Source: Candidatus Helarchaeota archaeon
GTDB lineage: Archaea > Asgardarchaeota > Lokiarchaeia > Helarchaeales > RDOG01
DNA length: 64,000 nt
Reading direction: 5' to 3'
Assembly (NCBI GenBank): GCA_019058315.1
Contig: JAHPZH010000001.1
Location: forward strand, 1,073,432-1,137,431
Part shown: positions 1 through 64,000 of the stretch, in pieces
How the letters are laid out: each line of letters starts with the position of its first letter
How positions within the stretch are numbered: position 1 is the stretch's first letter
Program-made: the position numbers and the translations under genes
Notes under the pieces: generated by a model
Seen by the model: only the letters and a program-made list of their open reading frames with translations
What the model was told of the DNA's origin: nothing
Databases searched by the model: none

Positions 1-113
1 AATAGAATTCATTTATTTCAAATCCCAAGAATGATATAATAAAATGAAAAAAATATATGATATTTTTTTTAAAATCTTTCTTAATAAGCTTTTAAAGTTA
101 ATATAACCCATAA

Positions 114-689
114 TTGATTTCAATGGACTTTAATCAATACTTAGTTAATGGTCTAATTATTTCATTTGGAAGGTTTCTTGACATATTGGCTACATATAGA
201 GTTACACCAAAGTTAGAGTTAGAAACGAATTATCTTGTTAAAAAACTAGGTTGGATAGGGGGAATTATTCTACAAATTCCTTTAATTATCTTAGGAGCAT
301 TTTTCAATACTTTCACAATTTTTATTTTTGTTTATAGTTTTCTTATTACTGCTCATAACATTTCAGGATCTTGGCTTGTTAAAGGAATGGGTGAAGAAGA
401 ATACACAAACATGCTAAAAAATGGAGTTTCAAAGGTTGATAAATTTCGAAATATCGTTCTAGATGAAATGACTCCATTTTTAGTATTTTGTATCCCAAAT
501 ATGCTAATTTGGTTTTTTTTCTTCCAAACAATCCCTTTTTCTTATAATGTTTTCTTGGATAATACTAATACCTCGTACGTTTTTATGATTACATTTGCTA
601 TTTTTTTCTTCAGTATAGTGAATACTATTAGAAATATAATTTATTTAATACGGTTAAAAAAGCAAATGAATAAAACAAATAATTCTTAA
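114..689 (+). CDS. Hypothetical multi-pass membrane protein
   Basis: 191 aa with several hydrophobic segments; N-terminal D..T...E.N pattern loosely resembles DUF5658. Confidence 0.6.
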   Translation: MISMDFNQYLVNGLIISFGRFLDILATYRVTPKLELETNYLVKKLGWIGGIILQIPLIILGAFFNTFTIFIFVYSFLITAHNISGSWLVKGMGEEEYTNMLKNGVSKVDKFRNIVLDEMTPFLVFCIPNMLIWFFFFQTIPFSYNVFLDNTNTSYVFMITFAIFFFSIVNTIRNIIYLIRLKKQMNKTNNS

Positions 690-720
690 AAAAAGAGTTA
701 ACAAGGTAATGCTTATTTGA

Positions 721-1881
721 TTATTTTAATGATGCCATCTTTTTTCTTTCTTCCCTTCTTTTACGTCTTCTTTCTTTCTTTTCCTCTTCTGCTTTGATAG
801 CTTCGTTTTTTTCATCCATTATTTTTGCATATAATTCTTCCAATGTGGCTGGAGGGATCATTTTTTTATCCTTTACTCGGAGTTGAATTGCTTCTGAGGG
901 ACACGTAGTAACGCATAAACCACAACCTATACATCTATCCCTATTTACTATTGAAATATCGTCAACAATTTTTAAAGCTTGCATTTGACAGCGATCAATA
1001 CATGTACCACATCCAGAACATAATTCAGGATTAATTTCCGCATAATAATTTGTTGCGAAATATTCTACTGGTTTGGGAAGTAGCTTCAAACCTGCTAATG
1101 CTCCGCAACAACATCCGCAACAGTTACAGATATATTCTAGCTCTAAAGAGTTTGTCGGTTGTAAGATTAACCCATCTTCTTCATTTTGGCGAATAATTTC
1201 AAGAGCTTCTTCCTTACTAACAGAGCGACCTAAACCTACATTTAATTCTGATTGAGCAAAATTTCCAAATGCAAAACAAGTTTCCTGACGAGAGGTTACT
1301 TTACAAGGTTTGCCTGCTAATTCTGTACTTTTACGACAAATACAAGTTTGTACAGTTATTGGTCCCTCTGTATTTTTAATAAGTTCTTTTAAATCATCAT
1401 AATTCCCTACGATTTTTTCAGAGGATATACTTTGTTCTAAAGGAATAGTTCGTAATTGAGGGGTTTTGGTTTCTGATGTTGAGCTGAAACTCTCAACAGC
1501 ATATCTAAGAAGATCTTCAAGCAATTCTTTTGAAAGTTGATTTATTTGTAACTCATAGATTCCAATTGCATAAAGCATATTATTATAAAGTTTTTTATCT
1601 CCTTCTTTTTTGGAATGAATAAGTCCCTTCTTAACCATGTTATCTAATTTTTTTTCTAATTCTTCAATTGAATATCCTAAGTTTTTCATACGTTCATATA
1701 TATTCTCTAAAGGTTCAGAAGGTGTTGGAGAAAATTTGAGCTTAGTTGCAATTTTAGCTTCTTCAACAGTAAAGAATCTCTTTAATATGCGTAATTCTAT
1801 TCCTGACTTCGTGGGAGGAAATCCAACAGGCATTTTATCTAAGTGTTGTTGTAATTCACGATATACAATATCTTCAGTCAT
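721..1881 (-). CDS. 4Fe-4S dicluster protein with N-terminal HTH-like region (paralog 1)
   Basis: CICR, CNCCGCCCG and two ferredoxin motifs CSGCGTCIDRC / CIGCGLCVTTCP; basic C-terminal tail. Confidence 0.85.
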   Translation of the reverse strand: MTEDIVYRELQQHLDKMPVGFPPTKSGIELRILKRFFTVEEAKIATKLKFSPTPSEPLENIYERMKNLGYSIEELEKKLDNMVKKGLIHSKKEGDKKLYNNMLYAIGIYELQINQLSKELLEDLLRYAVESFSSTSETKTPQLRTIPLEQSISSEKIVGNYDDLKELIKNTEGPITVQTCICRKSTELAGKPCKVTSRQETCFAFGNFAQSELNVGLGRSVSKEEALEIIRQNEEDGLILQPTNSLELEYICNCCGCCCGALAGLKLLPKPVEYFATNYYAEINPELCSGCGTCIDRCQMQALKIVDDISIVNRDRCIGCGLCVTTCPSEAIQLRVKDKKMIPPATLEELYAKIMDEKNEAIKAEEEKKERRRKRREERKKMASLK

Positions 1882-1969
1882 TTAATTACCCTTAAATTTA
1901 ATAAGTAATATTATTCATTTACCTTTTAAAAAAAAATAGATTTAAAAAGGTAAAATATATTTGGTTATT

Positions 1970-3127
1970 TTATTTTGCCTTCTTTTTTCTTTCTTCTCTT
2001 TTTTTTCGTCTTCTTTCTCGTTTTTCCTCTTCTGCTTTAAGAATTTCGGTTTTTTCATCTAATATTTTTGTATATAATTCGTCCATAGTAGCTGGAGGGG
2101 TCATTTCTTTATCTTTCACTTGAAGTTGAATTGCTTCTGATGGGCATGTAGGAACGCATAAACCACAACCTATACATCTGTCCCTATTTACTATTGAAAC
2201 ATCATCAACAATTTTTAAAGCTTGCATTTGACAACGATCAATACATGTACCACATCCGGTACACAATTCAGGGTCAATTTCTGCATAATAATTAGTTGCG
2301 AAATATTCTACTGGTTTAGGAAGTAAATTCATTCCTGATAATAATCCACAACAACATGCACAACAGCTACATATATATTCTAGATCCAAAGAATTTGTTG
2401 GTTGTAGGACTAATCCATCTTCCTCATTTTGTCGAATAATTTCAAGAGCCTCTTCCTTACTAACAGAACGCCCTAAGCCCAGATCTAGCTCTGATTGAGC
2501 AAAATCTCCAAATGCAAAACAGGTTTCCTGACGAGAGGTTATTTTACATGGTCTTCCTACAATACTTGTAGCTTTACGACAAATACAAGTTTGCACAGAT
2601 ATTGGTCCCTCTGTATTTTTAATAACTTCTCTTAAGTCATCATAATTGCCAACGATTTTTTCAGATGATATACTCTTTTCTAGAGGAATTGTTCGCAATT
2701 GAGGAGTTTTAGTTCGAAATAATTCTAATCCTAGACCCTCAAAGGCATATTTAAAAAAATCTTCGAGCCATTCCTTTGAAAGGTTATTAATTTGTAGCTC
2801 ATAGATACCAATCGCAAAGACCATATTATTGTAAAGTTTTTTATCACCTACGTTTTTGGAATGTATAAGTCCTTTCTTAACCATTTCATCTAATTTTTTT
2901 TCCAATTCTTCAATTGAGTATCCTAAATCTTTCATACGTTCATATACACTCTCTAATGGTTCGGAAGGTTTTGGAGAATATTTTAGTCTAGTTGCTATTT
3001 TTGCCTCTTCAGGGGTAAATAGACTCTTCAAGATACGTATTTCTACCCCCGACTTCGTAGGAGGATATCCAATAGGCATTTTATCTAAATGTTGTTGTAA
3101 TTCACGATATACAATATCTTCAGTCAT
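1970..3127 (-). CDS. 4Fe-4S dicluster protein (tandem paralog 2)
   Basis: Highly similar to 721..1881 over the full length; CSCCACCCG, CTGCGTCIDRC, CIGCGLCVPTCP. Confidence 0.85.
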   Translation of the reverse strand: MTEDIVYRELQQHLDKMPIGYPPTKSGVEIRILKSLFTPEEAKIATRLKYSPKPSEPLESVYERMKDLGYSIEELEKKLDEMVKKGLIHSKNVGDKKLYNNMVFAIGIYELQINNLSKEWLEDFFKYAFEGLGLELFRTKTPQLRTIPLEKSISSEKIVGNYDDLREVIKNTEGPISVQTCICRKATSIVGRPCKITSRQETCFAFGDFAQSELDLGLGRSVSKEEALEIIRQNEEDGLVLQPTNSLDLEYICSCCACCCGLLSGMNLLPKPVEYFATNYYAEIDPELCTGCGTCIDRCQMQALKIVDDVSIVNRDRCIGCGLCVPTCPSEAIQLQVKDKEMTPPATMDELYTKILDEKTEILKAEEEKRERRRKKREERKKKAK

Positions 3128-3224
3128 TAAATAACCCTCAAATTTTATGAGTATTTAATATTTAATTAAATTGAAAAATTAAAAATATCTAACTGTTTTA
3201 AGTTCAAAATGTGTTTAAAATAAA

Positions 3225-4799
3225 TTAATGCTTAAAGCAACGAATTCCAGTGAAAATCATTGAAATTCCAAGTTCATCAGCTGCTTCAATAACTTCATTA
3301 TCCCTAATTGAACCTCCGGGTTGAATAACCGACTTAACTCCAACCTTTACTGCCTCATCAATTCCATCTCTGAATGGAAAGAAGGCATCAGATGCCATGA
3401 CGCTATCTTGAGCTCTATTTTCCGCTTTCATCGCAGCAATCTTTACTGAATCAACTCTTTTCATTTGCCCAGCTCCAACCCCAATAGTAGCAAAATCCTT
3501 TATAAACAAGATAGCATTGGACTTAACATGTTTTAGAACTTTCCAACCGAATAATAATTCCTTAATTTGAGAACTTGTGGGTTTTTTCTTTGTGACTACT
3601 TTAAAATCTGATTCAGTTATTTCTTTAATATCGCGATCTTGCACTAAAATTCCACCTACGACTTTCTTAAAGTCTAATTCTTTGGATGGCTTACCTAATG
3701 GAATATATCCTGTTTTTAATATTCGAAGATTTTTTTTAGTTTTTAGAATATTTAAGGCTTCTTCTGTATAATCTGGACAAATTACTGCTTCAACAAAAGT
3801 TGATGTTATTTCTTTTGCTGTGCTATCATCTAATTTTCGATTTATTCCTACAATACTCCCAAATGCTGATTTTGGATCACATTCGCGTGCTTTCTTATAT
3901 GCTTCTAGTATATTGGAACCTAATGCGCAACCACATGGATTTGTATGTTTGATAACAACTGCAGCAATTTCTTTAAATTCTCGAATAATATTTAGTGCTG
4001 CATCTAAGTCATAAATATTATTATAAGACAGCTCTTTGCCATGTAATTGGATTGAAGTTGCAATCGAAATTTCTCGAACATTAGGTTCAATATAAAAAGC
4101 AGCTTTTTGATGGGGATTTTCTCCATAACGTAAATTTTGCTTTTTAGAATAAATTAAATTTAATTTTTCTGGAAATAGATCTTCAATTGAGGAAATTTGA
4201 GCATTAAAATAATTAAAAATTATATTATCATATGAAGCTGTATGTTGAAATGCCTCAGTAGCTAGTTTTCTCCGCGTTTCCGAACTTATTCCTCCTTTAT
4301 TTTTTTCCATTTCCTTAATTATTTCAGGATATCTATTAATATTAACCACAACAACAACTGATTCATGATTTTTAGCTGCAGCGCGAATTAGTGTAGGTCC
4401 ACCTATATCAATATTTTCAATGGCATTTTCAATATCTTCATATTTGGTTGAAATTGTTTTTTCAAATGGATAGAGATTAACTACTACCAAATCAATCGGT
4501 TTAATTTTATGCTCAGATAATTGCCTTACATGCTCGATTTTGGATCTTACAGCCAAAATTCCGCCATGGATAATTGGGTGTAGAGTTTTTACTCTTCCAT
4601 CAAGCATTTCGGGAAAATTTGTAATTTCTGATATTTCTTTAACTTCTATATTTGCTTCTTTTATTATTTTTGCAGTATTTCCAGTTGAAATTATTTCAAT
4701 TCCAAATTTTTTTAGGTCTTTAGCAAATTCCTTAATTCCAGTTTTATCTGAAACACTAATGAGTGCCCGTTTTATTTTTATCATAGCTGTTCTTCCCAT
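3225..4799 (-). CDS. purH: Bifunctional AICAR transformylase / IMP cyclohydrolase
   Basis: RALISVSDKTG, GRVKTLHP, IDIGGPT, RYGENPHQ, KHTNPCG, SDAFFPF, QPGGSIRD. Confidence 0.97.
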   Translation of the reverse strand: MGRTAMIKIKRALISVSDKTGIKEFAKDLKKFGIEIISTGNTAKIIKEANIEVKEISEITNFPEMLDGRVKTLHPIIHGGILAVRSKIEHVRQLSEHKIKPIDLVVVNLYPFEKTISTKYEDIENAIENIDIGGPTLIRAAAKNHESVVVVVNINRYPEIIKEMEKNKGGISSETRRKLATEAFQHTASYDNIIFNYFNAQISSIEDLFPEKLNLIYSKKQNLRYGENPHQKAAFYIEPNVREISIATSIQLHGKELSYNNIYDLDAALNIIREFKEIAAVVIKHTNPCGCALGSNILEAYKKARECDPKSAFGSIVGINRKLDDSTAKEITSTFVEAVICPDYTEEALNILKTKKNLRILKTGYIPLGKPSKELDFKKVVGGILVQDRDIKEITESDFKVVTKKKPTSSQIKELLFGWKVLKHVKSNAILFIKDFATIGVGAGQMKRVDSVKIAAMKAENRAQDSVMASDAFFPFRDGIDEAVKVGVKSVIQPGGSIRDNEVIEAADELGISMIFTGIRCFKH

Positions 4800-4934
4800 T
4801 TACTTAAATAATATTTTAAATAAATTTCCAAGCTATGTTTTTTTTTGAAAATTTATATTATTAATTATATTTTGTCGAGAAATTGAATAAATTATTTTTA
4901 AAAATTAAAAAAAAAATTGTAAAAAGAAGAAATA

Positions 4935-5564
4935 TTATTCTAACGTCTCTTTTTCTTTAGGATAAAATAACAAAGTCTGCTCTCCGTAATTATCACCCCT
5001 TAGAAAGCATCTAGTTTCTTTTTGGACAACATTATAATCATTTTCTACAGTATCTTGCATTAATTGAACTAAAGCTGTTAAAGCATTTCCCAATATTTCG
5101 GCAAATCCTCTTTGTCCAAGTTCATCAAGGTTAATATCCCCTTCTTGAACTGAGGCGCAAACTACACATTTTTTTATTCTTGCCACAATTTTTGGGACAC
5201 CTTCTTCTGATTCTTCAGCAGGAATAAATTTTGGATAATCAAAATACTCAGAATAATTTTTTCCTAAAATTATATACATTGCCAGCTCCCAAACATATAA
5301 TATATCCCTTAAATCTTTTGAAAAAAATATCTTTACCAAGTCCATTACACCATAAAATATATCAAAGGCTGCTGATCGGAATTGATTATTAAGTTCGTCA
5401 AATGCAGCTCCTTGATCTCCTAAAATTTCAGAGTATTTTTGAACAACCACTAATTCCATTAAGGAAAGAAGATATAAGTCCATTTTTCGATATCTCCATC
5501 GCATAAGTTTTTTTCCAACATTACCGAGTTTTTTTCTAAACCAACCAATTTTTTTTCTCGCCAT
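4935..5564 (-). CDS. V4R / TRAPP(Bet3)-like protein
   Basis: CVVC and C-terminal ETRCFLRGD (V4R-type); 8 bp from the upstream related gene. Confidence 0.55.
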   Translation of the reverse strand: MARKKIGWFRKKLGNVGKKLMRWRYRKMDLYLLSLMELVVVQKYSEILGDQGAAFDELNNQFRSAAFDIFYGVMDLVKIFFSKDLRDILYVWELAMYIILGKNYSEYFDYPKFIPAEESEEGVPKIVARIKKCVVCASVQEGDINLDELGQRGFAEILGNALTALVQLMQDTVENDYNVVQKETRCFLRGDNYGEQTLLFYPKEKETLE

Positions 5565-5572
5565 AAAAACAC

Positions 5573-6145
5573 CTAATAAGTAATTTCTACCTCATGAATA
5601 CAATTCTTGCTTCCAGAACCTCGAGAAGCAATAGTTTCAACTTTAAACTTAATACTGGCTCCTATAATCTTTTTTATTCCCATTGGGTGATTATTTTTAA
5701 CTAACTCATTTAACATAGTTTCTAAGAATCCAGATATGGGGACACAGAAATTTAATCCCTCAATCGGTTCTATTTCTTCTTCTTTTGGACATAGACCACA
5801 ATTTCCATCAGTAATTCTTAATTTTACAGGCCTTTTTAAGTGATCTTTCTCACGAACTTTAACTTTTATTTTTTTATCTTCCCATAACATTACAAAAAAT
5901 TCTTTAATTAATGGAGTAAGTTTTTTCTTTTCCGGCTTATAGACTCTCATTAATCTTTCACTAATTTTACTTCCAATATCTCTTAGGTGAATATTTGCAT
6001 CTTCAGAACCACATTTTTCTGCTATAAATCCAACAATTGCTGGATAAGCCATTTGAGCAACTAAGTGTATTACTTTTCTACCAAAAAGGTCTTCTGGGGT
6101 GCCTCTCATTTTATCCAAAAATAAAGTCATGTTAAACCATCCCAT
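5573..6145 (-). CDS. Bet3/TRAPP-like (V4R superfamily) protein
   Basis: LRDIGSKISERL...FFVMLW resembles the Bet3 helix motif; CGLC, FCVPISGFLE, GSKNC. Confidence 0.6.
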   Translation of the reverse strand: MGWFNMTLFLDKMRGTPEDLFGRKVIHLVAQMAYPAIVGFIAEKCGSEDANIHLRDIGSKISERLMRVYKPEKKKLTPLIKEFFVMLWEDKKIKVKVREKDHLKRPVKLRITDGNCGLCPKEEEIEPIEGLNFCVPISGFLETMLNELVKNNHPMGIKKIIGASIKFKVETIASRGSGSKNCIHEVEITY

Positions 6146-6291
6146 AAATTGGATTTGATAAATATGAATTTAATTTGAAGACATATATAAATAAATCTTT
6201 AGTTAGGCTCTAGCAGAAATAATTCAAAATTAAATTTAATATTGAAACCTTTTTGGCATTTAGATAGTATTGAATTCAAGAGATTGAAATT

Positions 6292-6305
6292 GAAAGGTTT
6301 AAAAG
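6292..6305 (+). promoter_or_regulatory. Candidate BRE-TATA promoter
   Basis: GAAAGG-TTTAAAAG about 65 nt upstream of the 6371 start. Confidence 0.35.
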
Positions 6306-6370
6306 ATAGCAACGGCAGAATAATAATATTGCATTGGAATTTAAAATTAAAATTTTAGTTTGGAGTAATA

Positions 6371-7927
6371 TTGAAAGAAAAAACTTCACCAGTCATGGGA
6401 ATAATTTCATCCAAGTTTACAACAAAAGGACCAGAACCCGAATTTGTAATTCCTCAAGACCTGGATCCGTCTATTGCTACAACGATATCTATAAAAGCAA
6501 TTTCCACAATGGCTGGAGAATCTGACGAGGCAAAAGAAGCAATTTCAGTATTACCCTTTTCTAATATCAAAGCAGATGGTCTAGTTTATTTTTATAAAGT
6601 TACTGCAGCAACTGAACGAGGAGGATCAATGTTTGCTTCCCTTACCATATTAATACACGAGACTGATTCTCCCTTTTTATACCATAATATAGCAAAATTA
6701 AAAGATTTATTGAGTGAAAAAGGGCAGCAAATAAGAGGAGGAGCTCCTTCAGATATCGTTTGTACAGAATTATATAATGAAATTAATGATATAGCAAAAT
6801 ACGAATCTAGTTCACGACAAATCTTGCTAGAATATGGTTTGGATGTTGCAGAAACGGATGCCTACTTTCACATGGTGAATAAAGGACCAGTAGGAGTTGG
6901 TGAGATAGCTATTTCTCTTCAAATTGACCGTGAAAAGGCATCAGATATTATGAAAAAGTTAAATGAAAAAGGACTTATTAAAACTATACCTGGAAAAAAG
7001 CTAGTTTATCAAGCTCTTCCACCATATAGAGCATTGTTGAATCAAATAAACACTTTTATTCCATTTATTCAATCCATTAAAAAAACCATTCCTGAATCAA
7101 CTGAAAATATTGAGGAATTAAATGACAAATATCTTACGTCACTTTCCGAATTAGAAACTCAGATAAAAAAATCATTAACTACAATGGAGGCACTTTTTGA
7201 AGGATCTAAAAGTAAAATAACATTCAAATTCAAAAATTTATGGTTTATTGATGGACCAGAAGCAATGATTGCTGAAATCACTGAAATTATGTGGAAGGCA
7301 AAAACTCGTATTTATATCGTTGCCCCCACTATTGAAAATGTGAATTTATCAATAATTAAAAACTTACCTCAAAAAATATCTATAAGACTTGCAGCTTTTC
7401 TTGATTTTAAGAATCCAAATCATTTAAAAATTGCTCATGAATTAGGGCAGTATAATATAAATTTTAGATTATATAATAAACAAAATTTATGGGGAATTAA
7501 CAGGGATCAGGAAGAAATAATTCTAGGTTCGACTACAAAAGATGGTGATGTTGCGGCAGTTGCTTCTGATGTTAAAGAACAAGTTCAATTATTTGCTCCC
7601 ACTTTAGAAACTGCATGGATCCAAGGAAAACCATTTGATTTAACAGAATTAATAGAAGTGCCAGTTTCTTCTCCATTTCAAGAAATTGAAACGAAAAAAT
7701 TCGAGAGAATTGAAAAAATAGAATCTAAGGAAGAAATTATTGAAACTGACAAAATAGTGCCTAAACCAATTAATAAAACAGAATTTGAGACTCCTAAACT
7801 TGCTTTACCTTCAGACTCAAAAACAAAACAAGTTTTTCAAGACTTAACAAAGGGATTTCAAAAAGTTGAAGAAGAGGAAAAGGAAAAAGCACAGAAGAAA
7901 AAAAAGTTTTGGAAAATTGAAGAGTAA
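6371..7927 (+). CDS. uDENN/longin-like domain fused to a TrmB-family regulator (wHTH + PLD-like effector domain)
   Basis: N-term F..KGPEP...LPF...RGG...SL; central LEYGL...VGEIAISL...LNEKGLI...YQALPP (TrmB wHTH); C-term AKTRIYIVAP...DQEEIILG. Confidence 0.65.
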   Translation: MKEKTSPVMGIISSKFTTKGPEPEFVIPQDLDPSIATTISIKAISTMAGESDEAKEAISVLPFSNIKADGLVYFYKVTAATERGGSMFASLTILIHETDSPFLYHNIAKLKDLLSEKGQQIRGGAPSDIVCTELYNEINDIAKYESSSRQILLEYGLDVAETDAYFHMVNKGPVGVGEIAISLQIDREKASDIMKKLNEKGLIKTIPGKKLVYQALPPYRALLNQINTFIPFIQSIKKTIPESTENIEELNDKYLTSLSELETQIKKSLTTMEALFEGSKSKITFKFKNLWFIDGPEAMIAEITEIMWKAKTRIYIVAPTIENVNLSIIKNLPQKISIRLAAFLDFKNPNHLKIAHELGQYNINFRLYNKQNLWGINRDQEEIILGSTTKDGDVAAVASDVKEQVQLFAPTLETAWIQGKPFDLTELIEVPVSSPFQEIETKKFERIEKIESKEEIIETDKIVPKPINKTEFETPKLALPSDSKTKQVFQDLTKGFQKVEEEEKEKAQKKKKFWKIEE

Positions 7928-8048
7928 TAGTTCAGATTAATTCAGTGAAATTTTAATTAATAGTTTTTAAAAATTTTTTTAAATAAATTATTTTTTTTTA
8001 ATAAATAATTACTATTTATTATAATCAATTATAATTGAGGGTTTTCTA

Positions 8049-9659
8049 TTGAAAATAAGTGATCTAATCAAATTTGCAGCTCGTGCAGAACCAGATAAAA
8101 TCGGTCTTATTACAGATAGTGGTAGATATTCTTTTAAACAATTATATGAATTTTGTAATTCTCTCGCTAATGGATTAGTTCAAATGAATTTTAAATTAGG
8201 GGATAGAGTAGCATTATTAGTTCGTAATGGACTAGAAATATTCACGTCTTATTTTGGTATTCCACGAATGGGAGCAATTGTCGTGCCATTAAACTATAAA
8301 ATGTCAAAAGATGAATTGGTTTATTGTCTTAATGATTGTACTCCAAAGATGTTAATCTATGGAGAGGAATACGAAGATATTATTGATTATCTCAAAGAAA
8401 AATGTAAAAGTATAGAATATTTTATTTCTCCTGCTGATTTTCAAAAAATTATAACTTCATATTCTAAAGAAGGACCATTGGACTTAAATGGTAAAAAGAT
8501 AAGACTTAGTAATAAAAACACCCTTTTTTTAATGTATACAGGAGGAACTACAGGTTTTCCTAAAGGTGTAATGCTTTCGCATAAGAATCTTACATCTACG
8601 ATGGCAGCTAGTGCAGGAAAGATGCTTTCCGATGTTGGGAGCTATTCTGAGGAAAGGAGAGCTAAGTCGGTCGAGAGGATGGAGAATAGAGAAGGAGTAT
8701 TTATGACTGATCTTCCTATATTCCACGCTGCTGCTATGTTCACTGTGATCGTTGCCCTATATGGGGCTACAACTATGATCACCCACAAAAGATTTGATCC
8801 CATTAAAACCTATGAAATTATAGAAAAAGAAAAAGTAACCAATTTAGAACTAGTCCCAACTATGTTAATAAGAATGCTTGAGGCATATAACCCAAAATAT
8901 GACACTAGTAGTTTACAAACTATTTTTTATGGTGCGGCTGCAATAGATCCTACAACTTTGAAAAGAGCACTTGATATTTTTAAAAATGTAGATTTTTATC
9001 AAGTCTTTGGAATGACTGAGACTGCTGTACCTGTAACTTCTCTTACATCAGAAGATCATGAATTAATTAGAGATAAGGATCGTAATGAACTTTTAAGATC
9101 CGCAGGAAAACCTATCGCTAATGTTGAAATTAAAATTGTAGACGAAGCACGCAATGAACTCCCTATAGGAGAAATTGGGGAAATAGTAGTTCGTGGGGAA
9201 GGAATTATGCAAGGATATTGGAATAAAGAAGAAAAAACAAGGTCAGTAATTGATAAAGAAGGATGGTATTATACTGGAGATATGGGAAAATTAGACGAAG
9301 AGGGTTATTTATATGTCGTTGATAGGGCAAAAGATATGATTGTTTCGGGTGGAGAAAATATTTATTCTGCAGAAGTTGAAAATGCAATTTATAAGCATCC
9401 ATCTGTAAAACTTTGTGCTGTTATTGGAATTCCTGATGAAAAATGGGGTGAAGCAGTATGTGCGTACATTGTAAAAAAAGAGGATTGTGAGCTTACTGGT
9501 GAAGAAATAATTCAGCACTGCAAAGAACATATCGCTAGCTATAAGAAGCCTAAAAAAATAATTTTCATTAAAAAACTACCTATGAGTCCTCAAGGAAAAA
9601 TTCTAAAGAAAATTTTACGAGAAAAACATTGGAAAGATAAAGAAAGAAGAGTAGTTTAA
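8049..9659 (+). CDS. Long-chain fatty acid-CoA ligase
   Basis: YTGGTTGFPKG, FGMTE, YTGD, GGENIYS, GKILK. Confidence 0.92.
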   Translation: MKISDLIKFAARAEPDKIGLITDSGRYSFKQLYEFCNSLANGLVQMNFKLGDRVALLVRNGLEIFTSYFGIPRMGAIVVPLNYKMSKDELVYCLNDCTPKMLIYGEEYEDIIDYLKEKCKSIEYFISPADFQKIITSYSKEGPLDLNGKKIRLSNKNTLFLMYTGGTTGFPKGVMLSHKNLTSTMAASAGKMLSDVGSYSEERRAKSVERMENREGVFMTDLPIFHAAAMFTVIVALYGATTMITHKRFDPIKTYEIIEKEKVTNLELVPTMLIRMLEAYNPKYDTSSLQTIFYGAAAIDPTTLKRALDIFKNVDFYQVFGMTETAVPVTSLTSEDHELIRDKDRNELLRSAGKPIANVEIKIVDEARNELPIGEIGEIVVRGEGIMQGYWNKEEKTRSVIDKEGWYYTGDMGKLDEEGYLYVVDRAKDMIVSGGENIYSAEVENAIYKHPSVKLCAVIGIPDEKWGEAVCAYIVKKEDCELTGEEIIQHCKEHIASYKKPKKIIFIKKLPMSPQGKILKKILREKHWKDKERRVV

Positions 9660-9711
9660 TAATAAAATTAAGACATGAATTAGAAAATAAATTTACAAAG
9701 AATTTTATAAT

Positions 9712-9855
9712 TTAAGATGTTTTTCCTTTCGTTTTTTCACAATTACTACAGACTTCTCCATTTGCACGCCATTGATACAGACTAATCGTTCCACCACATA
9801 TCCTGCATTTTGGGAGGTATGAATTTTGAATTCCTAAACTAGCCATTTTTTTCAT
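9712..9855 (-). CDS. Small zinc-finger protein, 44-47 aa (not in ORF track)
   Basis: Hand translation MKKMASLGIQNSYLPKCRICGGTISLYQWRANGEVCSNCEKTKGKTS; two CxxC; alternative ATG at 9846. Confidence 0.65.
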   Translation of the reverse strand: MKKMASLGIQNSYLPKCRICGGTISLYQWRANGEVCSNCEKTKGKTS

Positions 9856-10155
9856 CCTAATCTACTATTTTCACGTTATAGATCTCATATTTTTAATATA
9901 TAAGAAGGGGAGGGGAGGTATTGAAAAATGAAATGTCTTGAGAAGTGAAATTTAAAAAGCTCTAATTAATAAAACTCTTTATTTAATCAATTCGCGAATT
10001 CATTTGGATAATGTTTCAATATATTCTTATTCTAATAATTATTTATCAATAAGAATAAATAGATACTGATAAGAATAAATATTGAATTATTTAAAAATAT
10101 TAAAATAATATTTGAGTTTTGTTATACATTGCATTAGATAATTTGAGAACTAAAA

Positions 10156-10908
10156 ATGAATATAGAAAACATATTATTTGATATGGGCTTCACTCTCATA
10201 ACGTTTAACAACTTCACACTCAAAGATTATTTAAAAAGTCTTTCAAAAAACATTCAAGATTTACAATCTTATTTATTAGAAAATGATATTATAACCAACA
10301 ATAATTTTGGAGAAATTTTAAAGAGGAATCAAAAGCATTATTTTCAAAAGTCATTTCTAACTGATGATGAGTATTCAATAGAATTTATTTTGAAAGAGTC
10401 ATTTAAAGAGATAGGATTAGCTTCTGAAGAAATTAAGGGCACTCTTATTGATGAAGCTGCAGGAATTCTAAACTCTAAAGACGCTAAAAACTGGATTGCT
10501 TACCCTGATTCAGAATCTACTCTTCAAAAATTGAAGAAAAAGGGCTTTAAACTTGCAATTGTATCCAATGCTCCTTCACATGGAGGAGTACTTCATATTT
10601 TAAAAATGAATAATCTATCCAAATATTTTGATACAATTATTTCTTCAGCGCTTGCAAAAGTTAGAAAACCTAGGTCAAAAATCTTTGAATTGGCACTCTC
10701 AAATTTAAAAGCCAAGAGCTCTAATTCCATTTTCATAGGAGATGACTTATATTGTGATATCTACGGAGCCCAAAAATTAGGCATGAAAGCAATTCATCTC
10801 AACAAAGGATTTGAACTTCCTTCACCAAAAGAAATTAATATTAAACCTGATGAAAGAGTAAATAAAATCAGTGAAATAATTCCAATAATTGAAGAATGGA
10901 TAAAATAA
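10156..10908 (+). CDS. HAD-superfamily hydrolase
   Basis: FDMGFTL, VSN, RKP, GDDLYCD. Confidence 0.85.
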   Translation: MNIENILFDMGFTLITFNNFTLKDYLKSLSKNIQDLQSYLLENDIITNNNFGEILKRNQKHYFQKSFLTDDEYSIEFILKESFKEIGLASEEIKGTLIDEAAGILNSKDAKNWIAYPDSESTLQKLKKKGFKLAIVSNAPSHGGVLHILKMNNLSKYFDTIISSALAKVRKPRSKIFELALSNLKAKSSNSIFIGDDLYCDIYGAQKLGMKAIHLNKGFELPSPKEINIKPDERVNKISEIIPIIEEWIK

Positions 10909-10931
10909 TTTTGGAGTTTAAACCATATTTC

Positions 10932-13862
10932 TTATCCCATATCTTCTTCTAAATCATCAAAATCAGAAAGTTCGCTTAGTGTCTCAAGATATTCTGAGGG
11001 ATTGATTATAAATTCGATAAATTCTAATATAAGTTCCTCATTTCTTTCTTCGATTGTTTCCTCTTCTTCTATTAATTTATCATATTCTGCAAGTTCACTA
11101 ATATATTCATAAGGATTAAATAATAAGTCAATAAGATCATTTATTTCCTCTGTTAACGGAGCTTCAGGGATTGGTAAGGGTCCTATTATTTCTGGTTTTT
11201 TAGTAATTTCTACAGACGGCTTAATTTTTTCTAATTTTTGTATCCTTAAACGCTTTTTTTCTTCTAATTTTTTCTTTATTTCTTGACGCCGTTTATCTTC
11301 TTCTGCTCTAAATTTTTTAACTCGTAATTTTCTTTCCTCTAATATTTTTTGAAATTCTTGTTCTCTTTTTTTAGAATCTTCTTCAAGTTTGATTTTTTCT
11401 GCCCGTAATTTTTTTACCTCTTCCTCTAAGGCTTTTCTCCGTTTAATGAGTTTAATCCTTCTAATCCTTTCACGCTCCCTTACTGCTTTTAATCTCTGTT
11501 TTCTGACTGTTGTTAAAGCTTCTTCTTTTGCTTTCTCTTTAGCTATGCGTTTTTTATGTCTTTCTTCATATAATTTCTGACGTTCTTCACGCAATTTTTT
11601 CTGCAGTTCAATTACATTTATTTTTTCCTTCTCTTCTTCTTTTTTCTTTTGTTCTTCGATTTTTTTCTTCTCTGCTGCCTCTTTTTCTAGTTTTTGAAGA
11701 AGTAATTTTCGTTCTCCTTCCTTTTTTCTCTGTTCTTCTTCCTCTTTTAATCTTCTTTTTTCTTGTAATTCTTGCCATCTTTGAGTTTTGTCATCCTCTG
11801 TCTGTAATTTTTCCCAAAGTAAATTTTTTAATTCATCTTCATCAAAGATTTGAATTGATTTATTCCAATTCATTAATTTTTTAACAGATTCCCGATAATT
11901 ACGAAAATCTTGTGGGGAAACTGGATCTGCAAAAAATACTACTAAATCTGCAGCCTCTGGAGGAAGTAGGTTCCGTTCAAATATTTCAATTAGCTGTTTA
12001 TAACCAATTCTTTTTTCAGAAATTTTTTTAATAAAAAATAATTCTAATTTATTAACAACTTCTGATAAGTTTGATTTTTTAAAGACATCTCTTAATTTTA
12101 CATATTCACTTTCAAGCTTTTTTCCGGTCATATTTTGGAAAAAATCCTCAAAATTATCAAATTCTAGCAATTTAAGGGTATTTGTTCGAAATTCTTCATC
12201 TTTAATACTCAAAATTGCATTTAAAGATTTATTTTTTAGAAAGCTTGAAATAAATTGTTCTTTTAATAATTCAGGCTTGGGGTGAATTTCCAGTATTAAT
12301 TTAAAAAATTCGATATTATAATCAATATTTTTAAAAAATGGTTCATATTCTTCTTCCAAATATTCGAAAATCGCTTTAAAATCCTCACTCCAGAAACTTT
12401 CCCCACCTAACCCATACAAGACTAGCAAACCTTCCCCAACAGGGAGTATTAAAAAAACAGGAACGAAATTTCCCTCCATTATTACTTCTCCCTTTTTATC
12501 TGTTAAAAAATGAACATAATTTTCTACGAGACGTTTTCCTTCAATTAATTTTCCTTCTCTATTCTTATTAAAGAATAATAGATTTGGGTTAATATGGAGA
12601 AGCTTCTCAGAATCATTATAGACTGCTGAAAACCCAAATACTTGATAAAAACCAAGAAATTTTTCTAAATAATCCTGATCTAATGGAAAAATAATTATTG
12701 ATTTTCCGCCTTTCTTTAAATATGTTTTTACAAATTCTGCTTCCTCTTCAGTCCACTCTTCCTTTCTTACTTTATTTTTATCACCTTTCTGAGGTAAAAA
12801 AACTAATAAAATATCCTGAATTTTCTCGCCTTCTACAAGTTCATTAATTGAGTAAAATTCTATATTTGGAGGTTTAATTTGTTTGACTTTTTCCTCATTG
12901 AAGAGACCAATGATATCAATTTTTATAGTTTTCTTTTCAGAAATCTTTTTATTATAAAATAATTCTAATTTTTTTACAATATCGACTAATTTTAATTTTT
13001 TAAGCACATTCCTTAATTTTAAATATTCATTTTCAAACTTTTTTCCAGTTATATTTTGAAATTTAGATTCAAAGTGTTCAAACTCTAATAATTTAAGTGT
13101 TTCTATTCGAAATTCTTCATCCTCAAGATTTAGAATTTCATCAATAGATTTACTATTAATAAGGCTACGTATGAATTTATCTTTTAAGAATTCAAGTTTA
13201 GGGTAATTTTTTAAAATATTTTTGAATAATTCAACATTAAATTCAATCTTATTAAAGATATAATCATAATCTTCAATTAAATATCTAAATATTTGTTCCA
13301 AATTCTCCATCCAAAAATATTCCTCTCCTAGACCATATAAAAATAGTGAACCTTTTTTAAAAGGGAGCAATATACAAACAGGTAGATCATTTACCTCTAT
13401 TATTCTTTCTCCCTCTTTATCTATTGTAAAATGAACATAATTTTCTACTGAACGTTTTGTATCTGTTATTTTTCCTTCTTTATCTCTATCTAAAATTAAT
13501 AGATTTGGATTAACTTTGAGTTCTTGTTTAGTATTATTGTATTCTGAAGAAAACCCAAATATTTCATGAAACGCAGAAAAATTTTCTATTTCGTTTTGAT
13601 CCAAAGGAAAAACGATTATGGCCCTTCCACCATTTTCTAGATATTTTTTTACATACTCTACTTCTTCCTTATGCCAGCCATCTTCTCTTATTTCATTCTC
13701 ATCTCCCTTACGAGGTAAAAAAATCAATAGAACATCTTGAACTTCCTCGCCTTCTACAAGTTCGTTGATTACAAAAAATTCTACATTTGGTATATTAACT
13801 TTTTTGACTTTTTCTTCATCAAAGAGCCCAATAATATCCACATTTAAAGTTATATTGATCAT
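10932..13862 (-). CDS. Large hypothetical protein: two tandem ~310-aa domains, a charged helical rod and an acidic C-terminus
   Basis: DIIGLFDEEKVK...INELVEGE recurs as DIIGLFNEEKVK...INELVEGE; long E/K/R-rich segment follows. Confidence 0.8.
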   Translation of the reverse strand: MINITLNVDIIGLFDEEKVKKVNIPNVEFFVINELVEGEEVQDVLLIFLPRKGDENEIREDGWHKEEVEYVKKYLENGGRAIIVFPLDQNEIENFSAFHEIFGFSSEYNNTKQELKVNPNLLILDRDKEGKITDTKRSVENYVHFTIDKEGERIIEVNDLPVCILLPFKKGSLFLYGLGEEYFWMENLEQIFRYLIEDYDYIFNKIEFNVELFKNILKNYPKLEFLKDKFIRSLINSKSIDEILNLEDEEFRIETLKLLEFEHFESKFQNITGKKFENEYLKLRNVLKKLKLVDIVKKLELFYNKKISEKKTIKIDIIGLFNEEKVKQIKPPNIEFYSINELVEGEKIQDILLVFLPQKGDKNKVRKEEWTEEEAEFVKTYLKKGGKSIIIFPLDQDYLEKFLGFYQVFGFSAVYNDSEKLLHINPNLLFFNKNREGKLIEGKRLVENYVHFLTDKKGEVIMEGNFVPVFLILPVGEGLLVLYGLGGESFWSEDFKAIFEYLEEEYEPFFKNIDYNIEFFKLILEIHPKPELLKEQFISSFLKNKSLNAILSIKDEEFRTNTLKLLEFDNFEDFFQNMTGKKLESEYVKLRDVFKKSNLSEVVNKLELFFIKKISEKRIGYKQLIEIFERNLLPPEAADLVVFFADPVSPQDFRNYRESVKKLMNWNKSIQIFDEDELKNLLWEKLQTEDDKTQRWQELQEKRRLKEEEEQRKKEGERKLLLQKLEKEAAEKKKIEEQKKKEEEKEKINVIELQKKLREERQKLYEERHKKRIAKEKAKEEALTTVRKQRLKAVRERERIRRIKLIKRRKALEEEVKKLRAEKIKLEEDSKKREQEFQKILEERKLRVKKFRAEEDKRRQEIKKKLEEKKRLRIQKLEKIKPSVEITKKPEIIGPLPIPEAPLTEEINDLIDLLFNPYEYISELAEYDKLIEEEETIEERNEELILEFIEFIINPSEYLETLSELSDFDDLEEDMG

Positions 13863-14186
13863 CTCAATTATTATATATTCAATAAATGAAATTCGGAATT
13901 ATTCATTCATTAATCTTACAATTAAAGATTTACTTTTCTTTCTGATAACTTTGTGTTTTAATTCTTATAAATTTCTTACTTGATATTATTTTCAATTTCC
14001 ATAAGAAATTTAGGGAGAGTTTTAAATTTTAAAATTATTTTATAAGAATTTTTTAAAAAATGAAAAAAATTACTACCGAAATTTTAATTTTTAAACTTTT
14101 TAAGCTAGTATTATTTAGAAAATACCAGTCAGAATTAAATATTTCATTAAACCCATCTATATTATACAAAAAGATTTAAATATAAG

Positions 14187-14507
14187 GTGGTTTATATGAA
14201 TAAAATAAATTCTTTCAAAAGAGAACTCCGAAGACATGGATTTTATCCTGTTAGAAATGGAAATCCTTTAGCACCGGTATTTGTAAAACATACTAGTGAA
14301 TTTGGGGGAATGTACGCTAATATTAACAAAGATCATACCTCTATTAGAATTAATGATGTAAAAAGTAGTTATAATTTTGACAATCAAAAAGAATTAAAAA
14401 AATTTTTAAAAGGTATGGAAGACGGTTTCGCTAAATTTCAGTTTTCTAAAATCTTATCTCGAAAATTAATCGTAAACATCATAGAGGATGCTTTAGAAAG
14501 AATCTAA
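14187..14507 (+). CDS. Hypothetical protein
   Basis: 106-aa ORF; AGGTGG RBS-like element precedes the ATG at 14197, the likely true start. Confidence 0.6.
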   Translation: MVYMNKINSFKRELRRHGFYPVRNGNPLAPVFVKHTSEFGGMYANINKDHTSIRINDVKSSYNFDNQKELKKFLKGMEDGFAKFQFSKILSRKLIVNIIEDALERI

Positions 14508-14644
14508 TATTTTTATTTATTTTTTATATTAAGAGAGACTCTTTTTAATATTAATTTTTAAAGTTCTTTTTGTTATTTTGATAAAAGGTTATAGATGATC
14601 TTATTCTTCTTTATTGAGTTATAGAATAAATTTGGAGTGATACA

Positions 14645-16417
14645 ATGGGTTCTTTTATGAGTCCCAAGGAATCGGAATTTTATAATCGTTTTATACGAGA
14701 TTTGGCGAGTGTTAATGAGGAACCAAATCATAGTTTTGGTTTCTTTATAGAAAAATGGGCTGAAGAGATTCCTGATAATATTGCTTTATATTTTCAAGAT
14801 GATTCTTGGACTTGGCAAGCTTTTAATGATGAGAGTAATAAAATTTCTAACTTCTTTCTTAATTTGGGTCTAAATCAAGGTGAATGCGTAGCATTAATGC
14901 TAGAAAATTCTCCAGAACACCTCTTTCTTACAAGTGGAATTAATAAAATTCAAGGTATTAGTGCTTTAGTTAATTTCAATCAAAAAAAGCAAGCATTATC
15001 CCATTCCTTCAAAATAGTAAATCCGAAATTTATTGTAATAGATGGGGACAATTTACATTCTTTTTATGAAATTATTGACGATATTCCTCTCAAAAACGAC
15101 CAAATATTTGTAGTTAATAATAAAAAAGATATTCCACATGATTTTATGGATTTACCAAGTGAAATTAAATCGATATCCAAAACAAATCCCGAACCTCCCC
15201 TCGATTCTATTCTAGAAGATACAGCACTTTATATTTATACTTCAGGTACAACCGGACTCCCTAAAGCAGTAATTGCACCCAATGTAAAAATTTTTACTCA
15301 AGGATTCTTTTTAGGATTATCCCTAACAGATTTAACTCCCGAAGATGTTGTTTATATACCCACTCCTTTATATCACAATCTTTCTATAGGTTGTGCTTGG
15401 ATTGGAGCACTTGTTTCAGGATCTACAACAGCTTTAAGAAAAAGATTTTCTGCTTCTGAATTTTGGAAAGATATTAAAAAATACAATGCAACTTATACAA
15501 TTTACGTCGGGGAAATACCACGTTATCTTCTTAATCAACCAGAATCTGAGTATGAAAAAAATACACCTCTTAAGAAAATGGTCGGATTAGGTCTTCGAAA
15601 AGATATTTGGGAGAAATTTAAAGCTCGATTCCAAGTTGAACATATTTATGAATTCTATGGTTCTACGGAAGGGCATTATAGCCTTATAAATATTGATGAA
15701 GTTCCAGGGATGGTTGGGCGTAATAATATGGTTGGTCTTGTTCTTGCAAAATGTGATCCAGACACGGGTGAATTATATAAAAATAATCGAGGTTTTTGCA
15801 TTAAATGTAAACCTGGAGATGTTGGAATGGCCATGCTTAAAGTAGATAAGAAAAGCGTCTTTAGAGGGTATAGAAATAAAGAAAAAACTCAAAAGAAAAT
15901 GATTTCTGACGTTTTTCGAAAAACTGATTGTTATTTTAATACTGGTGATATGTTACAGTTACATAATGATTTATGGATTTCATTCTATGATAGATTTGGT
16001 GATACATTTCGTTGGAAGAGTGAAAATGTTTCTACATTAGAAGTTGAGGCAATTTTAAATTCCTATCCTTCCATACTTATATCAGCGGTTTATGGTGTGG
16101 CAATACCAAATACAGAAGGAAAAGCTGGAATGGCTGCCATTACATTACATGATTTAATTAAATTTAATATTGATGAATTCTCTCAATTTGTCACTGATGT
16201 TTTACCAAAATATGCAATTCCAGTTTTTATTCGTATTTGTGAGGAGCTTGAACTAACAGGACCTATGAAAATAAAAAAAGTAAATCTTCGAAAAGAAGCT
16301 TATGAAATTGATAAAATTAAAGATCCTGTATATTTTTGGAACTCTAAGAATAAAAAATATACTTCTTTTAGTAAAATAGAATATAAGGATTTACTAGAAG
16401 GTAAAATAAGGATGTAG
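14645..16417 (+). CDS. FATP/FadD6-like long-chain acyl-CoA synthetase
   Basis: YTSGTTGLPK, YGSTEG, FNTGD, DRFGDTFRWKSENVST, EGKAGMAA. Confidence 0.92.
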   Translation: MGSFMSPKESEFYNRFIRDLASVNEEPNHSFGFFIEKWAEEIPDNIALYFQDDSWTWQAFNDESNKISNFFLNLGLNQGECVALMLENSPEHLFLTSGINKIQGISALVNFNQKKQALSHSFKIVNPKFIVIDGDNLHSFYEIIDDIPLKNDQIFVVNNKKDIPHDFMDLPSEIKSISKTNPEPPLDSILEDTALYIYTSGTTGLPKAVIAPNVKIFTQGFFLGLSLTDLTPEDVVYIPTPLYHNLSIGCAWIGALVSGSTTALRKRFSASEFWKDIKKYNATYTIYVGEIPRYLLNQPESEYEKNTPLKKMVGLGLRKDIWEKFKARFQVEHIYEFYGSTEGHYSLINIDEVPGMVGRNNMVGLVLAKCDPDTGELYKNNRGFCIKCKPGDVGMAMLKVDKKSVFRGYRNKEKTQKKMISDVFRKTDCYFNTGDMLQLHNDLWISFYDRFGDTFRWKSENVSTLEVEAILNSYPSILISAVYGVAIPNTEGKAGMAAITLHDLIKFNIDEFSQFVTDVLPKYAIPVFIRICEELELTGPMKIKKVNLRKEAYEIDKIKDPVYFWNSKNKKYTSFSKIEYKDLLEGKIRM

Positions 16418-16446
16418 CAACTAAAAAACTCATTCTTTTTAAATAT

Positions 16447-17085
16447 TTATTTTTTCTTTAATCTAAACCACATTTGTTGAATTTTATCATCAAATATTTT
16501 TTCAGGAAAATTTGTAGATTCCAATTCTTCAAAGCCAAATTTATTAAATATTTTTACCATTTCATTTTTTGAATAATAAGCGAAATAACGAGGAGATCCT
16601 GGGTATGATTTTGGATTTTCTTCAAGACCTTCTCCAGTTCCTAATTTGAAATTTAATGAAATTACTCCATTATTTTTAAGAACTCTTTTAAATTCTTTAA
16701 CTAATACATTAATTTCTGATTTTGGGATATGATAAATACAGCCACTTATCCAAATGCCATCAAAATAGTTATTATCAAAATTTAATCTACGCATATCCAT
16801 TAATTGAAATTTACCCTTTGGATAATATTTTTTGGCTTCTTCTAACATACTTTTTGATAAGTCAATACCAATAGCTTTTCCATCATTTTCTTCTTCTATG
16901 ATCTTACAGTGACGACCATCTCCACATCCGACATCAAGAATAAGAGGTTTTGAAATTGATATATAGAAGATTAATTTGCGAATATATTCTTTCTCCCATT
17001 CTATAAATTTTGATACTCTAGTTGCTTTGCAATAATTAGATGCAATTTTATTATAAGTCTGAATTGTTCTCTTATTTACATCCAT
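16447..17085 (-). CDS. Class I SAM-dependent methyltransferase
   Basis: ILDVGCGDG, GIDLS, FDGIW, RVLKNNG. Confidence 0.88.
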   Translation of the reverse strand: MDVNKRTIQTYNKIASNYCKATRVSKFIEWEKEYIRKLIFYISISKPLILDVGCGDGRHCKIIEEENDGKAIGIDLSKSMLEEAKKYYPKGKFQLMDMRRLNFDNNYFDGIWISGCIYHIPKSEINVLVKEFKRVLKNNGVISLNFKLGTGEGLEENPKSYPGSPRYFAYYSKNEMVKIFNKFGFEELESTNFPEKIFDDKIQQMWFRLKKK

Positions 17086-17106
17086 ATTTATACATCTTTT
17101 TTTATA

Positions 17107-18423
17107 TTATTTATTATCAAAATAAGATAACCATTTGGATTCAGCTTCAAACATTTCATCAACCATTTTTCGAATCTCATGTGGTGCAAGAAACGAATTT
17201 GTATTCGGATCCATCATAATTGCATGATGCACTAATTCTCTATCTCTGGCTAAAGCTGCCTTTACCGCAATACCTTGAACTAAAATATTGCTCATATTAA
17301 GAGCGGCACAACCTGGAGGTAATTCGCCCACGTATGATGGATGAATACCAGTAGCATCAGCGTAGCACGGCACTTCCACGCAACATCCATCAGGAAGATT
17401 AGTTATAAGTCCTGTATTTCTTATATTGCCATTGAATCGGAAGGGTTTATCAGTAATTATGCCATTTATAATGCCAGAACAATATTCAACACTTTTTTTT
17501 CCAAATTTAATTTTTTTCTTATCCGAAAGAAGCCTTCTAAATGTTTTCTCGTCTTCTTTTTCTGCTTCCACGCTTAATTTATAATAAAAATTATCTTCAC
17601 CTTCATAACCGGTCCCTCCAAATCTATCCATTAATTCTTTACGCTTTCGAAAGAAAGGAAGATACTCGCTTAAATGTCCACTAGACTCAGTCATATAATA
17701 ACCAAAATGACGAAACATCTCAATCCTAATTTTATCATTAGCTAAAGGTGGACCTTCAAAAAGTTTTTTACGAATTTTAGGATATAAATCTTCTTCATTT
17801 TTTCGAAATTCTAAAAACCACGCCATATGATTTATACCTGCAGCTAAATAGGTACATTCTTTTATATGCACTCCTGCCCAACGAGATAATAAATACGCAG
17901 TATGCTGAACGCCGTGACATAGACCCACATTAGGAACATCAGTTGCCTCATTCATTGCCCAACAATTCATTGCCATAGGATTTGCATAATTCAAAATTAA
18001 GGCTTTAGGTTTACTAAATTCTTTCATATCTGAACAAATATCTAATAGGACAGGAATCGTACGAAGAAATCGAAATACTCCTCCAGGACCTAAAGTATCT
18101 CCGATACACTGTGTCATGCCATATTTAGCAGGAATTTCCAAATCAAATTTTGTAGCCTCTAAACCTCCTACTTGTATCATTATAATTACAAAATCAGCAT
18201 CTTTTAAAGCTTTATGTCTATATGTTGTTACTTCAAATTTTGTGGGTAGATCCTCTTGTTTTTTAATCTTATGGCATAGTGCTTCTATGTGGTTAAGACG
18301 TTTTTCATCTATATCCATTAAGGCTATAGTACTATCCCTTAGTTTCTCAAAAGATAAAATATCTAAAAGCAGTTGTTTACTAAAAACAATACTGCCTGCT
18401 CCAATGAATGTAATTTTTACCAC
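17107..18423 (-). CDS. melA: GH4 NAD+-dependent alpha-galactosidase
   Basis: IGAGS, IGDTLGPGG, NYANP, GLCH, GINH, TESSGH. Confidence 0.9.
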   Translation of the reverse strand: MVKITFIGAGSIVFSKQLLLDILSFEKLRDSTIALMDIDEKRLNHIEALCHKIKKQEDLPTKFEVTTYRHKALKDADFVIIMIQVGGLEATKFDLEIPAKYGMTQCIGDTLGPGGVFRFLRTIPVLLDICSDMKEFSKPKALILNYANPMAMNCWAMNEATDVPNVGLCHGVQHTAYLLSRWAGVHIKECTYLAAGINHMAWFLEFRKNEEDLYPKIRKKLFEGPPLANDKIRIEMFRHFGYYMTESSGHLSEYLPFFRKRKELMDRFGGTGYEGEDNFYYKLSVEAEKEDEKTFRRLLSDKKKIKFGKKSVEYCSGIINGIITDKPFRFNGNIRNTGLITNLPDGCCVEVPCYADATGIHPSYVGELPPGCAALNMSNILVQGIAVKAALARDRELVHHAIMMDPNTNSFLAPHEIRKMVDEMFEAESKWLSYFDNK

Positions 18424-18608
18424 ATTAGACTCTCCTAAATATCAATTTAAAGGACTTATTTTATTATTAAATTAAAATATGTGTCTTACTCATCTTGTTT
18501 AGAAATTAATTTAATCATAATTTTAATAAATTATTGCTACATAGTATTTATAATTTAAATTAAAAGGATTTTTATTAAGAAATATACATTTTAGGAGGTG
18601 AGCTGGGT

Positions 18609-18962
18609 TTGGGAACAAGTAGTAAGAAATGGTTTATATTAGGGTTAGTTGGGACGATAATCGCGGCTGGAGCTGGCGTTAACATAATAACAAGCTTATT
18701 AAATATTATGAACCTTAATCGTTCGATTAATGCTAGTATTGTAACACTATTATTATTTCAATATCTTTATTCAGAAATGAATGGTGGAATGGATGTATTC
18801 TTATTAACGCAGATTATGGCTTCGATAAGTAGAAATATTAGAATGCAAGGAATTTATAGACTTACCTTTTATATTGGGATAGTTACAGCTGTTGTTGGAG
18901 GAATTCTTGCTTTAGTTGGTTGGATAAATAAATTGCTACAAAATAAGAGTGAAATGTATTAA
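18609..18962 (+). CDS. Small membrane protein
   Basis: Two to three hydrophobic helices; GGAGGTGA RBS upstream of TTG. Confidence 0.7.
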   Translation: MGTSSKKWFILGLVGTIIAAGAGVNIITSLLNIMNLNRSINASIVTLLLFQYLYSEMNGGMDVFLLTQIMASISRNIRMQGIYRLTFYIGIVTAVVGGILALVGWINKLLQNKSEMY

Positions 18963-19004
18963 ATAAACTTGATAGAAAAAAATTAATACTAATCTTAAAC
19001 ACTA

Positions 19005-19349
19005 ATGTACAGAACTGCTTTAATGGAATTGGTAAAAATTTCAAGAAAACCCAATGTCATCTCAGAAATTTCTATGAACGATTTTAATATTTTAAAAAGT
19101 AAGGGAATCCTCACCCGAATCAGATTTGGAAAAGCGGATATAAGCATTGATTTCCTAAAAAATTGGTATGATCATATAAAAGTAAAATTTGGTATAGGTA
19201 TTGTAGATAATAACATAATAAATGACTCACAACTGGATGAAGAATTTGAAACATTTTTAAAAGAAAAATATCAAATTACAGACACCAATCTGCTTATTTT
19301 TCTACAGAAATATTTTAGAGATCTAATTATTGGATTCAGAATAAAATAA
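19005..19349 (+). CDS. Hypothetical protein
   Basis: 114-aa ORF filling an intergenic gap. Confidence 0.55.
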   Translation: MYRTALMELVKISRKPNVISEISMNDFNILKSKGILTRIRFGKADISIDFLKNWYDHIKVKFGIGIVDNNIINDSQLDEEFETFLKEKYQITDTNLLIFLQKYFRDLIIGFRIK

Positions 19350-19522
19350 AATTGGAATTAAGAAATTTTTTAATTGATATAGATTATCTAAACTCCTCCC
19401 TACTTGATGACTATCTATATGTCTTAAATATTTTCTTTTAAATTTACTAAAAACAAATTTTGTATTAGTTTAAATATATCGGTTAAGATTAAAAATCAAA
19501 TAATTGTTTTTTTGGTGCTTTT

Positions 19523-19765
19523 ATGACTATAGATTTACAAGAAAATTTTCATAACAGTGTATTTAGAAATAAAATGAGGTATGGTAAATTAATTTGCCCT
19601 ATATGTGGGGAAGATATACAAAAAATTTCTAAAAGAAATCAATTTATCAATTCACCCGCAGGTATTTACTTAGTTTTCTCATCAAATCGATGCAAGATGA
19701 AATTCGTCTCACTAATAAATCAAGACAATTCAGAATTGAATATAAAGAAAATCCTTGAGGACTAA
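19523..19765 (+). CDS. Small TRASH/YHS-like protein
   Basis: CPICG...YLVFSSNRC..KF; GGTG RBS. Confidence 0.55.
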   Translation: MTIDLQENFHNSVFRNKMRYGKLICPICGEDIQKISKRNQFINSPAGIYLVFSSNRCKMKFVSLINQDNSELNIKKILED

Positions 19766-19815
19766 TTTAATTTATATTTTGAATCCATAAGTTAATTCGG
19801 TAATGAATTCCCTGA

Positions 19816-20202
19816 TTAAATAATAAAAAGTTGTTCAATTAATTGCATAAAGGCGTTTAATTTCTTATTTTTTTCATCATTTTTTAAAAAATTAAGTAAG
19901 ATTTCTATTATTTTTATGATATCATAGTTAACAAAGCCTAATTGCTTCAGATCTTCTATTAAATTTGAAAATTTTAGTAACTCTTTCTGATTACCTAAAA
20001 ATGCTGGAGAAATTACTTTTGGTGTCCTAAGAAAGTCTTCAAAATCTTTAATATTAACAAAATCCGATAAATTTGAAATTGTCTCGCATAATTCTTTAAA
20101 TGTTTTGCGAAATCTGGGATTGAAATCATTAATATTTTCTTTGATAGATAATTTATAATATCTTTGAATTATTTTATGCAAAGGCACTATAGATTCTTTC
20201 AA
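19816..20202 (-). CDS. Hypothetical helical protein
   Basis: 128-aa ORF, no recognised motif. Confidence 0.5.
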   Translation of the reverse strand: MKESIVPLHKIIQRYYKLSIKENINDFNPRFRKTFKELCETISNLSDFVNIKDFEDFLRTPKVISPAFLGNQKELLKFSNLIEDLKQLGFVNYDIIKIIEILLNFLKNDEKNKKLNAFMQLIEQLFII

Positions 20203-20292
20203 ACCAAAAAAACTTCCTTAATAAGATGATGATTTTTTTTGTTTGATTAATTTTTTAAATCTTGTTTCCTAAAAATCTTAAGGTGTAATTAA

Positions 20293-20580
20293 ATGAGCGA
20301 AGTCAAAGTTATAAAAGGCATGGCTGGAACAATAATGAACTATAGGCGTAGCCGACACACTCAACACACGAAACATATTTTGATTAAATTTGATGATTAT
20401 AATAATGATAAAGAAGCAGCTAAATTAATTGGTAGAGAAGTCGTTTGGGAAACTAAATCAGGTAAATTTATAAGAGGTAAAATTGTAGCAACTCATGGGA
20501 AAAAAGGTGTAGTCAGGGCTATTTTTAATAAAGGTTTGCCAGGTGAAGCCTTAGGAACCAAACTTAAAATTTGGAAATAA
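20293..20580 (+). CDS. rpl35ae: 50S ribosomal protein L35Ae
   Basis: YRRSRHTQH, GKIVATHGKKGVVRAIF..GLPG. Confidence 0.95.
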   Translation: MSEVKVIKGMAGTIMNYRRSRHTQHTKHILIKFDDYNNDKEAAKLIGREVVWETKSGKFIRGKIVATHGKKGVVRAIFNKGLPGEALGTKLKIWK

Positions 20581-20812
20581 AAATTCCAATTAATATCCAT
20601 CTTTGGTATGTTTTAATTTCTAATTTTCAAATATTGAATAATATAAGAATATTTTTACTTATTATAACACAAAATTCAACTTACATAAACATTAATTGGT
20701 TAGGTTAAAATAAGAACATGTGGATTATATTTATAATTATTAACTATATGGTTGATAAATTAAGAATGCATTATTAGATAGAAATAAATTCAAATTTTTA
20801 CATAATAAAATC

Positions 20813-21637
20813 GTGAGAAAAATGAAAACAGTAGTTATTGATGATGTTGAACTTCGATTAGCTTATCCACTTGAAATAGATGTTCAATGGATTGGACAGA
20901 AAGATTTGTTGAATCAAGTTATTGCTGCATGGATGGTAGTGGATGAAAAGGATCTACCTTTGAATCCTAGATTATTAGGAAAGCCAGGAGTTGGCAAAAC
21001 CACTTTGGCAATTGCGGCTGCAAAAGCAATAAATCGGGATGCTTATATATATCAAGCTACAATGGACACAAGACCAGAGGATTTGATAATAACTCCCGTT
21101 ATAGCTTGCGATGGAAAAATATCTTATTATGCGTCACCTCTCGTAACTGCAATGATTACTGGTGGGGTTTGTATTCTAGATGAAGGAAATAGGATGAGTG
21201 AAAAATCTTGGGCTTCAATTGCGCCCTTATTGGATTATAGACGTTATGTCGAGTCAATAATTGCAGGTATAAAAATTAAGGCTAAGCGTGAATTTAGATT
21301 TGTTACAACTATGAACGAAGATGTAAGCACATATGAGATCCCTGAATATATTCATTCAAGACTTCAACCCCAAATAAAAATTGAATTTCCATCATGGGAA
21401 GATGAGAAAAAAATATTGAAATTTAATCTTCCTTTTTCAGATGAAGAAGTCTTAGACCTAGTAGTAAATTTTTTACAAAGTGCACATTCTGCAGATAGAC
21501 CTTATACAGTAAGGGACGGGATTAATATTGCTAGGTATATTGTAAAGATGGAAAAACAGAAAGGAAAACGCACAAATAAAATGATTACAATGGCGGTTGA
21601 ACAAATACTTGGAGAAGAAGCGTTACAATATTTGTAA
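20813..21637 (+). CDS. MoxR/CbbQ-NirQ-like AAA+ ATPase
   Basis: Walker A GKPGVGKT, Walker B ILDEGNR, sensor TTMN, SRL arginine finger. Confidence 0.88.
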   Translation: MRKMKTVVIDDVELRLAYPLEIDVQWIGQKDLLNQVIAAWMVVDEKDLPLNPRLLGKPGVGKTTLAIAAAKAINRDAYIYQATMDTRPEDLIITPVIACDGKISYYASPLVTAMITGGVCILDEGNRMSEKSWASIAPLLDYRRYVESIIAGIKIKAKREFRFVTTMNEDVSTYEIPEYIHSRLQPQIKIEFPSWEDEKKILKFNLPFSDEEVLDLVVNFLQSAHSADRPYTVRDGINIARYIVKMEKQKGKRTNKMITMAVEQILGEEALQYL

Positions 21638-21652
21638 ATTTAAGTTGATATT

Positions 21653-23497
21653 ATGTTTCAATATCAAAATATATATGCAGTTCCTTCATTTCATTCAAAA
21701 ATTCAATTTGCTTGTGAAGTTAGGAGGCTATTTTTTAAAATCAACCCTGATGTAATTGCAGTTGAATTACCTGAGGGAGTGAGGGAAAAAGTAATAGAGG
21801 GGGTAAAACATCTTCCTTACATCTCTGTAGTAATGTATGAGGAGAGGAAAAAGAAAAAGTATGCTTATGTTCCAATTGATCCTGGGGACTCAATTATTGA
21901 AGCAATTAGATTAGGATTAGAATATAAAAAACCTCTTGAATTTATAGATTTGGATGTAAAAAATTATAGAAATAAGCAATTTACCTATGGTTTTGATGAT
22001 TATTCAATAACAAAAATTGGATTGGATAAGTACTATAGTCTATTATTACCTTTTCTTAAAAAAAGCAATTATGGAACTAAAGATTATCATAGAGAACTCT
22101 ACATGGTTAAAAACCTAAAAAAACTAATGAAGAAGTATAAAAATAAAAAATTATTATTAGTTTTAGGAATGGGGCACTGGGAACGAATAATAGGTCTATT
22201 AAAACGACCTAAAATTAAGAATATAGAGAGTTTAATTAAACGAGAAGAAGTAAAAATTTTCAATTTATCTCCAAATTCTTACATTCATGTTTTACGTGAA
22301 ATACCTTATGTCACTTATTTATATCAAACAACTCGTTCAGAAATAAAATCTCCAAAAGATTTTTTTGATAAATTAGAAGCATATAAAACACTTTATTTAA
22401 AAGCTAAAGATAATTATTTTAAAGCATATGGAGAGCCAATACATCTCCAAAAATTAAAAATACTCTTTCAATACTCTAGAAACTATGCACTCTTAGAAAA
22501 AAAACTAATTCCAGACTTATTTCATCTGGTTGTTTCCGCAAAAAATGTTGTTGACGATGATTATGCGGGTGAAGTATATGATTTGGCCTTAAGTTATTTA
22601 TTTTTTGATAAAAAACAAAAGTACCCAACTGTTGAAATAAGAAGAAATTTAGGAGAAGTAGATTCCAGAAAGGTGCAAATAAGAAGGCGTATTCCGGTTG
22701 AGAAAGAAGTTCATAGAAAAATTCCATTAAAAAGACGCCCAAAAGAGAAGTATGAAGGTGAATGGGAGAAAAAGTGGAAAGATAATTATCATGGAATTTA
22801 TTCATACCCTCCTGAAGATATAATTTTCGAAAATTATATGGATTATGTTCGCAAAAGAGCCATGAAAATACTAGTTGAGGACAAAATTAGAATTCATGAG
22901 TTCAAAACAAGTCTTATGGACGGAATTTCAATGAGAGATACAATCCGAAATTGGCATCTTGATCAAAAATTATATGTGAGAGAAGAAATTCCTCCTAAGG
23001 GGTCTATAGGACCTGTTGTTTTTATTTTTGAAGAGGATGACACTATGGATCGAGCATATTCATATAAATTAGATTGGATATCTGAACATGATAAGGAATC
23101 TGATTTATATTTGTATGCGACTGCCCCTGGTATTAATATTATAGGCCCTGGAATTTCTCGTGGAGAATATGGTGGGTTCACTTCAGTTTTTCCACCACTT
23201 GTAGACTCATATATTGATGATCCAGATTATTGGGATGAAATAGATAAGGTTCGAAATAATGCAGGAGAGTTACTACTCAGAGCTATTTTTCATGCAGAGG
23301 ATCATAAATATATCGTTTATGTAGCAAAAAAACCTCCTGATTCACACCTTAAATCATTAGCTCGCAAAAAAGGTTATTATGTTATCTATATTCCTATAAC
23401 TGAATTCAATCCAGTTGCATTAAAGAAGCTAAGAATTGTTCATTATTTGAACTCTAAAACTGTAAGAAAATATGCTAAAGATTACATCTTCCTTTAG
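21653..23497 (+). CDS. AAA+-associated protein with TraB/TIKI(EreA/ChaN)-like N-terminal domain
   Basis: H...PDVIAVELP, RELYM, GMGHW; 15 bp downstream of the ATPase. Confidence 0.6.
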   Translation: MFQYQNIYAVPSFHSKIQFACEVRRLFFKINPDVIAVELPEGVREKVIEGVKHLPYISVVMYEERKKKKYAYVPIDPGDSIIEAIRLGLEYKKPLEFIDLDVKNYRNKQFTYGFDDYSITKIGLDKYYSLLLPFLKKSNYGTKDYHRELYMVKNLKKLMKKYKNKKLLLVLGMGHWERIIGLLKRPKIKNIESLIKREEVKIFNLSPNSYIHVLREIPYVTYLYQTTRSEIKSPKDFFDKLEAYKTLYLKAKDNYFKAYGEPIHLQKLKILFQYSRNYALLEKKLIPDLFHLVVSAKNVVDDDYAGEVYDLALSYLFFDKKQKYPTVEIRRNLGEVDSRKVQIRRRIPVEKEVHRKIPLKRRPKEKYEGEWEKKWKDNYHGIYSYPPEDIIFENYMDYVRKRAMKILVEDKIRIHEFKTSLMDGISMRDTIRNWHLDQKLYVREEIPPKGSIGPVVFIFEEDDTMDRAYSYKLDWISEHDKESDLYLYATAPGINIIGPGISRGEYGGFTSVFPPLVDSYIDDPDYWDEIDKVRNNAGELLLRAIFHAEDHKYIVYVAKKPPDSHLKSLARKKGYYVIYIPITEFNPVALKKLRIVHYLNSKTVRKYAKDYIFL

Positions 23498-23617
23498 ATT
23501 AGATTTTAACCACTCTTTAAGGTATATTATTTTATTATTATATTTTCCAAAATATAAATAACACAAAAATTTCATTATATTTTTTAATATCCAATAAATT
23601 TAACTAAAGTTGTCCTT

Positions 23618-24718
23618 ATGGCAGAAAAAAATGTTCTTTTTGAGGAAATAAAAGATAGGATCAACAAAATAGTTCGAGGAAATCGATATATTATATCTGA
23701 ATTTGAAAAATTCAAAGGATCTATAGAAAATCTTCAAAAAAATATTCAAGATGTTTCTGATCCTGATAAATCTTTAGCAGAAATCAAAGATAAATTGGAT
23801 AGTCTTTCAGATTTGTTTAAATTAGGTAAAACTGTAAAAAATTTAAAACCAACTATTAATGAATTAAATGAGACTATGAAATCAATGAGTGAAATAAAGA
23901 AAACAGTAGATGATATTAAAAAAAGTGTAACTACCTTGGGGGATTTAAAATTACTTGCTTCTGAACTTAAAATGACAATGGCAGAAATTCGAGAAACTTC
24001 AAAAATAATGAAAATGGATGTAACTACTGCAGAAATTGAATTAGCTAAAATAAAACCAACTATTAAACCACCAACTATTAAACCAATAGAAAAAATAAGA
24101 CCGATTTCAAGTTCTAAATCAATAGAACAAAAAACCGTTAGTTCAGACCCCCTTACTAAAGGTCCTTTAAAAGCAAGTCCAATGTATAAAATAAAAAAAC
24201 CAGAATCAGTTACCGAAACCAAAGCTGAGTCAATTAAAACAGAACCAATCATAATAAAACCAACTACAGTGAAATCAATTAAATCAGAACCGACTATTAT
24301 AAAACCAATCACAATGAAATCAATTAAATCAGAACCGACTATTATAAAACCAATTACAATGAAATTAATTAAATCAGAACCGACTATTATAAAGCCAATC
24401 ATAAAAAATTCAAATAAAGTAGATAAAATTATAAAAGCACCTTCGAAAAAGAAAGGTATAACTCATCCGATTGTATTAGAAATTTTTCAACTAATAAAAC
24501 AACGAGCCCAGAGTGGGGAATCTGCAGAAGCGCTTTCCAAGCATATTGAGAATGCAAGAGACACGATTGCTAAAAGTTGGAAATGGCATCCTGCTTTATT
24601 GGAACTAGGGACATTCGCAAGGAAACTGAAGAAACTTCCTCCTAAAAACCCCCCATCACCCGATCTAATTAAAATTTTATTAGAAAAATTGGAAGAATGG
24701 AAAGCAAAAATGACCTAG
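23618..24718 (+). CDS. Coiled-coil protein with Pro/Lys repeat linker and helical C-terminal domain
   Basis: Heptad-rich N-terminus, 15-aa repeats, C-terminal WHPALLEL...EEWK. Confidence 0.75.
   Translation: MAEKNVLFEEIKDRINKIVRGNRYIISEFEKFKGSIENLQKNIQDVSDPDKSLAEIKDKLDSLSDLFKLGKTVKNLKPTINELNETMKSMSEIKKTVDDIKKSVTTLGDLKLLASELKMTMAEIRETSKIMKMDVTTAEIELAKIKPTIKPPTIKPIEKIRPISSSKSIEQKTVSSDPLTKGPLKASPMYKIKKPESVTETKAESIKTEPIIIKPTTVKSIKSEPTIIKPITMKSIKSEPTIIKPITMKLIKSEPTIIKPIIKNSNKVDKIIKAPSKKKGITHPIVLEIFQLIKQRAQSGESAEALSKHIENARDTIAKSWKWHPALLELGTFARKLKKLPPKNPPSPDLIKILLEKLEEWKAKMT
24231..24410 (+). repeat. Four 45-bp in-frame tandem repeats
   Basis: Unit caattaaatcagaaccgactattataaaaccaatcacaatgaaat with few substitutions, at 24231, 24276, 24321 and 24366. 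Confidence 0.9.
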
Positions 24719-24837
24719 AATACAAGGTTTTAATACTATATCCTAGCTATCTAAAATGATAACAATATAAAAATAAGAAAATTAATTAGAAATCAAAAAT
24801 TTTAATAAATTAGTTAAAATATTTTAAAAATACGATA

Positions 24838-24940
24838 TTCCCTAGACTCGATGAGGAGATTTAACGGCAAGGATGACTATTAGTAAAACTGATAGATATG
24901 AATTATTATAGTTACTCCGAGATACCTCTTCGAGAGGGAA
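24838..24940 (+). ncRNA. Dual-guide box C/D sRNA for 23S rRNA 2'-O-methylation
   Basis: C AUGAGGA 24851-57, D' AUGA 24873-76, hairpin 24877-95, C' AUGAAUU 24898-904, D CCGA 24917-20; guides complementary to conserved LSU H70/H71 (CCUUGCCG) and H69 (AGUAACUAUAA); outer stem ttccct/agggaa. Confidence 0.8.
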
Positions 24941-25023
24941 AAATTACATATTACCTTAATTTAAAAAGAGATTTAGTAACTTAATTTATAATTTTTGAAA
25001 AATAGTTAAAATATATTAATTTT

Positions 25024-25236
25024 TTATATCGATACATCTTTAGGCTTTAGGGTTTTTCGATTTTGGCTTTTAGCTTTTTCAATAGCGTTATCTAAAATCT
25101 TTTTTAAAGTGTTATTTAATGTCTTATTTAGAACTTCTGATGAAACATTACATCCCTTACTATTCACATATTTACGAATAGTTGATTTAATGATCATGCT
25201 TCCTAATTTTACCTTTTTAGTTTGTTTTTCAGCCAT
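25024..25236 (-). CDS. Histone-fold protein, alpha3-truncated type, with basic N-terminal extension
   Basis: IIKSTIRKY...NVSSE...AKSQNRKTLKPKD; RKTxxxxD motif close to the C-terminus. Confidence 0.85.
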   Translation of the reverse strand: MAEKQTKKVKLGSMIIKSTIRKYVNSKGCNVSSEVLNKTLNNTLKKILDNAIEKAKSQNRKTLKPKDVSI

Positions 25237-25330
25237 CCTAATCCACCCTTCAAACTTTAAGTTAATGTTAATGGTAAAAGCTAATTCTAATATCAGCTAA
25301 TTAGTTTTTCAACTAAAAAAGAATATTTTT

Positions 25331-25349
25331 AGTTCTATTTAACTTTTTA
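25331..25349 (-). promoter_or_regulatory. BRE-TATA promoter of histone gene 1
   Basis: Minus-strand TAAAAAGTTAAATAGAACT, identical to 25679-25697. Confidence 0.6.
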
Positions 25350-25395
25350 TGTTCTAAAATTTAAAAGTAAAAAATAAAAAGAAGAAAGATTTTAA

Positions 25396-25593
25396 TTACG
25401 TTGGTACGTCAGCGGGCTTAATTGTCTTTCTTTTTTTATCTTTAGCATTTTGAATTGAAGTATCAAGTAGTTTTTTTACAGCTTTATTCAAAGTTTTATT
25501 AAGAACTTCTGAAGCTATGTTACATTCTTGGGCATTAACATATTTACGGACGGCAGATTTTACAATTAAACTAGCTTCCTTTTCCTTTGACAT
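25396..25593 (-). CDS. Histone-fold protein, alpha3-truncated type (paralog)
   Basis: LIVKSAVRKY...NIASE...AKDKKRKTIKPAD; start moved to the ATG at 25593, which follows a GAGTGGA RBS. Confidence 0.85.
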   Translation of the reverse strand: MSKEKEASLIVKSAVRKYVNAQECNIASEVLNKTLNKAVKKLLDTSIQNAKDKKRKTIKPADVPT

Positions 25594-25678
25594 TTTAATC
25601 CACTCTATGTCTTTTATTATTATTGACAAAAATCCAATTATCTTAATTAAATTGCTTTATTTAAAAAAGAAAAAAATA

Positions 25679-25697
25679 AGTTCTATTTAACTTTTTA
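25679..25697 (-). promoter_or_regulatory. BRE-TATA promoter of histone gene 2
   Basis: Exact 19-bp copy of the motif upstream of histone gene 1, at a similar distance from the ATG (86 vs 95 nt). Confidence 0.6.
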
Positions 25698-25770
25698 GTT
25701 TTATTGATGGAATAGAATATAATTGAATTATTCATGATAATTCTTATAGAGGAAAAAATGTGAGTTTTAT

Positions 25771-26466
25771 TTGAAAAATATATTTGAACATATAGAAAAA
25801 ATTGCAAATATCCCTAGTATTCATCCTGAAGAAAAAAAAGTCCGTAATTTTATTATAAATGTTTTAAATTCCATGAAACGAGATTTCAAAATAGATGAAT
25901 TTGGGAATCTTTATTTGTTATCACAAGATAATTTTAAAATTTTACTCTCATCACATATGGATAAACAAGCGCCCCCATTTTTTAAAGATCTTGGGAAATA
26001 TATTCAAGGTAAACTTGATGATGCAGTAGGAATTGGGATAATTTTGAGCCTTGCACAACATTATGATTTTCCTGCTCTTTTTAGTGTAGGTGAAGAAAAA
26101 GGTTTAAAAGGTTCAAAATACGCTCTGAATAATAATCTAATCCCAAAAGTTGAAAGTGCAATTGTAATAGATACAAGTCCCTTTGGAGAACTCGGGAATG
26201 GTCCGATATTTTATACTTCTTTCGATAATAAGCAGCCATTTAACAAATTCTTAAATGAGATTTTTAATTCAGCAAAATTAATCAATGTAAATCTTCAACC
26301 TATGGATGGTTCTATCAATGATGGAGTCAATTTAATTAAAGTAATATCGGATACAGTTGCTTTGGAACCTCATATTGATAATTATCATACATCAGAAGAA
26401 ATTTCTGCAAAGATAGATATAATTAACACATATAAAGTAATAGAGCAATATTTAAAGAAAATTTAA
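25771..26466 (+). CDS. M20/M28/M42-type metallopeptidase (compact)
   Basis: SHMD, LDDAVG, GEEKG, YHT. Confidence 0.8.
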   Translation: MKNIFEHIEKIANIPSIHPEEKKVRNFIINVLNSMKRDFKIDEFGNLYLLSQDNFKILLSSHMDKQAPPFFKDLGKYIQGKLDDAVGIGIILSLAQHYDFPALFSVGEEKGLKGSKYALNNNLIPKVESAIVIDTSPFGELGNGPIFYTSFDNKQPFNKFLNEIFNSAKLINVNLQPMDGSINDGVNLIKVISDTVALEPHIDNYHTSEEISAKIDIINTYKVIEQYLKKI

Positions 26467-27983
26467 AAAAAAGAGTATAAATCTTTTTTAATCGGTCTAT
26501 CTACTTTATCTTTTATATCTTTTAACTGAATAGATTCACCCATTTTTGGCAAAATAATATTTTTAAATTTATTTCTAAACTTTTCTATCCCCTTAGTATG
26601 TATAGGAATTATATACTTTGGACTTAAAGATTCTATGGTCCTAAAAATTTCTTCCTCACTCATATGGCCTGAAGTGTGAAGATAATGATAATCAAGATTA
26701 AAAAATTTAATCCATTGAAGGTGTCTCTTGAAATCTATTGCTTGCTCTTCATTAAAAGGTTCAGTTTCTGAATGTATATAAATCCCATTTGATGGTTTTA
26801 AATCTATTAAATTTCCTAACCGAAAATAATCCATTACCATAATAAATTTATCTAAATTATCTTTAACTTCATCAAATTTAACTACATTAGGAAAGTTAAG
26901 GAAATCTCGTTCCCATTTTGAATATTCACTCCGCCTAAAGCTGCCCATCTTTTTAGGTTCTTGATAAATCCTTAAATTATTATCTTCAAGCTTAATTCCC
27001 ATATCGTCACTTAAATCGTAAATATGTTGTGCTAGTTTTAATGGAATTACTAATTTTCTGCCACTATTTTTTGCTACATCATAAAAAGTTTTTAGTCGAT
27101 CAAAATCTCTTAAACTAAAATCTATAAAGACAGGATTATTAGTCTCTTGTACTATTCTTAATGCTTTTTCTTTAAGTATTTGTTCAGAATTAATTTTTTC
27201 TTCTAATGTCTTCCCCATCAATTCTTCAATAAGATTTTTTAGGAAATCTTCCTCAGTTTCATTTCCCACATTTGTTCCTTCTATTATTAAAATATCGATA
27301 TCTCGTTCTTCTAGTTTTTTTAAAGATTGTTTCGTAAGATAACCTCTCACTCCATGTTGTCTTAAATCTCCTGTATACACTATATTCATATCGCTCGCTT
27401 CTATGATATAACCACCCGCACCCCAAACTGAATGGTCTAGATCAAAAAAATCTACCTTTATTGTTCCATTATATTTATCCCAAGTATTAAACTCTCTTGA
27501 ACATTCTTCCCATTGCGAATGATGAATATTAAAACCGTAAGGTCTTTTCTTTAAGGAACAGAATTCACTTTCTATTCCCCCTTTGGAAATGGTTTCATAG
27601 CTTTCAATTATTTTAATAGTTAATTCTGATGCAAAAATCGGGACATCTTCTCTTATAAAGGGAATATATCCAAAATGATCCATATGTGGATGTGTAATAA
27701 AAACCCCTTTTATATCGGATTCGCCCTGTTCATGACCAGTTGGGCTTATTAAATCATCTCGATAAAGATAAGGTAGATTAGGAATAAGATTAAAAAATAG
27801 ATAATCACCAATTCCCTTTGAACTACGAGGTTTCAAATATTCAGCAAAAAATTTTCTTCGGTCTTCATATGAAACGCCAAAATCAAAAAACAAAGATTCT
27901 TCTGAATCTTTAATTAAAATCTTATTTCCTCCAATTTGATTTATTCCACCATAAAGAACTATTTCTGAAGTTAATATCTCCAT
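26463..27983 (-). CDS. Metallo-beta-lactamase / beta-CASP nuclease (RNase J-like)
   Basis: GGINQIGGN, DFG, THPHMDH, DHS, YTGDL, EGT, HTSGH, PIH. Confidence 0.88.
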   Translation of the reverse strand: MEILTSEIVLYGGINQIGGNKILIKDSEESLFFDFGVSYEDRRKFFAEYLKPRSSKGIGDYLFFNLIPNLPYLYRDDLISPTGHEQGESDIKGVFITHPHMDHFGYIPFIREDVPIFASELTIKIIESYETISKGGIESEFCSLKKRPYGFNIHHSQWEECSREFNTWDKYNGTIKVDFFDLDHSVWGAGGYIIEASDMNIVYTGDLRQHGVRGYLTKQSLKKLEERDIDILIIEGTNVGNETEEDFLKNLIEELMGKTLEEKINSEQILKEKALRIVQETNNPVFIDFSLRDFDRLKTFYDVAKNSGRKLVIPLKLAQHIYDLSDDMGIKLEDNNLRIYQEPKKMGSFRRSEYSKWERDFLNFPNVVKFDEVKDNLDKFIMVMDYFRLGNLIDLKPSNGIYIHSETEPFNEEQAIDFKRHLQWIKFFNLDYHYLHTSGHMSEEEIFRTIESLSPKYIIPIHTKGIEKFRNKFKNIILPKMGESIQLKDIKDKVDRPIKKDLYSFF

Positions 27984-28075
27984 CTCCTTGAAAACGATGA
28001 ATATATCTATATTCTTATTAAAAACATTTTAATTTTTTTTACTTAATAAAATTAATAAAATTTCTGAGCATTACA

Positions 28076-28906
28076 TTATTCCTTCTTTTTTATACTAAAC
28101 CCCTTAAAAGTAGGAAATCTTGCATGTCCAGATTTTTTTGAAATTTCCATAAATTTTACTTTTGCGAAGAAATTTCCCCATCCATAAGCTTTAACTAATA
28201 AATCCAATAATTCTTTATTTTTAAAAGAGAGTAAACCAACATCTCCTATTCGGGTTTGGATACTACCATAAGAATTTTCAGTTGTTTCATTCCATCCAAG
28301 CACTTCAACCTCTAAAAATTCTTCTTTTTTTACTTTTAACCAATTTTCACTTCTGATAAATTCATAAATACTATTCAAATTTTTAACGATTATTCCTTCT
28401 CCGCCTTGAGAAGTGATTTCTTTAAAGAGTTCCTTCGGATTACCAGATACCCCTATAGTCTTAAGCATATCATTTTTCTTTACAATTTCTTCTAAAGTCA
28501 ATCTTCTCTCTTTTAAAGTTTTTTTTGTTAAGTCTTCTCCATCTAACCAAAGGATATCAAAGGCAATGTATGTTGCAGGATATCTTTTACTCATTAAATT
28601 AATCTTAAACTCATTTATTAGATGATCTCTAGTTGCCAATAAACCAAAATCGTTATTAACAATTAGTTCTCCATCCAATATGCATTCGTTACAATTTAGC
28701 CAATTTTTAATATCATTGAATTCTGGAAATTGAATTAATTTCTTATTTTTATTTCTGTTTACCATTATTATGTCATCTGAAACAAAAAATAAAATGCGAG
28801 CACCATCATATTTATTTTCAGCTATCCAATTTGAATCAAGCTTTTCAATTTCTTCTATTTTCAATGTTTTACATAACATAGGTGAAATTTGATTATAATC
28901 AAACAA
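28076..28906 (-). CDS. Minimal ATP-dependent DNA ligase (LigC/LigD-LIG-like)
   Basis: Motif I ENKYDGAR, III LDGEL, IIIa YIAFDIL, IV EGIIVK, V WLKVK, VI RFPTF; short OB domain. Confidence 0.92.
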   Translation of the reverse strand: MFDYNQISPMLCKTLKIEEIEKLDSNWIAENKYDGARILFFVSDDIIMVNRNKNKKLIQFPEFNDIKNWLNCNECILDGELIVNNDFGLLATRDHLINEFKINLMSKRYPATYIAFDILWLDGEDLTKKTLKERRLTLEEIVKKNDMLKTIGVSGNPKELFKEITSQGGEGIIVKNLNSIYEFIRSENWLKVKKEEFLEVEVLGWNETTENSYGSIQTRIGDVGLLSFKNKELLDLLVKAYGWGNFFAKVKFMEISKKSGHARFPTFKGFSIKKKE

Positions 28907-28948
28907 AATTATTCACTAATACAAAAAAATTATGAAAAAAAGGGAAAA

Positions 28949-29740
28949 TTAACCTAATTTTTCAGATACTAATAAGGATTTCTCTAGTAAACTCTTCAGA
29001 TCTTCTGTCTTTGTTGCAACTGTTTCGATTTTTTCAATTTTTATTGGTTTTCCAGCTAATGTATCTTCGATTAATGTTTCTACTTTTTCTCTAAACTCAT
29101 CCACCAATTCATTTTCATCGATTTTTTTATCTGCCAGAGATTCTATTAATTTTAATCCGAGATCTATTTCGTCCTTGCTTAATTTTTCTTCTTTAAGTTC
29201 TGGAACTTGTACAATTTCATCTGGATAATAAAGGTTTATTAGGTTCAAAACATTTTTAAAAGGCTTAATAATACCCAAATGGGTCTTGTTCCTAACAGTA
29301 TACTTTACCAGTGCGCACCTACCGCTTTTTTCTAATGTTTCTCTAAACAATGTAAATGTTTTGGTATATTTTCCATCCGGGACCAAGTAATATTGACTAT
29401 CAAATCCTCTAGAATCAATATCTTCGATTTTTTTATATCCAAGAATTTCGATATTTTCTGTATTTAAATCTTCAATGTTTTTAAGGATTTCTTTATCAAA
29501 AACCAACATTTCATCTGCTACTTGATATCCCTTTTTAAATTCTTTATACTCATACTCTCTATTACAATCTGGGCAAAAATACTTATTTTTAATAGCATGT
29601 CCTTCTGAACAAACCCTTTTAAAACTTATAGATTTACTTCTTCTTAAGGTAACTGCCTTTACGGGTATATTTACCAATCCAAATTGCAAATTCACCGTAA
29701 ATAGTGCTTTAGCACCTTTAGTTTTAGCTTTTTTCGGCAT
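28949..29740 (-). CDS. ku: Ku protein (prokaryotic-type DNA end-binding)
   Basis: LQFGLVNIPVK, ISF, CPDC, KGYQV, YYLVPD, LYYPDEI, DL..LLEKSL; GGAGG RBS. Confidence 0.93.
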   Translation of the reverse strand: MPKKAKTKGAKALFTVNLQFGLVNIPVKAVTLRRSKSISFKRVCSEGHAIKNKYFCPDCNREYEYKEFKKGYQVADEMLVFDKEILKNIEDLNTENIEILGYKKIEDIDSRGFDSQYYLVPDGKYTKTFTLFRETLEKSGRCALVKYTVRNKTHLGIIKPFKNVLNLINLYYPDEIVQVPELKEEKLSKDEIDLGLKLIESLADKKIDENELVDEFREKVETLIEDTLAGKPIKIEKIETVATKTEDLKSLLEKSLLVSEKLG

Positions 29741-29858
29741 TTGTTTTCCTCCATTAAAAATTGATTTGAAAATTAAACATTATTAAGAGTTTTTACATGT
29801 TATTATAAAATTCTATCTTTAATTCTTATTTATTATTTATTTTTTTTAATATGAATTA

Positions 29859-30923
29859 CTATTTTTTGGCTTCTATGACTCTTTTACCAATTTTACAAAT
29901 TCTTTTTGCAATGTCTGATATTTTAGTTTCACTTAATGACTTTAACTTAGTTTTAAAAATGTCATTTATAGGTTCTTTCCACTTTTTAGGAATCCTTGAT
30001 TCACCAATAGATGTCCCTATAATAGCTCCTATGTTACCACAATTACAATCGGTATCGTAGCCACACATTCCAGCTATACAGATCGATTTACCCAAATCTC
30101 CATTTCCATAAAGTAGGGCAAGAATAATTATACCTATATTTGGCAAAACATGAACTCCATGAAGATTTTTATCTTGTAACATATTGAGCCGTTTGGGATC
30201 TTTAGCTTGTTTTATTAATTCATCTCTTGTTTCTTTCCAATATTTAATAATTTTCTCCCTTGCATCTCGCCAATTATCGTGTTGATTGTTTAATCTTATT
30301 GCTTTATCAATAAAACCAAAATATAAACTATTTTTAGGGATTGTTTTAATGGCAGCATCTATTAGTTTTTTTGGATCAGTCTCGTAAAATGCGGCAGAAA
30401 CGATTCTTGATATAAAAATTTCTCCAAGTATACCCTCTCCATTATGAGAAATTTCTGCATCCATCCTTCCATATTTTTCAGCAATATCTAGTTGCCCAGG
30501 AGCTATTAGTCCCCATATTTCACCTCTCATTTGTGCACCAATAAAATCTGAAAAAATGTTATTTTGAGCTCCAGAATCAGGTGGAAAGATCCCATTTTTT
30601 AAATTTTTAAAAGCCACATCCTCAGCGGTATACATATTTGTATATAATTCTTTTAACCACATTTCAGCAATATTTTTTGAGTTTAAACCAATTCCATATT
30701 TCTCGAGAGCCATCAAACCGACTATTTCAAACATTTCGTCATCATTAATAACACCCTTTCGATAAATTTTTACAAAATTATTAATTTCCCCATATTTTTT
30801 TTGAATAAATTTATAAGGGCGCATTTCTAGAGGCATTCCAAGGTAACTGCCTATACATTTACCATAAAATCCCCCATAAACTTTGTCATAATATATAGAA
30901 TCATCTAGTGGTTTTAAATTCAT
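29859..30923 (-). CDS. ADP-ribosylglycohydrolase family protein
   Basis: G..LGMPLE, NDD, GAQMR, SH, GYDTDCN. Confidence 0.85.
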   Translation of the reverse strand: MNLKPLDDSIYYDKVYGGFYGKCIGSYLGMPLEMRPYKFIQKKYGEINNFVKIYRKGVINDDEMFEIVGLMALEKYGIGLNSKNIAEMWLKELYTNMYTAEDVAFKNLKNGIFPPDSGAQNNIFSDFIGAQMRGEIWGLIAPGQLDIAEKYGRMDAEISHNGEGILGEIFISRIVSAAFYETDPKKLIDAAIKTIPKNSLYFGFIDKAIRLNNQHDNWRDAREKIIKYWKETRDELIKQAKDPKRLNMLQDKNLHGVHVLPNIGIIILALLYGNGDLGKSICIAGMCGYDTDCNCGNIGAIIGTSIGESRIPKKWKEPINDIFKTKLKSLSETKISDIAKRICKIGKRVIEAKK

Positions 30924-30970
30924 GATAAAAAATCCTAAAGTTATTAAAAAATAATTAAAAAAATAAAAAA

Positions 30971-31636
30971 TTAGAGATTTTGTGAGGTATTTGCTTCCTC
31001 ATCAGCAACCTCAGTTAGAAGTGCTATATATGTTTTGTTTGCTGCTGACATTTTCGCTAATACACCTTTAAACATAGGACTGAATTCGGAATTAAATTCT
31101 GCCCAGATTTCATCAAAACGATTTTTAGATCCTTTTAATTTATCTTCAGCAACTTTATATTGAGATTCCTTTCCAGATAACTCTGTTTCTTTTTTTGGTA
31201 TCTTTTCGGTCTGGCCTTTTTCTTGCATTTTAGCTATATCTTTTTTTAAATCATTTACTTTATTTTTTAACTTTCTAGTTTCTTTTGCAAATGAATTTAA
31301 CTCTTTAATAGCATCATTTAATATTTCAGATTTCTCAACAATCTGTTTTAAAACCAGAACAACATTATTAGTTAAACTAGTAACTAGGGATTTTTGTCCA
31401 TCGATTAAAGTTTCATATTTTTGTGCAAGACCATAAGCAGGAGATTGTGTTTCATCTTCAGATGTTTTTTCTGCATAATCTTTTAATTTTTTAGCAATCT
31501 TCTTTAAGTGTTTCTCATATTTGCCATGGATATCGACTATTTCCTCATATTCGTTTTCTAAATCTTTAAAAATCTTGTGCATTTCATTTTCTACGTCTGC
31601 ACCTTTCTCAATCAACTCATCAAGATCGATTATCAA
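30971..31636 (-). CDS. BAR-domain-like helical protein (SNX/Vps5-like pattern)
   Basis: 221 aa of long amphipathic helices with few prolines and a lysine-rich hairpin tip. Confidence 0.6.
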   Translation of the reverse strand: MIIDLDELIEKGADVENEMHKIFKDLENEYEEIVDIHGKYEKHLKKIAKKLKDYAEKTSEDETQSPAYGLAQKYETLIDGQKSLVTSLTNNVVLVLKQIVEKSEILNDAIKELNSFAKETRKLKNKVNDLKKDIAKMQEKGQTEKIPKKETELSGKESQYKVAEDKLKGSKNRFDEIWAEFNSEFSPMFKGVLAKMSAANKTYIALLTEVADEEANTSQNL

Positions 31637-31796
31637 AATTTTTCACCTTTTTTATAATTATTTTTAAAATTATTTATTTTCTTATTTATGAATTTCTTAA
31701 TTTAATACCTCTAATATTTCGGTGAAAATTATTAAAGATAATGTTTTAATATTAACTTTCAATTTAGTGAACAAATTTTAGTGTTGGTTTGAATTT

Positions 31797-33041
31797 ATGG
31801 TCTGGAAAAGTAATATTACGACTGAAGAAGCTAATGAAATCATTTACATAATGTCGGAAAATTTTAGAAAGGGACTAATGGGCAGATCTGTTGTTGAATC
31901 TCAGCTGTTTCCAGTTAATAATTATATTTGTATTGCATGTCATCAATTATATGACCAAACATTTGCATATAATATTCTAAAAAAAATTGTTGATAATGGC
32001 TGTGATCCTCGAGAAATTGGTCCTAAAAATAAGACTTTATGTGCTTATTTAAATGGTCTAGCTTTTCAATCTTTGGCAATGCTTTATTTACAAGGTCGAG
32101 GACAAAAAATTTATGATTGGGGAGATAATCCCGAAAAGGAGCCTGAAGAAAAGAAAGAGGAAACTAAATTTGTGCTGGATTTTTTTAGACATTTAAATCC
32201 TAATTATAGAAATGATCATTTGCTTTTGGTTGATCAAAGTGAAGACAATAATATGCGTATTTTGGATGAAAATATAATTGAAAAACTGAGAGGGGATATG
32301 TTCGAAATAAATAAGGATCAAATTAAAAAATTTAAAAGAATATTAGCAAATATAACAACTCATAATTTTCTAGACAAATGTGAGTGTAGAGCAGGAATCT
32401 TTGAACACGGACCATATAAGTTGGATAGTGGAGAAATGCTATTATTTAAAGATTTCCAATTTTTTTATACTGGAAAGGAAATATACAAGGGTCTAAAGAC
32501 TGGATTTCCATGGTCAGAGACCGAAGCAAAATCACCAATACCAAATCTGTCAATTGGTTATATTCTAAAAGACATGAAGAAATTAGAATTTAATGATTGG
32601 GGCACTTTATTTGCAGATCCTCCTGATTTTTCAAATAATATTATAAAAATTGGATTGTGGCAACGTGAATTAATTCTTCCAACCGAACAAGAATATCCAA
32701 ATAAATTGGGTAAAATTGAACCTGTTCCTTGGGAAACTTATGAACAAGTTGGGAAATTTTCACAAGAAGCTTTAAATGAACTATATATTAAAATGGCAGA
32801 TTGGGATTACAATAAACGTTGTCTATCAGGAACTTATCTTTATGCAAATGCCGTATTAACTCTGCTTTCAGCATATGCAGAAATACAAGATGAGATAGAT
32901 TGGGAAACTCCAAAAAAAACAGAATCATATATCCCAATTTTTAAGAAATATATTGGTGGTGCACATCCATTTATGATGAGATTTTTTAGGTCAAAGAAAA
33001 GAAGAAAGCAAGATCCCAGTTACTATTATATAGTAGAATAA
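31797..33041 (+). CDS. Hypothetical protein
   Basis: 414-aa globular-looking ORF (CECRAG..EHGPY); function not recognised. Confidence 0.75.
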   Translation: MVWKSNITTEEANEIIYIMSENFRKGLMGRSVVESQLFPVNNYICIACHQLYDQTFAYNILKKIVDNGCDPREIGPKNKTLCAYLNGLAFQSLAMLYLQGRGQKIYDWGDNPEKEPEEKKEETKFVLDFFRHLNPNYRNDHLLLVDQSEDNNMRILDENIIEKLRGDMFEINKDQIKKFKRILANITTHNFLDKCECRAGIFEHGPYKLDSGEMLLFKDFQFFYTGKEIYKGLKTGFPWSETEAKSPIPNLSIGYILKDMKKLEFNDWGTLFADPPDFSNNIIKIGLWQRELILPTEQEYPNKLGKIEPVPWETYEQVGKFSQEALNELYIKMADWDYNKRCLSGTYLYANAVLTLLSAYAEIQDEIDWETPKKTESYIPIFKKYIGGAHPFMMRFFRSKKRRKQDPSYYYIVE

Positions 33042-33212
33042 ATTCAAGAGAAAAATTTAAAACGAATAAAACCAACGACTGAGATTTTTTTATTTATTTT
33101 TTCAACTGTCTTTTAAAGAGAAAAAATTTTAAGAATTTCCAATTTTAGTAATTTTAATTTACTACAAGGATTTCTCTTTTTTGAGGGATAATTTAAAATA
33201 GAAAAATCAGGT

Positions 33213-35024
33213 ATGAAAAAATTGAGTCTAATTGATAAAAAAGAGTATAGAAAGAGGATAAGAGAATTTTATAAAAAATTTGGTAATGAAATAGCTAAAG
33301 TTCAGAAATTGCCTCTTGAGAATAAAATTTCTTGGGGATCTCTCTTAGAAAAAAATGCAATTGAATACGGAGATCGTCCAGCCATATTATTTGAAGATTC
33401 AGAGTTAACATATAAACAATTTAATAAAATTGTAAATCAATATGCTAATTATTTTATTTCTTTAGGGTTAGAAAAAGGGGATGTTGTTGAAATTTTAATG
33501 AAAAACAGAACAGAATTATTAATTATTTATACCGCTGTTGCTAAAATTGGAGCTATTTCATCGATGATCAATAATGAGTTGAGAAAAAAAACATTAGCTT
33601 ATTGTTTAAACCTTACTCCAGGTAAATTTGTTATAATAGGTGAAGAATGTTACGATAAATTCAATAAAGTTAAATCACTTCTCAACCCATTAGAAGAACA
33701 AAAACTATTCTTTGTTCGTGATCAAGGATTAATGGATATTCCAGATGGTCTTGAGGATCTTACAGAAAATATTAAAGAAAGTTTAGTTGAAAATCCAGCA
33801 ACCACGGTTAATGTGAAAACAAGGGATCCTATTGCCTATATATTTACGTCAGGCACAACAGGTTTACCTAAAGCAGCAATTCAATTGCATCAAGGTATGG
33901 CGGTCTATGGTATTTATTATGGGGTTTTTGCAGCACAATTTACACCTAATGATATTATATATGTTTCTCTTCCTCTTTTTCATGGTACTGCTTTAGCACT
34001 TGGTTGGGCACCGATCATGGCTATGGGAGGGGCAATAGCTATGAGCCGAAAATTTAGTGTTTCTCGGTTCTGGAAAGATATTCGCAAATTCAAAGCATCT
34101 GCTTTTGTATATATTGGAGAAGTATGTCGTTATTTAATGAATCAAGAACCTCATCCAGATGACTCAAATAATACTGTAAAAACAATTATAGGGGTTGGAC
34201 TTCGCCCAGAAATATGGAAAGATTTTAAGAAACGATTTGACATCACGAGAGTTGTAGAAAGTTATGGGGCTTCAGAATCTAATGCGGGATTTATCAATTT
34301 GCTAAATTTTGATTGTACTGTAGGTTTCACTGCTGCTCAATATGCTGTTGTTAAATATGATATTGAAGCTAATGAACCGATTAGAGATGAAAATGGATAT
34401 TTTAAGAGAGTAGGTGTTGGTGGAACTGGTTTACTTTTAATCAAGAGTTATGGGGCATATAAATTTGTAGGATATACTGATAAAAAAGCAAGTGAAAAGA
34501 AACTATTTCGTAATGTTTTTTTTGAAGGGGATGAATGGTTCAATACGGGTGATTTAATGAGAGAATTGGGGTATAGTCACCTCCAATTTGTAGATAGGCT
34601 AGGAGATACATTCCGTTGGAAAGGTCATAATGTATCCACAACCGAAGTAGAAGAGGTGCTAAATACTCATGAAGATGTTTTATTTTCTTGTGTTTATGGA
34701 GTCCAGATACCATTTACGGATGGTCGTGCAGGTATGGCAGCTATAGTGCCAAAAACCAGTGTTGATGCATTTGATTTTAAAAAACTTTTAGAGAATTTCA
34801 GGGAAAACCTTGCATCTTATGCGATTCCCATTTTTCTTAGGTTCAAATCGGAAATAGCAGTTACTGCAACTTTTAAATTTAAAAAACTTAAACTCAAAGA
34901 AGAAGAATTTGATATTGATAAAACTGATGATATCTTTTATGTATTATTACCTGGTGAATCAGAATATACTCTATTAACAAGAGAAATTTATGATAATATT
35001 TTAAACCGCAAATATAAATACTAA
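33213..35024 (+). CDS. FATP/FadD6-like long-chain acyl-CoA synthetase
   Basis: FTSGTTGLPK, YGASE, FNTGD, DRLGDTFRWKGHNVST, DGRAGMAA. Confidence 0.92.
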   Translation: MKKLSLIDKKEYRKRIREFYKKFGNEIAKVQKLPLENKISWGSLLEKNAIEYGDRPAILFEDSELTYKQFNKIVNQYANYFISLGLEKGDVVEILMKNRTELLIIYTAVAKIGAISSMINNELRKKTLAYCLNLTPGKFVIIGEECYDKFNKVKSLLNPLEEQKLFFVRDQGLMDIPDGLEDLTENIKESLVENPATTVNVKTRDPIAYIFTSGTTGLPKAAIQLHQGMAVYGIYYGVFAAQFTPNDIIYVSLPLFHGTALALGWAPIMAMGGAIAMSRKFSVSRFWKDIRKFKASAFVYIGEVCRYLMNQEPHPDDSNNTVKTIIGVGLRPEIWKDFKKRFDITRVVESYGASESNAGFINLLNFDCTVGFTAAQYAVVKYDIEANEPIRDENGYFKRVGVGGTGLLLIKSYGAYKFVGYTDKKASEKKLFRNVFFEGDEWFNTGDLMRELGYSHLQFVDRLGDTFRWKGHNVSTTEVEEVLNTHEDVLFSCVYGVQIPFTDGRAGMAAIVPKTSVDAFDFKKLLENFRENLASYAIPIFLRFKSEIAVTATFKFKKLKLKEEEFDIDKTDDIFYVLLPGESEYTLLTREIYDNILNRKYKY

Positions 35025-35053
35025 TAAATTTTTTTCCAAATTCCGAATTTATT

Positions 35054-35764
35054 TTAAGTTCCACGTAATTCTTCATTAATTTCTTTTAGAAAGATTATAC
35101 TAAGAGGAATCATCCAGCCAAGTAGTATATAAAACGTTAACCATTCATGAAATGGTTGAAATCCAAAGCTAAATAATATAATTATCATTACTATTGGAGT
35201 AATAAACATATACAAACCCAATATCTTGGGAATTTTTTCAGAATAGAAAAAAATTACTAAACCATAAAAAAAGCTAGCAAATGCAAATCCATTAAAAACA
35301 GCAACTGTAAAAACCCAATGCAAATCCAAAGATGTTGTTCGATCCTCAGAAAATAATCCAACTCCAAACATTCCAATCAAGCCTATAACCATAAAAATAA
35401 AACCTATAATGCATAATATATTGCCTAATCTCAAATTCTTACTTGATATATTCTTTGAATCTTCTTTATTTTGAGTGAGCGGATTTAATCGTTTTTTTAA
35501 ATAAAATGAACTTGGTATTAGAAAAAATGATGTTAACATACAGCCAAAATCTAAAATAAAAGGCATTGGAGTATAATTAAATGAACCCATATCACTTATA
35601 TAATTAGTAAATAATGAATAAGAACCAGGTCCTTGTAGAGTTCCTCCATAAATAAAAGCTACGATATAGCCAACACAGATCGCTCCAGCATATATAATAA
35701 CTCCAATTATCGTAGAATATTTAACAACTTTTAGCTTTGTTAAAAATTGGTAAATTTGACTCAT
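35054..35764 (-). CDS. DUF998 / Frag1-DRAM-like membrane protein
   Basis: NYISDMG, GVGLF..D..LH, EW; five to six TM segments. Confidence 0.65.
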   Translation of the reverse strand: MSQIYQFLTKLKVVKYSTIIGVIIYAGAICVGYIVAFIYGGTLQGPGSYSLFTNYISDMGSFNYTPMPFILDFGCMLTSFFLIPSSFYLKKRLNPLTQNKEDSKNISSKNLRLGNILCIIGFIFMVIGLIGMFGVGLFSEDRTTSLDLHWVFTVAVFNGFAFASFFYGLVIFFYSEKIPKILGLYMFITPIVMIIILFSFGFQPFHEWLTFYILLGWMIPLSIIFLKEINEELRGT

Positions 35765-35966
35765 ATTTATCCCATTTTTATTTGAATCTAATGATTTTGA
35801 TTCCGTAGTTAATAAACAACATGAACGATTAAAATATTTATAAATTTTATGAATAAGCTAACCAAGAACCAGATATTGTAAAGAATGCTACAAAGGATTG
35901 AGAGATAATTTGTTAGAATTAAGAATTTCTTTAAATAATAAGCTTTATTAAATAGTTTTAAATGGT

Positions 35967-37394
35967 TTGATTGTTATGGAAAAAAAATCAACTGAAATTA
36001 AACTTACTAAAAAAGAAATCTTTGGCTTCTCGACAGGAATAATTCCCGGTTCATTAATATCGATAACGTATACCCTTTGCTATATTGAATTCTTTCAAAT
36101 CGAGTTAGGATTACAAGCTAGTTATTTTATTCTTGGTATGATAATTTACTTATTCGTAAATGCTTTTAATGATCCTCTTCTTGGTCAACTTAGTGATAGG
36201 ACAAATAGGGAAAAATGGGGAAGCCGGCGAAAAGTATATCTTAAATATGGTACACCAATTTTGGCCTTGGCATTTATCTCGATATGGATTCCATGGAGCT
36301 ATACTAATCAACTAATAATTTTTCTTCATTTCGTAATTAGCATTTGTTGCTATGAGACGATGATGACGCTAATCTTGATGTGTTGGGCAGTATTATTACC
36401 AGAAATGACCCAAAATATTGATGAACGAAATAAAGTAAATTTTGTTTGTTTAATATTTGGATTTTTTTCTTCAATACCAGTTATGATAATGCCAATTTTG
36501 TTACGGAGCGGCAGTAAAGAAACTGGTTATCTACCATTTCAGATCACTACTGGAATTTTTGCACTAATTACACTCGTTTGTTATGCGATCGTTATTAAAA
36601 CTTGTGATGAACGACCCGAATTTCAAAAAGATGCAAGTTTTCCTCTCACCAAGTCTGTGAAAGAAAGTCTGAAGCATAAATCCTTCCTTATGCATGTAGG
36701 GTTTAACTTCTGCCAATCTCTAAATGGTTCTATGGGGATTCCTTTTCTCTTTGTGTATGTACTAGTTCTTGGTAATGATTTTGTTATGGTTACTATTTAT
36801 TTTTATCTTATTTTTATTCTGGTTGGGTATATTTCGAGTCTATTTTGCTTGAATTATAGAAAAAAATGGGGTATGCGTAAATTGGTATTACGATTTGGAA
36901 TATTAAGAATTCTCGGAAGCATATTGATATTTTTCTTAATATTAAATCCAACAACCGAACCATTAATTTGGTTGGGTTTCATTTGGACTACTTTTTTTGG
37001 TGGAGCAGTTACAATATTCTTGAGCTCATTCTTATATTTAGTCATGGATGAGGATGAAGTAAAACACGGTTCCCGAAGGGAAGGAATGTTTTTTGGAATG
37101 AATGCTTTATTTACAAAACCAGCAGAAAGTATTGGGCCGATTTTTGCAACATTATTTTTAATTTATATTGGATATAATGGAAGTTTTCAGAATTTTCCAT
37201 TTCCGATACCTCAAATGTCATCAACCTTATTGGGGATAAAAATATTATTTCTTATAATTCCAGCTATAATTAATATAATTGGACTTATTTTCATGTATTT
37301 TTATCCTTTACATGACGATTATTTAGAATATATCCAAACCGAATTAAATGAAATACATCGTCAAAAAAAGGAAAAAATTAAGGATTTGTATTAA
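35967..37394 (+). CDS. MFS transporter, GPH (MelB-like) family
   Basis: NAFNDPLLGQLSDRT...WGSRR, PEMT...ER, RREGMFFG. Confidence 0.9.
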   Translation: MIVMEKKSTEIKLTKKEIFGFSTGIIPGSLISITYTLCYIEFFQIELGLQASYFILGMIIYLFVNAFNDPLLGQLSDRTNREKWGSRRKVYLKYGTPILALAFISIWIPWSYTNQLIIFLHFVISICCYETMMTLILMCWAVLLPEMTQNIDERNKVNFVCLIFGFFSSIPVMIMPILLRSGSKETGYLPFQITTGIFALITLVCYAIVIKTCDERPEFQKDASFPLTKSVKESLKHKSFLMHVGFNFCQSLNGSMGIPFLFVYVLVLGNDFVMVTIYFYLIFILVGYISSLFCLNYRKKWGMRKLVLRFGILRILGSILIFFLILNPTTEPLIWLGFIWTTFFGGAVTIFLSSFLYLVMDEDEVKHGSRREGMFFGMNALFTKPAESIGPIFATLFLIYIGYNGSFQNFPFPIPQMSSTLLGIKILFLIIPAIINIIGLIFMYFYPLHDDYLEYIQTELNEIHRQKKEKIKDLY

Positions 37395-37597
37395 AACAAT
37401 TTTTTAATGCCACTTACAACCTTTTTTTAACACTTTCATTTTTAATTTCAATGAACCCCAGTGTTTTTTAATATAATTTTGATTGAATTAATTAAAAGGG
37501 AGTTAAGGTTTACACGCAAGGAATTAGCGAAATATCGAAAGAATTAAACCTTTAAAATCTTCTTTGCTTTTGTAAGTATTCTGATAATTATTGGAAA

Positions 37598-38341
37598 TTA
37601 TTTTTTAAAAGTAAATTTATTTGAAAATTTATTAAGGTGGACAAAATCCTCTAGCTTTCGCCGGTACGGTGTTCCATATTTGCCAAATTTTCCTTCATAT
37701 CCCAGTCGGAATAAGAATAATATGCGATAATCCTTAGGTATGTTTAAAATTTCATGCAATTTCCTAATTGACTCAACCATCATGGTTTGACTACTGATTA
37801 AGTGTACAGAGATTCCTAAATTATTAGCTGCAAGCCAAATGTTTTGCATAACTGCTCCAACGCCTAATATTCCCCAGAGATTTTTCAATGGACCAATTCC
37901 GGGAAGTTTTGGATCAAAAATAACGATTAACATTATGGCTGTGGCTTGCATTACAATCGAGAATAAACCCATTGTTTTTTTCCAGAACTCATCATCATCA
38001 ATTAATTCAGGTTTATCTTTCAAATCATGCACGAATTTCGGAACTACATCCACTTGAACACCAACTCCTTTCGATTCCAGCTCCTTTTTTGAACGCGTCC
38101 AAAAAATATGGCCATCTACTTCTTCTTTACTTAATCGAATTTCAACTTCAGAGATTTGTTTAATAATATTCCTATCTTTCACTACGATTATCTCGAATGG
38201 TTGTCTATTATGAGGGGTCGGAGCATACTGAGCTGCCTCCAGAATCTTTTTCAAATCTTCATCAGAAATTCTCCTTTTTGAAAATACCCAGCGGGAACTT
38301 CTCCTAAACTTCACTAACTCTTGAAAATCCATTGAAAACAC
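37598..38341 (-). CDS. Nitroreductase family protein
   Basis: RRSSR, APTPHNRQP, QNIWLAA..LG. Confidence 0.88.
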   Translation of the reverse strand: MFSMDFQELVKFRRSSRWVFSKRRISDEDLKKILEAAQYAPTPHNRQPFEIIVVKDRNIIKQISEVEIRLSKEEVDGHIFWTRSKKELESKGVGVQVDVVPKFVHDLKDKPELIDDDEFWKKTMGLFSIVMQATAIMLIVIFDPKLPGIGPLKNLWGILGVGAVMQNIWLAANNLGISVHLISSQTMMVESIRKLHEILNIPKDYRILFLFRLGYEGKFGKYGTPYRRKLEDFVHLNKFSNKFTFKK

Positions 38342-38445
38342 AAAACCTTTAGGTTAAGTAATTAGTTTGATTTAACTTTTTTAAAGATAATTTCTAAAAT
38401 TATTTATCCAAATAGATCTTGATAAAGGATTGATATAAAAAATTT

Positions 38446-40029
38446 TTAAAATTGACAATCCCTAATAACTGGATTCCTTAAATCTTCAGTATTTTTTCTC
38501 ATCAACTTTAAGAGTAGTTCAGATTTTTTATCACCAAATGATTGGTTGTTCCATAAATTATTCATTTCATCAGGGTCTTCTTTTAAATTAAACAATTGAC
38601 CAATATATGCTTCGCTGAAAACCGTAATTCTCCAATCTTCTGTAATCAAGGTCCTTGATTGCTCATTAATTGTAATTTCATCATCCATTTCAATTAGAAT
38701 TGAATCATGAATTTTTGTATCAGGTTTTTTTAATATTGGAACCAAACTTTTGCCTTGCATACTATCAGGTATAGGAAATCTAGCCAATTCTAAAATAGTT
38801 TCTGGGATATCAATGGAGCTAGCTAGAGATGTTGTTTCTTTATTTTCCAAACCATTTGGGATCTTAATTAAAAATGGGATATTAACCAAGCCTTGATATA
38901 AATAAGGACCTTTAAAAAAGAAATGATGATCTCCCCCTAATTCACCATGATCGGTGGTATAAATGACAATTGTATTTTTGGCTAAACCAGTTTTATCTAA
39001 AACATCTAGAATTTCTCCCACAGCATCATCGATCATTTTTTCCATTCCATAAGAAGCAGCAATTACACGTTTCGCATCAAGCTCCGTTACATCTTTGGGA
39101 CTGGGAAATAACCCTTTGGTTGTACCTTCTGTATGTAAAGTCTCGTTATAATGTATCTTCATGAATTCAGGACTTTTTTCATGTTTATCATTAAAGGATT
39201 TTGGCAGAATTATATCCTCTGGGTCATACATTCCAAAGTATTTTCCTGGGGGAGTATAAGGATGATGAGGATCTGGAAAAGAGCAAAATGTGAAGAAATT
39301 ATTTTTTGAATATTCACCATTTGCAAATCTCTCTAAGAAATTAATCGTATTTTCTTTGACAAAGGTAGTTGAGTAGAGTTCTTCCGGAACCTTATGTCTT
39401 AATACTTGTAATTTAAGAAAAGATCCTTTCGTCTTAAAACTCCAGTTAATCCTATCTTGAAGGGTTGCATCTGAGGTAGTTGGTTTCATCCTGAATAATT
39501 TACATAGTTTATCATCATTATCCATTTTAGATTTTACCCAATTGAAATAATCTGGATGTCCACAAAGAGTTCCATGCCCACAGACTAATTTTATTTCTTC
39601 TAATCCGAAATATGGAGAATAATTAGTTAATTTATGATAATCCCAGTGTTGACTATATTCCTGACTCTCGGTTTGTTTATTAAATTTCTTTATCGGAAAT
39701 CCAAAATAATTCAAATGAATCTTACCAAAACTGGCAGTATGATAATATCCTGATTCTAATAAAATATCAGTAAATGTTCTCGTCCCTTGAGGTAATTTTC
39801 TCCCATTTGTTGTTACTCCATGCACTGAAGGATATTGCCCAGTAAATATAGTGCTTCGATTAGGCATACAGATTGGATTATTACAATAAAATCTGGTAAA
39901 TTTAATTCCATTCTTAGCTATGCTGTCAATATACGGAGTTCTTAAAACCATATTATTATTATAACAACTTAAATGATCTACACGCTGTTGGTCGGTAAAA
40001 ATAAACAAAAAATTCAATCTTTCACTCAA
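38446..40029 (-). CDS. Cys-type sulfatase
   Basis: DQQR, CMPNR (CxPxR), GKIH, DPHHPY, TTDHG, DPDEMNN. Confidence 0.92.
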   Translation of the reverse strand: MSERLNFLFIFTDQQRVDHLSCYNNNMVLRTPYIDSIAKNGIKFTRFYCNNPICMPNRSTIFTGQYPSVHGVTTNGRKLPQGTRTFTDILLESGYYHTASFGKIHLNYFGFPIKKFNKQTESQEYSQHWDYHKLTNYSPYFGLEEIKLVCGHGTLCGHPDYFNWVKSKMDNDDKLCKLFRMKPTTSDATLQDRINWSFKTKGSFLKLQVLRHKVPEELYSTTFVKENTINFLERFANGEYSKNNFFTFCSFPDPHHPYTPPGKYFGMYDPEDIILPKSFNDKHEKSPEFMKIHYNETLHTEGTTKGLFPSPKDVTELDAKRVIAASYGMEKMIDDAVGEILDVLDKTGLAKNTIVIYTTDHGELGGDHHFFFKGPYLYQGLVNIPFLIKIPNGLENKETTSLASSIDIPETILELARFPIPDSMQGKSLVPILKKPDTKIHDSILIEMDDEITINEQSRTLITEDWRITVFSEAYIGQLFNLKEDPDEMNNLWNNQSFGDKKSELLLKLMRKNTEDLRNPVIRDCQF

Positions 40030-40188
40030 TTTAATCAGAATCCTTTACTTGATTGTGAATTAGATAATTATAAGCATTCTATATTAATTTTAATCAAATA
40101 TTTTACATTTAATCTTCAATTTATTAAATTTATATCAAGAAAAAATTATTGATATCTTATATAAATGTATAATTCAATCTAATTATTC

Positions 40189-41538
40189 ATGTCAGAAAAA
40201 AATGAAAAATTTCCTTTAGACTACAATATGATAAGGGAACAAATAATAGAATCTCTTGAAATTGGAGATCCACAAGAAGCTTATTTAAATATAAGAACCA
40301 TTTTAGATTATCCAGGACAAGTTAAGAATGAAATAATGTGGCAAGATGCAATAACATTATTTGAACGAATTACTAGGAATCTTGTAGGTGATAAATTAGG
40401 AGATTTAGTGAAAAATATCATATTATATCCAAACGATGTTTTGGCATTATATGATCTTGCATATGAATTATATGAACAAAGAGTCCATAGCATTGCTGCA
40501 ACATTACTAAATAGAGCAAATAAAATATCCCCTCAGAACGAAAAAATAGTAACAGAGTTAGTTAGCAATTTAGAAGCTATGATGTTAAATAATGAAGCAC
40601 GAAAAATTCTCTCAGAAGCTAAAGATGTACTTAAATCCAGTGAATTTTGTAGATATCTTTTAGCTTTTAATAGTTTAATGGTTGGCGATATTAATGAGCC
40701 AGTAAAAATTTTACCTAGCATACAAGGAAGTAGTGATGAAGGTATTCAATTTATGGCTAAAACTCTTGAGGGTATGATAGACCGTGCCTTAGCTCTTAAG
40801 AATGTACGTTCATTAGATAATAAAGATCTACGTGGTTGGCATATTGTACTAAATGGCACAGTTTTATTACATCGCTCTCCATATGTATTGGATGTAATGA
40901 ATGGACGTTACGCTTATGTTTCAGATTCTTATTCATTATGTAGAGATGGTATCGATCGAATAAAGGAAGTTTTGAAAATAGCTGAAATTGATATTCCTTA
41001 TGTGATTTCCTTGCCAGATCGTTCAAGTCAAATTTTAGCACATGCTACTTCTAAAATCCTTGAAAAACCTCTGGAAATTTGGAATCTGAAAGATATTAAA
41101 GAAGGATTAATCGTATCTTACGATCTAGATGAAAGTTGTTCGGAAGAAATGTATGGAAAGATAACAAACTTCCAACCTGGTCAAATATTATGGGCACATG
41201 CATCTAATTGGATTAATCCTTATCCAATTGCACCAGATATTACAACTTTTCTCAATCAAGAAAATGCTTCTCCTTGGGGTCGACGTATGGCCTATGATAT
41301 AAAAGGAAAAGAATTAACAACAACCAAACCAGATGATTCAGTAATTGAAGAAGTATCCTTAAAAATTATAGAAGCAGAAAAGGATGAAGACTATCTTGAT
41401 GACCTTGATGATTTATTATCATTGATTGAACCGTTAAAAAATTTAAAAGATGAAAGTAAGCCTGGAGTATTTAGAACTTCAGGCAAGAGACTTCGTCAAA
41501 GAGCTGGTTCTCCAGTCCCAAGTGGTAGGTTTATTTAA
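40189..41538 (+). CDS. Hypothetical protein with TPR-like N-terminal region
   Basis: YPNDVLALYDLAYELYE...A..LL.RA..ISP helical repeat pattern. Confidence 0.65.
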   Translation: MSEKNEKFPLDYNMIREQIIESLEIGDPQEAYLNIRTILDYPGQVKNEIMWQDAITLFERITRNLVGDKLGDLVKNIILYPNDVLALYDLAYELYEQRVHSIAATLLNRANKISPQNEKIVTELVSNLEAMMLNNEARKILSEAKDVLKSSEFCRYLLAFNSLMVGDINEPVKILPSIQGSSDEGIQFMAKTLEGMIDRALALKNVRSLDNKDLRGWHIVLNGTVLLHRSPYVLDVMNGRYAYVSDSYSLCRDGIDRIKEVLKIAEIDIPYVISLPDRSSQILAHATSKILEKPLEIWNLKDIKEGLIVSYDLDESCSEEMYGKITNFQPGQILWAHASNWINPYPIAPDITTFLNQENASPWGRRMAYDIKGKELTTTKPDDSVIEEVSLKIIEAEKDEDYLDDLDDLLSLIEPLKNLKDESKPGVFRTSGKRLRQRAGSPVPSGRFI

Positions 41539-41699
41539 TAGGTCCTTTTTATCAATTCAATTAATACTGATTGACCTTTCATTTTTGAATATACACAATT
41601 CTTACTTAAAATTAATAAAAAATTAAAAGGGATATTAAACAAATTTAACTAAATACTCTCTTAAAATTAATAAAAATATCAAAATGGGAAAAGATATTC

Positions 41700-42497
41700 A
41701 TGTCAGAAAAAGAATATAAGTATATAATCTATAAGCTCGAAAATGGTATTGGAAGAATTACCTTAAATCGACCAAATCAGCTTAATGCTTTAAAATATCC
41801 TCTGATAATGGAAATTGTTGATATTCTTGGATCTTCTATGAAAAAAAAAGCAATTCGGGTTTTTGTTATTGAGGGTAGTGGCCGAGCATTCTGCTCTGGT
41901 GATGATTTGAAAGGAATGGGGGATGAAGGTCTTAAGTTCGAACCATTAGAGGATGGTTCCCGGATACCTCATCAAAGGATGATTAAACTTATTCGGAAAA
42001 TTCAAAAACCTGTGATAGCCTTGTTGCATGGACATTGTTTAGGTGCAGGATTTGAATTGGCTCTAGCTTGTGATTTTAGATTGGCAGCCGACAACTTGCA
42101 AATTGGAGACCATCGTGCAACTCGGGCCATTTGTATGATGAGTGGAGCGAGTTGGTTTCTTCCTCGAATTGTCGGCTTTGCAAGAGCAACAGAAATAATC
42201 ATGACTGGTCGCCATCTTGATGCAAAAGAAGCATTAGAAATAGGATTGATTCATAAAGTCTATCCATTGGCAGAATTTAAGGAAAAATCACAAGAATTTA
42301 TTCAGAAAATCGCCGAACTCCCTACAAGATGCTTAGGATTTAACAAGGCAATGTTAAATTTTTCTCAATTTAATGAATTATTTCCATCATTACAATACGA
42401 ACTGGATTTATATATGCGTAACATGGCAACTTACGATCATTTCGAAGGGATTAAATCGTTCTTGGAAAAACGGACACCAAAATATAGAGGAAAATAA
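41700..42497 (+). CDS. Enoyl-CoA hydratase/isomerase family protein
   Basis: ITLNRP..LNAL, AFCSGDDL, GAGFELALACD, EG..SFLEKR.P. Confidence 0.92.
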   Translation: MSEKEYKYIIYKLENGIGRITLNRPNQLNALKYPLIMEIVDILGSSMKKKAIRVFVIEGSGRAFCSGDDLKGMGDEGLKFEPLEDGSRIPHQRMIKLIRKIQKPVIALLHGHCLGAGFELALACDFRLAADNLQIGDHRATRAICMMSGASWFLPRIVGFARATEIIMTGRHLDAKEALEIGLIHKVYPLAEFKEKSQEFIQKIAELPTRCLGFNKAMLNFSQFNELFPSLQYELDLYMRNMATYDHFEGIKSFLEKRTPKYRGK

Positions 42498-42543
42498 GTT
42501 TAAAATAAGTAAATACTTTTCAAAATTAGGAGTTGTTATCAAA

Positions 42544-43545
42544 TTGGAAAAAATAATTAAATATTTTCAAGATAAAGGATTTAAAATTGAAGATAAATTT
42601 CTAAAACATCTTGAAAGTGGGGCAGATATTACCGAAATAGATGAATATAAACATGATTTTGGCATATTTCCTCCACATCATAACGAGAGTTGGTATTTTA
42701 ACTTCATTGATCGTCAGAATGATGTTTTTTTAGTATCAAGGTTATCTATGGAAATGCATGAAAAAAAATCAAGAATATTATTTATTTTAATTATTGATGG
42801 CAAGGCAAATGCATATTTTAAAGAGATCCCCCTCGATAGTATGCCTGATAATTGGGAATTTAATAAGAGATTAAAATATTATTGCATAAAGCCAATGAAG
42901 CAATGGAAAGTTAAATTTGAAGATAGAAAGTACAGTTTAGATGTAACCTATGATGCAATATATCCTGTTTTTAATTTTAATTCTGCTAGAGACCCGACTG
43001 TTTTACTTGAGGAATTTGGTTTAGAAATATTAGATGTCGCAGCTCAACAACATTATGAACAAGCTATGAAAGTTACAGGAACATTAACCATGAAGAAAAC
43101 TGGCGAAACAAGAAATATCAATTGTCATGGTCATCGTGATCACAGTTACGGAACTAGAGACTGGATTCACATTGATGGTTGGAATTGGGCTGCTGCAAAA
43201 TTCGAAAATAATGAGTATATCAGCCTTTCAAGAGTTGAAGTATTTGGAAAAATTTTCGTAAATGGATTTATTGCTACAAAAGAAGGTAATATTCCAATTA
43301 AAAATGTAGAAGTAACAACAAAGACGAGAGATGATGGAAAAACTCCTGTAGCTTCAGAATTTATTGTTACTGATATAAATGGAAAAAAAAGAACCATAAC
43401 CACAAATACTCTACATTCAATACACCTTCCGCTACCTTCTGAAAAAGGGACAACAGACATTTATGAACAAATAGCTATATTCAAATCTGATGGTAAAGAA
43501 GGTGACGGTATTTCTGAATATTTAATTTCTACTCGAGATACATAA
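42544..43545 (+). CDS. Hypothetical protein, probable AttH/CrtC-like beta-barrel fold
   Basis: NESWYF, HYEQ, GHRDHSYGTRDW, G.G.SEY; start moved to the TTG at 42544 (GGAG RBS), which removes the overlap with the upstream gene. Confidence 0.65.
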   Translation: MEKIIKYFQDKGFKIEDKFLKHLESGADITEIDEYKHDFGIFPPHHNESWYFNFIDRQNDVFLVSRLSMEMHEKKSRILFILIIDGKANAYFKEIPLDSMPDNWEFNKRLKYYCIKPMKQWKVKFEDRKYSLDVTYDAIYPVFNFNSARDPTVLLEEFGLEILDVAAQQHYEQAMKVTGTLTMKKTGETRNINCHGHRDHSYGTRDWIHIDGWNWAAAKFENNEYISLSRVEVFGKIFVNGFIATKEGNIPIKNVEVTTKTRDDGKTPVASEFIVTDINGKKRTITTNTLHSIHLPLPSEKGTTDIYEQIAIFKSDGKEGDGISEYLISTRDT

Positions 43546-43613
43546 CATTTTTAATATTTTTTTAGTCCAACCAGGTATCTTTAAATGTTCTTAAAAAAAA
43601 AAGAAAAGAGTTA

Positions 43614-45329
43614 TTATCGTTCTCTTAGGTATATAAAAACAATTCCAGCTCCAACAGCAATCAAAATAAATATAAGTCCGAAGATTAGTCCCTCATTTGC
43701 TGGTTCTTTAGTCAATAATAATAATATGAATGATAAATCTTGTCCCTGTGTCTCGCCTTTTATTTTTTGTGCATAAAGATCATATGAGGTATAATCTCTC
43801 CTTTGATCGAACCATCCTATAATTGCTCCTCCAGATCCATCACAGCAAATGACTGGATACGAATTATCATTAACAGTATTACAGATATTAGATCCATTTT
43901 TATCATTTGTTGTGCCATTATTCCAGTATATAGTCCCATTTAAATCAATTTTTTGGACATATATACTATCATCTGAAGAATTATATCTATCATCATTCCA
44001 TGTAACAATTGCATATTTTGAATCATAACAACATACCATGGGATTTTCTTGGTTATCAACTTCATGGCATATCACAGTTCCATTTCTATCGCTTGGAGTA
44101 TTATTTCCCCAATAAGTAATTCCATTTAGATCAACTCTTTGGGCATAGATACCCCCAGAGCCTCTATAATCACCCCACACGATAATTGCACTCCCATCTC
44201 CAAAACAACACATATCTGGGTCAGCAATATTTGAAGCGTAATTGCGAATCACTGTTCCATTTTTATCACCAGGTGAACCATCACCCCAATAGATATTACC
44301 ATTCATATCAATACGTTGTGCAAAAATACCATCTCCAGGCAAGCCAGCTCTATCATCTTCCCAGGCGATTATTGCACCCAAATTTCTAGTACAACATATT
44401 AAAGGTTCAGATTGATCACCAGTTATATTGCATATAAACGTTCCATTATTATCACCTAGAGAACCATCTCCCCAAAATGTATTTCCATTTGTGTCGATAT
44501 GCTGTGCATAAATATCTGAGTCTGTTCCCAAAGATCTATCCTCAGACCAAGCTATTATTGCACCTCCAACCCCATCACAACACATTACTGGATTAGAACT
44601 ACTATCCGTAGTATTACAAATAACAGTGCCATTTCTATCACCCGCTGAGCCATTCCCCCAATAAATATTACCCAAAAAATCCAGTTTTTGTGCATAAATA
44701 TCAGCGTTTCCAGATCTATAATCTTGGTAGGCTATGATAACATAAGAAGAATAACAACAGATTAATGAATTATGTTCATTTAAACCTTGATTACCAAATG
44801 CATTACATATAACAATACCATTTTCTGTCCATAGGGGTTTACCATTTCTATCTATTCTTTGCGCATAAATATCAGCAGTTCCAGTTCTATCATCTTGCCA
44901 TACAATGATTGCGCCTCCGGCAGCGTCACAACAAATAGTTGAATATGATTGAGTTCCGGTTGCTTTACACACAGCAGTACCATTTGCACCCCATAATATA
45001 TTTCCACTTGCGCCTATTTTTTGTGCATAAATATCCCCACCATCATCTCGATTATCTTCCCAAACAAATATCGCACCTCCAGCTCCATCACAACAAACTT
45101 GAATATCTTGAACATCACTAGAATCATTATTACAAATAATTGTCCCATTAGCCTGCCATAATGTAACAGCCATTGCATCTGTTGAAATCTCTGAATTTTG
45201 ATATTCAATAGAAATCCAAGAAAATTGATTCAAATTGGGTAGAAAATTGGAGAGAATCACACTTGAAACAATGAACATTTGAACAAATATTAATAGTAAC
45301 ATTTTGTTTTTTTTCATTTTTACCATCAT
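43614..45329 (-). CDS. Membrane-anchored surface protein with 8 beta-propeller-like repeats
   Basis: Signal peptide, 8x W..NG..IC...CC..GGAII.W.D.R...DIYAQ, C-terminal TM, many N-x-T sequons. Confidence 0.85.
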   Translation of the reverse strand: MMVKMKKNKMLLLIFVQMFIVSSVILSNFLPNLNQFSWISIEYQNSEISTDAMAVTLWQANGTIICNNDSSDVQDIQVCCDGAGGAIFVWEDNRDDGGDIYAQKIGASGNILWGANGTAVCKATGTQSYSTICCDAAGGAIIVWQDDRTGTADIYAQRIDRNGKPLWTENGIVICNAFGNQGLNEHNSLICCYSSYVIIAYQDYRSGNADIYAQKLDFLGNIYWGNGSAGDRNGTVICNTTDSSSNPVMCCDGVGGAIIAWSEDRSLGTDSDIYAQHIDTNGNTFWGDGSLGDNNGTFICNITGDQSEPLICCTRNLGAIIAWEDDRAGLPGDGIFAQRIDMNGNIYWGDGSPGDKNGTVIRNYASNIADPDMCCFGDGSAIIVWGDYRGSGGIYAQRVDLNGITYWGNNTPSDRNGTVICHEVDNQENPMVCCYDSKYAIVTWNDDRYNSSDDSIYVQKIDLNGTIYWNNGTTNDKNGSNICNTVNDNSYPVICCDGSGGAIIGWFDQRRDYTSYDLYAQKIKGETQGQDLSFILLLLTKEPANEGLIFGLIFILIAVGAGIVFIYLRER

Positions 45330-45444
45330 TTCTTGAAAAGTATATTTTACATTTAATGGTTATTCAATATTTTTTTCTTAAATAAATTTTATTAAAAAAG
45401 CAAATAATAGCTAATGTACCCAAAAAATATATTCAAAGTGGTTA

Positions 45445-46383
45445 TTGATGGAAGAATTAAATAATAATATTCAGAAAATTAAGAGTCTTGAAGTTCAAGG
45501 TGCTACGAATGTAGCTAAATTTGGATTAAAATCGTTTAATCAATATGTTAAAACACTTGATATGACTTCAAGAGATGATTTTTTAACTAAAATTGAAGAG
45601 GCTAATTATTTTTTGCGAAATATTCGCCCTACAGAGCCATGTTTAAGGAATGGTCTTCAATGTATTATGACCAAGGCAAAAAAAATCCTTACTGACCAAG
45701 TTGATACATTGAAATATGCAATTGATAAAAATATTGAAATGTATCTCAATTTCTTATCTAATGCAAATGAAAAAATTGCTAAATATGGTGCTAGAAGAAT
45801 AGTAGATAATTCTACAATTCTAACACACTGTCATTCTTCCGCAGTAACTGAAATTTTGAAAAAGTCGCATAATGAAGGAAAGAAAATTAAGGTTATTGTG
45901 TCAGAAACCAGACCTTTATTTCAGGGTCGTATTACTGCTAAAGAGCTTTCGGACATAGGAATAGAGACAACAATGATTGTAGACTCTGCAATGCGGTGGA
46001 TTGTCCGTCATAAACCAATAGACCTAATTTTAATAGGGGCAGATTCTATAACCGTTGAGGGAACGGTCTTAAATAAAATTGGAAGCAAATTATTAGCTTT
46101 AGTAGCTGAAGAGAACAATATTCCTTTCTATGTTGCGGCCACCATGTTAAAATATAATCCAGAAAGTGCCTTTGGGGATTTAGAAATTATTGAAATGAGA
46201 AATGAAAAAGAAATTTGGGAAAATCCACCTTCGAATTTAAAAACATTAAAAATACTTAATCCTGCATTTGAAACTATATCTAGAGATTTAATTTCTGCTC
46301 TAATCACTGAAATTGGTGTATTTCCCCCAGTTTTAATATCTGAAAAATTTGAATATTACTATCCTTTTCTCATATACGAATAA
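45445..46383 (+). CDS. Ribose-1,5-bisphosphate isomerase (eIF2B-like family)
   Basis: VQGATNVA, RPTEP, THCHS, ETRPLFQG, GADSI, NKIGS, NPAFE. Confidence 0.85.
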   Translation: MMEELNNNIQKIKSLEVQGATNVAKFGLKSFNQYVKTLDMTSRDDFLTKIEEANYFLRNIRPTEPCLRNGLQCIMTKAKKILTDQVDTLKYAIDKNIEMYLNFLSNANEKIAKYGARRIVDNSTILTHCHSSAVTEILKKSHNEGKKIKVIVSETRPLFQGRITAKELSDIGIETTMIVDSAMRWIVRHKPIDLILIGADSITVEGTVLNKIGSKLLALVAEENNIPFYVAATMLKYNPESAFGDLEIIEMRNEKEIWENPPSNLKTLKILNPAFETISRDLISALITEIGVFPPVLISEKFEYYYPFLIYE

Positions 46384-46441
46384 TTTTATTAAGTCAATAT
46401 AATTAGAAATTATAACTTTGATCTTTTTAGCTGTGATTTAA

Positions 46442-47509
46442 ATGGGTAAAATAAAGATTGCTCTTGCTGGTGTTGGAAATTGTGCATCAGCTTTAGTTCA
46501 AGGAATAGAATATTATAAACATAATGGAAACGCAAATTTAGGATTAATTCATCATACTTTTGCGGGTTATTTTCCAGCAGATATAGATGTAGTTGCAGCA
46601 TTTGATGTTTCCGCAGAAAAGGTAGGTAAAGATGTATCAAAAGCCATATTTGCAAAACCAAATAATACAATAAAAATTAGAGATATGGAAGATCTAGGAG
46701 TTAAAGTATTAAAAGGGGAATTACACGATGGAATCGGCGAATATTTAAAAGATTTGATAACGATTTCCGAAGAACCCCCTGTAGATGTCGCTAAGGTTTT
46801 AGAAGAATCTGGAGCAGAAATACTTATCAATATGGTTCCCTCAGGTGCTATTGAAGCTAGTAAGTATTATGCTGAACAAGCATTAAAAGCTAAATGTGCA
46901 TTTCTTAATGCTACACCACATGAAATAGCTAGTAATCTCGAGTGGGCTAAACACTTCAAAGATACAGGTATACCTGTTGCTGGTGACGACATAATGAATC
47001 AGATTGGATCCACAATCATCCATAAATCAATTCTTAAAATGTTAACAGATCGTGGAGTTTTAATTAAGGAATCCTATTGTTTAGATGTTGGAGGAGCAAT
47101 GGAAAGTTTGAATTCTCTAGAAAGGTCAAGAGCAATAAAAAGAAAATTTAAAACAAATGCAGTTAAAAGTCAGATTCCAAGTTTAAAAGAAGTTCCAATT
47201 GTTGCAGGTTCAACAGATTTTGTGGATTTTTTGGAAAATCGAAGAGACTCTTATTTTTGGATTTTAGCAAATTATTTTGGATTTGCACCAGTTAAAATAG
47301 ATATTACACTTTCAACTCTAGATGCTCCCAATTCATTTGCAATCATATTAGACGCGATTCGAGGAATTAAAGTAGCATTAGATAGAAAAGTCTCAGGGCC
47401 GCTTGAAAGTATTTCTGGGTTTTGTTTTAAAAAGCCTCCTAAAGAATGTACAATTCAAGAGGCTAAAGTCTGGATTAATGAATTTATTAGTGGAAAAAGA
47501 GAAATTTAA
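46442..47509 (+). CDS. Myo-inositol-1-phosphate synthase family protein (divergent)
   Basis: GVGNCASALVQG, AAFDV...KVGKD, GDD, DAPNS, KKPP. Confidence 0.85.
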   Translation: MGKIKIALAGVGNCASALVQGIEYYKHNGNANLGLIHHTFAGYFPADIDVVAAFDVSAEKVGKDVSKAIFAKPNNTIKIRDMEDLGVKVLKGELHDGIGEYLKDLITISEEPPVDVAKVLEESGAEILINMVPSGAIEASKYYAEQALKAKCAFLNATPHEIASNLEWAKHFKDTGIPVAGDDIMNQIGSTIIHKSILKMLTDRGVLIKESYCLDVGGAMESLNSLERSRAIKRKFKTNAVKSQIPSLKEVPIVAGSTDFVDFLENRRDSYFWILANYFGFAPVKIDITLSTLDAPNSFAIILDAIRGIKVALDRKVSGPLESISGFCFKKPPKECTIQEAKVWINEFISGKREI

Positions 47510-47623
47510 TATCAACTATAAAAAATAGAATATTTTTCTGTAAATTAGATAAAATTTGAAATCAGATTGGGGAATAATTATGATAATTACAACTTTTTCT
47601 AGTTTTTTGGAGTTTAATTTGTT

Positions 47624-48013
47624 ATGTTATATACAATTCAAATATTATTAAAAGAAAAAGGAATCTTGTTGTTTGAAGAGAGATTTTCAAAAATAGATTA
47701 TAATTCAAAACTTTTTAGTGGATTGCTAACTGCAATTCAAGAATTTTGTATAGATATTAACATTGGAGAATGTAATACTTTTAGTTCGGACAAATTTAAA
47801 ATAATAACAACTGCAACAAGCAGAATCGTTATCGCAATAATAATAGCAAAAAGTGATCCTCACATCGAAGAATTTTGGGAGAGTTTATTGCTTGATATTG
47901 GAAGAAAGTTCGAAGAAACCTATGAAATTAGTAAGTTTCAAGGTAAAGTAAACGAGTATGATGGTTTCAACCAGATTTTACATGAAATTCTTACTGAGAG
48001 AGAAATTTTTTAG
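47624..48013 (+). CDS. Longin-domain protein
   Basis: GILLF...LFSGLLTAIQEF...F.ETY...F.G.V..Y..F pattern typical of Asgard longins. Confidence 0.75.
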   Translation: MLYTIQILLKEKGILLFEERFSKIDYNSKLFSGLLTAIQEFCIDINIGECNTFSSDKFKIITTATSRIVIAIIIAKSDPHIEEFWESLLLDIGRKFEETYEISKFQGKVNEYDGFNQILHEILTEREIF

Positions 48014-48057
48014 TTTCTATTTTTTATCAATATATTATTATTTTAGGTGGAGATAGA

Positions 48058-49056
48058 ATGAGATTACTACAATATGAAATTAAAACGAGATTAGGAGTTT
48101 TTAAGAGATTAGGAAATCAAATAAATGATAAAATAGTCGATTTAAATTTGGCATATGTAAAATACTTAGCTGAGGAAACAAATGAAAAACAAATTTATCC
48201 TCTTGCTAATTTAAGAATCCCTCCAGATATGGTTGGATTCTTAGATGGGGAAGAATCGTCATATGAAGCTGCAGCAAAGGCAAATAAATATATTTCTAAT
48301 TTTTTAAAACATGGTGAAAAAGTAATTGGTCCAAAACAAGAGCAGATTATCCTAAATCTTGATGAAGTTCATATAATTGAACCATTAAGCCCTAGATTGA
48401 TAATTGATTTTTTGACATTTGAAACTCATTATAAACAGGGACTTCACATGTTAACTGATTATTCACTCTGGAAGAAAACACCAATAGCGTATAAGAAAAA
48501 TCCCACAACAATTATTGGACCAACTGATGATGTAATATTTCCTTCTTTAATAACCAAATGGTTAGATTATGAAGTTGAATTTGCGACAATAATTGGAAAG
48601 AAAGGGAAGGATATTCCAGAAGATAAAGCATACGATTATGTGGCTGGGTATTCCGTTTTTAATGATTTTTCAGCAAGAGATATAGAACTTCCTGAAATTA
48701 TGCTTCGTTTAGGACCTTTTAAAAGTAAAGATTTTGATACTGCTGGTGCTATGGGGCCTTGTATTGTAACTTCTGATGAATTAACTGGTCACCCCAGTTT
48801 AGAAATGGAGTGTAGAGTAAATGGAGTAACTGTTCAAAAGGGTAATACAAAAGATATGATTTGGAAAGTTGCCCAATTAGTCTCTTACACATCTAAGGAT
48901 CAAACCATTTATCCAGGAACCGTAATCCTTAGTGGTAATCCTGGTAAAGTAAAAGGTATTATGAGGAAAGCAGAACGATTAAAAATTGATAATTTTGTAG
49001 AAACAGAGATTGAAAAAATTGGAATTCTAAGAAATAAAGTTGTATCTAAAAATTAA
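48058..49056 (+). CDS. Fumarylacetoacetate hydrolase family protein
   Basis: LDYEVE, NDFSARD, KSKDF, GP, IGILRN. Confidence 0.9.
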   Translation: MRLLQYEIKTRLGVFKRLGNQINDKIVDLNLAYVKYLAEETNEKQIYPLANLRIPPDMVGFLDGEESSYEAAAKANKYISNFLKHGEKVIGPKQEQIILNLDEVHIIEPLSPRLIIDFLTFETHYKQGLHMLTDYSLWKKTPIAYKKNPTTIIGPTDDVIFPSLITKWLDYEVEFATIIGKKGKDIPEDKAYDYVAGYSVFNDFSARDIELPEIMLRLGPFKSKDFDTAGAMGPCIVTSDELTGHPSLEMECRVNGVTVQKGNTKDMIWKVAQLVSYTSKDQTIYPGTVILSGNPGKVKGIMRKAERLKIDNFVETEIEKIGILRNKVVSKN

Positions 49057-49095
49057 AAAAGTTAAAACTCATGTTATCTAAAAGATAAAATAAAG

Positions 49096-50412
49096 TTGAA
49101 TTTAATGGATATCGACTTCTCTAAATTTAAATTGGGAATACCTGTTAAAGAATTTTCACTTATTTCAATCTTTTCACTCATCTCAATTATATTTAATTTT
49201 GGAATATTTGAGCAAGACTCAACACAATATATTTATATGGCTCTTCATTTCATAAATCAACCACCATATGAATTTATCCTTTTTTTTCTCCATATCGCAA
49301 TGTTAACAACCTTTGTTAGATTAATTCGTCCACTAGTTCCATTTTTAGCGGGTTGGTTAAATAATATTTTTTATTTTGGAAATGTCCCTGCTTTCTCCTT
49401 TTGGACTGGACTTTGGCAATTACCATTTGGTATTATTAATGGGATTTTTAGTTTTTTAGCATCGCTTATATTATATAAATTAGTATTTCATTTAACTGAA
49501 GATTCTGAGAAATCGGTAATTGCCGTTATGTTGTTTAATTTTTGCGATATTATGTTCTTTAATTCAATGATATTAATAGAAGGAGGGACATTGTTTTTTT
49601 CAATTTTATTGGTTTATTTAATCATCTGTAAACCATATAACGATAATTATCTCAATAGTATTATTTTGGGTGCAGTAATTGGATTAGCTGGATTAACACG
49701 TGAAACGTTGTTATTAACTGGTGTTATTTTATTTCTTGGTTATTCGATCTATAAAATAAGGGATTTGCTGGACTTTTCTAACCTCAAGAAGTTCTTGCTA
49801 TCAGGCTCAATTGCAATTGCAATTTATGGTAGCTATGTCCTTATTTTAGGTCTCAACACTTATTTCTCTTGCTTATATGTCTTTTTTAATTTAAATTTAT
49901 CAAATCTAGTTTCTTTTTTTGTTCCTCAATCTATATTTTCGAAAATCCCGAGTGCATTAGTTGGTTTTGGAAAATCAATGATTAATCTTTTTAGATATCT
50001 GGTGATTTTTTTTATCTTGGGATTGATTCAAATATATATTTCCAAAAAATCCAAAGAAAGTAAGATTTTAATCACTATTTACTTAATTTCTTTCTTTTTA
50101 CCACTATTATTTTCTCCTTTTATAGTTGAACGTTTTCTCTTTCCATTTTATTTAGTTTCAACTTACATTTGTGTTGAAGGGATTTATAGTGTCGAAGAAA
50201 ATAAAGTTTGGACTTACTCTGTTGTCATTTCTATAGCTTTTTTAAATTCAATTTTTGTTATTTTTTTCTATCCTTATACATTTTTACAACAATTGACAAA
50301 TACAGGGATTAGAAATTTTCTATTTTTTTTGATTTTTATTTATATCGGAGTTACTTTGGCATTTCTTTTATATAATAGATTTTTTATTAAAAATGAGATA
50401 AATGATGTTTAA
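49096..50412 (+). CDS. Multi-pass membrane protein, GT-C glycosyltransferase-like
   Basis: DSTQY loop, RPLVP, LTRE, ERFLFP; about 12 TM segments. Confidence 0.6.
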   Translation: MNLMDIDFSKFKLGIPVKEFSLISIFSLISIIFNFGIFEQDSTQYIYMALHFINQPPYEFILFFLHIAMLTTFVRLIRPLVPFLAGWLNNIFYFGNVPAFSFWTGLWQLPFGIINGIFSFLASLILYKLVFHLTEDSEKSVIAVMLFNFCDIMFFNSMILIEGGTLFFSILLVYLIICKPYNDNYLNSIILGAVIGLAGLTRETLLLTGVILFLGYSIYKIRDLLDFSNLKKFLLSGSIAIAIYGSYVLILGLNTYFSCLYVFFNLNLSNLVSFFVPQSIFSKIPSALVGFGKSMINLFRYLVIFFILGLIQIYISKKSKESKILITIYLISFFLPLLFSPFIVERFLFPFYLVSTYICVEGIYSVEENKVWTYSVVISIAFLNSIFVIFFYPYTFLQQLTNTGIRNFLFFLIFIYIGVTLAFLLYNRFFIKNEINDV

Positions 50413-50565
50413 TAGAAAGTTATTCTATGAGAAAATGATAGATATTTTTTAGGTTATTAGAGATTAAATATATCTAAAATCAAACAAACCAAATTTGAAT
50501 ATCTTCCAGCTAATAATAGCCAGATTAAAATAAATTTTTTATGAAAATTAATGAAGTTATAAAAT

Positions 50566-51198
50566 ATGAATCCCTTATTCAAGAAGATCCAAACAAATTT
50601 AAAAGATTATAAAAAATTTTCACTAAAAGATAAGCGTTTAAGACATTCTGGTGTTTTATTATTATTATTTATGAAAAATAATGAACCTCATGGAATATTT
50701 ACAAAAAGAACTAGAAATTTAAAGAAACATAAAGGTGAAATTTCTTTACCAGGTGGAGGTATGGAGGAGGGAGATAAAAGTGTATTAGACACTGCATTTC
50801 GAGAAACCGAAGAAGAAATAGCTCTTAATCGCTCCAAAATTAACATATTGGGAGAATTAGATGATCTATTCACTATTTCAGGATATATTATAACACCTTT
50901 TGTGGGTTATTTCGAATATCCTTATAAATTTAAAATAAATCAAGATGAAGTTGAAGAACTTATTGAGGTTCCTCTATCAGTTTTTCAAAATACAAATAAT
51001 TTTCGCGAAGAAAATTGGGGTTATGGAGGGGATCAATATCCTGTATATTATTATGAATATAACTCAGGGAAAAAGACATACATCATATGGGGGGCAACAG
51101 GTTACATAATGAATGGTTTTATTGATTTAATTTTTAATTTCAATCCCTCAAAAACTAAATATAAGCGGCGTAACCCAGATCTTATGTTTAAAAGGTAA
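50566..51198 (+). CDS. Nudix CoA pyrophosphatase
   Basis: HKGEISLPGG, TAFRETEEE, IWGATG. Confidence 0.92.
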   Translation: MNPLFKKIQTNLKDYKKFSLKDKRLRHSGVLLLLFMKNNEPHGIFTKRTRNLKKHKGEISLPGGGMEEGDKSVLDTAFRETEEEIALNRSKINILGELDDLFTISGYIITPFVGYFEYPYKFKINQDEVEELIEVPLSVFQNTNNFREENWGYGGDQYPVYYYEYNSGKKTYIIWGATGYIMNGFIDLIFNFNPSKTKYKRRNPDLMFKR

Positions 51199-51269
51199 AT
51201 AATAGAAATTAAATAGCAACTAGTAATAAGTTAAAAAGAATTTGCAATTAATTTTTTATTAGGGAAATT

Positions 51270-51809
51270 CTAAATTTCAGGTAGGTTCGCTTGTTTTTTT
51301 GCTTTATGGATAATTACATTTTCTGCAATTTTATGGAACATAGAATTCACGGTGTCTCCAGTTTTTGCTGAAGTCTCTAAAACGGGATATCCATCTTTAG
51401 TTTTTGAAAATGCGATAGCTTCATCTAATTCAACATTCCTATCTTCTACAAGGTCTTTTTTATTACCCACCATTAAATAAGGGACATCTCCAGATATTTT
51501 TTTAATATTAGTTATCCAATTTTCTAGATTTGCAAAGGTATTTCTTCTCGTTAAATCAAAAATAATGATAGCTCCATCAGCGCCTTGTAAATAGAGATGT
51601 AGCTTAGTTTGCCATTTATGTTGTCCTCCGATATCCCAAATTATGAGGCTAGTTTCCACATCTTTTACCATTATTTTCTTTGTTAAAAATTCAACTCCAA
51701 GCGTAGGTATGTAGTTTTCTTTAAATTTATTCTCAATATACCGAAGGATAAGAGAGGTTTTTCCAACTCCTGGGTCTCCTACGATGCAAATCTTAAAAGC
51801 TAGCTTCAT
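51270..51809 (-). CDS. Rab-like small GTPase
   Basis: GDPGVGKT, PTLGVEF, WDIGGQ, NKKD, ETSAK. Confidence 0.93.
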   Translation of the reverse strand: MKLAFKICIVGDPGVGKTSLILRYIENKFKENYIPTLGVEFLTKKIMVKDVETSLIIWDIGGQHKWQTKLHLYLQGADGAIIIFDLTRRNTFANLENWITNIKKISGDVPYLMVGNKKDLVEDRNVELDEAIAFSKTKDGYPVLETSAKTGDTVNSMFHKIAENVIIHKAKKQANLPEI

Positions 51810-51981
51810 TTAATTACAGATCCTTGCTATTTTTCCAAAAATGAATTATCCTAATTTAATATTTATCTAATCCTTAAATTTACCCGTTATAATCTAAAAT
51901 TATTGTTTACAAAATTATGTATATAGTAATGTATTAATAATTTAGCTATTATTATAATTTCGCTGAAAAAATGAATTTTTC

Positions 51982-52518
51982 CTATTGTCTTAATTTAGCT
52001 TTTTGTATTATAATTTTTTCAGCTATACTTTGAAACATTTCATTTACTGTTTCCCCAGTTTTTGCAGAAGTTTCAAGTAAATCATTAATACCCCTCTTTT
52101 TTAGTTTGGCAAGCGCTTGTTCATATATAACATTTCTGGATTCTTCTAAATCATTTTTATTTCCAATTATCATAAAAGGAATTTTTCCAGCATGTTTCTC
52201 TATTTGATTTATCCAGAAGTCTAGTTGATCAAATGTTCTTTGCCGAGTCGTATCATAAATAATTAAAATTCCATCAGCACCTCGTAGATAAAGGTGTAAC
52301 CTATCTTTCCAGACTTTATCCCCCCCAATATCCCAGATAATTAAATTAACTGGAATATTGCTTTTTCCAACTGCTACCTTTTTTGTTAAGAAGTCTACCC
52401 CTAACGTGGGGATGTAATTGTCTTGAAATTTATTTTCTATATAACGAATTATAAGTGATGTCTTGCCTACCGCAGGCTCGCCTACGATACATATTTTAAA
52501 AGATAATTTCAATGACAT
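51982..52518 (-). CDS. Rab-like small GTPase with switch II Gln replaced by Asp
   Basis: GEPAVGKT, PTLGVDF, WDIGGD, NKND, ETSAK. Confidence 0.93.
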   Translation of the reverse strand: MSLKLSFKICIVGEPAVGKTSLIIRYIENKFQDNYIPTLGVDFLTKKVAVGKSNIPVNLIIWDIGGDKVWKDRLHLYLRGADGILIIYDTTRQRTFDQLDFWINQIEKHAGKIPFMIIGNKNDLEESRNVIYEQALAKLKKRGINDLLETSAKTGETVNEMFQSIAEKIIIQKAKLRQ

Positions 52519-52688
52519 TTTTGTATATCTCTAACTCTCTCGACTGAATAAAAGTTTGATTTTCTAATTTAAAAATATATGGAAATTGGTAAATTAATAA
52601 ACTTTTTTTATTAAATCTTAATAATCCATTATTTACAAAATTTAATGATAAAGGGAATCCCAAGAGTGATGTAAAAGTCGGAATATAA

Positions 52689-53603
52689 TTAAATTTTTAG
52701 AATATTTTTAGCATTATCTGCAAATAACATATTTTTTTCTTCATTTGTAAAATTCAAAGATGCTACTTTTTGTGCATCTTTAGTAGGATTGCACCATGGG
52801 TAGTCGGAACTCCACATGACACGTTCTACTCCAATATCACGAATTAATTCAATAGCTTGATCATCTTTTAAAATACCCCACATTTTTCCACTCGAAATTG
52901 CTCGTGAGCAATCGAAATATAAATTATTATCAAATTTTTTTGCTAATGCTCGAGATTCTTCATAAAAACCAATACCAAGGTGTGCCAAAACTAGAGTTAA
53001 ATCGTCAAAAGTTTCTAAAACTTCAGTAAAATGTTTTGGTTGAGTGTATTGGATATTATCAGGAGTAAAGAATGCCCCAGAATGGGTGATTATTGGTAGT
53101 TTTAATTCAATTGCCTTTTCATAAACTGGCCACATTCTTTTATCATAAGGAAAAAAACGTCCATTTCCTGGATGCAGTTTTATTCCTTTGACATTTCTAT
53201 TTTTAACTTTATCTAACAATTCAGTTATCATTGCAGAACCGCATAAAGGATCCAAGCTAACATAAGCGATAAGTTGTTCATGCTTATCTGCCATATCACA
53301 AGTCCAATCATTTCTTCTAATATTTCTTCCTGTCATTTTTTCAATTATTTTCTTTTCCTCTTCTTTATTTTCTGCTGGTGTCAAATTCTTAGGTAATTTT
53401 TTTAAGGCTGCGTCAGCCATCTCTCTAACAGGTGTCATATTCACTTGTATCGCTTTGGATATAATATTTCCCATATTTTGAAGTAATTCCTCTATTGTTC
53501 CTGTCATTCCTGATACTCCTGTCCCTTGCATAGCTTGTAATCCAATTTTAGAATTTGGATACGTATGAACATGCATATCAATAATTTCAAATTCTTCAAG
53601 CAT
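52689..53603 (-). CDS. Amidohydrolase_2 family protein
   Basis: IDMHVH, GIKLHP, HSG, AHLG, SDYP. Confidence 0.88.
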   Translation of the reverse strand: MLEEFEIIDMHVHTYPNSKIGLQAMQGTGVSGMTGTIEELLQNMGNIISKAIQVNMTPVREMADAALKKLPKNLTPAENKEEEKKIIEKMTGRNIRRNDWTCDMADKHEQLIAYVSLDPLCGSAMITELLDKVKNRNVKGIKLHPGNGRFFPYDKRMWPVYEKAIELKLPIITHSGAFFTPDNIQYTQPKHFTEVLETFDDLTLVLAHLGIGFYEESRALAKKFDNNLYFDCSRAISSGKMWGILKDDQAIELIRDIGVERVMWSSDYPWCNPTKDAQKVASLNFTNEEKNMLFADNAKNILKI

Positions 53604-53687
53604 AAAATCACTAAATAAATTTGATTAAAATCTTATTAAATTGTAAAAAAAAAGTTATTAAATTTATTTTATCAACACTCTATGATA

Positions 53688-54962
53688 TCACTTTAACATC
53701 TCAATAAAGGCTTCAACTCTAGTCCTTATTTGAGCTGAAGCGTAATTTCGAGGATCGACAACATCACCATCAATTTCAAGTATTGGTATTCCAGTTTCTT
53801 CATTAAGTGTGTCTTTAGTTAAAGTGGCTATACTGCAAAAGTTCTTACATCCCCAATGTAAGAAATCAATTGCTGCATCAACATCAAGCAATTTTATGAT
53901 TTCTAGATCCTTATCAATCCTCTTTTGTGCATCTCCGTTGCTGAAAATTGATGTATATTTATTTGCTAGAGCATCAATTATATTTTTACCTTCTGCCACA
54001 TCCCACCATAAGAGAGCGGGCTCTGGAAAAACCACGATACCCCCAATAGACTCAATATGTTTAATTAATTTTAGATCATGCATTGGTGGAAAATGAAGCC
54101 ACAGGATTCGGATCGCATCCTCATTAACCACTCCGATACCATCTTTAATCCTTTGTTCTATTTCACTGCATAATGACTTATAAAAATATTCAGTTCTGCC
54201 CATATCTCCGTAAAAATTTGTAATTGGTGCATAATGTGCAATACTTTCTATTCCACCAATTGGAACTGGTCTAGCTCTTCGTAACTCATATGAACGCCGA
54301 AAACACTTTGATGCTTCATTTGATACTTCAACAATAGCTTCTAGTTTTTCATAATCAAGTTTATTTCCAGTAAACTCTTCTAAAAATTCAATAAGTCTTA
54401 ATAATTCTTCTTTGTAATAATTTATTGCTTCTGGATCATTATTTCTATAAGGAGTTGACATATGATGAACTGGAATTCCTGCAAGGTAACTCGTCACTTC
54501 AAAAGATTTACCTTGAGCATCACATCCAGTGCCAGTTGTTGAAACTAGCATGTCTGCTTGTGGGGAACTATTAAGAAGACTAGAACCAATTAAATGACTG
54601 TCAAAAGAACATGAATCTCTTGATATTCCATAACTCTCTGCCATCTCAAAATCCTTTATAGCAAAACCTAATGTGGAACTTAATGATGCCATTAGTTCGG
54701 GTCCAAATGGGATAATGTCAAAAGCATAAAATATCTCAGTTGGGGCAGGCAAGTTAACCCAAGCTAATAAATTTCCATTTTTTTTTGCATTAAAAGACGA
54801 GTAAAAATGATCGATAAAAAAATTTATTACTTCGGTATTACATTTAAGCTTCTCATCTAAACCAACAAGATTTAAAAGATAACTTGCCATTAATGGTTTC
54901 ATTTTTTGGTCATCTGCTAATTGAATAGCTTTTCTCATTCCTAATTTTGAAATATTAAACAT
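53688..54962 (-). CDS. 2-hydroxyacyl-CoA dehydratase subunit (HgdA/B, BcrB/C family)
   Basis: P.EIFYAFD, DSCS, GCD, WGCK, DGD..DPR...Q..TRVEAFIE. Confidence 0.88.
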   Translation of the reverse strand: MFNISKLGMRKAIQLADDQKMKPLMASYLLNLVGLDEKLKCNTEVINFFIDHFYSSFNAKKNGNLLAWVNLPAPTEIFYAFDIIPFGPELMASLSSTLGFAIKDFEMAESYGISRDSCSFDSHLIGSSLLNSSPQADMLVSTTGTGCDAQGKSFEVTSYLAGIPVHHMSTPYRNNDPEAINYYKEELLRLIEFLEEFTGNKLDYEKLEAIVEVSNEASKCFRRSYELRRARPVPIGGIESIAHYAPITNFYGDMGRTEYFYKSLCSEIEQRIKDGIGVVNEDAIRILWLHFPPMHDLKLIKHIESIGGIVVFPEPALLWWDVAEGKNIIDALANKYTSIFSNGDAQKRIDKDLEIIKLLDVDAAIDFLHWGCKNFCSIATLTKDTLNEETGIPILEIDGDVVDPRNYASAQIRTRVEAFIEMLK

Positions 54963-54972
54963 TTAATTACCC

Positions 54973-56109
54973 CTATATCATTTCTAAAAATGCTTCAATT
55001 CTTGTTCTTAGCTGCCCAATATCCAATTCTGAATAATCAGTATCTAAACGTAAGAGTGGAATATCCCTCTCTTCAATCTCTTTTTTAAATATTGGATAAT
55101 CATATTGAAAAGTTTCACAGAATTTAAGATTATGATATACGACACCATCAATTCTATATTCCCTAGTTAATTTTAGGACATGGTCTAATCTTTTCTTTAC
55201 TGATTTCATCCTCGGACATGGGATTTGTAGAAAATAACGTTCAGAAATTGCTTCCATAGGACTTTTAGAATTATCCACTAAATCCCAGAAATATCTAGAA
55301 CCAGTACATAGATCGTCTGCAACAATTAATCCACCAAGTTCTTCGATGAGATTTAATACTTTATAATCCCCATCCGCAATAATACTTCCTGTGAATAGAA
55401 TTCTAGGACCTTTTTTTAAACCTTTTGAATTTTTTTCTAATTCATCTTTTAATTTATCAAGAAATTCATTACTAGATTCTCTTTCTAATGTCATTACGGC
55501 TTGAACTATTTTAATCGAGTCTGTACCTGATATTGGTGGCTTATTTGACTTTCTTAACTCATAAATTTGTTTTAATAACGAACGAGTTTTATTATAAATA
55601 TTAATTGAGTTTATTAATTTATCATCAGTTATTTTATTTCCCGAAAATTGTTCTAATGCTTTTTTAAATCGAATTACCTCTTTGTTAAAATAATTTAATG
55701 CTCCACCTTCGAATACCCTTGGAAGATCTAATTGAAAGAAAAATGATTTTTTAACATACTTTTCCCATACATATGGTAGACGGTGTATAGCATCACAAGT
55801 ATGAGTAGATGCAATACCATCAAGAAAATCATATTGTCCATTTAGAGCATATCCTAAGCATGACCTTGCAAATGGGCATAAATTTCTTTGAAGATATGTA
55901 TCGGCAAAAGATGTAGGTTTTTCTTCGCCACCTTTAAATACACGATAAGGAATAATACCAGCAGCGTGTATTAATTCTTCTGGAGTGTAAATACATAGCC
56001 AACCTAGAACCTTTTTTCCTAAAGTTTTTTCTTTTATAATTTCATTAATTCTAGATGATTTTTTATCAAGAATTTTATTGATATAACTAATCAACAAACT
56101 CATTTTCAA
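54973..56109 (-). CDS. 2-hydroxyacyl-CoA dehydratase subunit
   Basis: PEELIHAAG, CPFARS, TCD, DDLCTG, KFC, GQLRTRIEAFLE. Confidence 0.9.
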   Translation of the reverse strand: MKMSLLISYINKILDKKSSRINEIIKEKTLGKKVLGWLCIYTPEELIHAAGIIPYRVFKGGEEKPTSFADTYLQRNLCPFARSCLGYALNGQYDFLDGIASTHTCDAIHRLPYVWEKYVKKSFFFQLDLPRVFEGGALNYFNKEVIRFKKALEQFSGNKITDDKLINSINIYNKTRSLLKQIYELRKSNKPPISGTDSIKIVQAVMTLERESSNEFLDKLKDELEKNSKGLKKGPRILFTGSIIADGDYKVLNLIEELGGLIVADDLCTGSRYFWDLVDNSKSPMEAISERYFLQIPCPRMKSVKKRLDHVLKLTREYRIDGVVYHNLKFCETFQYDYPIFKKEIEERDIPLLRLDTDYSELDIGQLRTRIEAFLEMI

Positions 56110-56319
56110 AATCCCTTAGGTTCGCTAAAAAAATTAATTAATTCTTTATTAAAATTAATCAAAATAAAGAATTATGACGTAGTACATACATAATAAGTCA
56201 TACGCAAATATTGCTTAATTATGACATATTATATAACCAAAAAAAATTAAAAAAAGAAAAAATTTAATTAAAAATGAGAATGAATTTACTCGATGTTCAA
56301 TTTCTTTTTTCCTTATGTA

Positions 56320-57993
56320 TTATGAAACTTTTTCTCGTGCCTCTAATATTTGTTCAACTACTTTATCTATTGATTTTTTATTTGTAAATGGACTCATTAT
56401 GAAACTTTTAATTGCACTTATCATCTTTTTTGGTTGATATGTTGTAGATCTATAGGCTTCTGTGATAGATAATGCAACCCCTTCACCTTTATAAGCCTTT
56501 TCAACGGTATAATCAAATATTTTTCGATTATACTTGTTATATTTTTCAACATCTTTTGCATAGCTAGGGTCTTTAAATTCTTTTTGCGTTTGTTCTCGTG
56601 ATTTTATCCCATTTGGATAAACACGGAATAATGTCACAGATCCATAATTGTAATCGTTGAGTACATCGATGAATTCATAACTTTCTAATTTATCTCTTAA
56701 TAATTCTGCCATTTCAACAACATGACCGATTATAACGCGATAGCCTTCTTTTCCCAATAATTTTAAATTAGCCATGCCATTAATTGGACCACTAGCATCT
56801 CTAGAACATTCTAATGTAAATATTCCTGGATGATATTGTCCAGTTTGATATAGATAAGGCATTACACCAGTATCACGTGATATAAGATTTAAATCTTCCC
56901 TATTTTTAATTAAGATTAGACTAGAGATATATGGTGCATATCCAGTTTTGTGAAAATCAATTCCAACACTATCCGCAAGTTTTAGGTTCTCTATTAATTG
57001 TGAAGTAGCAACTAAACTCGCTAAAGTTCTTTCCTTAAAACCAAGAGGATTTGATTCGAAATCATAATCGTTGAATACTGCCCAGATCCAGCCTATCACA
57101 GCATCGGCATGAATGTGTGGTTTATAAGATAGATTATAATCTTTAACCATTTTATCTCGAATTTCTACAATCCCCTCTATATTATCAATTCCAAAGGCAT
57201 CTGTAGTTCCTTCAGTAGCAGTTATACAAGCAATTCTTTGATCTGATTCTATTGCTTCTCTTAACTTTTCATCTAATTTAGCTAGCAACATATCATTATT
57301 TTGAGAGGTTGGAATTATTACTACATTGTCAGTTCCTATGCCTAACCACTGGGAACAACTATATTTTGTATAATGAGCACAATCTGAAGCAAAAATTTTT
57401 ACTTGTTCTTTTGTATTTTGAAGCCCTTTGTTAAAAGTTCCTGGTGCGCATTTTTCAAGCCCGATTTTAATCCCATAGAGATTTGTTCCAGTCCCACCAA
57501 AAGTAAAAACCCCACTGCTTTTATTAGAATCATATCCTATTAGATTACATAACATAGATACTGCTTCAATTTCGGCAAGGGCCAATCTGTGAGAGTATTC
57601 ATCAGATACAATATTTGCATTTGTAATACAACCAGCAATTTTTGCGATAATTCCAGAAATCGGTGGAGGACCTATTACATTCATCATTGCGTTTTGGTGG
57701 CTCCAATTATACATTCCTTTGCAATAATCAATAATTTGATGAATAATAGTTTCAAGATTTGAAATTTTTTCAGGCATCTTTAATTTAAGAGCTTTTTTAT
57801 ATAATTCATCGATATTATCTCTAACTCCTCCAAATATTGGGACTTCACTTTTTAAATCATCGAAATAATCGAGAAAATGGGAAATTGTAAATATAAAATA
57901 GCCGTCCATTATCCTATTACTTGTAGGTGCTTGAAAAAATGTTAAAATTTTATTTAATTTTTCCTCATAAGGTGAGTTTGCCATTTTAATCAA
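56320..57993 (-). CDS. Group II PLP-dependent decarboxylase
   Basis: FGGT..N, AHY, GTT, HADA, DFHK (PLP lysine). Confidence 0.9.
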   Translation of the reverse strand: MIKMANSPYEEKLNKILTFFQAPTSNRIMDGYFIFTISHFLDYFDDLKSEVPIFGGVRDNIDELYKKALKLKMPEKISNLETIIHQIIDYCKGMYNWSHQNAMMNVIGPPPISGIIAKIAGCITNANIVSDEYSHRLALAEIEAVSMLCNLIGYDSNKSSGVFTFGGTGTNLYGIKIGLEKCAPGTFNKGLQNTKEQVKIFASDCAHYTKYSCSQWLGIGTDNVVIIPTSQNNDMLLAKLDEKLREAIESDQRIACITATEGTTDAFGIDNIEGIVEIRDKMVKDYNLSYKPHIHADAVIGWIWAVFNDYDFESNPLGFKERTLASLVATSQLIENLKLADSVGIDFHKTGYAPYISSLILIKNREDLNLISRDTGVMPYLYQTGQYHPGIFTLECSRDASGPINGMANLKLLGKEGYRVIIGHVVEMAELLRDKLESYEFIDVLNDYNYGSVTLFRVYPNGIKSREQTQKEFKDPSYAKDVEKYNKYNRKIFDYTVEKAYKGEGVALSITEAYRSTTYQPKKMISAIKSFIMSPFTNKKSIDKVVEQILEAREKVS

Positions 57994-58240
57994 CTTCTAA
58001 TAGATTTAAGCTCTATTTTTGGTAATTTAAATTAAAAATATTACGATATCCATTAATTTGATTATTACATTTAAAAAAATTTTGAATTTTACATGAAATT
58101 TGGAATTTTCATACAATTAATGCAAATTTGATGTAATTAAAAAATTAGAGCAATAATTATCATAAAAGCAATAGAAACTTTTTTTAGATTATTTTCATTT
58201 TGTTGCATAAAATAATAAAATACTAAAATTGGTGATTTAA

Positions 58241-59641
58241 ATGGGTGATACAAATCCTAGAGATGTTGTCGTCATAGATACAGTTCGTACTCCTATGGGT
58301 AAAGCTGGAGGAAGTCTTTCTGATATGGTAACTTCCCAAATGCCTGTAAAGTTGACAGAGGCATTGTTTGAACGGAACCCAGTATTATATGAACATGCAA
58401 GCGAATTTGAGGATGTCATAATCGGTTGTTGTTCTCCTATAGGTGGCGCAGCCTTGGATCTTGGACGAGTTGTATCCTTAGGAGCACAAAAAGTAATAGA
58501 TGGTAAAAAAGTTCCGATTTTTCCAGTAACAGTACCAGGTGTTCATTTGAATAGGCACTGTGCAAGTGGTCAAACTGCTATGCAAGTTGCATCTGCTTTT
58601 ATTTGGTCTAATATGGGCGATCTCTTTATTGCTGGTGGTGTAGAACAGCAGAGTAAATATCCAATCGGTATAGATGCAAATGAATATAAGTCAGTGGAAG
58701 TTCCTAAATATAAAGAATCAAGTGAACATCCAGGACTATATGAAAAAAAGAAAAAAACAACTAAACTATTCAAAAGATTAATGGCTATGCCTTACAAAGG
58801 TGTCATGGAGAATTATCCAACATTTGCATCACAACTAATATCCGCAGATAGAATTGCACAGACTTGGGGATTAACAAGGAAACAGCTTGATGAAATAGGT
58901 TGGTTAAGTCAGAAAAAGGCTACTCTTGCAATGAGAGCAGGAAAATTTAAAGATGAAATCATTCCTCTTCATGTAGATAAGGTAACTTATAGAAAGACTG
59001 GAGAGACAAAAAAGGATTTTATTTATGATTATGATGAAGTCATTAGAACAAATGTTGCCGATTGGCCTGTAGAAACTGCAATTGACAAAATGGGAGAATT
59101 AAAAACAGTTCCTGGTTGTAAATTCATGACTGCTGGGAATTCTTGTCCAACAAATGATGGCTCAAGTCTATTTCTTCTTGCAAGTAGAGAAAAAGCAGAA
59201 GAGTTAGGTTTAAAACCAAGGGCAAAAATCTTATCTTACGGTGTAGTTGGTTCTGATGTTTACCATATGTTGACTGGTCCTGCATATGCTATGGATAAAG
59301 CGATGAAACGAGCAAATTTGACCTTAAAAGACATGGAAATCATGGAAGTAAACGAAGCATTTTCATCTGTTACTATTGCATGCGGAATGATATTAAGTGA
59401 CGAATTAGGATATTCCAAATCTCAGAGCGATTTCTCTGCTGCGGGTGATTTTGCTATTGGTGGAAGAGTTAATCGTAATGGTGGTGCCATAGCTTTAGGC
59501 CATCCTACTGGGGCTTCTGGCGCGAGATTGCCTTGCACTATGCTTTACGAAATGGAAAAAGAAAAATATACTCATGGAATTGCTTCTCTTTGCGTTGGAT
59601 TCGGAATGGGAACTGCTGTTGTACTGGAACGAGAAGAATAA
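58241..59641 (+). CDS. Thiolase (acetyl-CoA C-acyltransferase)
   Basis: NRHCASG, NEAF, GHPTGASG, LCVGFGMG. Confidence 0.93.
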   Translation: MGDTNPRDVVVIDTVRTPMGKAGGSLSDMVTSQMPVKLTEALFERNPVLYEHASEFEDVIIGCCSPIGGAALDLGRVVSLGAQKVIDGKKVPIFPVTVPGVHLNRHCASGQTAMQVASAFIWSNMGDLFIAGGVEQQSKYPIGIDANEYKSVEVPKYKESSEHPGLYEKKKKTTKLFKRLMAMPYKGVMENYPTFASQLISADRIAQTWGLTRKQLDEIGWLSQKKATLAMRAGKFKDEIIPLHVDKVTYRKTGETKKDFIYDYDEVIRTNVADWPVETAIDKMGELKTVPGCKFMTAGNSCPTNDGSSLFLLASREKAEELGLKPRAKILSYGVVGSDVYHMLTGPAYAMDKAMKRANLTLKDMEIMEVNEAFSSVTIACGMILSDELGYSKSQSDFSAAGDFAIGGRVNRNGGAIALGHPTGASGARLPCTMLYEMEKEKYTHGIASLCVGFGMGTAVVLEREE

Positions 59642-59740
59642 AAGATTTCTAATATATTTTCCCTTATTTTTTACTATTTTTTTTATAATTTCAAAAAATA
59701 ACATATTATATTTTTATTGAAATTGTTCTTACATTCAAAT

Positions 59741-59917
59741 ATGACTGATATGATTTCTTGTGAATGCTTAAAGTGTCATTATAACTTCGAATTAAAAAGA
59801 GAAACTGTGAACAAATTAATTAATGGAGAATTATCGATCAATTGTCCCGATTGTGGTGTTGATTTGAAGTTTACAGAAATTATTGAAGATAACTTCGCTA
59901 TGGGTTCTCCGATTTGA
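59741..59917 (+). CDS. Small zinc-ribbon protein
   Basis: CLKC...CPDCG; the ATG at 59741 is more plausible than the TTG at 59717. Confidence 0.6.
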   Translation: MTDMISCECLKCHYNFELKRETVNKLINGELSINCPDCGVDLKFTEIIEDNFAMGSPI

Positions 59918-62399
59918 AATCATGTTGAAACCCCTTATTTAATTCTAATTTTTCTTTAAATCCAATTGATTTTCCATTTAGTATTACTTCACATTTATCT
60001 TCGGGTGAATTTCGACCTTTAAATAGAATATATTTTTTTCCAGGGATAATATCAATAAATATTTTAACAGATTGAGGTTCAAACTTAAAGGATTTTATTA
60101 TAATTCCATCAATTCCCCAAACCAATTTTTCTTTAAAATCTATAAATATATCTCCAAAATGCTTTTTTACATAGGCAGTAGCAGATGCAGAAGTTCCAAC
60201 GCCCCAATCGAACATAATATAGCCAGGTACACGTAAATCATTCCCTGAATGACCATAATTTTCTGTAACACACCCTCTATCAACCCCATCAAGAGTTTCA
60301 ATACCTTCTAGATTACCAGGACATTGTTCTTTATATTCTTTCAGTAATTGCATCGCCCAGCACGCTCTTAAGGTAGCAATTCCTCTCTCCATATACTCTT
60401 TTTTCCCTGTTATTAAGTAATATTCCATATAAACTCTAACAAATAGTCCTTGACGGGCATCACTTAATTCAGCATCAGTATTTTGGCAACCAAATCCTCC
60501 AAATGTATTGTAATTAATATACGGTATGTTCCAGACTTGTTGAAATAGAGATAATATGGCAAGAATACGTTCTCCAGATTCTAAATATTTGCTATTTTGA
60601 GTCGCTTGATATAATTCTTTGAATCCTTCAGCACCCCAATAAATACATAGATTATTCATTGCATGACTTTTAGTATAAATATCATAATAATTCATTGGGA
60701 GCTTAGTGCATGAAAAAAATGGTTCATAATCATGCCATTTATCTATAGGGATGATTTCATTTTGAAGATATTGCGCAATTTTTTCTGCAATTGGAATTAT
60801 TCTTTCATTTTTTGAGATTTTATGAAGTTCCATTAAAAACATTAGTGGAGCACCAGAACTAGCCGAATTTATTAATATATCATTGATAATCGGCTTATTA
60901 TCTTCATCGAAACTCAGATAAGTAGGGATTGCTCCATTATCTAACTGGATTTTTTCTAAAAGATTCAATAATTCATTACTTTTTGTCAAGATATCTTCAT
61001 TTTTATCATAATCTTGATAATATTTGAGTGCCCAATACATCGCAAGGCAAGAATCTACAACATGAAATAAATCCGTAAATACAAAAGCTTTTACACCATT
61101 AACAAATGAAACTTCTGTTGAATCAGGAGCTGCTGGTAAAACAACACTAGGGAATAAGCCACTAGATCTGGGAAGGTTTAAAAGTGTATTTAATACTCTA
61201 TTGCCTTTATCAACCAATTTTGAATCATTCCACAGTTTTCCAAAATATTTTAGGGCGTATCCCGTCCTAATATTAAGAAACCACGCATTATTCCAAAGTT
61301 CGGCTGGTCTTTCAATAAGGGCATTATGTCGAGTGAGTCTATCAAACTGTTTGATCCAAAATGGACTATTTGAAAGAGCGAGTACTACTTTACTAAATGA
61401 AGATTCTTGGTCAAATAGCTCATCCTTTACCCTTTTACGATAGTGTCTTTCAAATCTCCTAGTTTTTATGAACTTTACTCGTTGCTTTTTCCCCATCCAT
61501 GATCTATGCCAACTTCCTCCACAATCAACATTATTTAATTTAAAATTTCCCCAAAAATTATGCCTCTCAATTGCTTTAAAGCCTTCATCAGCATTAATAT
61601 CATAAGGCAAAATTTGGGGAGTTAAATCTTGGTATAAAAGATTTTTTCCATATTTATTCCAAAGAAATTCATTAATATATTGTAGAATTTCTGGAACCGA
61701 TGCACTATTAAAGACTTTTATATAGTACCCAAATGATAAATTGGTGTTTGGCTTTATTTTCATTCTTCTTTTACGCTCAAACATGATATGATAAACAGGT
61801 TTATATCTTCCAAACCCATAATAGATCCTAGGTTTGTTACCGTTTTTCTCATATTTTAAATTTAAATTCATAATAGTTTGAAAAGGCCTATTTTTTCCTA
61901 AAATCTCTAAATCTGGTATTAATGCAAATGCTAATTTACCTTTTTTATATATAATGGCAGGGGAGCGAAATACATGATCTGGAATAACATAATTTTTATT
62001 GGGACGTAGATGTGGAACCCATTTAAAATCAGGATTGTCGCCTAACAAAATTGAATAATTCGCAATGAGACTTGATAATTTTAACTTTTTTTTATTTTTT
62101 ATTGTATATTTAAAATGTATAATATCGTTTAATGTTATATCTAAATTGATAAACATTTCTGAGTCATTTAATTCATAAATTAATTTATTTTCACTCCTAT
62201 CCTTAAATGACAGGACTTTTGAATGCCAATTTTTACCTTCACAAAATAACAGGGTTGAGAAGTCAGAAAAACTACTGAGAATCGGAATCCAATCTCTTTT
62301 TTCTCTTATCTCTATTCCCTCTGCAGTTTTTGTGTCATCCTGTCCAATTATTATCCTTACTAATTCATTATTTAGATTATTTTCTTGAATTTTTAACAC
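59898..62399 (-). CDS. Large hypothetical protein, probable (alpha/alpha)6 glycosidase/lyase-like fold
   Basis: Beta-rich N-terminus followed by helical hairpin repeats (ELYQATQN.KYL, YYLITG.KEY.ERG). Confidence 0.7.
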   Translation of the reverse strand: MLKIQENNLNNELVRIIIGQDDTKTAEGIEIREKRDWIPILSSFSDFSTLLFCEGKNWHSKVLSFKDRSENKLIYELNDSEMFINLDITLNDIIHFKYTIKNKKKLKLSSLIANYSILLGDNPDFKWVPHLRPNKNYVIPDHVFRSPAIIYKKGKLAFALIPDLEILGKNRPFQTIMNLNLKYEKNGNKPRIYYGFGRYKPVYHIMFERKRRMKIKPNTNLSFGYYIKVFNSASVPEILQYINEFLWNKYGKNLLYQDLTPQILPYDINADEGFKAIERHNFWGNFKLNNVDCGGSWHRSWMGKKQRVKFIKTRRFERHYRKRVKDELFDQESSFSKVVLALSNSPFWIKQFDRLTRHNALIERPAELWNNAWFLNIRTGYALKYFGKLWNDSKLVDKGNRVLNTLLNLPRSSGLFPSVVLPAAPDSTEVSFVNGVKAFVFTDLFHVVDSCLAMYWALKYYQDYDKNEDILTKSNELLNLLEKIQLDNGAIPTYLSFDEDNKPIINDILINSASSGAPLMFLMELHKISKNERIIPIAEKIAQYLQNEIIPIDKWHDYEPFFSCTKLPMNYYDIYTKSHAMNNLCIYWGAEGFKELYQATQNSKYLESGERILAILSLFQQVWNIPYINYNTFGGFGCQNTDAELSDARQGLFVRVYMEYYLITGKKEYMERGIATLRACWAMQLLKEYKEQCPGNLEGIETLDGVDRGCVTENYGHSGNDLRVPGYIMFDWGVGTSASATAYVKKHFGDIFIDFKEKLVWGIDGIIIKSFKFEPQSVKIFIDIIPGKKYILFKGRNSPEDKCEVILNGKSIGFKEKLELNKGFQHDFKSENP

Positions 62400-62529
62400 C
62401 TATTGATTTATATAAATTTTAATTCAATTGTATATAGATTCTATAGTTTCACCTTTAACATAAAATTAAATAATAATATTTTTATTAAATTATTAAGTCA
62501 AGTTCTTGGTAAGGGGTTGAAATTCAATA

Positions 62530-64000
62530 TTGAATCGGAAAAAACATAAGGGAAAAAAAATAATTAAATTTTTTAGCTTAAAAATAATAATTTTAGTTTC
62601 ATTTCTTATTGCTAATTTCCCAATCTTTTTGAAATCTTCATTTTCTTATAATCAAATAATTAAATTCGATAAAAAATCAGGTGCTTTACTCTTTAAAAGT
62701 TCAAATCATTGGCCATTATACAGCTATCCAGCAGATGGTTGGATTTTAGAAGCGGCTATGTCAGATGATGGTCAATACTTTGTTGTAGGAGCAAGTGAAA
62801 AAGTATTTTTTTATAATAGAAATATTTCGAGAGCTTTATGGGTTTATAACACAGGAGGATGGGTGAGATCTGTAGATATTACAAGAGATGGACAATATAT
62901 TGTTGCAGGGTGCTGGAATAGCAAGATAATCTTATTTAATCGAAGTGGTTCGATAATATGGGAATATAACACATCCGCAACTGTTGAAGGGGTAAGATTT
63001 TCAAAAGACTCTTATTATATTGTGGCAGGAAGTAGAGATAATAATGTTTATTTCTTTAATAGAACCACCAATTCTACACCAAATTGGATTTTTAATGTGG
63101 GTACACAAGTACAATCGGTGGCAATTTCAGAATATGGTAATTATATTGCAGTTGGATCTTATCAGCCAGAATGGAGGGTTCATCTATTAGATAGCTTCAG
63201 TCCCATTGAATTATGGAATTTTACTACTGGAGGAGCTATGTGTTCAATTGAAATGTCCGATGACGGTCAATTTATAGCTTCGGGCTCCTGGAATGAAGTT
63301 AGTTCGGTAAATAATAAATTTTATTTATTTAATAAGTCTCAATCATATCCAGTTTGGACTCATACCACAGGAAAATGGGCTTATGAAGTTGCGATGGATG
63401 CTGATGGGCTTTATTTCGCGGCAGGTGGTGGCGATTGCTATTTATATTTATTTAATAGAACTAGTAATGTTTCTCAGTGGAGCTTTAACACAAAAAGTTT
63501 TGTTACAGCCGTAGCAATATCTGAAAATAGTTCATATGTAATTGGAGGAAATTCTAATGGTGTTATTTACTGTTTCAATAGATCTAGTTCCAAACTATTA
63601 TGGACTTGTCAAGCAAATGATTATATAGATGCATTGGCTATTTCATCCGACAATCAATACATATTAGCTGCAAGCTCCGATATTGGGGACGGTAGAGTTG
63701 AAATTTATCATATAAATAAAATAGGTCCTGAACCTTTAGAAATCATATTTATGAAGTTAAGTTTATTATATGCATTATCCCAGAATTCTGGAACCCCAAA
63801 CCCTATTTTGATTCTCGTAATAATTTCTATTATTATTGGACTAATTTTAATTACATTCGTGTATTTATCGAGAAAAAGTAGATCAAGAGAACAATTCGAT
63901 GAAACTGATTACTTTGAGCATAGACCTACAGAAATATATTCCGAGACAACCTCACGTTTAATTAATTCTCATAAAATAATATGCCCGAATTGCGAAGTGG
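62530..64000 (+). CDS. WD40/PQQ-type beta-propeller membrane protein with probable cytoplasmic Zn ribbon (runs off the window; not in ORF track)
   Basis: Hand translation from TTG 62530: signal-like N-terminus, repeats SDDGQYFVVG / TRDGQYIVAG / SEYGNYIAVG, TM PILILVIISIIIGLILITFVYL, then ICPNCEV at the window end. Confidence 0.8.
   Translation, partial: MNRKKHKGKKIIKFFSLKIIILVSFLIANFPIFLKSSFSYNQIIKFDKKSGALLFKSSNHWPLYSYPADGWILEAAMSDDGQYFVVGASEKVFFYNRNISRALWVYNTGGWVRSVDITRDGQYIVAGCWNSKIILFNRSGSIIWEYNTSATVEGVRFSKDSYYIVAGSRDNNVYFFNRTTNSTPNWIFNVGTQVQSVAISEYGNYIAVGSYQPEWRVHLLDSFSPIELWNFTTGGAMCSIEMSDDGQFIASGSWNEVSSVNNKFYLFNKSQSYPVWTHTTGKWAYEVAMDADGLYFAAGGGDCYLYLFNRTSNVSQWSFNTKSFVTAVAISENSSYVIGGNSNGVIYCFNRSSSKLLWTCQANDYIDALAISSDNQYILAASSDIGDGRVEIYHINKIGPEPLEIIFMKLSLLYALSQNSGTPNPILILVIISIIIGLILITFVYLSRKSRSREQFDETDYFEHRPTEIYSETTSRLINSHKIICPNCEV

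What the first reader, a model, noticed from the sequence alone, without database searches (positions are those of the whole stretch)
24838..24940. Hidden box C/D guide RNA aimed at two eukaryote-conserved LSU methylation sites
Seen: a non-coding segment closed by ttccct/agggaa, with four non-consensus but mutually compensated boxes. C AUGAGGA pairs with D CCGA (G-C replaces U-U), and D' AUGA pairs with C' AUGAAUU across an 8-bp hairpin. The D' guide (24858-72) is complementary to CCUUGCCGUUAAAUC and the D guide (24906-16) to AGUAACUAUAA. From recalled rRNA sequences, these match LSU H70/H71 and H69, about 30 nt apart, as is typical for archaeal dual guides. The N+5 rule gives G1945 and A1913 (E. 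coli numbering), i.e. yeast Gm2288 (snR75) and Am2256 (snR63). The D guide also implies a eukaryote-like (GG)AGUAAC H69 stem. Inference: one Asgard RNA does the job of two eukaryotic snoRNAs, and consensus-box searches would miss it. The host 23S is not in this window.
Basis: partly seen in the sequence, partly recalled or inferred. Interest (0 to 1): 0.9.

Follow-up and report, generated by a model that had tools for sequence, protein, structure and literature searches.

The report
Archaeal rRNA methylation guide RNA (H69/H71)
This is a real, unannotated small guide RNA of a Loki-type Asgard archaeon that should direct sugar methylation of two neighbouring nucleotides of the large ribosomal RNA; the same double guide occurs across Asgard archaea and in Sulfolobus- and Ignicoccus-type archaea, so it is a new example of a known kind, not a special link to eukaryotes.

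Summary

- **D guide:** it pairs perfectly over 11 nt with the host 23S helix 69. The N+5 rule selects host A2128, which is E. coli A1913.
- **D' guide:** it pairs over only 8 contiguous bp, not 15, with helix 71, 32 nt downstream. It selects host G2160, which is E. coli G1945.
- **Family membership:** a profile built only from members of other lineages finds this element as the single hit in the window (36.2 bits, E 3e-10) and in the whole genome.
- **Covariation:** guide and target change together in three lineages.
- **Enzyme:** the genome encodes fibrillarin, Nop5 and L7Ae.

The same D'-to-H71, D-to-H69 double guide is published for Ignicoccus hospitalis (sR91). I also found it in Sulfolobales, Desulfurococcales and Ignisphaera, in most Asgard lineages, and in 98 of 151 genomes of the window's own class.

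This copy is a divergent member, with off-consensus boxes, a 15-nt D' spacer and extra sequence after box D. The scan has reported this family before on other genomes. Expression and methylation are untested.

The parts
24838..24843 (+). 5' strand of the outer flanking stem (UUCCCU), complementary to AGGGAA at 24935-40. It may belong to the precursor rather than the mature RNA.
   Evidence: Sequence. Related members carry CCCC...GGGG at the same place. Native 5' and 3' flanks pair far better than mismatched partners across 66 members.
24847..24850 (+). 5' strand of the inner stem (CUCG). It pairs with CGAG at 24931-34. Alternatively, UC 24848-49 pairs with GA 24921-22 directly after box D, giving a minimal 2-bp terminal stem.
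   Evidence: Sequence. The G001 homologue has CUCA/UGAG, a change on both sides.
24851..24857 (+). Box C, AUGAGGA (consensus RUGAUGA; U5 is G here).
   Evidence: Aligned with the box C of 100 other members.
24858..24872 (+). D' spacer and guide, 15 nt. Positions 24865-72 (CGGCAAGG) pair with host 23S 2156-2163 (CCUUGCCG, helix 71). N+5 selects G2160, which is E. coli G1945.
   Evidence: Guide and target covary in G001, G122 and family f4.
24873..24876 (+). Box D', AUGA.
   Evidence: NNGA is conserved at this place in the family.
24877..24895 (+). Internal hairpin between D' and C': 8 bp (24877-84 with 24888-95) and an AAA loop. It acts as the canonical stem of a C'/D' K-turn.
   Evidence: RNAfold -6.3 kcal/mol; 0 of 200 shuffles reach it. 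Hairpins of unrelated sequence occupy the same place in other members.
24898..24904 (+). Box C', AUGAAUU. A5-U2 and U6-A1 can pair with box D' AUGA.
24905..24916 (+). D spacer and guide, AUUAUAGUUACU. Positions 24906-16 pair perfectly with host 23S 2124-2134 (AGUAACUAUAA, helix 69). N+5 selects A2128, which is E. coli A1913.
   Evidence: nUUAUAGUUACU is identical in the f1, f3, f16, f26, f27 and f4 members aligned or parsed. It reads UCAUAG in G122 (f18), whose H69 reads CUAUGA.
24917..24920 (+). Box D, CCGA (consensus CUGA).
   Evidence: Box D position 1 forms a Watson-Crick pair with box C position 6 in 98 of 101 members.
24921..24940 (+). 3' flank. An 11-nt stretch (24921-31) is absent from the f3, f26 and f27 members, followed by CGAGAGGGAA (24931-40). 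CCUCU 24925-29 can also pair with AGAGG 24933-37 as a small 3' hairpin.
   Evidence: The G001 homologue has a 16-nt stretch here and a CCCUC/GAGGG hairpin. Its role is unresolved.

Best explanation
The locus encodes a box C/D sRNA, a member of an old archaeal double-guide family.

**Inferred mechanism, from the established archaeal C/D sRNP model.** L7Ae binds the C/D K-turn and the C'/D' K-turn. A Nop5 dimer and two fibrillarins assemble on them. The guide upstream of box D pairs with 23S helix 69, and fibrillarin 2'-O-methylates the nucleotide opposite guide position 5: host A2128, equivalent to E. coli A1913. The guide upstream of box D' pairs with helix 71, 32 nt away, and aims at host G2160, equivalent to E. 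coli G1945. Holding both strands at once may also help this subunit-interface region fold.

**What is shown.** The layout, both complementarities, conservation, guide-target covariation, and the presence of the enzyme genes.

**What is inferred.** Transcription, sRNP assembly and methylation.

**My odds.** About 0.9 that this is a genuine family member, about 0.85 that the H69 guide is active, and about 0.5 that the H71 guide is active in this organism. The H71 guide has only 8 bp, a 15-nt spacer, and a 4-nt rather than 3-nt bulge in the C'/D' K-turn.
For: - **Boxes and guides** sit at the stated places.
- **Host targets:** an 11-nt perfect match in H69 and an 8-nt match in H71, 32 nt apart, both starting directly at the box.
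- **Numbering:** E. coli A1913 and G1945 checked on a real 23S.
- **Homologues** with the same layout occur in the same family and order and in other Asgard families.
- **Profile test:** a profile that excludes this lineage hits 24845-24922 at 36.2 bits, E 3.3e-10, and nothing else in the window. It gives one hit in the own genome and one hit in 98 of 151 genomes of the class.
- **Guide-target covariation at H71:** host CCUUGCCG with guide CGGCAAGG; G001 CCUUGUCGGA with UCUGACAAGG; f4 CCUUGUCUGGU with ACUAGACAAGG.
- **Guide-target covariation at H69:** G122 CUAUGA with guide UCAUAG.
- **Dual-guide pattern:** 47 of 400 genomes of the phylum match, against 0 matches of the backwards control.
- **K-turn pairing:** box C position 6 with box D position 1 is Watson-Crick in 98 of 101 members, as G-C (66) or A-U (32).
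- **Stems:** terminal flanks and internal hairpins are kept by different sequences.
- **Enzyme genes:** fibrillarin, Nop5 and L7Ae are present in the genome.
- **Published precedent:** sRNAs detected by RNA-seq carry AUGAGGA/CCGA boxes (IHOsR92) and the same two guides (IHOsR91).
Against: - There is no expression, binding or methylation data for this organism.
- The D' duplex is only 8 contiguous bp. Its energy against the 23S is not unusual compared with shuffled guides (24 to 53 of 300 shuffles reach it).
- The D' spacer is 15 nt, against the usual 10-12.
- The C' strand has 4 nt, not 3, between the hairpin and its GA.
- Eleven nucleotides separate box D from the long flanking stem. Only 2 bp can form directly next to the C/D K-turn.
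- Several relatives have lost the H71 guide (G006, f27, G282, G270), so that half is dispensable.
Confidence: 0.85

Rival explanations
1. It works as a single guide. Only the D guide (H69, A1913 equivalent) is active in this organism. The C'/D' half is decaying and no longer directs methylation of the H71 G.
For: The D' duplex is 8 bp with a 15-nt spacer. The bulge on the C' strand is 4 nt. The G001 homologue has GU instead of GA in box C'. The H71 guide has been lost or changed repeatedly: G006, f27, G282 and G270, and S. acidocaldarius sR113.
Against: The 8 bp start directly at box D' in the exact family register and have tracked the host's own C at H71 (host GCCG, relatives GUCG). Seven to 20 bp is quoted as sufficient for a productive interaction.
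Confidence: 0.3
2. It acts mainly as a folding chaperone. By pairing with H69 and H71 strands at the same time, the RNA helps domain IV fold, and methylation is secondary.
For: Dennis et al. propose chaperone roles for double guides. The two targets lie 32 nt apart. Relatives carry insertions between or within these two helices in their 23S genes.
Against: The register relative to boxes D and D' is kept exactly across most of the family. Only the N+5 rule explains that. There is no direct evidence for a chaperone role.
Confidence: 0.1
3. It is a silent relic: the sequence is a decaying copy that is no longer transcribed or assembled.
For: This copy scores lower than several relatives against the family profile, and it has off-consensus boxes and extra sequence after box D.
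Against: It is the only copy in the genome. The 12-nt D guide is intact and identical to that of distant relatives. The D' guide carries a change that matches the host rRNA.
Confidence: 0.04
4. It is a chance assembly of box-like words in AT-rich intergenic DNA.
For: Short box-like words are common in DNA of 30% G+C. An alternative reading (box C AGGAUGA 24870-76, a 12-nt spacer, CUGA 24889-92) also exists.
Against: Profile E-value 3.3e-10. Conservation across a class and beyond. Guide-target covariation. The alternative boxes are not conserved in homologues, and the alternative spacer has no rRNA target beyond chance (97 of 300 shuffles reach it).
Confidence: 0.01

Closest known systems
Ignicoccus hospitalis C/D box sRNA sR91 (IHOsR91; Dennis et al. 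2015, BMC Genomics 16:632, PMC4644070, Additional files 1 and 3)
   Same: The order and register of both guides are the same. The D' guide ...CGGCAAGC + CCGA aims at the G of CUUGCC in H71. The D guide ...CAGAGUUACG + CUGA aims at the second A of GUAAC in H69.
   Different: IHOsR91 has consensus box C and D, 12-13-nt spacers, a short D'-C' linker and G+C-rich guides. The window's copy has AUGAGGA/CCGA, a 15-nt D' spacer with 8 bp, an 8-bp internal hairpin and extra 3' sequence. IHOsR91 was detected by RNA-seq; this one has no expression data.
Sulfolobus acidocaldarius sR113 (same paper)
   Same: The D guide CUCAGAGUUACU + CUGA has the same register on H69 and aims at the A1913 equivalent.
   Different: Its D' guide (CAUAAAAUAG) does not aim at H71. 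Other Sulfolobales (Acd1, RB850M, Stygiolobus, Acidianus) do keep both guides.
Yeast snR63 (Am2256; human U46/SNORD46, Am3739) and yeast snR75 (Gm2288; Arabidopsis AtU15, Gm2278)
   Same: Rfam's eukaryotic family snoR442 (RF01232) shares the guide-plus-box string AUAGUUACUC-GA with the window (18.4 bits, below its cut-off of 50).
   Different: These are two separate RNAs in eukaryotes. There is no detectable sequence-family relationship: nothing reaches any Rfam gathering score. The position equivalence with yeast rests on knowledge of the yeast H69 and H71 sequences and was not tested here.
The same family in Lokiarchaeia family f4 and in Hodarchaeales (f16), found here
   Same: The layout and targets are the same, and each genome has a single copy.
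   Different: f16 has consensus boxes (AUGAUGA/CUGA). f4 has AUGAAAA/UUGA. The window's family has AUGAGGA/CCGA. Only the window and G001 carry the extra sequence after box D and the 15-nt D' spacer.

Membership tests
Archaeal box C/D sRNA (L7Ae-Nop5-fibrillarin methylation guide) | Box C (RUGAUGA) and box D (CUGA) able to form a K-turn with tandem sheared G.A pairs | tested here: met
   AUGAGGA and CCGA keep both GA dinucleotides. Positions 5-2 and 6-1 pair as G-C and G-C. The 6-1 pair is Watson-Crick in 98 of 101 members. The same box pair occurs in the published IHOsR92. This is sequence-level evidence only.
Archaeal box C/D sRNA (L7Ae-Nop5-fibrillarin methylation guide) | An internal C'/D' motif forming a K-loop or K-turn | tested here: inconclusive
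   AUGA and AUGAAUU keep both GA dinucleotides and flank an 8-bp hairpin. However, the C' strand has 4 nt, not 3, between the stem and its GA. Relatives have 3.
Archaeal box C/D sRNA (L7Ae-Nop5-fibrillarin methylation guide) | A 10-12-nt guide directly upstream of box D or D', complementary to rRNA or tRNA | tested here: met
   D guide: 11 of 12 nt pair perfectly with host 23S H69. D' guide: only 8 bp in a 15-nt spacer, which meets the criterion weakly.
Archaeal box C/D sRNA (L7Ae-Nop5-fibrillarin methylation guide) | The host encodes the sRNP proteins | tested here: met
   Fibrillarin 309.8 bits, Nop5 218 bits next to it, and L7Ae 107.1 bits.
Archaeal box C/D sRNA (L7Ae-Nop5-fibrillarin methylation guide) | A stable small transcript, L7Ae binding, and 2'-O-methyl at the predicted sites | not testable with these tools
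   No RNA run holds this DNA. That is a blank, not evidence either way.
H71/H69 double-guide sRNA family (IHOsR91 type) | D' guide aimed at the G of CCUUG (E. coli G1945) and D guide aimed at the second A of GUAAC (E. coli A1913), in that order and register | tested here: met
H71/H69 double-guide sRNA family (IHOsR91 type) | Recognised by a family profile built without this lineage | tested here: met
   Model R1, built from 36 members without f1, f3 or f18: 36.2 bits, E 3.3e-10, and the only hit in the window. It is the only hit in the genome. The model is sequence-only.
H71/H69 double-guide sRNA family (IHOsR91 type) | Guides follow changes in the host rRNA | tested here: met
   H71: G000 compared with G001 and with f4. 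H69: G122.
Eukaryotic snoRNA families snR63/SNORD46 and snR75/U15 | Sequence-family membership, meaning a match to the curated covariance model | tested here: not met
   No Rfam family reaches its gathering score on the window or on 12 member loci. The best weak match is snoR442 at 18.4 bits against a cut-off of 50. The relationship is one of functional equivalence only.

The most novel reading that the evidence does not exclude
In this Loki-type lineage (the window's genome and G001) the double guide may be caught on the way to a eukaryote-style single-guide RNA. The signs are a lengthened D' spacer with weakened or extended bulged pairing, a loosened C'/D' K-turn closed by a long internal hairpin, off-consensus but Watson-Crick-paired boxes, and added 3' sequence that can fold back on the terminal stem. 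A second possibility is that the lengthened D' guide has picked up another target: a 12-bp match (3 of them G.U) to a lineage-specific variable stretch of the host 23S at 807-818.
Probability: 0.1. Interest if true: 0.5.

Novelty: new member of a known kind. Interest (0 to 1): 0.25.

Why it matters
It adds a well-supported, unannotated guide RNA to an Asgard genome. It also shows that one particular double guide, aimed at the H69/H71 subunit-interface region, is shared by Asgard and Thermoproteota archaea. Methylation of the A1913 and G1945 equivalents is therefore likely older than eukaryotes, and is not an Asgard-specific bridge to them.

In practical terms, Lokiarchaeia keep working-looking C/D RNAs with boxes far from consensus: AUGAGGA/CCGA here and AUGAAAA/UUGA in the sister family. 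Consensus-based finders and Rfam will under-annotate them. A family profile finds one copy per genome.

Tried and rejected
- **Expression:** no RNA run is listed as holding this stretch. The holders are sediment metagenome DNA runs. This says nothing about expression either way.
- **Rfam:** nothing at gathering score on the window or on 12 member loci. The permissive scan gave only weak partial matches to snoR442 and sR1.
- **Alternative box assignment** (box C AGGAUGA 24870-76, a 12-nt spacer, box D' CUGA 24889-92, suggested by the sR1 match): rejected. These words are not conserved in homologues, and the spacer has no rRNA match beyond chance.
- **Plain blastn of the 116-nt element against relatives:** mostly AT-rich noise. 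Only 3 true homologues emerged.
- **First pattern, TYATAGTTACTCNGA:** it undercounted the family because many members end the guide in G or use box D UUGA. Its backwards control also matched scattered genomes. Two further matches in the own genome (contig C11) look like chance hits in coding-like sequence.
- **RNAalifold:** it found no consensus pairs on the MAFFT alignment, because the stems are out of register between lineages. The model is therefore sequence-only. I tested stems per sequence instead.
- **Unconstrained duplex energies of single guides against the 23S:** only weakly significant. The evidence lies in the anchoring, the proximity of the two sites, and conservation.
- **Promoter and terminator:** TATA-like words 37-45 nt upstream of box C recur in some relatives. 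In this AT-rich spacer no assignment is possible, and no T-run follows the element within 45 nt.
- **Literature:** no paper on Asgard C/D sRNAs was found in the held library.

Full report
**What is in the sequence.** The segment lies in a 305-nt AT-rich spacer between two convergent ORFs: 23618-24718 (+) and 25024-25236 (-), the latter a 70-aa histone-fold protein.
- UUCCCU 24838-43
- CUCG 24847-50
- box C AUGAGGA 24851-57
- a 15-nt spacer 24858-72
- box D' AUGA 24873-76
- a hairpin, 24877-84 paired with 24888-95
- box C' AUGAAUU 24898-904
- a 12-nt spacer 24905-16
- box D CCGA 24917-20
- CGAGAGGGAA 24931-40

RNAfold gives the hairpin 8 bp including one G.U, at -6.3 kcal/mol. None of 200 shuffles reaches that value.

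**The host rRNA.** The 23S gene of the same assembly is on another contig (G000:C5:105496-108654, minus strand).
- The reverse complement of the D guide, AGUAACUAUAA, occurs once, at 23S 2124-2134 inside GGGAGUAACUAUAACUCUC, which is helix 69.
- Counting five nucleotides from box D selects A2128.
The host reads CCUUGCCGGAUAAGU.
- The 8 nt next to box D' pair with CCUUGCCG at 2156-2163, and N+5 selects G2160, 32 nt from the first site.
- RNAduplex can add 5 more pairs across a 1x2 internal loop.
- I checked the numbering on an annotated E. coli 23S.
- Yeast Am2256/snR63 and Gm2288/snR75, human Am3739/U46 and Arabidopsis Gm2278/AtU15 are as quoted in the literature. That yeast A2256 and G2288 align with these positions rests on my knowledge of the yeast sequence and was not tested here.

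**Is it more than chance?** Taken alone, the guide duplex energies are only modestly unusual. The weight of evidence comes from homologues.
- blastn found the element in a genome of the same family (G001) and in two of the same order (G003, G006). All carry the identical D guide AUUAUAGUUACU, with different boxes, hairpins and flanks.
- Pattern searches over 400 genomes of the phylum found the layout clustered by family. With a dual-guide pattern, 47 genomes matched and the backwards control matched none.
- A profile built from 36 members that excludes the window's family, its order-mates and f18 hits the window once, at 24845-24922: 36.2 bits, E 3.3e-10.
- Over whole genomes, the profile gives exactly one hit in the window's genome (E 2.3e-8). 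It gives one hit in 98 of 151 genomes of the same class, including 84 of 127 in the large sister family f4.

**Covariation.** The guides follow the rRNA of their own host.
- **H71:**
  - host CCUUGCCG with guide CGGCAAGG;
  - G001 CCUUGUCGGA with UCUGACAAGG;
  - G122 CUUGUCGGAU with AAUCCGACAAG;
  - f4 CCUUGUCUGGU with ACUAGACAAGG.
- **H69:** G122 reads CUAUGA and its guide reads UCAUAG, where the others read CUAUAA and UUAUAG.
- **Stems:** the flanks next to boxes C and D pair much better with their own partner than with partners from other members (mean -7.6 against -2.2 kcal/mol). The D'-C' linker forms hairpins of unrelated sequence. Relatedness inflates both statistics.
- **Boxes:** over 101 members, box C position 6 and box D position 1 form a Watson-Crick pair in 98: G-C in 66 and A-U in 32. 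The A-U cases are mostly family f4, with AUGAAAA/UUGA. This fits the K-turn. It reflects few evolutionary events.
box C position 5 with box D position 2 shows no covariation, 40% Watson-Crick against 38% expected. 'G-C replaces U.U' is therefore true of this sequence, but it is a lineage quirk shared with G001 and two f26 genomes, not a rule.

**Machinery.** The genome encodes fibrillarin and Nop5 side by side (C3:1273552-1275071) and two L7Ae-family proteins.

**How it most likely works.** It follows the established archaeal C/D sRNP mechanism, so this is inference. L7Ae binds the two K-turns, a Nop5 dimer and two fibrillarins assemble, and each guide forms a duplex of about 10 bp whose fifth pair from the box is methylated.
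- The H69 guide is fully canonical.
- The H71 half is weaker here. It has 8 bp, a 15-nt spacer where 10-12 is usual, and a 4-nt rather than 3-nt bulge between the hairpin and the C' GA. Relatives have 3 nt.
- Seven to 20 bp is quoted as productive, so I put the H71 site at about even odds.
- The H71 guide has been lost or replaced several times: G006, f27, G282 and G270, and S. acidocaldarius sR113. The H69 guide is kept throughout.

**An unresolved feature.** In the window and in G001, 11 and 16 nt respectively sit between box D and the 3' strand of the long flanking stem. Other relatives have the stem strand directly after box D.
- Only UC 24848-49 with GA 24921-22 can pair directly beside the C/D K-turn.
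- The inserted stretch can also pair with the 3' strand as a small hairpin: CCUCU/AGAGG here and CCCUC/GAGGG in G001.
- The outer stem may belong to a precursor, or the hairpin may be a 3' processing signal. I cannot tell which.

**Comparison with what is known.**
- Dennis et al. 2015 report helices 68, 69 and 71 as methylation hotspots in archaea, with dense sites around A1912.
- Their sequence tables contain Ignicoccus hospitalis sR91. Its D' guide (UAACUCGGCAAGC + CCGA) and D guide (AUCAGAGUUACG + CUGA) have exactly the order and register of the window's RNA.
- S. acidocaldarius sR113 has the H69 guide, and Thermoproteus tenax sR130 has the H71 guide.
- The same tables show AUGAGGA/CCGA boxes in RNA-seq-detected sRNAs such as IHOsR92.
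- A scan of one genome per prokaryotic species with the dual-guide pattern gave 114 stretches, 59 of them archaeal by record title.
  - A box C sits at the right distance in 57 of the 59 archaeal hits, against 7 of the 55 bacterial hits.
  - The archaeal hits include Sulfolobales (Acd1, RB850M, Stygiolobus, Acidianus hospitalis), Desulfurococcales and Ignisphaera.
  - They also include Heimdall/Hod, Baldr, Odin, Jord/Frey, Sif/Borr, Hermod, Atabey and Loki-type Asgard genomes.
  - Some MAGs labelled Nitrososphaerota, Crenarchaeota or Thermoproteota fall inside the window's phylum in the genome set used here. I therefore count only named Sulfolobales, Desulfurococcales, Ignisphaera and Ignicoccus as outside it.
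- The GGGAGUAAC stem of H69 is also present in Ignicoccus and Nanoarchaeum.

**Novelty and verdict.**
- The RNA is real and unannotated. No Rfam family covers it, and no paper on Asgard C/D sRNAs was found in the held library.
- It is a new member of a known kind and of an already published double-guide type.
- One RNA serving two sites is the normal archaeal design.
- This scan has reported the same family before on other genomes, with the same closest relatives. I reached IHOsR91 and sR113 independently, before reading those notes.
- What is mildly notable here is how far this class has drifted from consensus boxes while keeping the K-turn pairing, and that this lineage's copy is the most altered.

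Interest 0.25.

Noticed in passing
L033/L034 (G001 23S), L206 (G303), L261 (G191), L262/L263 (G243): Several relatives carry insertions in the 23S gene exactly in the region this RNA targets. G001 has about 250 nt between H69 and H71 (CUCUUAA|...|GGUAGCC). G303 and G191 have about 30 nt at the same place. G243 has an interruption inside H69. These look like rRNA introns or mini-insertions. The window's own 23S has none. A double guide that bridges both flanks could matter for folding or splicing there.
   Followed up: partly
host 23S 807-818 (L001, minus strand), against window 24860-24871: The lengthened D' guide also matches a lineage-specific variable stretch of the host 23S (UUUGUUGUUAAA) over 12 bp, 3 of them G.U, starting at guide position 2. 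About 0.05 such matches are expected by chance (my own estimate from pairing odds, not a tool result). The stretch is not conserved in G001.
   Followed up: partly
whole genome; G000:C5, minus strand, from base 1300118 of the reverse-complemented contig (script coordinate, not converted to + strand numbering): A strict consensus regex for archaeal C/D sRNAs finds only one locus in the 5.8-Mb genome. The sister family f4 uses AUGAAAA/UUGA boxes for this RNA. C/D sRNAs of this class are probably widely under-detected.
   Followed up: no
L005:1515-1580 (G001): Directly after the G001 homologue comes GGGGGAUGAGGA + 12 nt + CUGA. This looks like the start of a second C/D-like unit, or a partial duplicate of the 5' leader plus box C. 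The window's 3' flank (UUCGAGAGGGAA) resembles its own leader plus box C (CUCGAUGAGGAGA) in the same way.
   Followed up: no
L058-L064 (family f18): In f18, box D' (UUGA) follows CAAG directly, one nucleotide closer than in the rest of the family. N+5 would therefore select the U after the G (E. coli 1946 equivalent). Box C' is degenerate (AAGGAC) in several members, and the internal hairpin is about 30 nt long.
   Followed up: no
window 25024-25236 (-): A 70-aa histone-fold ORF (PF00808, 23.6 bits) lies 84 nt downstream of the RNA, on the opposite strand. Other notes of this scan describe it as one of a tandem pair of short histones.
   Followed up: no
L086, L089, L104, L148 and other f16 (Hodarchaeales) loci: In Hodarchaeales the RNA sits immediately after the acidic C-terminal coding end of a gene (runs of GAA/GAG), which suggests it is made from a 3' UTR. 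In L091 and L092 another C/D-like unit lies directly upstream, as in an array.
   Followed up: no
L091, L141, L160: MAGs labelled Nitrososphaerota, Crenarchaeota or Thermoproteota in their public titles are grouped within the window's (Asgard) phylum in the genome set used by the genome search: G294, G296 and G156.
   Followed up: partly

Follow-up and report, generated by a model that had tools for sequence, protein, structure and literature searches.

The genes for Ku, a small DNA ligase and a beta-CASP nuclease lie one after another in the genome of a Candidatus Helarchaeota archaeon, within the 64,000-nucleotide stretch analysed here (the window). We consider it about an even call that this locus constitutes a minimal archaeo-prokaryotic (AP-type) NHEJ core accompanied by a probable end-processing nuclease. 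The best reading of the evidence is that a Ku–ligase core without LigD polymerase was patchily acquired and took on a nuclease that is specific to the lineage and linked to the repair of double-strand breaks.

All three genes occupy the minus strand: ku at 28949..29740 (263 aa), the stand-alone minimal ATP-dependent DNA ligase at 28076..28906 (276 aa, from a TTG start) and the RNase J-like MBL/beta-CASP nuclease at 26463..27983 (506 aa). An ORF check bore out the co-oriented arrangement described in an initial sequence-only reading of this DNA, including its two gaps: a T-rich spacer of 42 bp between ku and the ligase gene (28907..28948, minus strand), and one of 92 bp between ligase and nuclease (27984..28075, minus strand). 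The latter is rich in A and T, includes TATA-like stretches and runs of T that resemble promoters and terminators, and has an AGGAG directly 5' of the ATG. The closest relative of the locus, on a 3.2-kb MAG contig (L140), holds the same three genes in the same order and strand, with products 49% (Ku), 61% (ligase) and 51.5% (nuclease) identical to those of the window; its Ku–ligase spacer is 53 bp and its ligase–nuclease spacer 628 bp, with no ORF longer than 54 aa, while in class-mate genomes the Ku and ligase genes overlap or abut. Part of this common gene order may be inheritance, as L140 is perhaps a fairly close relative of the window. The L140 ligase also begins with TTG and aligns from residue 1, which supports the start assigned to the window's ligase. 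Co-expression of the three genes is plausible. Upstream of ku lies a co-oriented gene for a 354-aa ADP-ribosylglycohydrolase (ARH; 29859..30923, minus strand; PF03747, 153.7 bits). No ARH occurs upstream of the 78%-identical Ku in a related locus (L013), nor was one found in any of 80 named Ku loci; with no conserved linkage to Ku, we take it for a mere neighbour.

Prokaryotic Kus consist of a single core domain of about 260–300 aa, without vWA or SAP domains, and carry a conserved minimal C-terminal motif. The window's Ku is likewise a single core domain without vWA or SAP domains, and on profile evidence it is of prokaryotic type: its sole Pfam match is PF02735 (127.8 bits, residues 20–194), and it exceeds the curated equivalog cut-off of NCBIfam TIGR02772 (Ku_bact; 176.3 bits, cut-off 150) with full-length coverage (profile positions 2–259 of 259). 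In phmmer searches, residues 10–254 align to the M. tuberculosis Ku structures 9i91 and 8v53, and the structures matched are of bacterial Ku only. The three features that had drawn attention in the sequence-only reading, a Lys-rich N-terminal extension (residues 1–11), a C..H/CxxC site and the lack of a basic C-terminal tail, are all present as described, the last two being ordinary among prokaryotic Kus. The bridge residues are Cys44/His48/Cys56/Cys59, of which C56 and C59 are invariant in our alignment (A2), and C/H...CxxC bridge residues are common to many prokaryotic Kus; the basic tail is also missing in at least 13 of 34 aligned Kus. The protein ends shortly past the minimal C-terminal motif, in which L252 is invariant and S255 nearly so (alignment A1), with no extended basic tail. 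We predict a homodimeric, DNA-end-binding Ku that stimulates the ligase.

The ligase matches PF01068 (115.3 bits), and its best NCBIfam model is that of NHEJ ligases (TIGR02779), with a score of 133.6 bits, under the cut-off of 227.75, and a match to profile positions 11–207 of 302. Nucleotidyltransferase motifs I, III, IIIa, IV and V are all present; in alignment A5 there is no variation at residues K32, D34, G35, R37, D78, E80, F116, D117, E170, G171, K175, K191 and R263, and almost none at K193. The architecture is that of a nucleotidyltransferase domain followed by a compact OB domain, with no DNA-binding, BRCT, POL or PE domain. An AlphaFold model (pLDDT 93.4) likewise has two domains, including a compact, beta-rich C-terminal one (pLDDT 85–94), and Foldseek matches it to DNA ligases that include LigD LIG (1vs0, 6nhx). 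The OB model PF04679 gave no match at E<=0.01; compared with relatives, the OB region has lost three segments, and motif VI retains R263 while its RxDK end is missing (alignment A5). Judged by its nucleotidyltransferase motifs, the ligase is catalytically intact and LigD-ligase-domain-like, with a shrunken OB domain.

A synteny survey of Ku loci gave a divided answer. Ku is followed directly by a stand-alone ligase in all seven of the other Ku loci found among 400 genomes of the phylum, and a ligase lies near Ku in 70–72 of the 80 named Ku loci. In L013, too, the start of a ligase gene follows the Ku. The conserved unit is Ku with a stand-alone ligase. Its role as an end-joining core, as read from family membership and from adjacency in every related Ku locus examined, is well supported. 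The nuclease linkage, present in L140, was found neither beside Ku in the seven other phylum loci nor in the 80 named ones, and elsewhere, therefore, the Ku–ligase pair works without this nuclease. Ku itself was found in only nine of the 400 phylum genomes, and the window's copy sits on a long orphan branch, with a grouping with other Asgard Kus rejected (AU p=0.025). Its sporadic occurrence in the phylum, its high divergence and its lack of co-inheritance with the Ku of class-mates make it probable that the pair was acquired horizontally and patchily.

The earlier observation that the window lacks a LigD polymerase extends to the whole 5.8-Mb genome (best match 14.9 bits, E 0.056). The parallel statement on the phosphoesterase needs softening: a canonical PE was found in neither window nor genome, but a single divergent, sub-threshold PE-like ORF (23.5 bits) occurs 337 kb from the locus. 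A multidomain LigD (LIG+POL+PE) is likewise not encoded here, there being no fused or adjacent AEP polymerase or 3'-phosphoesterase. Archaeal NHEJ with separately encoded Ku, Lig, Pol and PE is established in Methanocella paludicola (PMC4797286, PMC3082917), and the window resembles that system in its single-domain Ku, in the stand-alone LigD-LIG-type ATP ligase beside it, and in being archaeal and sporadic. It differs in that no AEP polymerase was found in the genome, the PE-like ORF is divergent and unlinked, the ligase has a shrunken OB domain without the motif VI RxDK end, and an RNase J-like nuclease follows. Compared with bacterial Ku–LigD (M. tuberculosis, B. subtilis; 8v53, 9i91, 9vnq, 1vs0), Ku aligns nearly full-length, including the LigD-contacting C-terminal motif, and the ligase catalytic motifs are common to both; however, identity is only about 28–35%, the Lys-rich N-terminus stands in place of a basic extended C-terminal tail, and the ligase is a separate protein without POL or PE.

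The nuclease is an intact MBL/beta-CASP enzyme of RNase J type, as judged from its motifs and fold, and nuclease activity is predicted. Its Pfam matches are Lactamase_B_2 and RMMBL (23.7 bits, cut-off 21.6); MBL motifs 1–4 and beta-CASP motifs A, B and C are all intact, with D34, H98xH100xD102H103, H184, D206, E235, H440 and H462 invariant in alignment A3. The His that the sequence-only reading noted in motif C (PIH) is His462, an RNA-type signature. The structural model (pLDDT 79.9) best matches 2az4, the uncharacterised EF2904 of E. faecalis, followed by RNase J, and Foldseek gives matches to 2az4, RNase J and CPSF73 a probability of 1.00; 2az4 is the best match in sequence and fold alike (E 3e-22; TM 0.81 by target), and the archaeal RNase J 5ws2 matches as well. 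MBL motifs 1–4 and beta-CASP motifs A, B and C (His) agree with those of EF2904 and RNase J. The window's enzyme nevertheless departs from RNase J in scoring 72.6 bits against TIGR00649, far under the family cut-off of 400, in escaping detection by the Pfam Beta-Casp model, in a genomic context that points to DNA break repair and not to RNA metabolism, and in a unique C-terminal tail of about 20 aa (26466..26525, minus strand). This tail ends in KKDLYSFF, a PIP-box-like pattern; it occurs only in the window's copy, being absent from nine aligned family members (56–61% and 46–47% identity; alignment A3), and it is predicted to be disordered (residues 493–506, pLDDT <50). Canonical beta-CASP RNases of the aCPSF1/2 type are encoded separately in the genome, and the window's nuclease is thus an extra one.

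Does the nuclease belong with Ku and ligase, or is it there by historical accident, as an RNA-processing RNase J-like enzyme beside a pair that forms a functional unit alone? The sequence-only reading had warned that the linkage might be incidental, and part of that warning stands. The absence of the nuclease at 87 other Ku loci, its RNase J-type motifs and fold with His in motif C, and the presence of the wider nuclease family in 60 of 61 class relatives, with or without Ku, all point this way; the 92-bp and 628-bp spacers could each hold a promoter of the nuclease's own, and as no bona fide RNase J was found elsewhere in the genome, the enzyme could be an RNase J substitute. Against an accident, L140 repeats the triple at just 49–61% protein identity, and the closer relatives of the nuclease keep company with break-repair genes. 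These orthologues (56–61% identity) form a group with 100/100 support in the tree. In four contigs their gene immediately precedes nurA-herA(-mre11-rad50), and a fifth contig has it close to nurA/herA; in such Asgard-labelled assemblies the nuclease gene thereby stands at the head of the end-resection operon. The order is nuclease, 428-aa gene, HerA, Mre11, Rad50 in L143; HFX_2341-like, nuclease, NurA, HerA(-Mre11-Rad50) in L144, L146 and L147; and PIN, nuclease, GIY-YIG, NurA-like, HerA in L145. As L144, L146 and L147 are one lineage, these amount to about four independent contexts and not seven, and the HerA and Mre11 proteins beside the orthologues are only 22–30% identical to one another and to this genome's copies. 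By comparison, 80 loci of paralogues at 27–37% identity gave just two marginal matches to any gene of these contexts. The orthologue group is also rare, with no member in 400 phylum genomes at E<=1e-85, unlike a housekeeping RNase. A 46%-identical relative in Hadarchaeales lies near LigD Prim-Pol, endonuclease V and AP endonuclease genes.

Because L140 repeats the triple and orthologues of the nuclease adjoin nurA-herA while distant paralogues do not, its place beside the Ku–ligase pair is probably not random, and we regard a purely accidental adjacency as rather unlikely. A prokaryotic precedent for the genetic linkage of an ATP-dependent ligase to an MBL/beta-CASP exonuclease is the bacterial 'ligase-associated DNA damage response' cluster of Lhr-Core, MPE, ATP ligase and beta-CASP exonuclease. 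The window differs from that cluster in having Ku and no Lhr or MPE nearby (for the MPE of the cluster, see PMC7826289), and its nuclease gave no NCBIfam match to the exonuclease family of the cluster at E<=0.01. An archaeal RNase J has been reported to cleave ssDNA as well as RNA and to associate with a DNA-damage-recovery complex (PMC10470531). Tentatively, we suggest that the RNase J-like orthologue group could be an unrecognised double-strand-break end-processing nuclease of Asgard-type archaea, which would serve nurA-herA-mre11-rad50 or, in the window, Ku and ligase.

It is improbable, in our estimate, that the genes instead form a cassette from or for mobile elements or defence, acting for example in circularising or protecting linear DNA or in processing foreign DNA and not in chromosome repair. 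Such a cassette would fit the third-closest relative of the ligase in a search of 5.8 billion proteins (42% identity), which has an OB domain shrunken in the same way. Its gene lies on a 30.5-kb contig (L142) crowded with tiny ORFs, together with genes for a short Ku, PCNA and a DNA methyltransferase. It would also fit the patchiness of Ku, ligase and the nuclease orthologue group alike, and the defence-island-like contexts of two nuclease relatives, one with DruA (L145) and the other with PglZ, a methyltransferase and EVE (L148). The locus itself speaks for a chromosomal setting: it lies among chromosomal genes on a 1.48-Mb contig, with no integrase, tRNA or compositional break around it. Nor does IMG/VR hold a close relative (Ku at most 31% identity, ligase 27%, nuclease no match), and PADLOC 2.0 returned no match at E<=0.001 for Ku, ligase, nuclease or ARH.

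The sequence-only reading had seen here an end-joining system with a eukaryote-like parts list. The end-joining core is well supported, but the likeness to eukaryotes does not survive a prokaryotic Ku, a ligase without DBD or BRCT domains and an RNase J-like nuclease; the term 'eukaryote-like' would apply by analogy only. Eukaryotic classical NHEJ was rejected as a match, as Ku shows no Ku70/80 features (vWA) and the DBD and BRCT domains of ligase IV are missing from the window's ligase, which matches that enzyme through the common catalytic core only (E 4e-5). Artemis/SNM1/PSO2 was similarly rejected for the nuclease, which has His462 at motif C and finds no Artemis/SNM1 chain among its phmmer matches (E<=0.01) or top 50 Foldseek matches. 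What the window's enzyme has in common with that family is the superfamily and an analogous proposed role, end trimming for Ku-dependent joining; it differs in the His of motif C, where Artemis/SNM1/PSO2 has Val, and in having no DNA-PKcs partner. According to a rule reportedly due to Callebaut et al. in 2002, Val at beta-CASP motif C marks DNA-type and His RNA-type enzymes. That Ku70/80, ligase IV and Artemis descend from such a module, making the locus a forerunner of eukaryotic NHEJ, is very improbable: the same superfamily-level parts list (Ku, ATP ligase, beta-CASP nuclease) in an Asgard-type genome would suit it, as would a preprint's speculation about eukaryote-like NHEJ in Asgard lineages (10.1101/2023.09.30.560322), but the Ku passes a bacterial-Ku equivalog model, matches only bacterial Ku structures, is rare in the phylum and branches apart from other Asgard Kus, the ligase, without DBD and BRCT domains, is by profile closest to the LigD LIG domain, and the nuclease is RNase J-like and not SNM1/Artemis-like.

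Under the preferred reading, that of an AP-type core with an end-processing nuclease, a homodimer-type Ku would bind broken DNA ends. Residues at the Ku C-terminus contact the LigD ligase domain (PMC13717202), and by analogy with this M. tuberculosis Ku–LigD LIG contact the window's Ku probably contacts the ligase with its conserved C-terminal arm; this small ATP ligase, similar to the LigD ligase domain, would seal the ends. The nuclease, for its part, may process DNA ends or RNA/DNA hybrid ends where breaks occur, and in this lineage it would trim for joining by Ku and ligase, replacing the missing LigD POL/PE accessories and cooperating with both proteins, while the filling of gaps would fall to other polymerases or to the replicative primase. 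Should the orthologue group indeed process double-strand-break ends, it would be functionally analogous to Artemis/SNM1 but derived from the 'RNA-type' branch of beta-CASP enzymes, and the C-terminal tail specific to the window's copy could serve in recruitment. The locus hints at a new enzyme for trimming DNA ends and gives no hint of a eukaryote-type pathway.

ORF calling places ku (28949–29740, 263 aa), the ligase gene (28076–28906, 276 aa, TTG start) and the nuclease gene (26463–27983, 506 aa) together on the minus strand, and the co-orientation and gaps of 42 and 92 bp are exactly those of the sequence-only reading. The spacers are AT-rich and carry TATA-like and T-run stretches. GC content is uniform (about 27–29%) around the locus, no tRNA or integrase-like gene was found near it, and it is surrounded by ordinary chromosomal genes; the contig measures 1.48 Mb and the genome 5.8 Mb. 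This genome represents a deep lineage, its PCNA being just 32–48% identical to those of the nearest sampled relatives, and among the listed sequencing runs those containing the window stretch are all sediment and soil DNA metagenomes, with no RNA run among them. On the plus strand at 23618–24718, a 366-aa ORF gives a sub-threshold BLOC1_2 match (30.2 bits against a cut-off of 33.4). The ADP-ribosylglycohydrolase (ARH) gene upstream of ku was considered as a further module member and rejected: it is not upstream of a 78%-identical Ku on another contig (L013) and is missing from 80 Ku loci in named genomes. In a 765-aa protein (P0324) from a 3378-bp Logan contig, a distant RNase J-like beta-CASP domain is followed by an ADP-ribosylglycohydrolase domain at the C-terminus. 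Domains of these two types also stand on either side of Ku–ligase in the window, but the two ARHs are only remotely similar.

The Ku protein matches PF02735 (127.8 bits) and, with full-length coverage, the NCBIfam model Ku_bact TIGR02772 (176.3 bits, above the equivalog cut-off of 150). Residues 10–254 align with the solved M. tuberculosis Ku, and in a structure–sequence search with this protein no eukaryotic Ku chain passed at E 0.01. A Cys/His...CxxC site had been pointed out in it; the site is present, with C56 and C59 invariant in the smaller of two Ku alignments (A2), but it is not distinctive, being common to many prokaryotic Kus and also visible in the larger alignment (A1), which was too diverse for locus searches and was replaced there by A2. 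A check of the zinc-site literature found no mention of zinc or cysteine in the B. subtilis Ku structure paper. That Ku has no basic C-terminal tail is likewise real but common (such a tail is missing from at least 13 of the 34 Kus aligned), and the conserved ‘minimal’ C-terminal motif is kept in alignment A1. Since the minimal C-terminal region of M. tuberculosis Ku binds both the polymerase (POL) and ligase (LIG) domains of LigD (PMC13717202; PMC9638933), retention of this motif makes a direct Ku–ligase contact plausible even where there is no POL domain. The Lys-rich N-terminal extension is peculiar to the window's Ku and is shorter in the 78% relative.

That relative, encoded on a 1.1-kb contig, is the closest Ku among 5.8 billion proteins, all others there being at most 36% identical, and Kus from IMG/VR are no closer (31% identity or less). 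In trees, the window Ku and its 78% relative form a very long branch, and the Kus of class-mates cluster with other archaeal Kus; a single clade uniting the pair with the class-mate Kus is rejected marginally (AU p=0.025), a value to be read with the long branches in mind and with the fact that the group was chosen after the first tree had been seen. Taken together, the low identities, the long branch, the rejected clade and the distance from IMG/VR Kus point to a ku that is prokaryotic in type, patchy in distribution and fast-evolving, and that was probably acquired separately from the ku of class-mates.

The ligase matches PF01068 (115.3 bits), and among NCBIfam models it scores highest, though below the cut-off, against TIGR02779, the NHEJ ligase domain (133.6 bits). 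Every nucleotidyltransferase motif is retained in the alignment, the structural model (pLDDT 93.4) consists of a nucleotidyltransferase domain and a compact OB domain, and its fold matches are DNA ligases, the LigD LIG domain among them. Two relatives, at 61% and 42% identity, group with it in a small clade in which three OB-domain segments and the RxDK end of motif VI have been lost.

Ku is sporadic among relatives of this genome, occurring in three of 61 at class level and in nine of 400 phylum genomes. At all seven other phylum loci with context, a stand-alone ligase of about 280–300 aa directly follows Ku, and one genome from another class has the order Pol–Ku–Lig/PE (PE, 3'-phosphoesterase); this locus (L053, G062:C1:1514000–1533999, in a single-contig genome) is a compact operon of Pol, Ku, a Lig::PE fusion and a DUF72 gene. 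Five Ku-positive class-mates each carry a stand-alone PE gene, and no LigD polymerase was detectable in their genomes (G028, G045, G204, G273 and G275; loci L011, L012, L050–L052 and L055–L059). Their overlapping Ku–ligase pair and separate PE make up a Pol-less archaeal NHEJ set, and in G273 PE and ku are immediate neighbours transcribed in divergent directions. Within 10 kb of the 80 best named-genome Ku loci, a ligase occurs in 70–72, a polymerase in 62 and a separate PE in 24, and at several archaeal loci (Thermoplasmata, Micrarchaeota and unclassified archaea) there is Ku plus ligase only. Judged by this adjacency in phylum and named loci alike, Ku with a stand-alone ligase is a conserved and already familiar unit, whose known counterpart is archaeo-prokaryotic NHEJ (AP-NHEJ) with separately encoded parts (PMC4797286, PMC3082917); for Asgard lineages, published surveys give only partial NHEJ sets (10.1101/2023.09.30.560322).

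The absence of a LigD polymerase, reported for the window, extends to the whole genome. The absence of a phosphoesterase stands for canonical forms, but 337 kb away, outside the window, lies a divergent 142-aa PE-like ORF (G000:C3:1439719–1440144, equivalent to L007:1387–1815, minus strand). Its match to the LigD 3'-phosphoesterase is sub-threshold (23.4–23.5 bits against a cut-off of 31.1); five of six catalytic positions are kept (His, His, Asp, His, Tyr), the sixth, Arg52, is replaced by Ala, and four extra residues are inserted. No homologue was found in 40 relatives.

The third protein of the trio is a metallo-beta-lactamase with an RMMBL match and a weak RNase J-family match (72.6 bits against a 400-bit cut-off), and an alignment with its orthologues shows no variation at any MBL or beta-CASP catalytic residue. 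The AlphaFold model (pLDDT 79.9) retrieves, in order, an uncharacterised E. faecalis structure (2az4), archaeal and bacterial RNase J, and CPSF73, with neither Artemis nor SNM1 among the top 50 fold matches. A C-terminal tail of 20 residues, disordered in the model and ending in the PIP-box-like pattern KKDLYSFF, is unique to the window's nuclease; a predicted complex of residues 447–506 with the genome's PCNA (19-row alignment) scored 0.20 against a mark of 0.32 and is not used as evidence. Elsewhere the genome encodes two canonical beta-CASP proteins, both above the Pfam Beta-Casp cut-off, and no bona fide RNase J was found in it. The broad family occurs in 60 of 61 class relatives, with or without Ku, at 40% identity or less. 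In the RNase J-like family search, many of these relatives showed two paralogues as a divergently transcribed pair (e.g. G032:C4:239531–242615, G048:C18:120393–123539 and G052:C27:134267–137387), with up to seven matches per genome and several bearing in-frame stops.

Is the linkage of this nuclease to Ku incidental, as the sequence-only reading had allowed? In favour of that explanation, no gene of this nuclease family lies near Ku at the seven other phylum loci or the 80 named loci, 87 in all. Against it, the whole trio recurs on one strand of a 3.2-kb MAG contig (L140, from genome GCA_964549415.1) that holds the ligase's closest relative (Ku 49%, ligase 61% and nuclease 51.5% identity), and nuclease orthologues stand beside break-repair genes. 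The 628-bp ligase–nuclease spacer of L140 (L140:1503–2130) contains no ORF longer than 54 aa and may represent either a decayed gene or a non-coding element. The orthologues form a group of 56–61% identity with tree support of 100/100. On a Helarchaeota-labelled MAG contig (L143) the order is nuclease, a 428-aa gene, HerA, Mre11 and Rad50; on a Lokiarchaeota-labelled MAG contig (L144), as on L146 and L147, it is an HFX_2341-like gene, nuclease, NurA and HerA(–Mre11–Rad50), with gaps of about 110 bp; on L145 it is PIN, nuclease, GIY-YIG, NurA-like and HerA; and on a short eighth contig an HFX_2341-like gene is the sole neighbour. Counting related contigs once, about four independent arrangements put the nuclease beside double-strand-break machinery. 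By comparison, 80 control loci, taken from 27–37% paralogues among the metagenome-scan matches listed, yielded two marginal matches to any break-repair neighbour gene. We found no description of this association in the searchable literature.

The HFX_2341_N/DUF6293-type protein beside nuclease orthologues (L144:6860–7987, L147:757–1902, L146:1–564, L281:1787–2149) has a winged-helix C-terminus, and the window genome has a homologue of this type on contig C2 near position 229344. The genome's own operon of a 377-aa gene with no Pfam match, HerA, Mre11 and Rad50 lies about 80 kb from the nuclease gene, some 44 kb past the window end (G000:C3:1180295–1186396; L152:6296–12397). It lacks the nuclease, and its HerA and Mre11 are only 22–29% identical to those beside the orthologues. 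More distant relatives, at 45–46% identity, sit in a defence-island-like context and beside repair genes; a 46% relative on a Hadarchaeales MAG contig (L151, JAWCKY010000046.1) is less than 3 kb from a stand-alone LigD Prim-Pol, endonuclease V and an AP endonuclease 2 family gene. Among 400 phylum species representatives, no match to the orthologue group was found at E<=1e-85 apart from the window's own genome; by this search the group is rare. Synteny comparison of the window flanks with relatives' nuclease-paralogue loci, made in search of an insertion scar, revealed no shared neighbours.

The trio may alternatively be a cassette with a mobile-element history, a reading favoured by a contig full of tiny ORFs (L142) where the 42%-identical ligase occurs with a short Ku, PCNA and a methyltransferase. 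In IMG/VR, however, the ligase has a relative at 27%, Ku again reaches at most 31% and the nuclease has no relative at all; PADLOC returned no matches, so that a defence role is unsupported. L142 itself (JGI 3300043569 contig Ga0453687_000579, the first 12.9 kb of 30.5 kb) is virus- or plasmid-like, with dozens of tiny ORFs, and encodes TrmB, a 187-aa short Ku, a 274-aa ligase of the shrunken-OB clade, PCNA, a DNA methyltransferase and a beta-helix protein. Ligases of this type may thus travel on such a mobile contig. The eukaryote-like parts list proposed for the trio is analogy and not ancestry. With three proteins that are all patchy and prokaryotic in type, the locus says nothing about how eukaryotic NHEJ arose.

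A histidine in motif C, as in this nuclease, is the hallmark of RNA-type beta-CASP enzymes. A repair role for the nuclease would still be compatible with this residue: an archaeal RNase J cleaves single-stranded DNA as well as RNA and belongs to a complex that cells require to recover after their DNA is damaged (PMC10470531). AP-NHEJ, moreover, creates and resects ribonucleotide-containing ends (PMC4797286). The most economical reading is a minimal AP-type end-joining core of Ku and ligase to which a lineage-specific nuclease associated with break repair has become attached. In such a system the RNase J-like exo/endonuclease could perform the trimming step in place of the missing LigD POL and PE, and gap filling might fall to a replicative primase or polymerase (PMC12019639).

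The core is ordinary for Ku-bearing archaea, though unusually divergent, and what interest remains lies in the nuclease's break-repair association rather than in the pair. The joining and trimming of DNA ends are poorly known in most archaea, and the locus offers a concrete, clonable pair of Ku and minimal ligase from an Asgard-type genome. More interesting is a small RNase J-like nuclease family that keeps company with two kinds of break repair. If this nuclease acts on DNA or RNA–DNA ends, it would be a new accessory enzyme for archaeal double-strand-break repair and a convergent parallel to Artemis, and the beta-CASP rule that ‘His means RNA’ would fail as a predictor of pathway.
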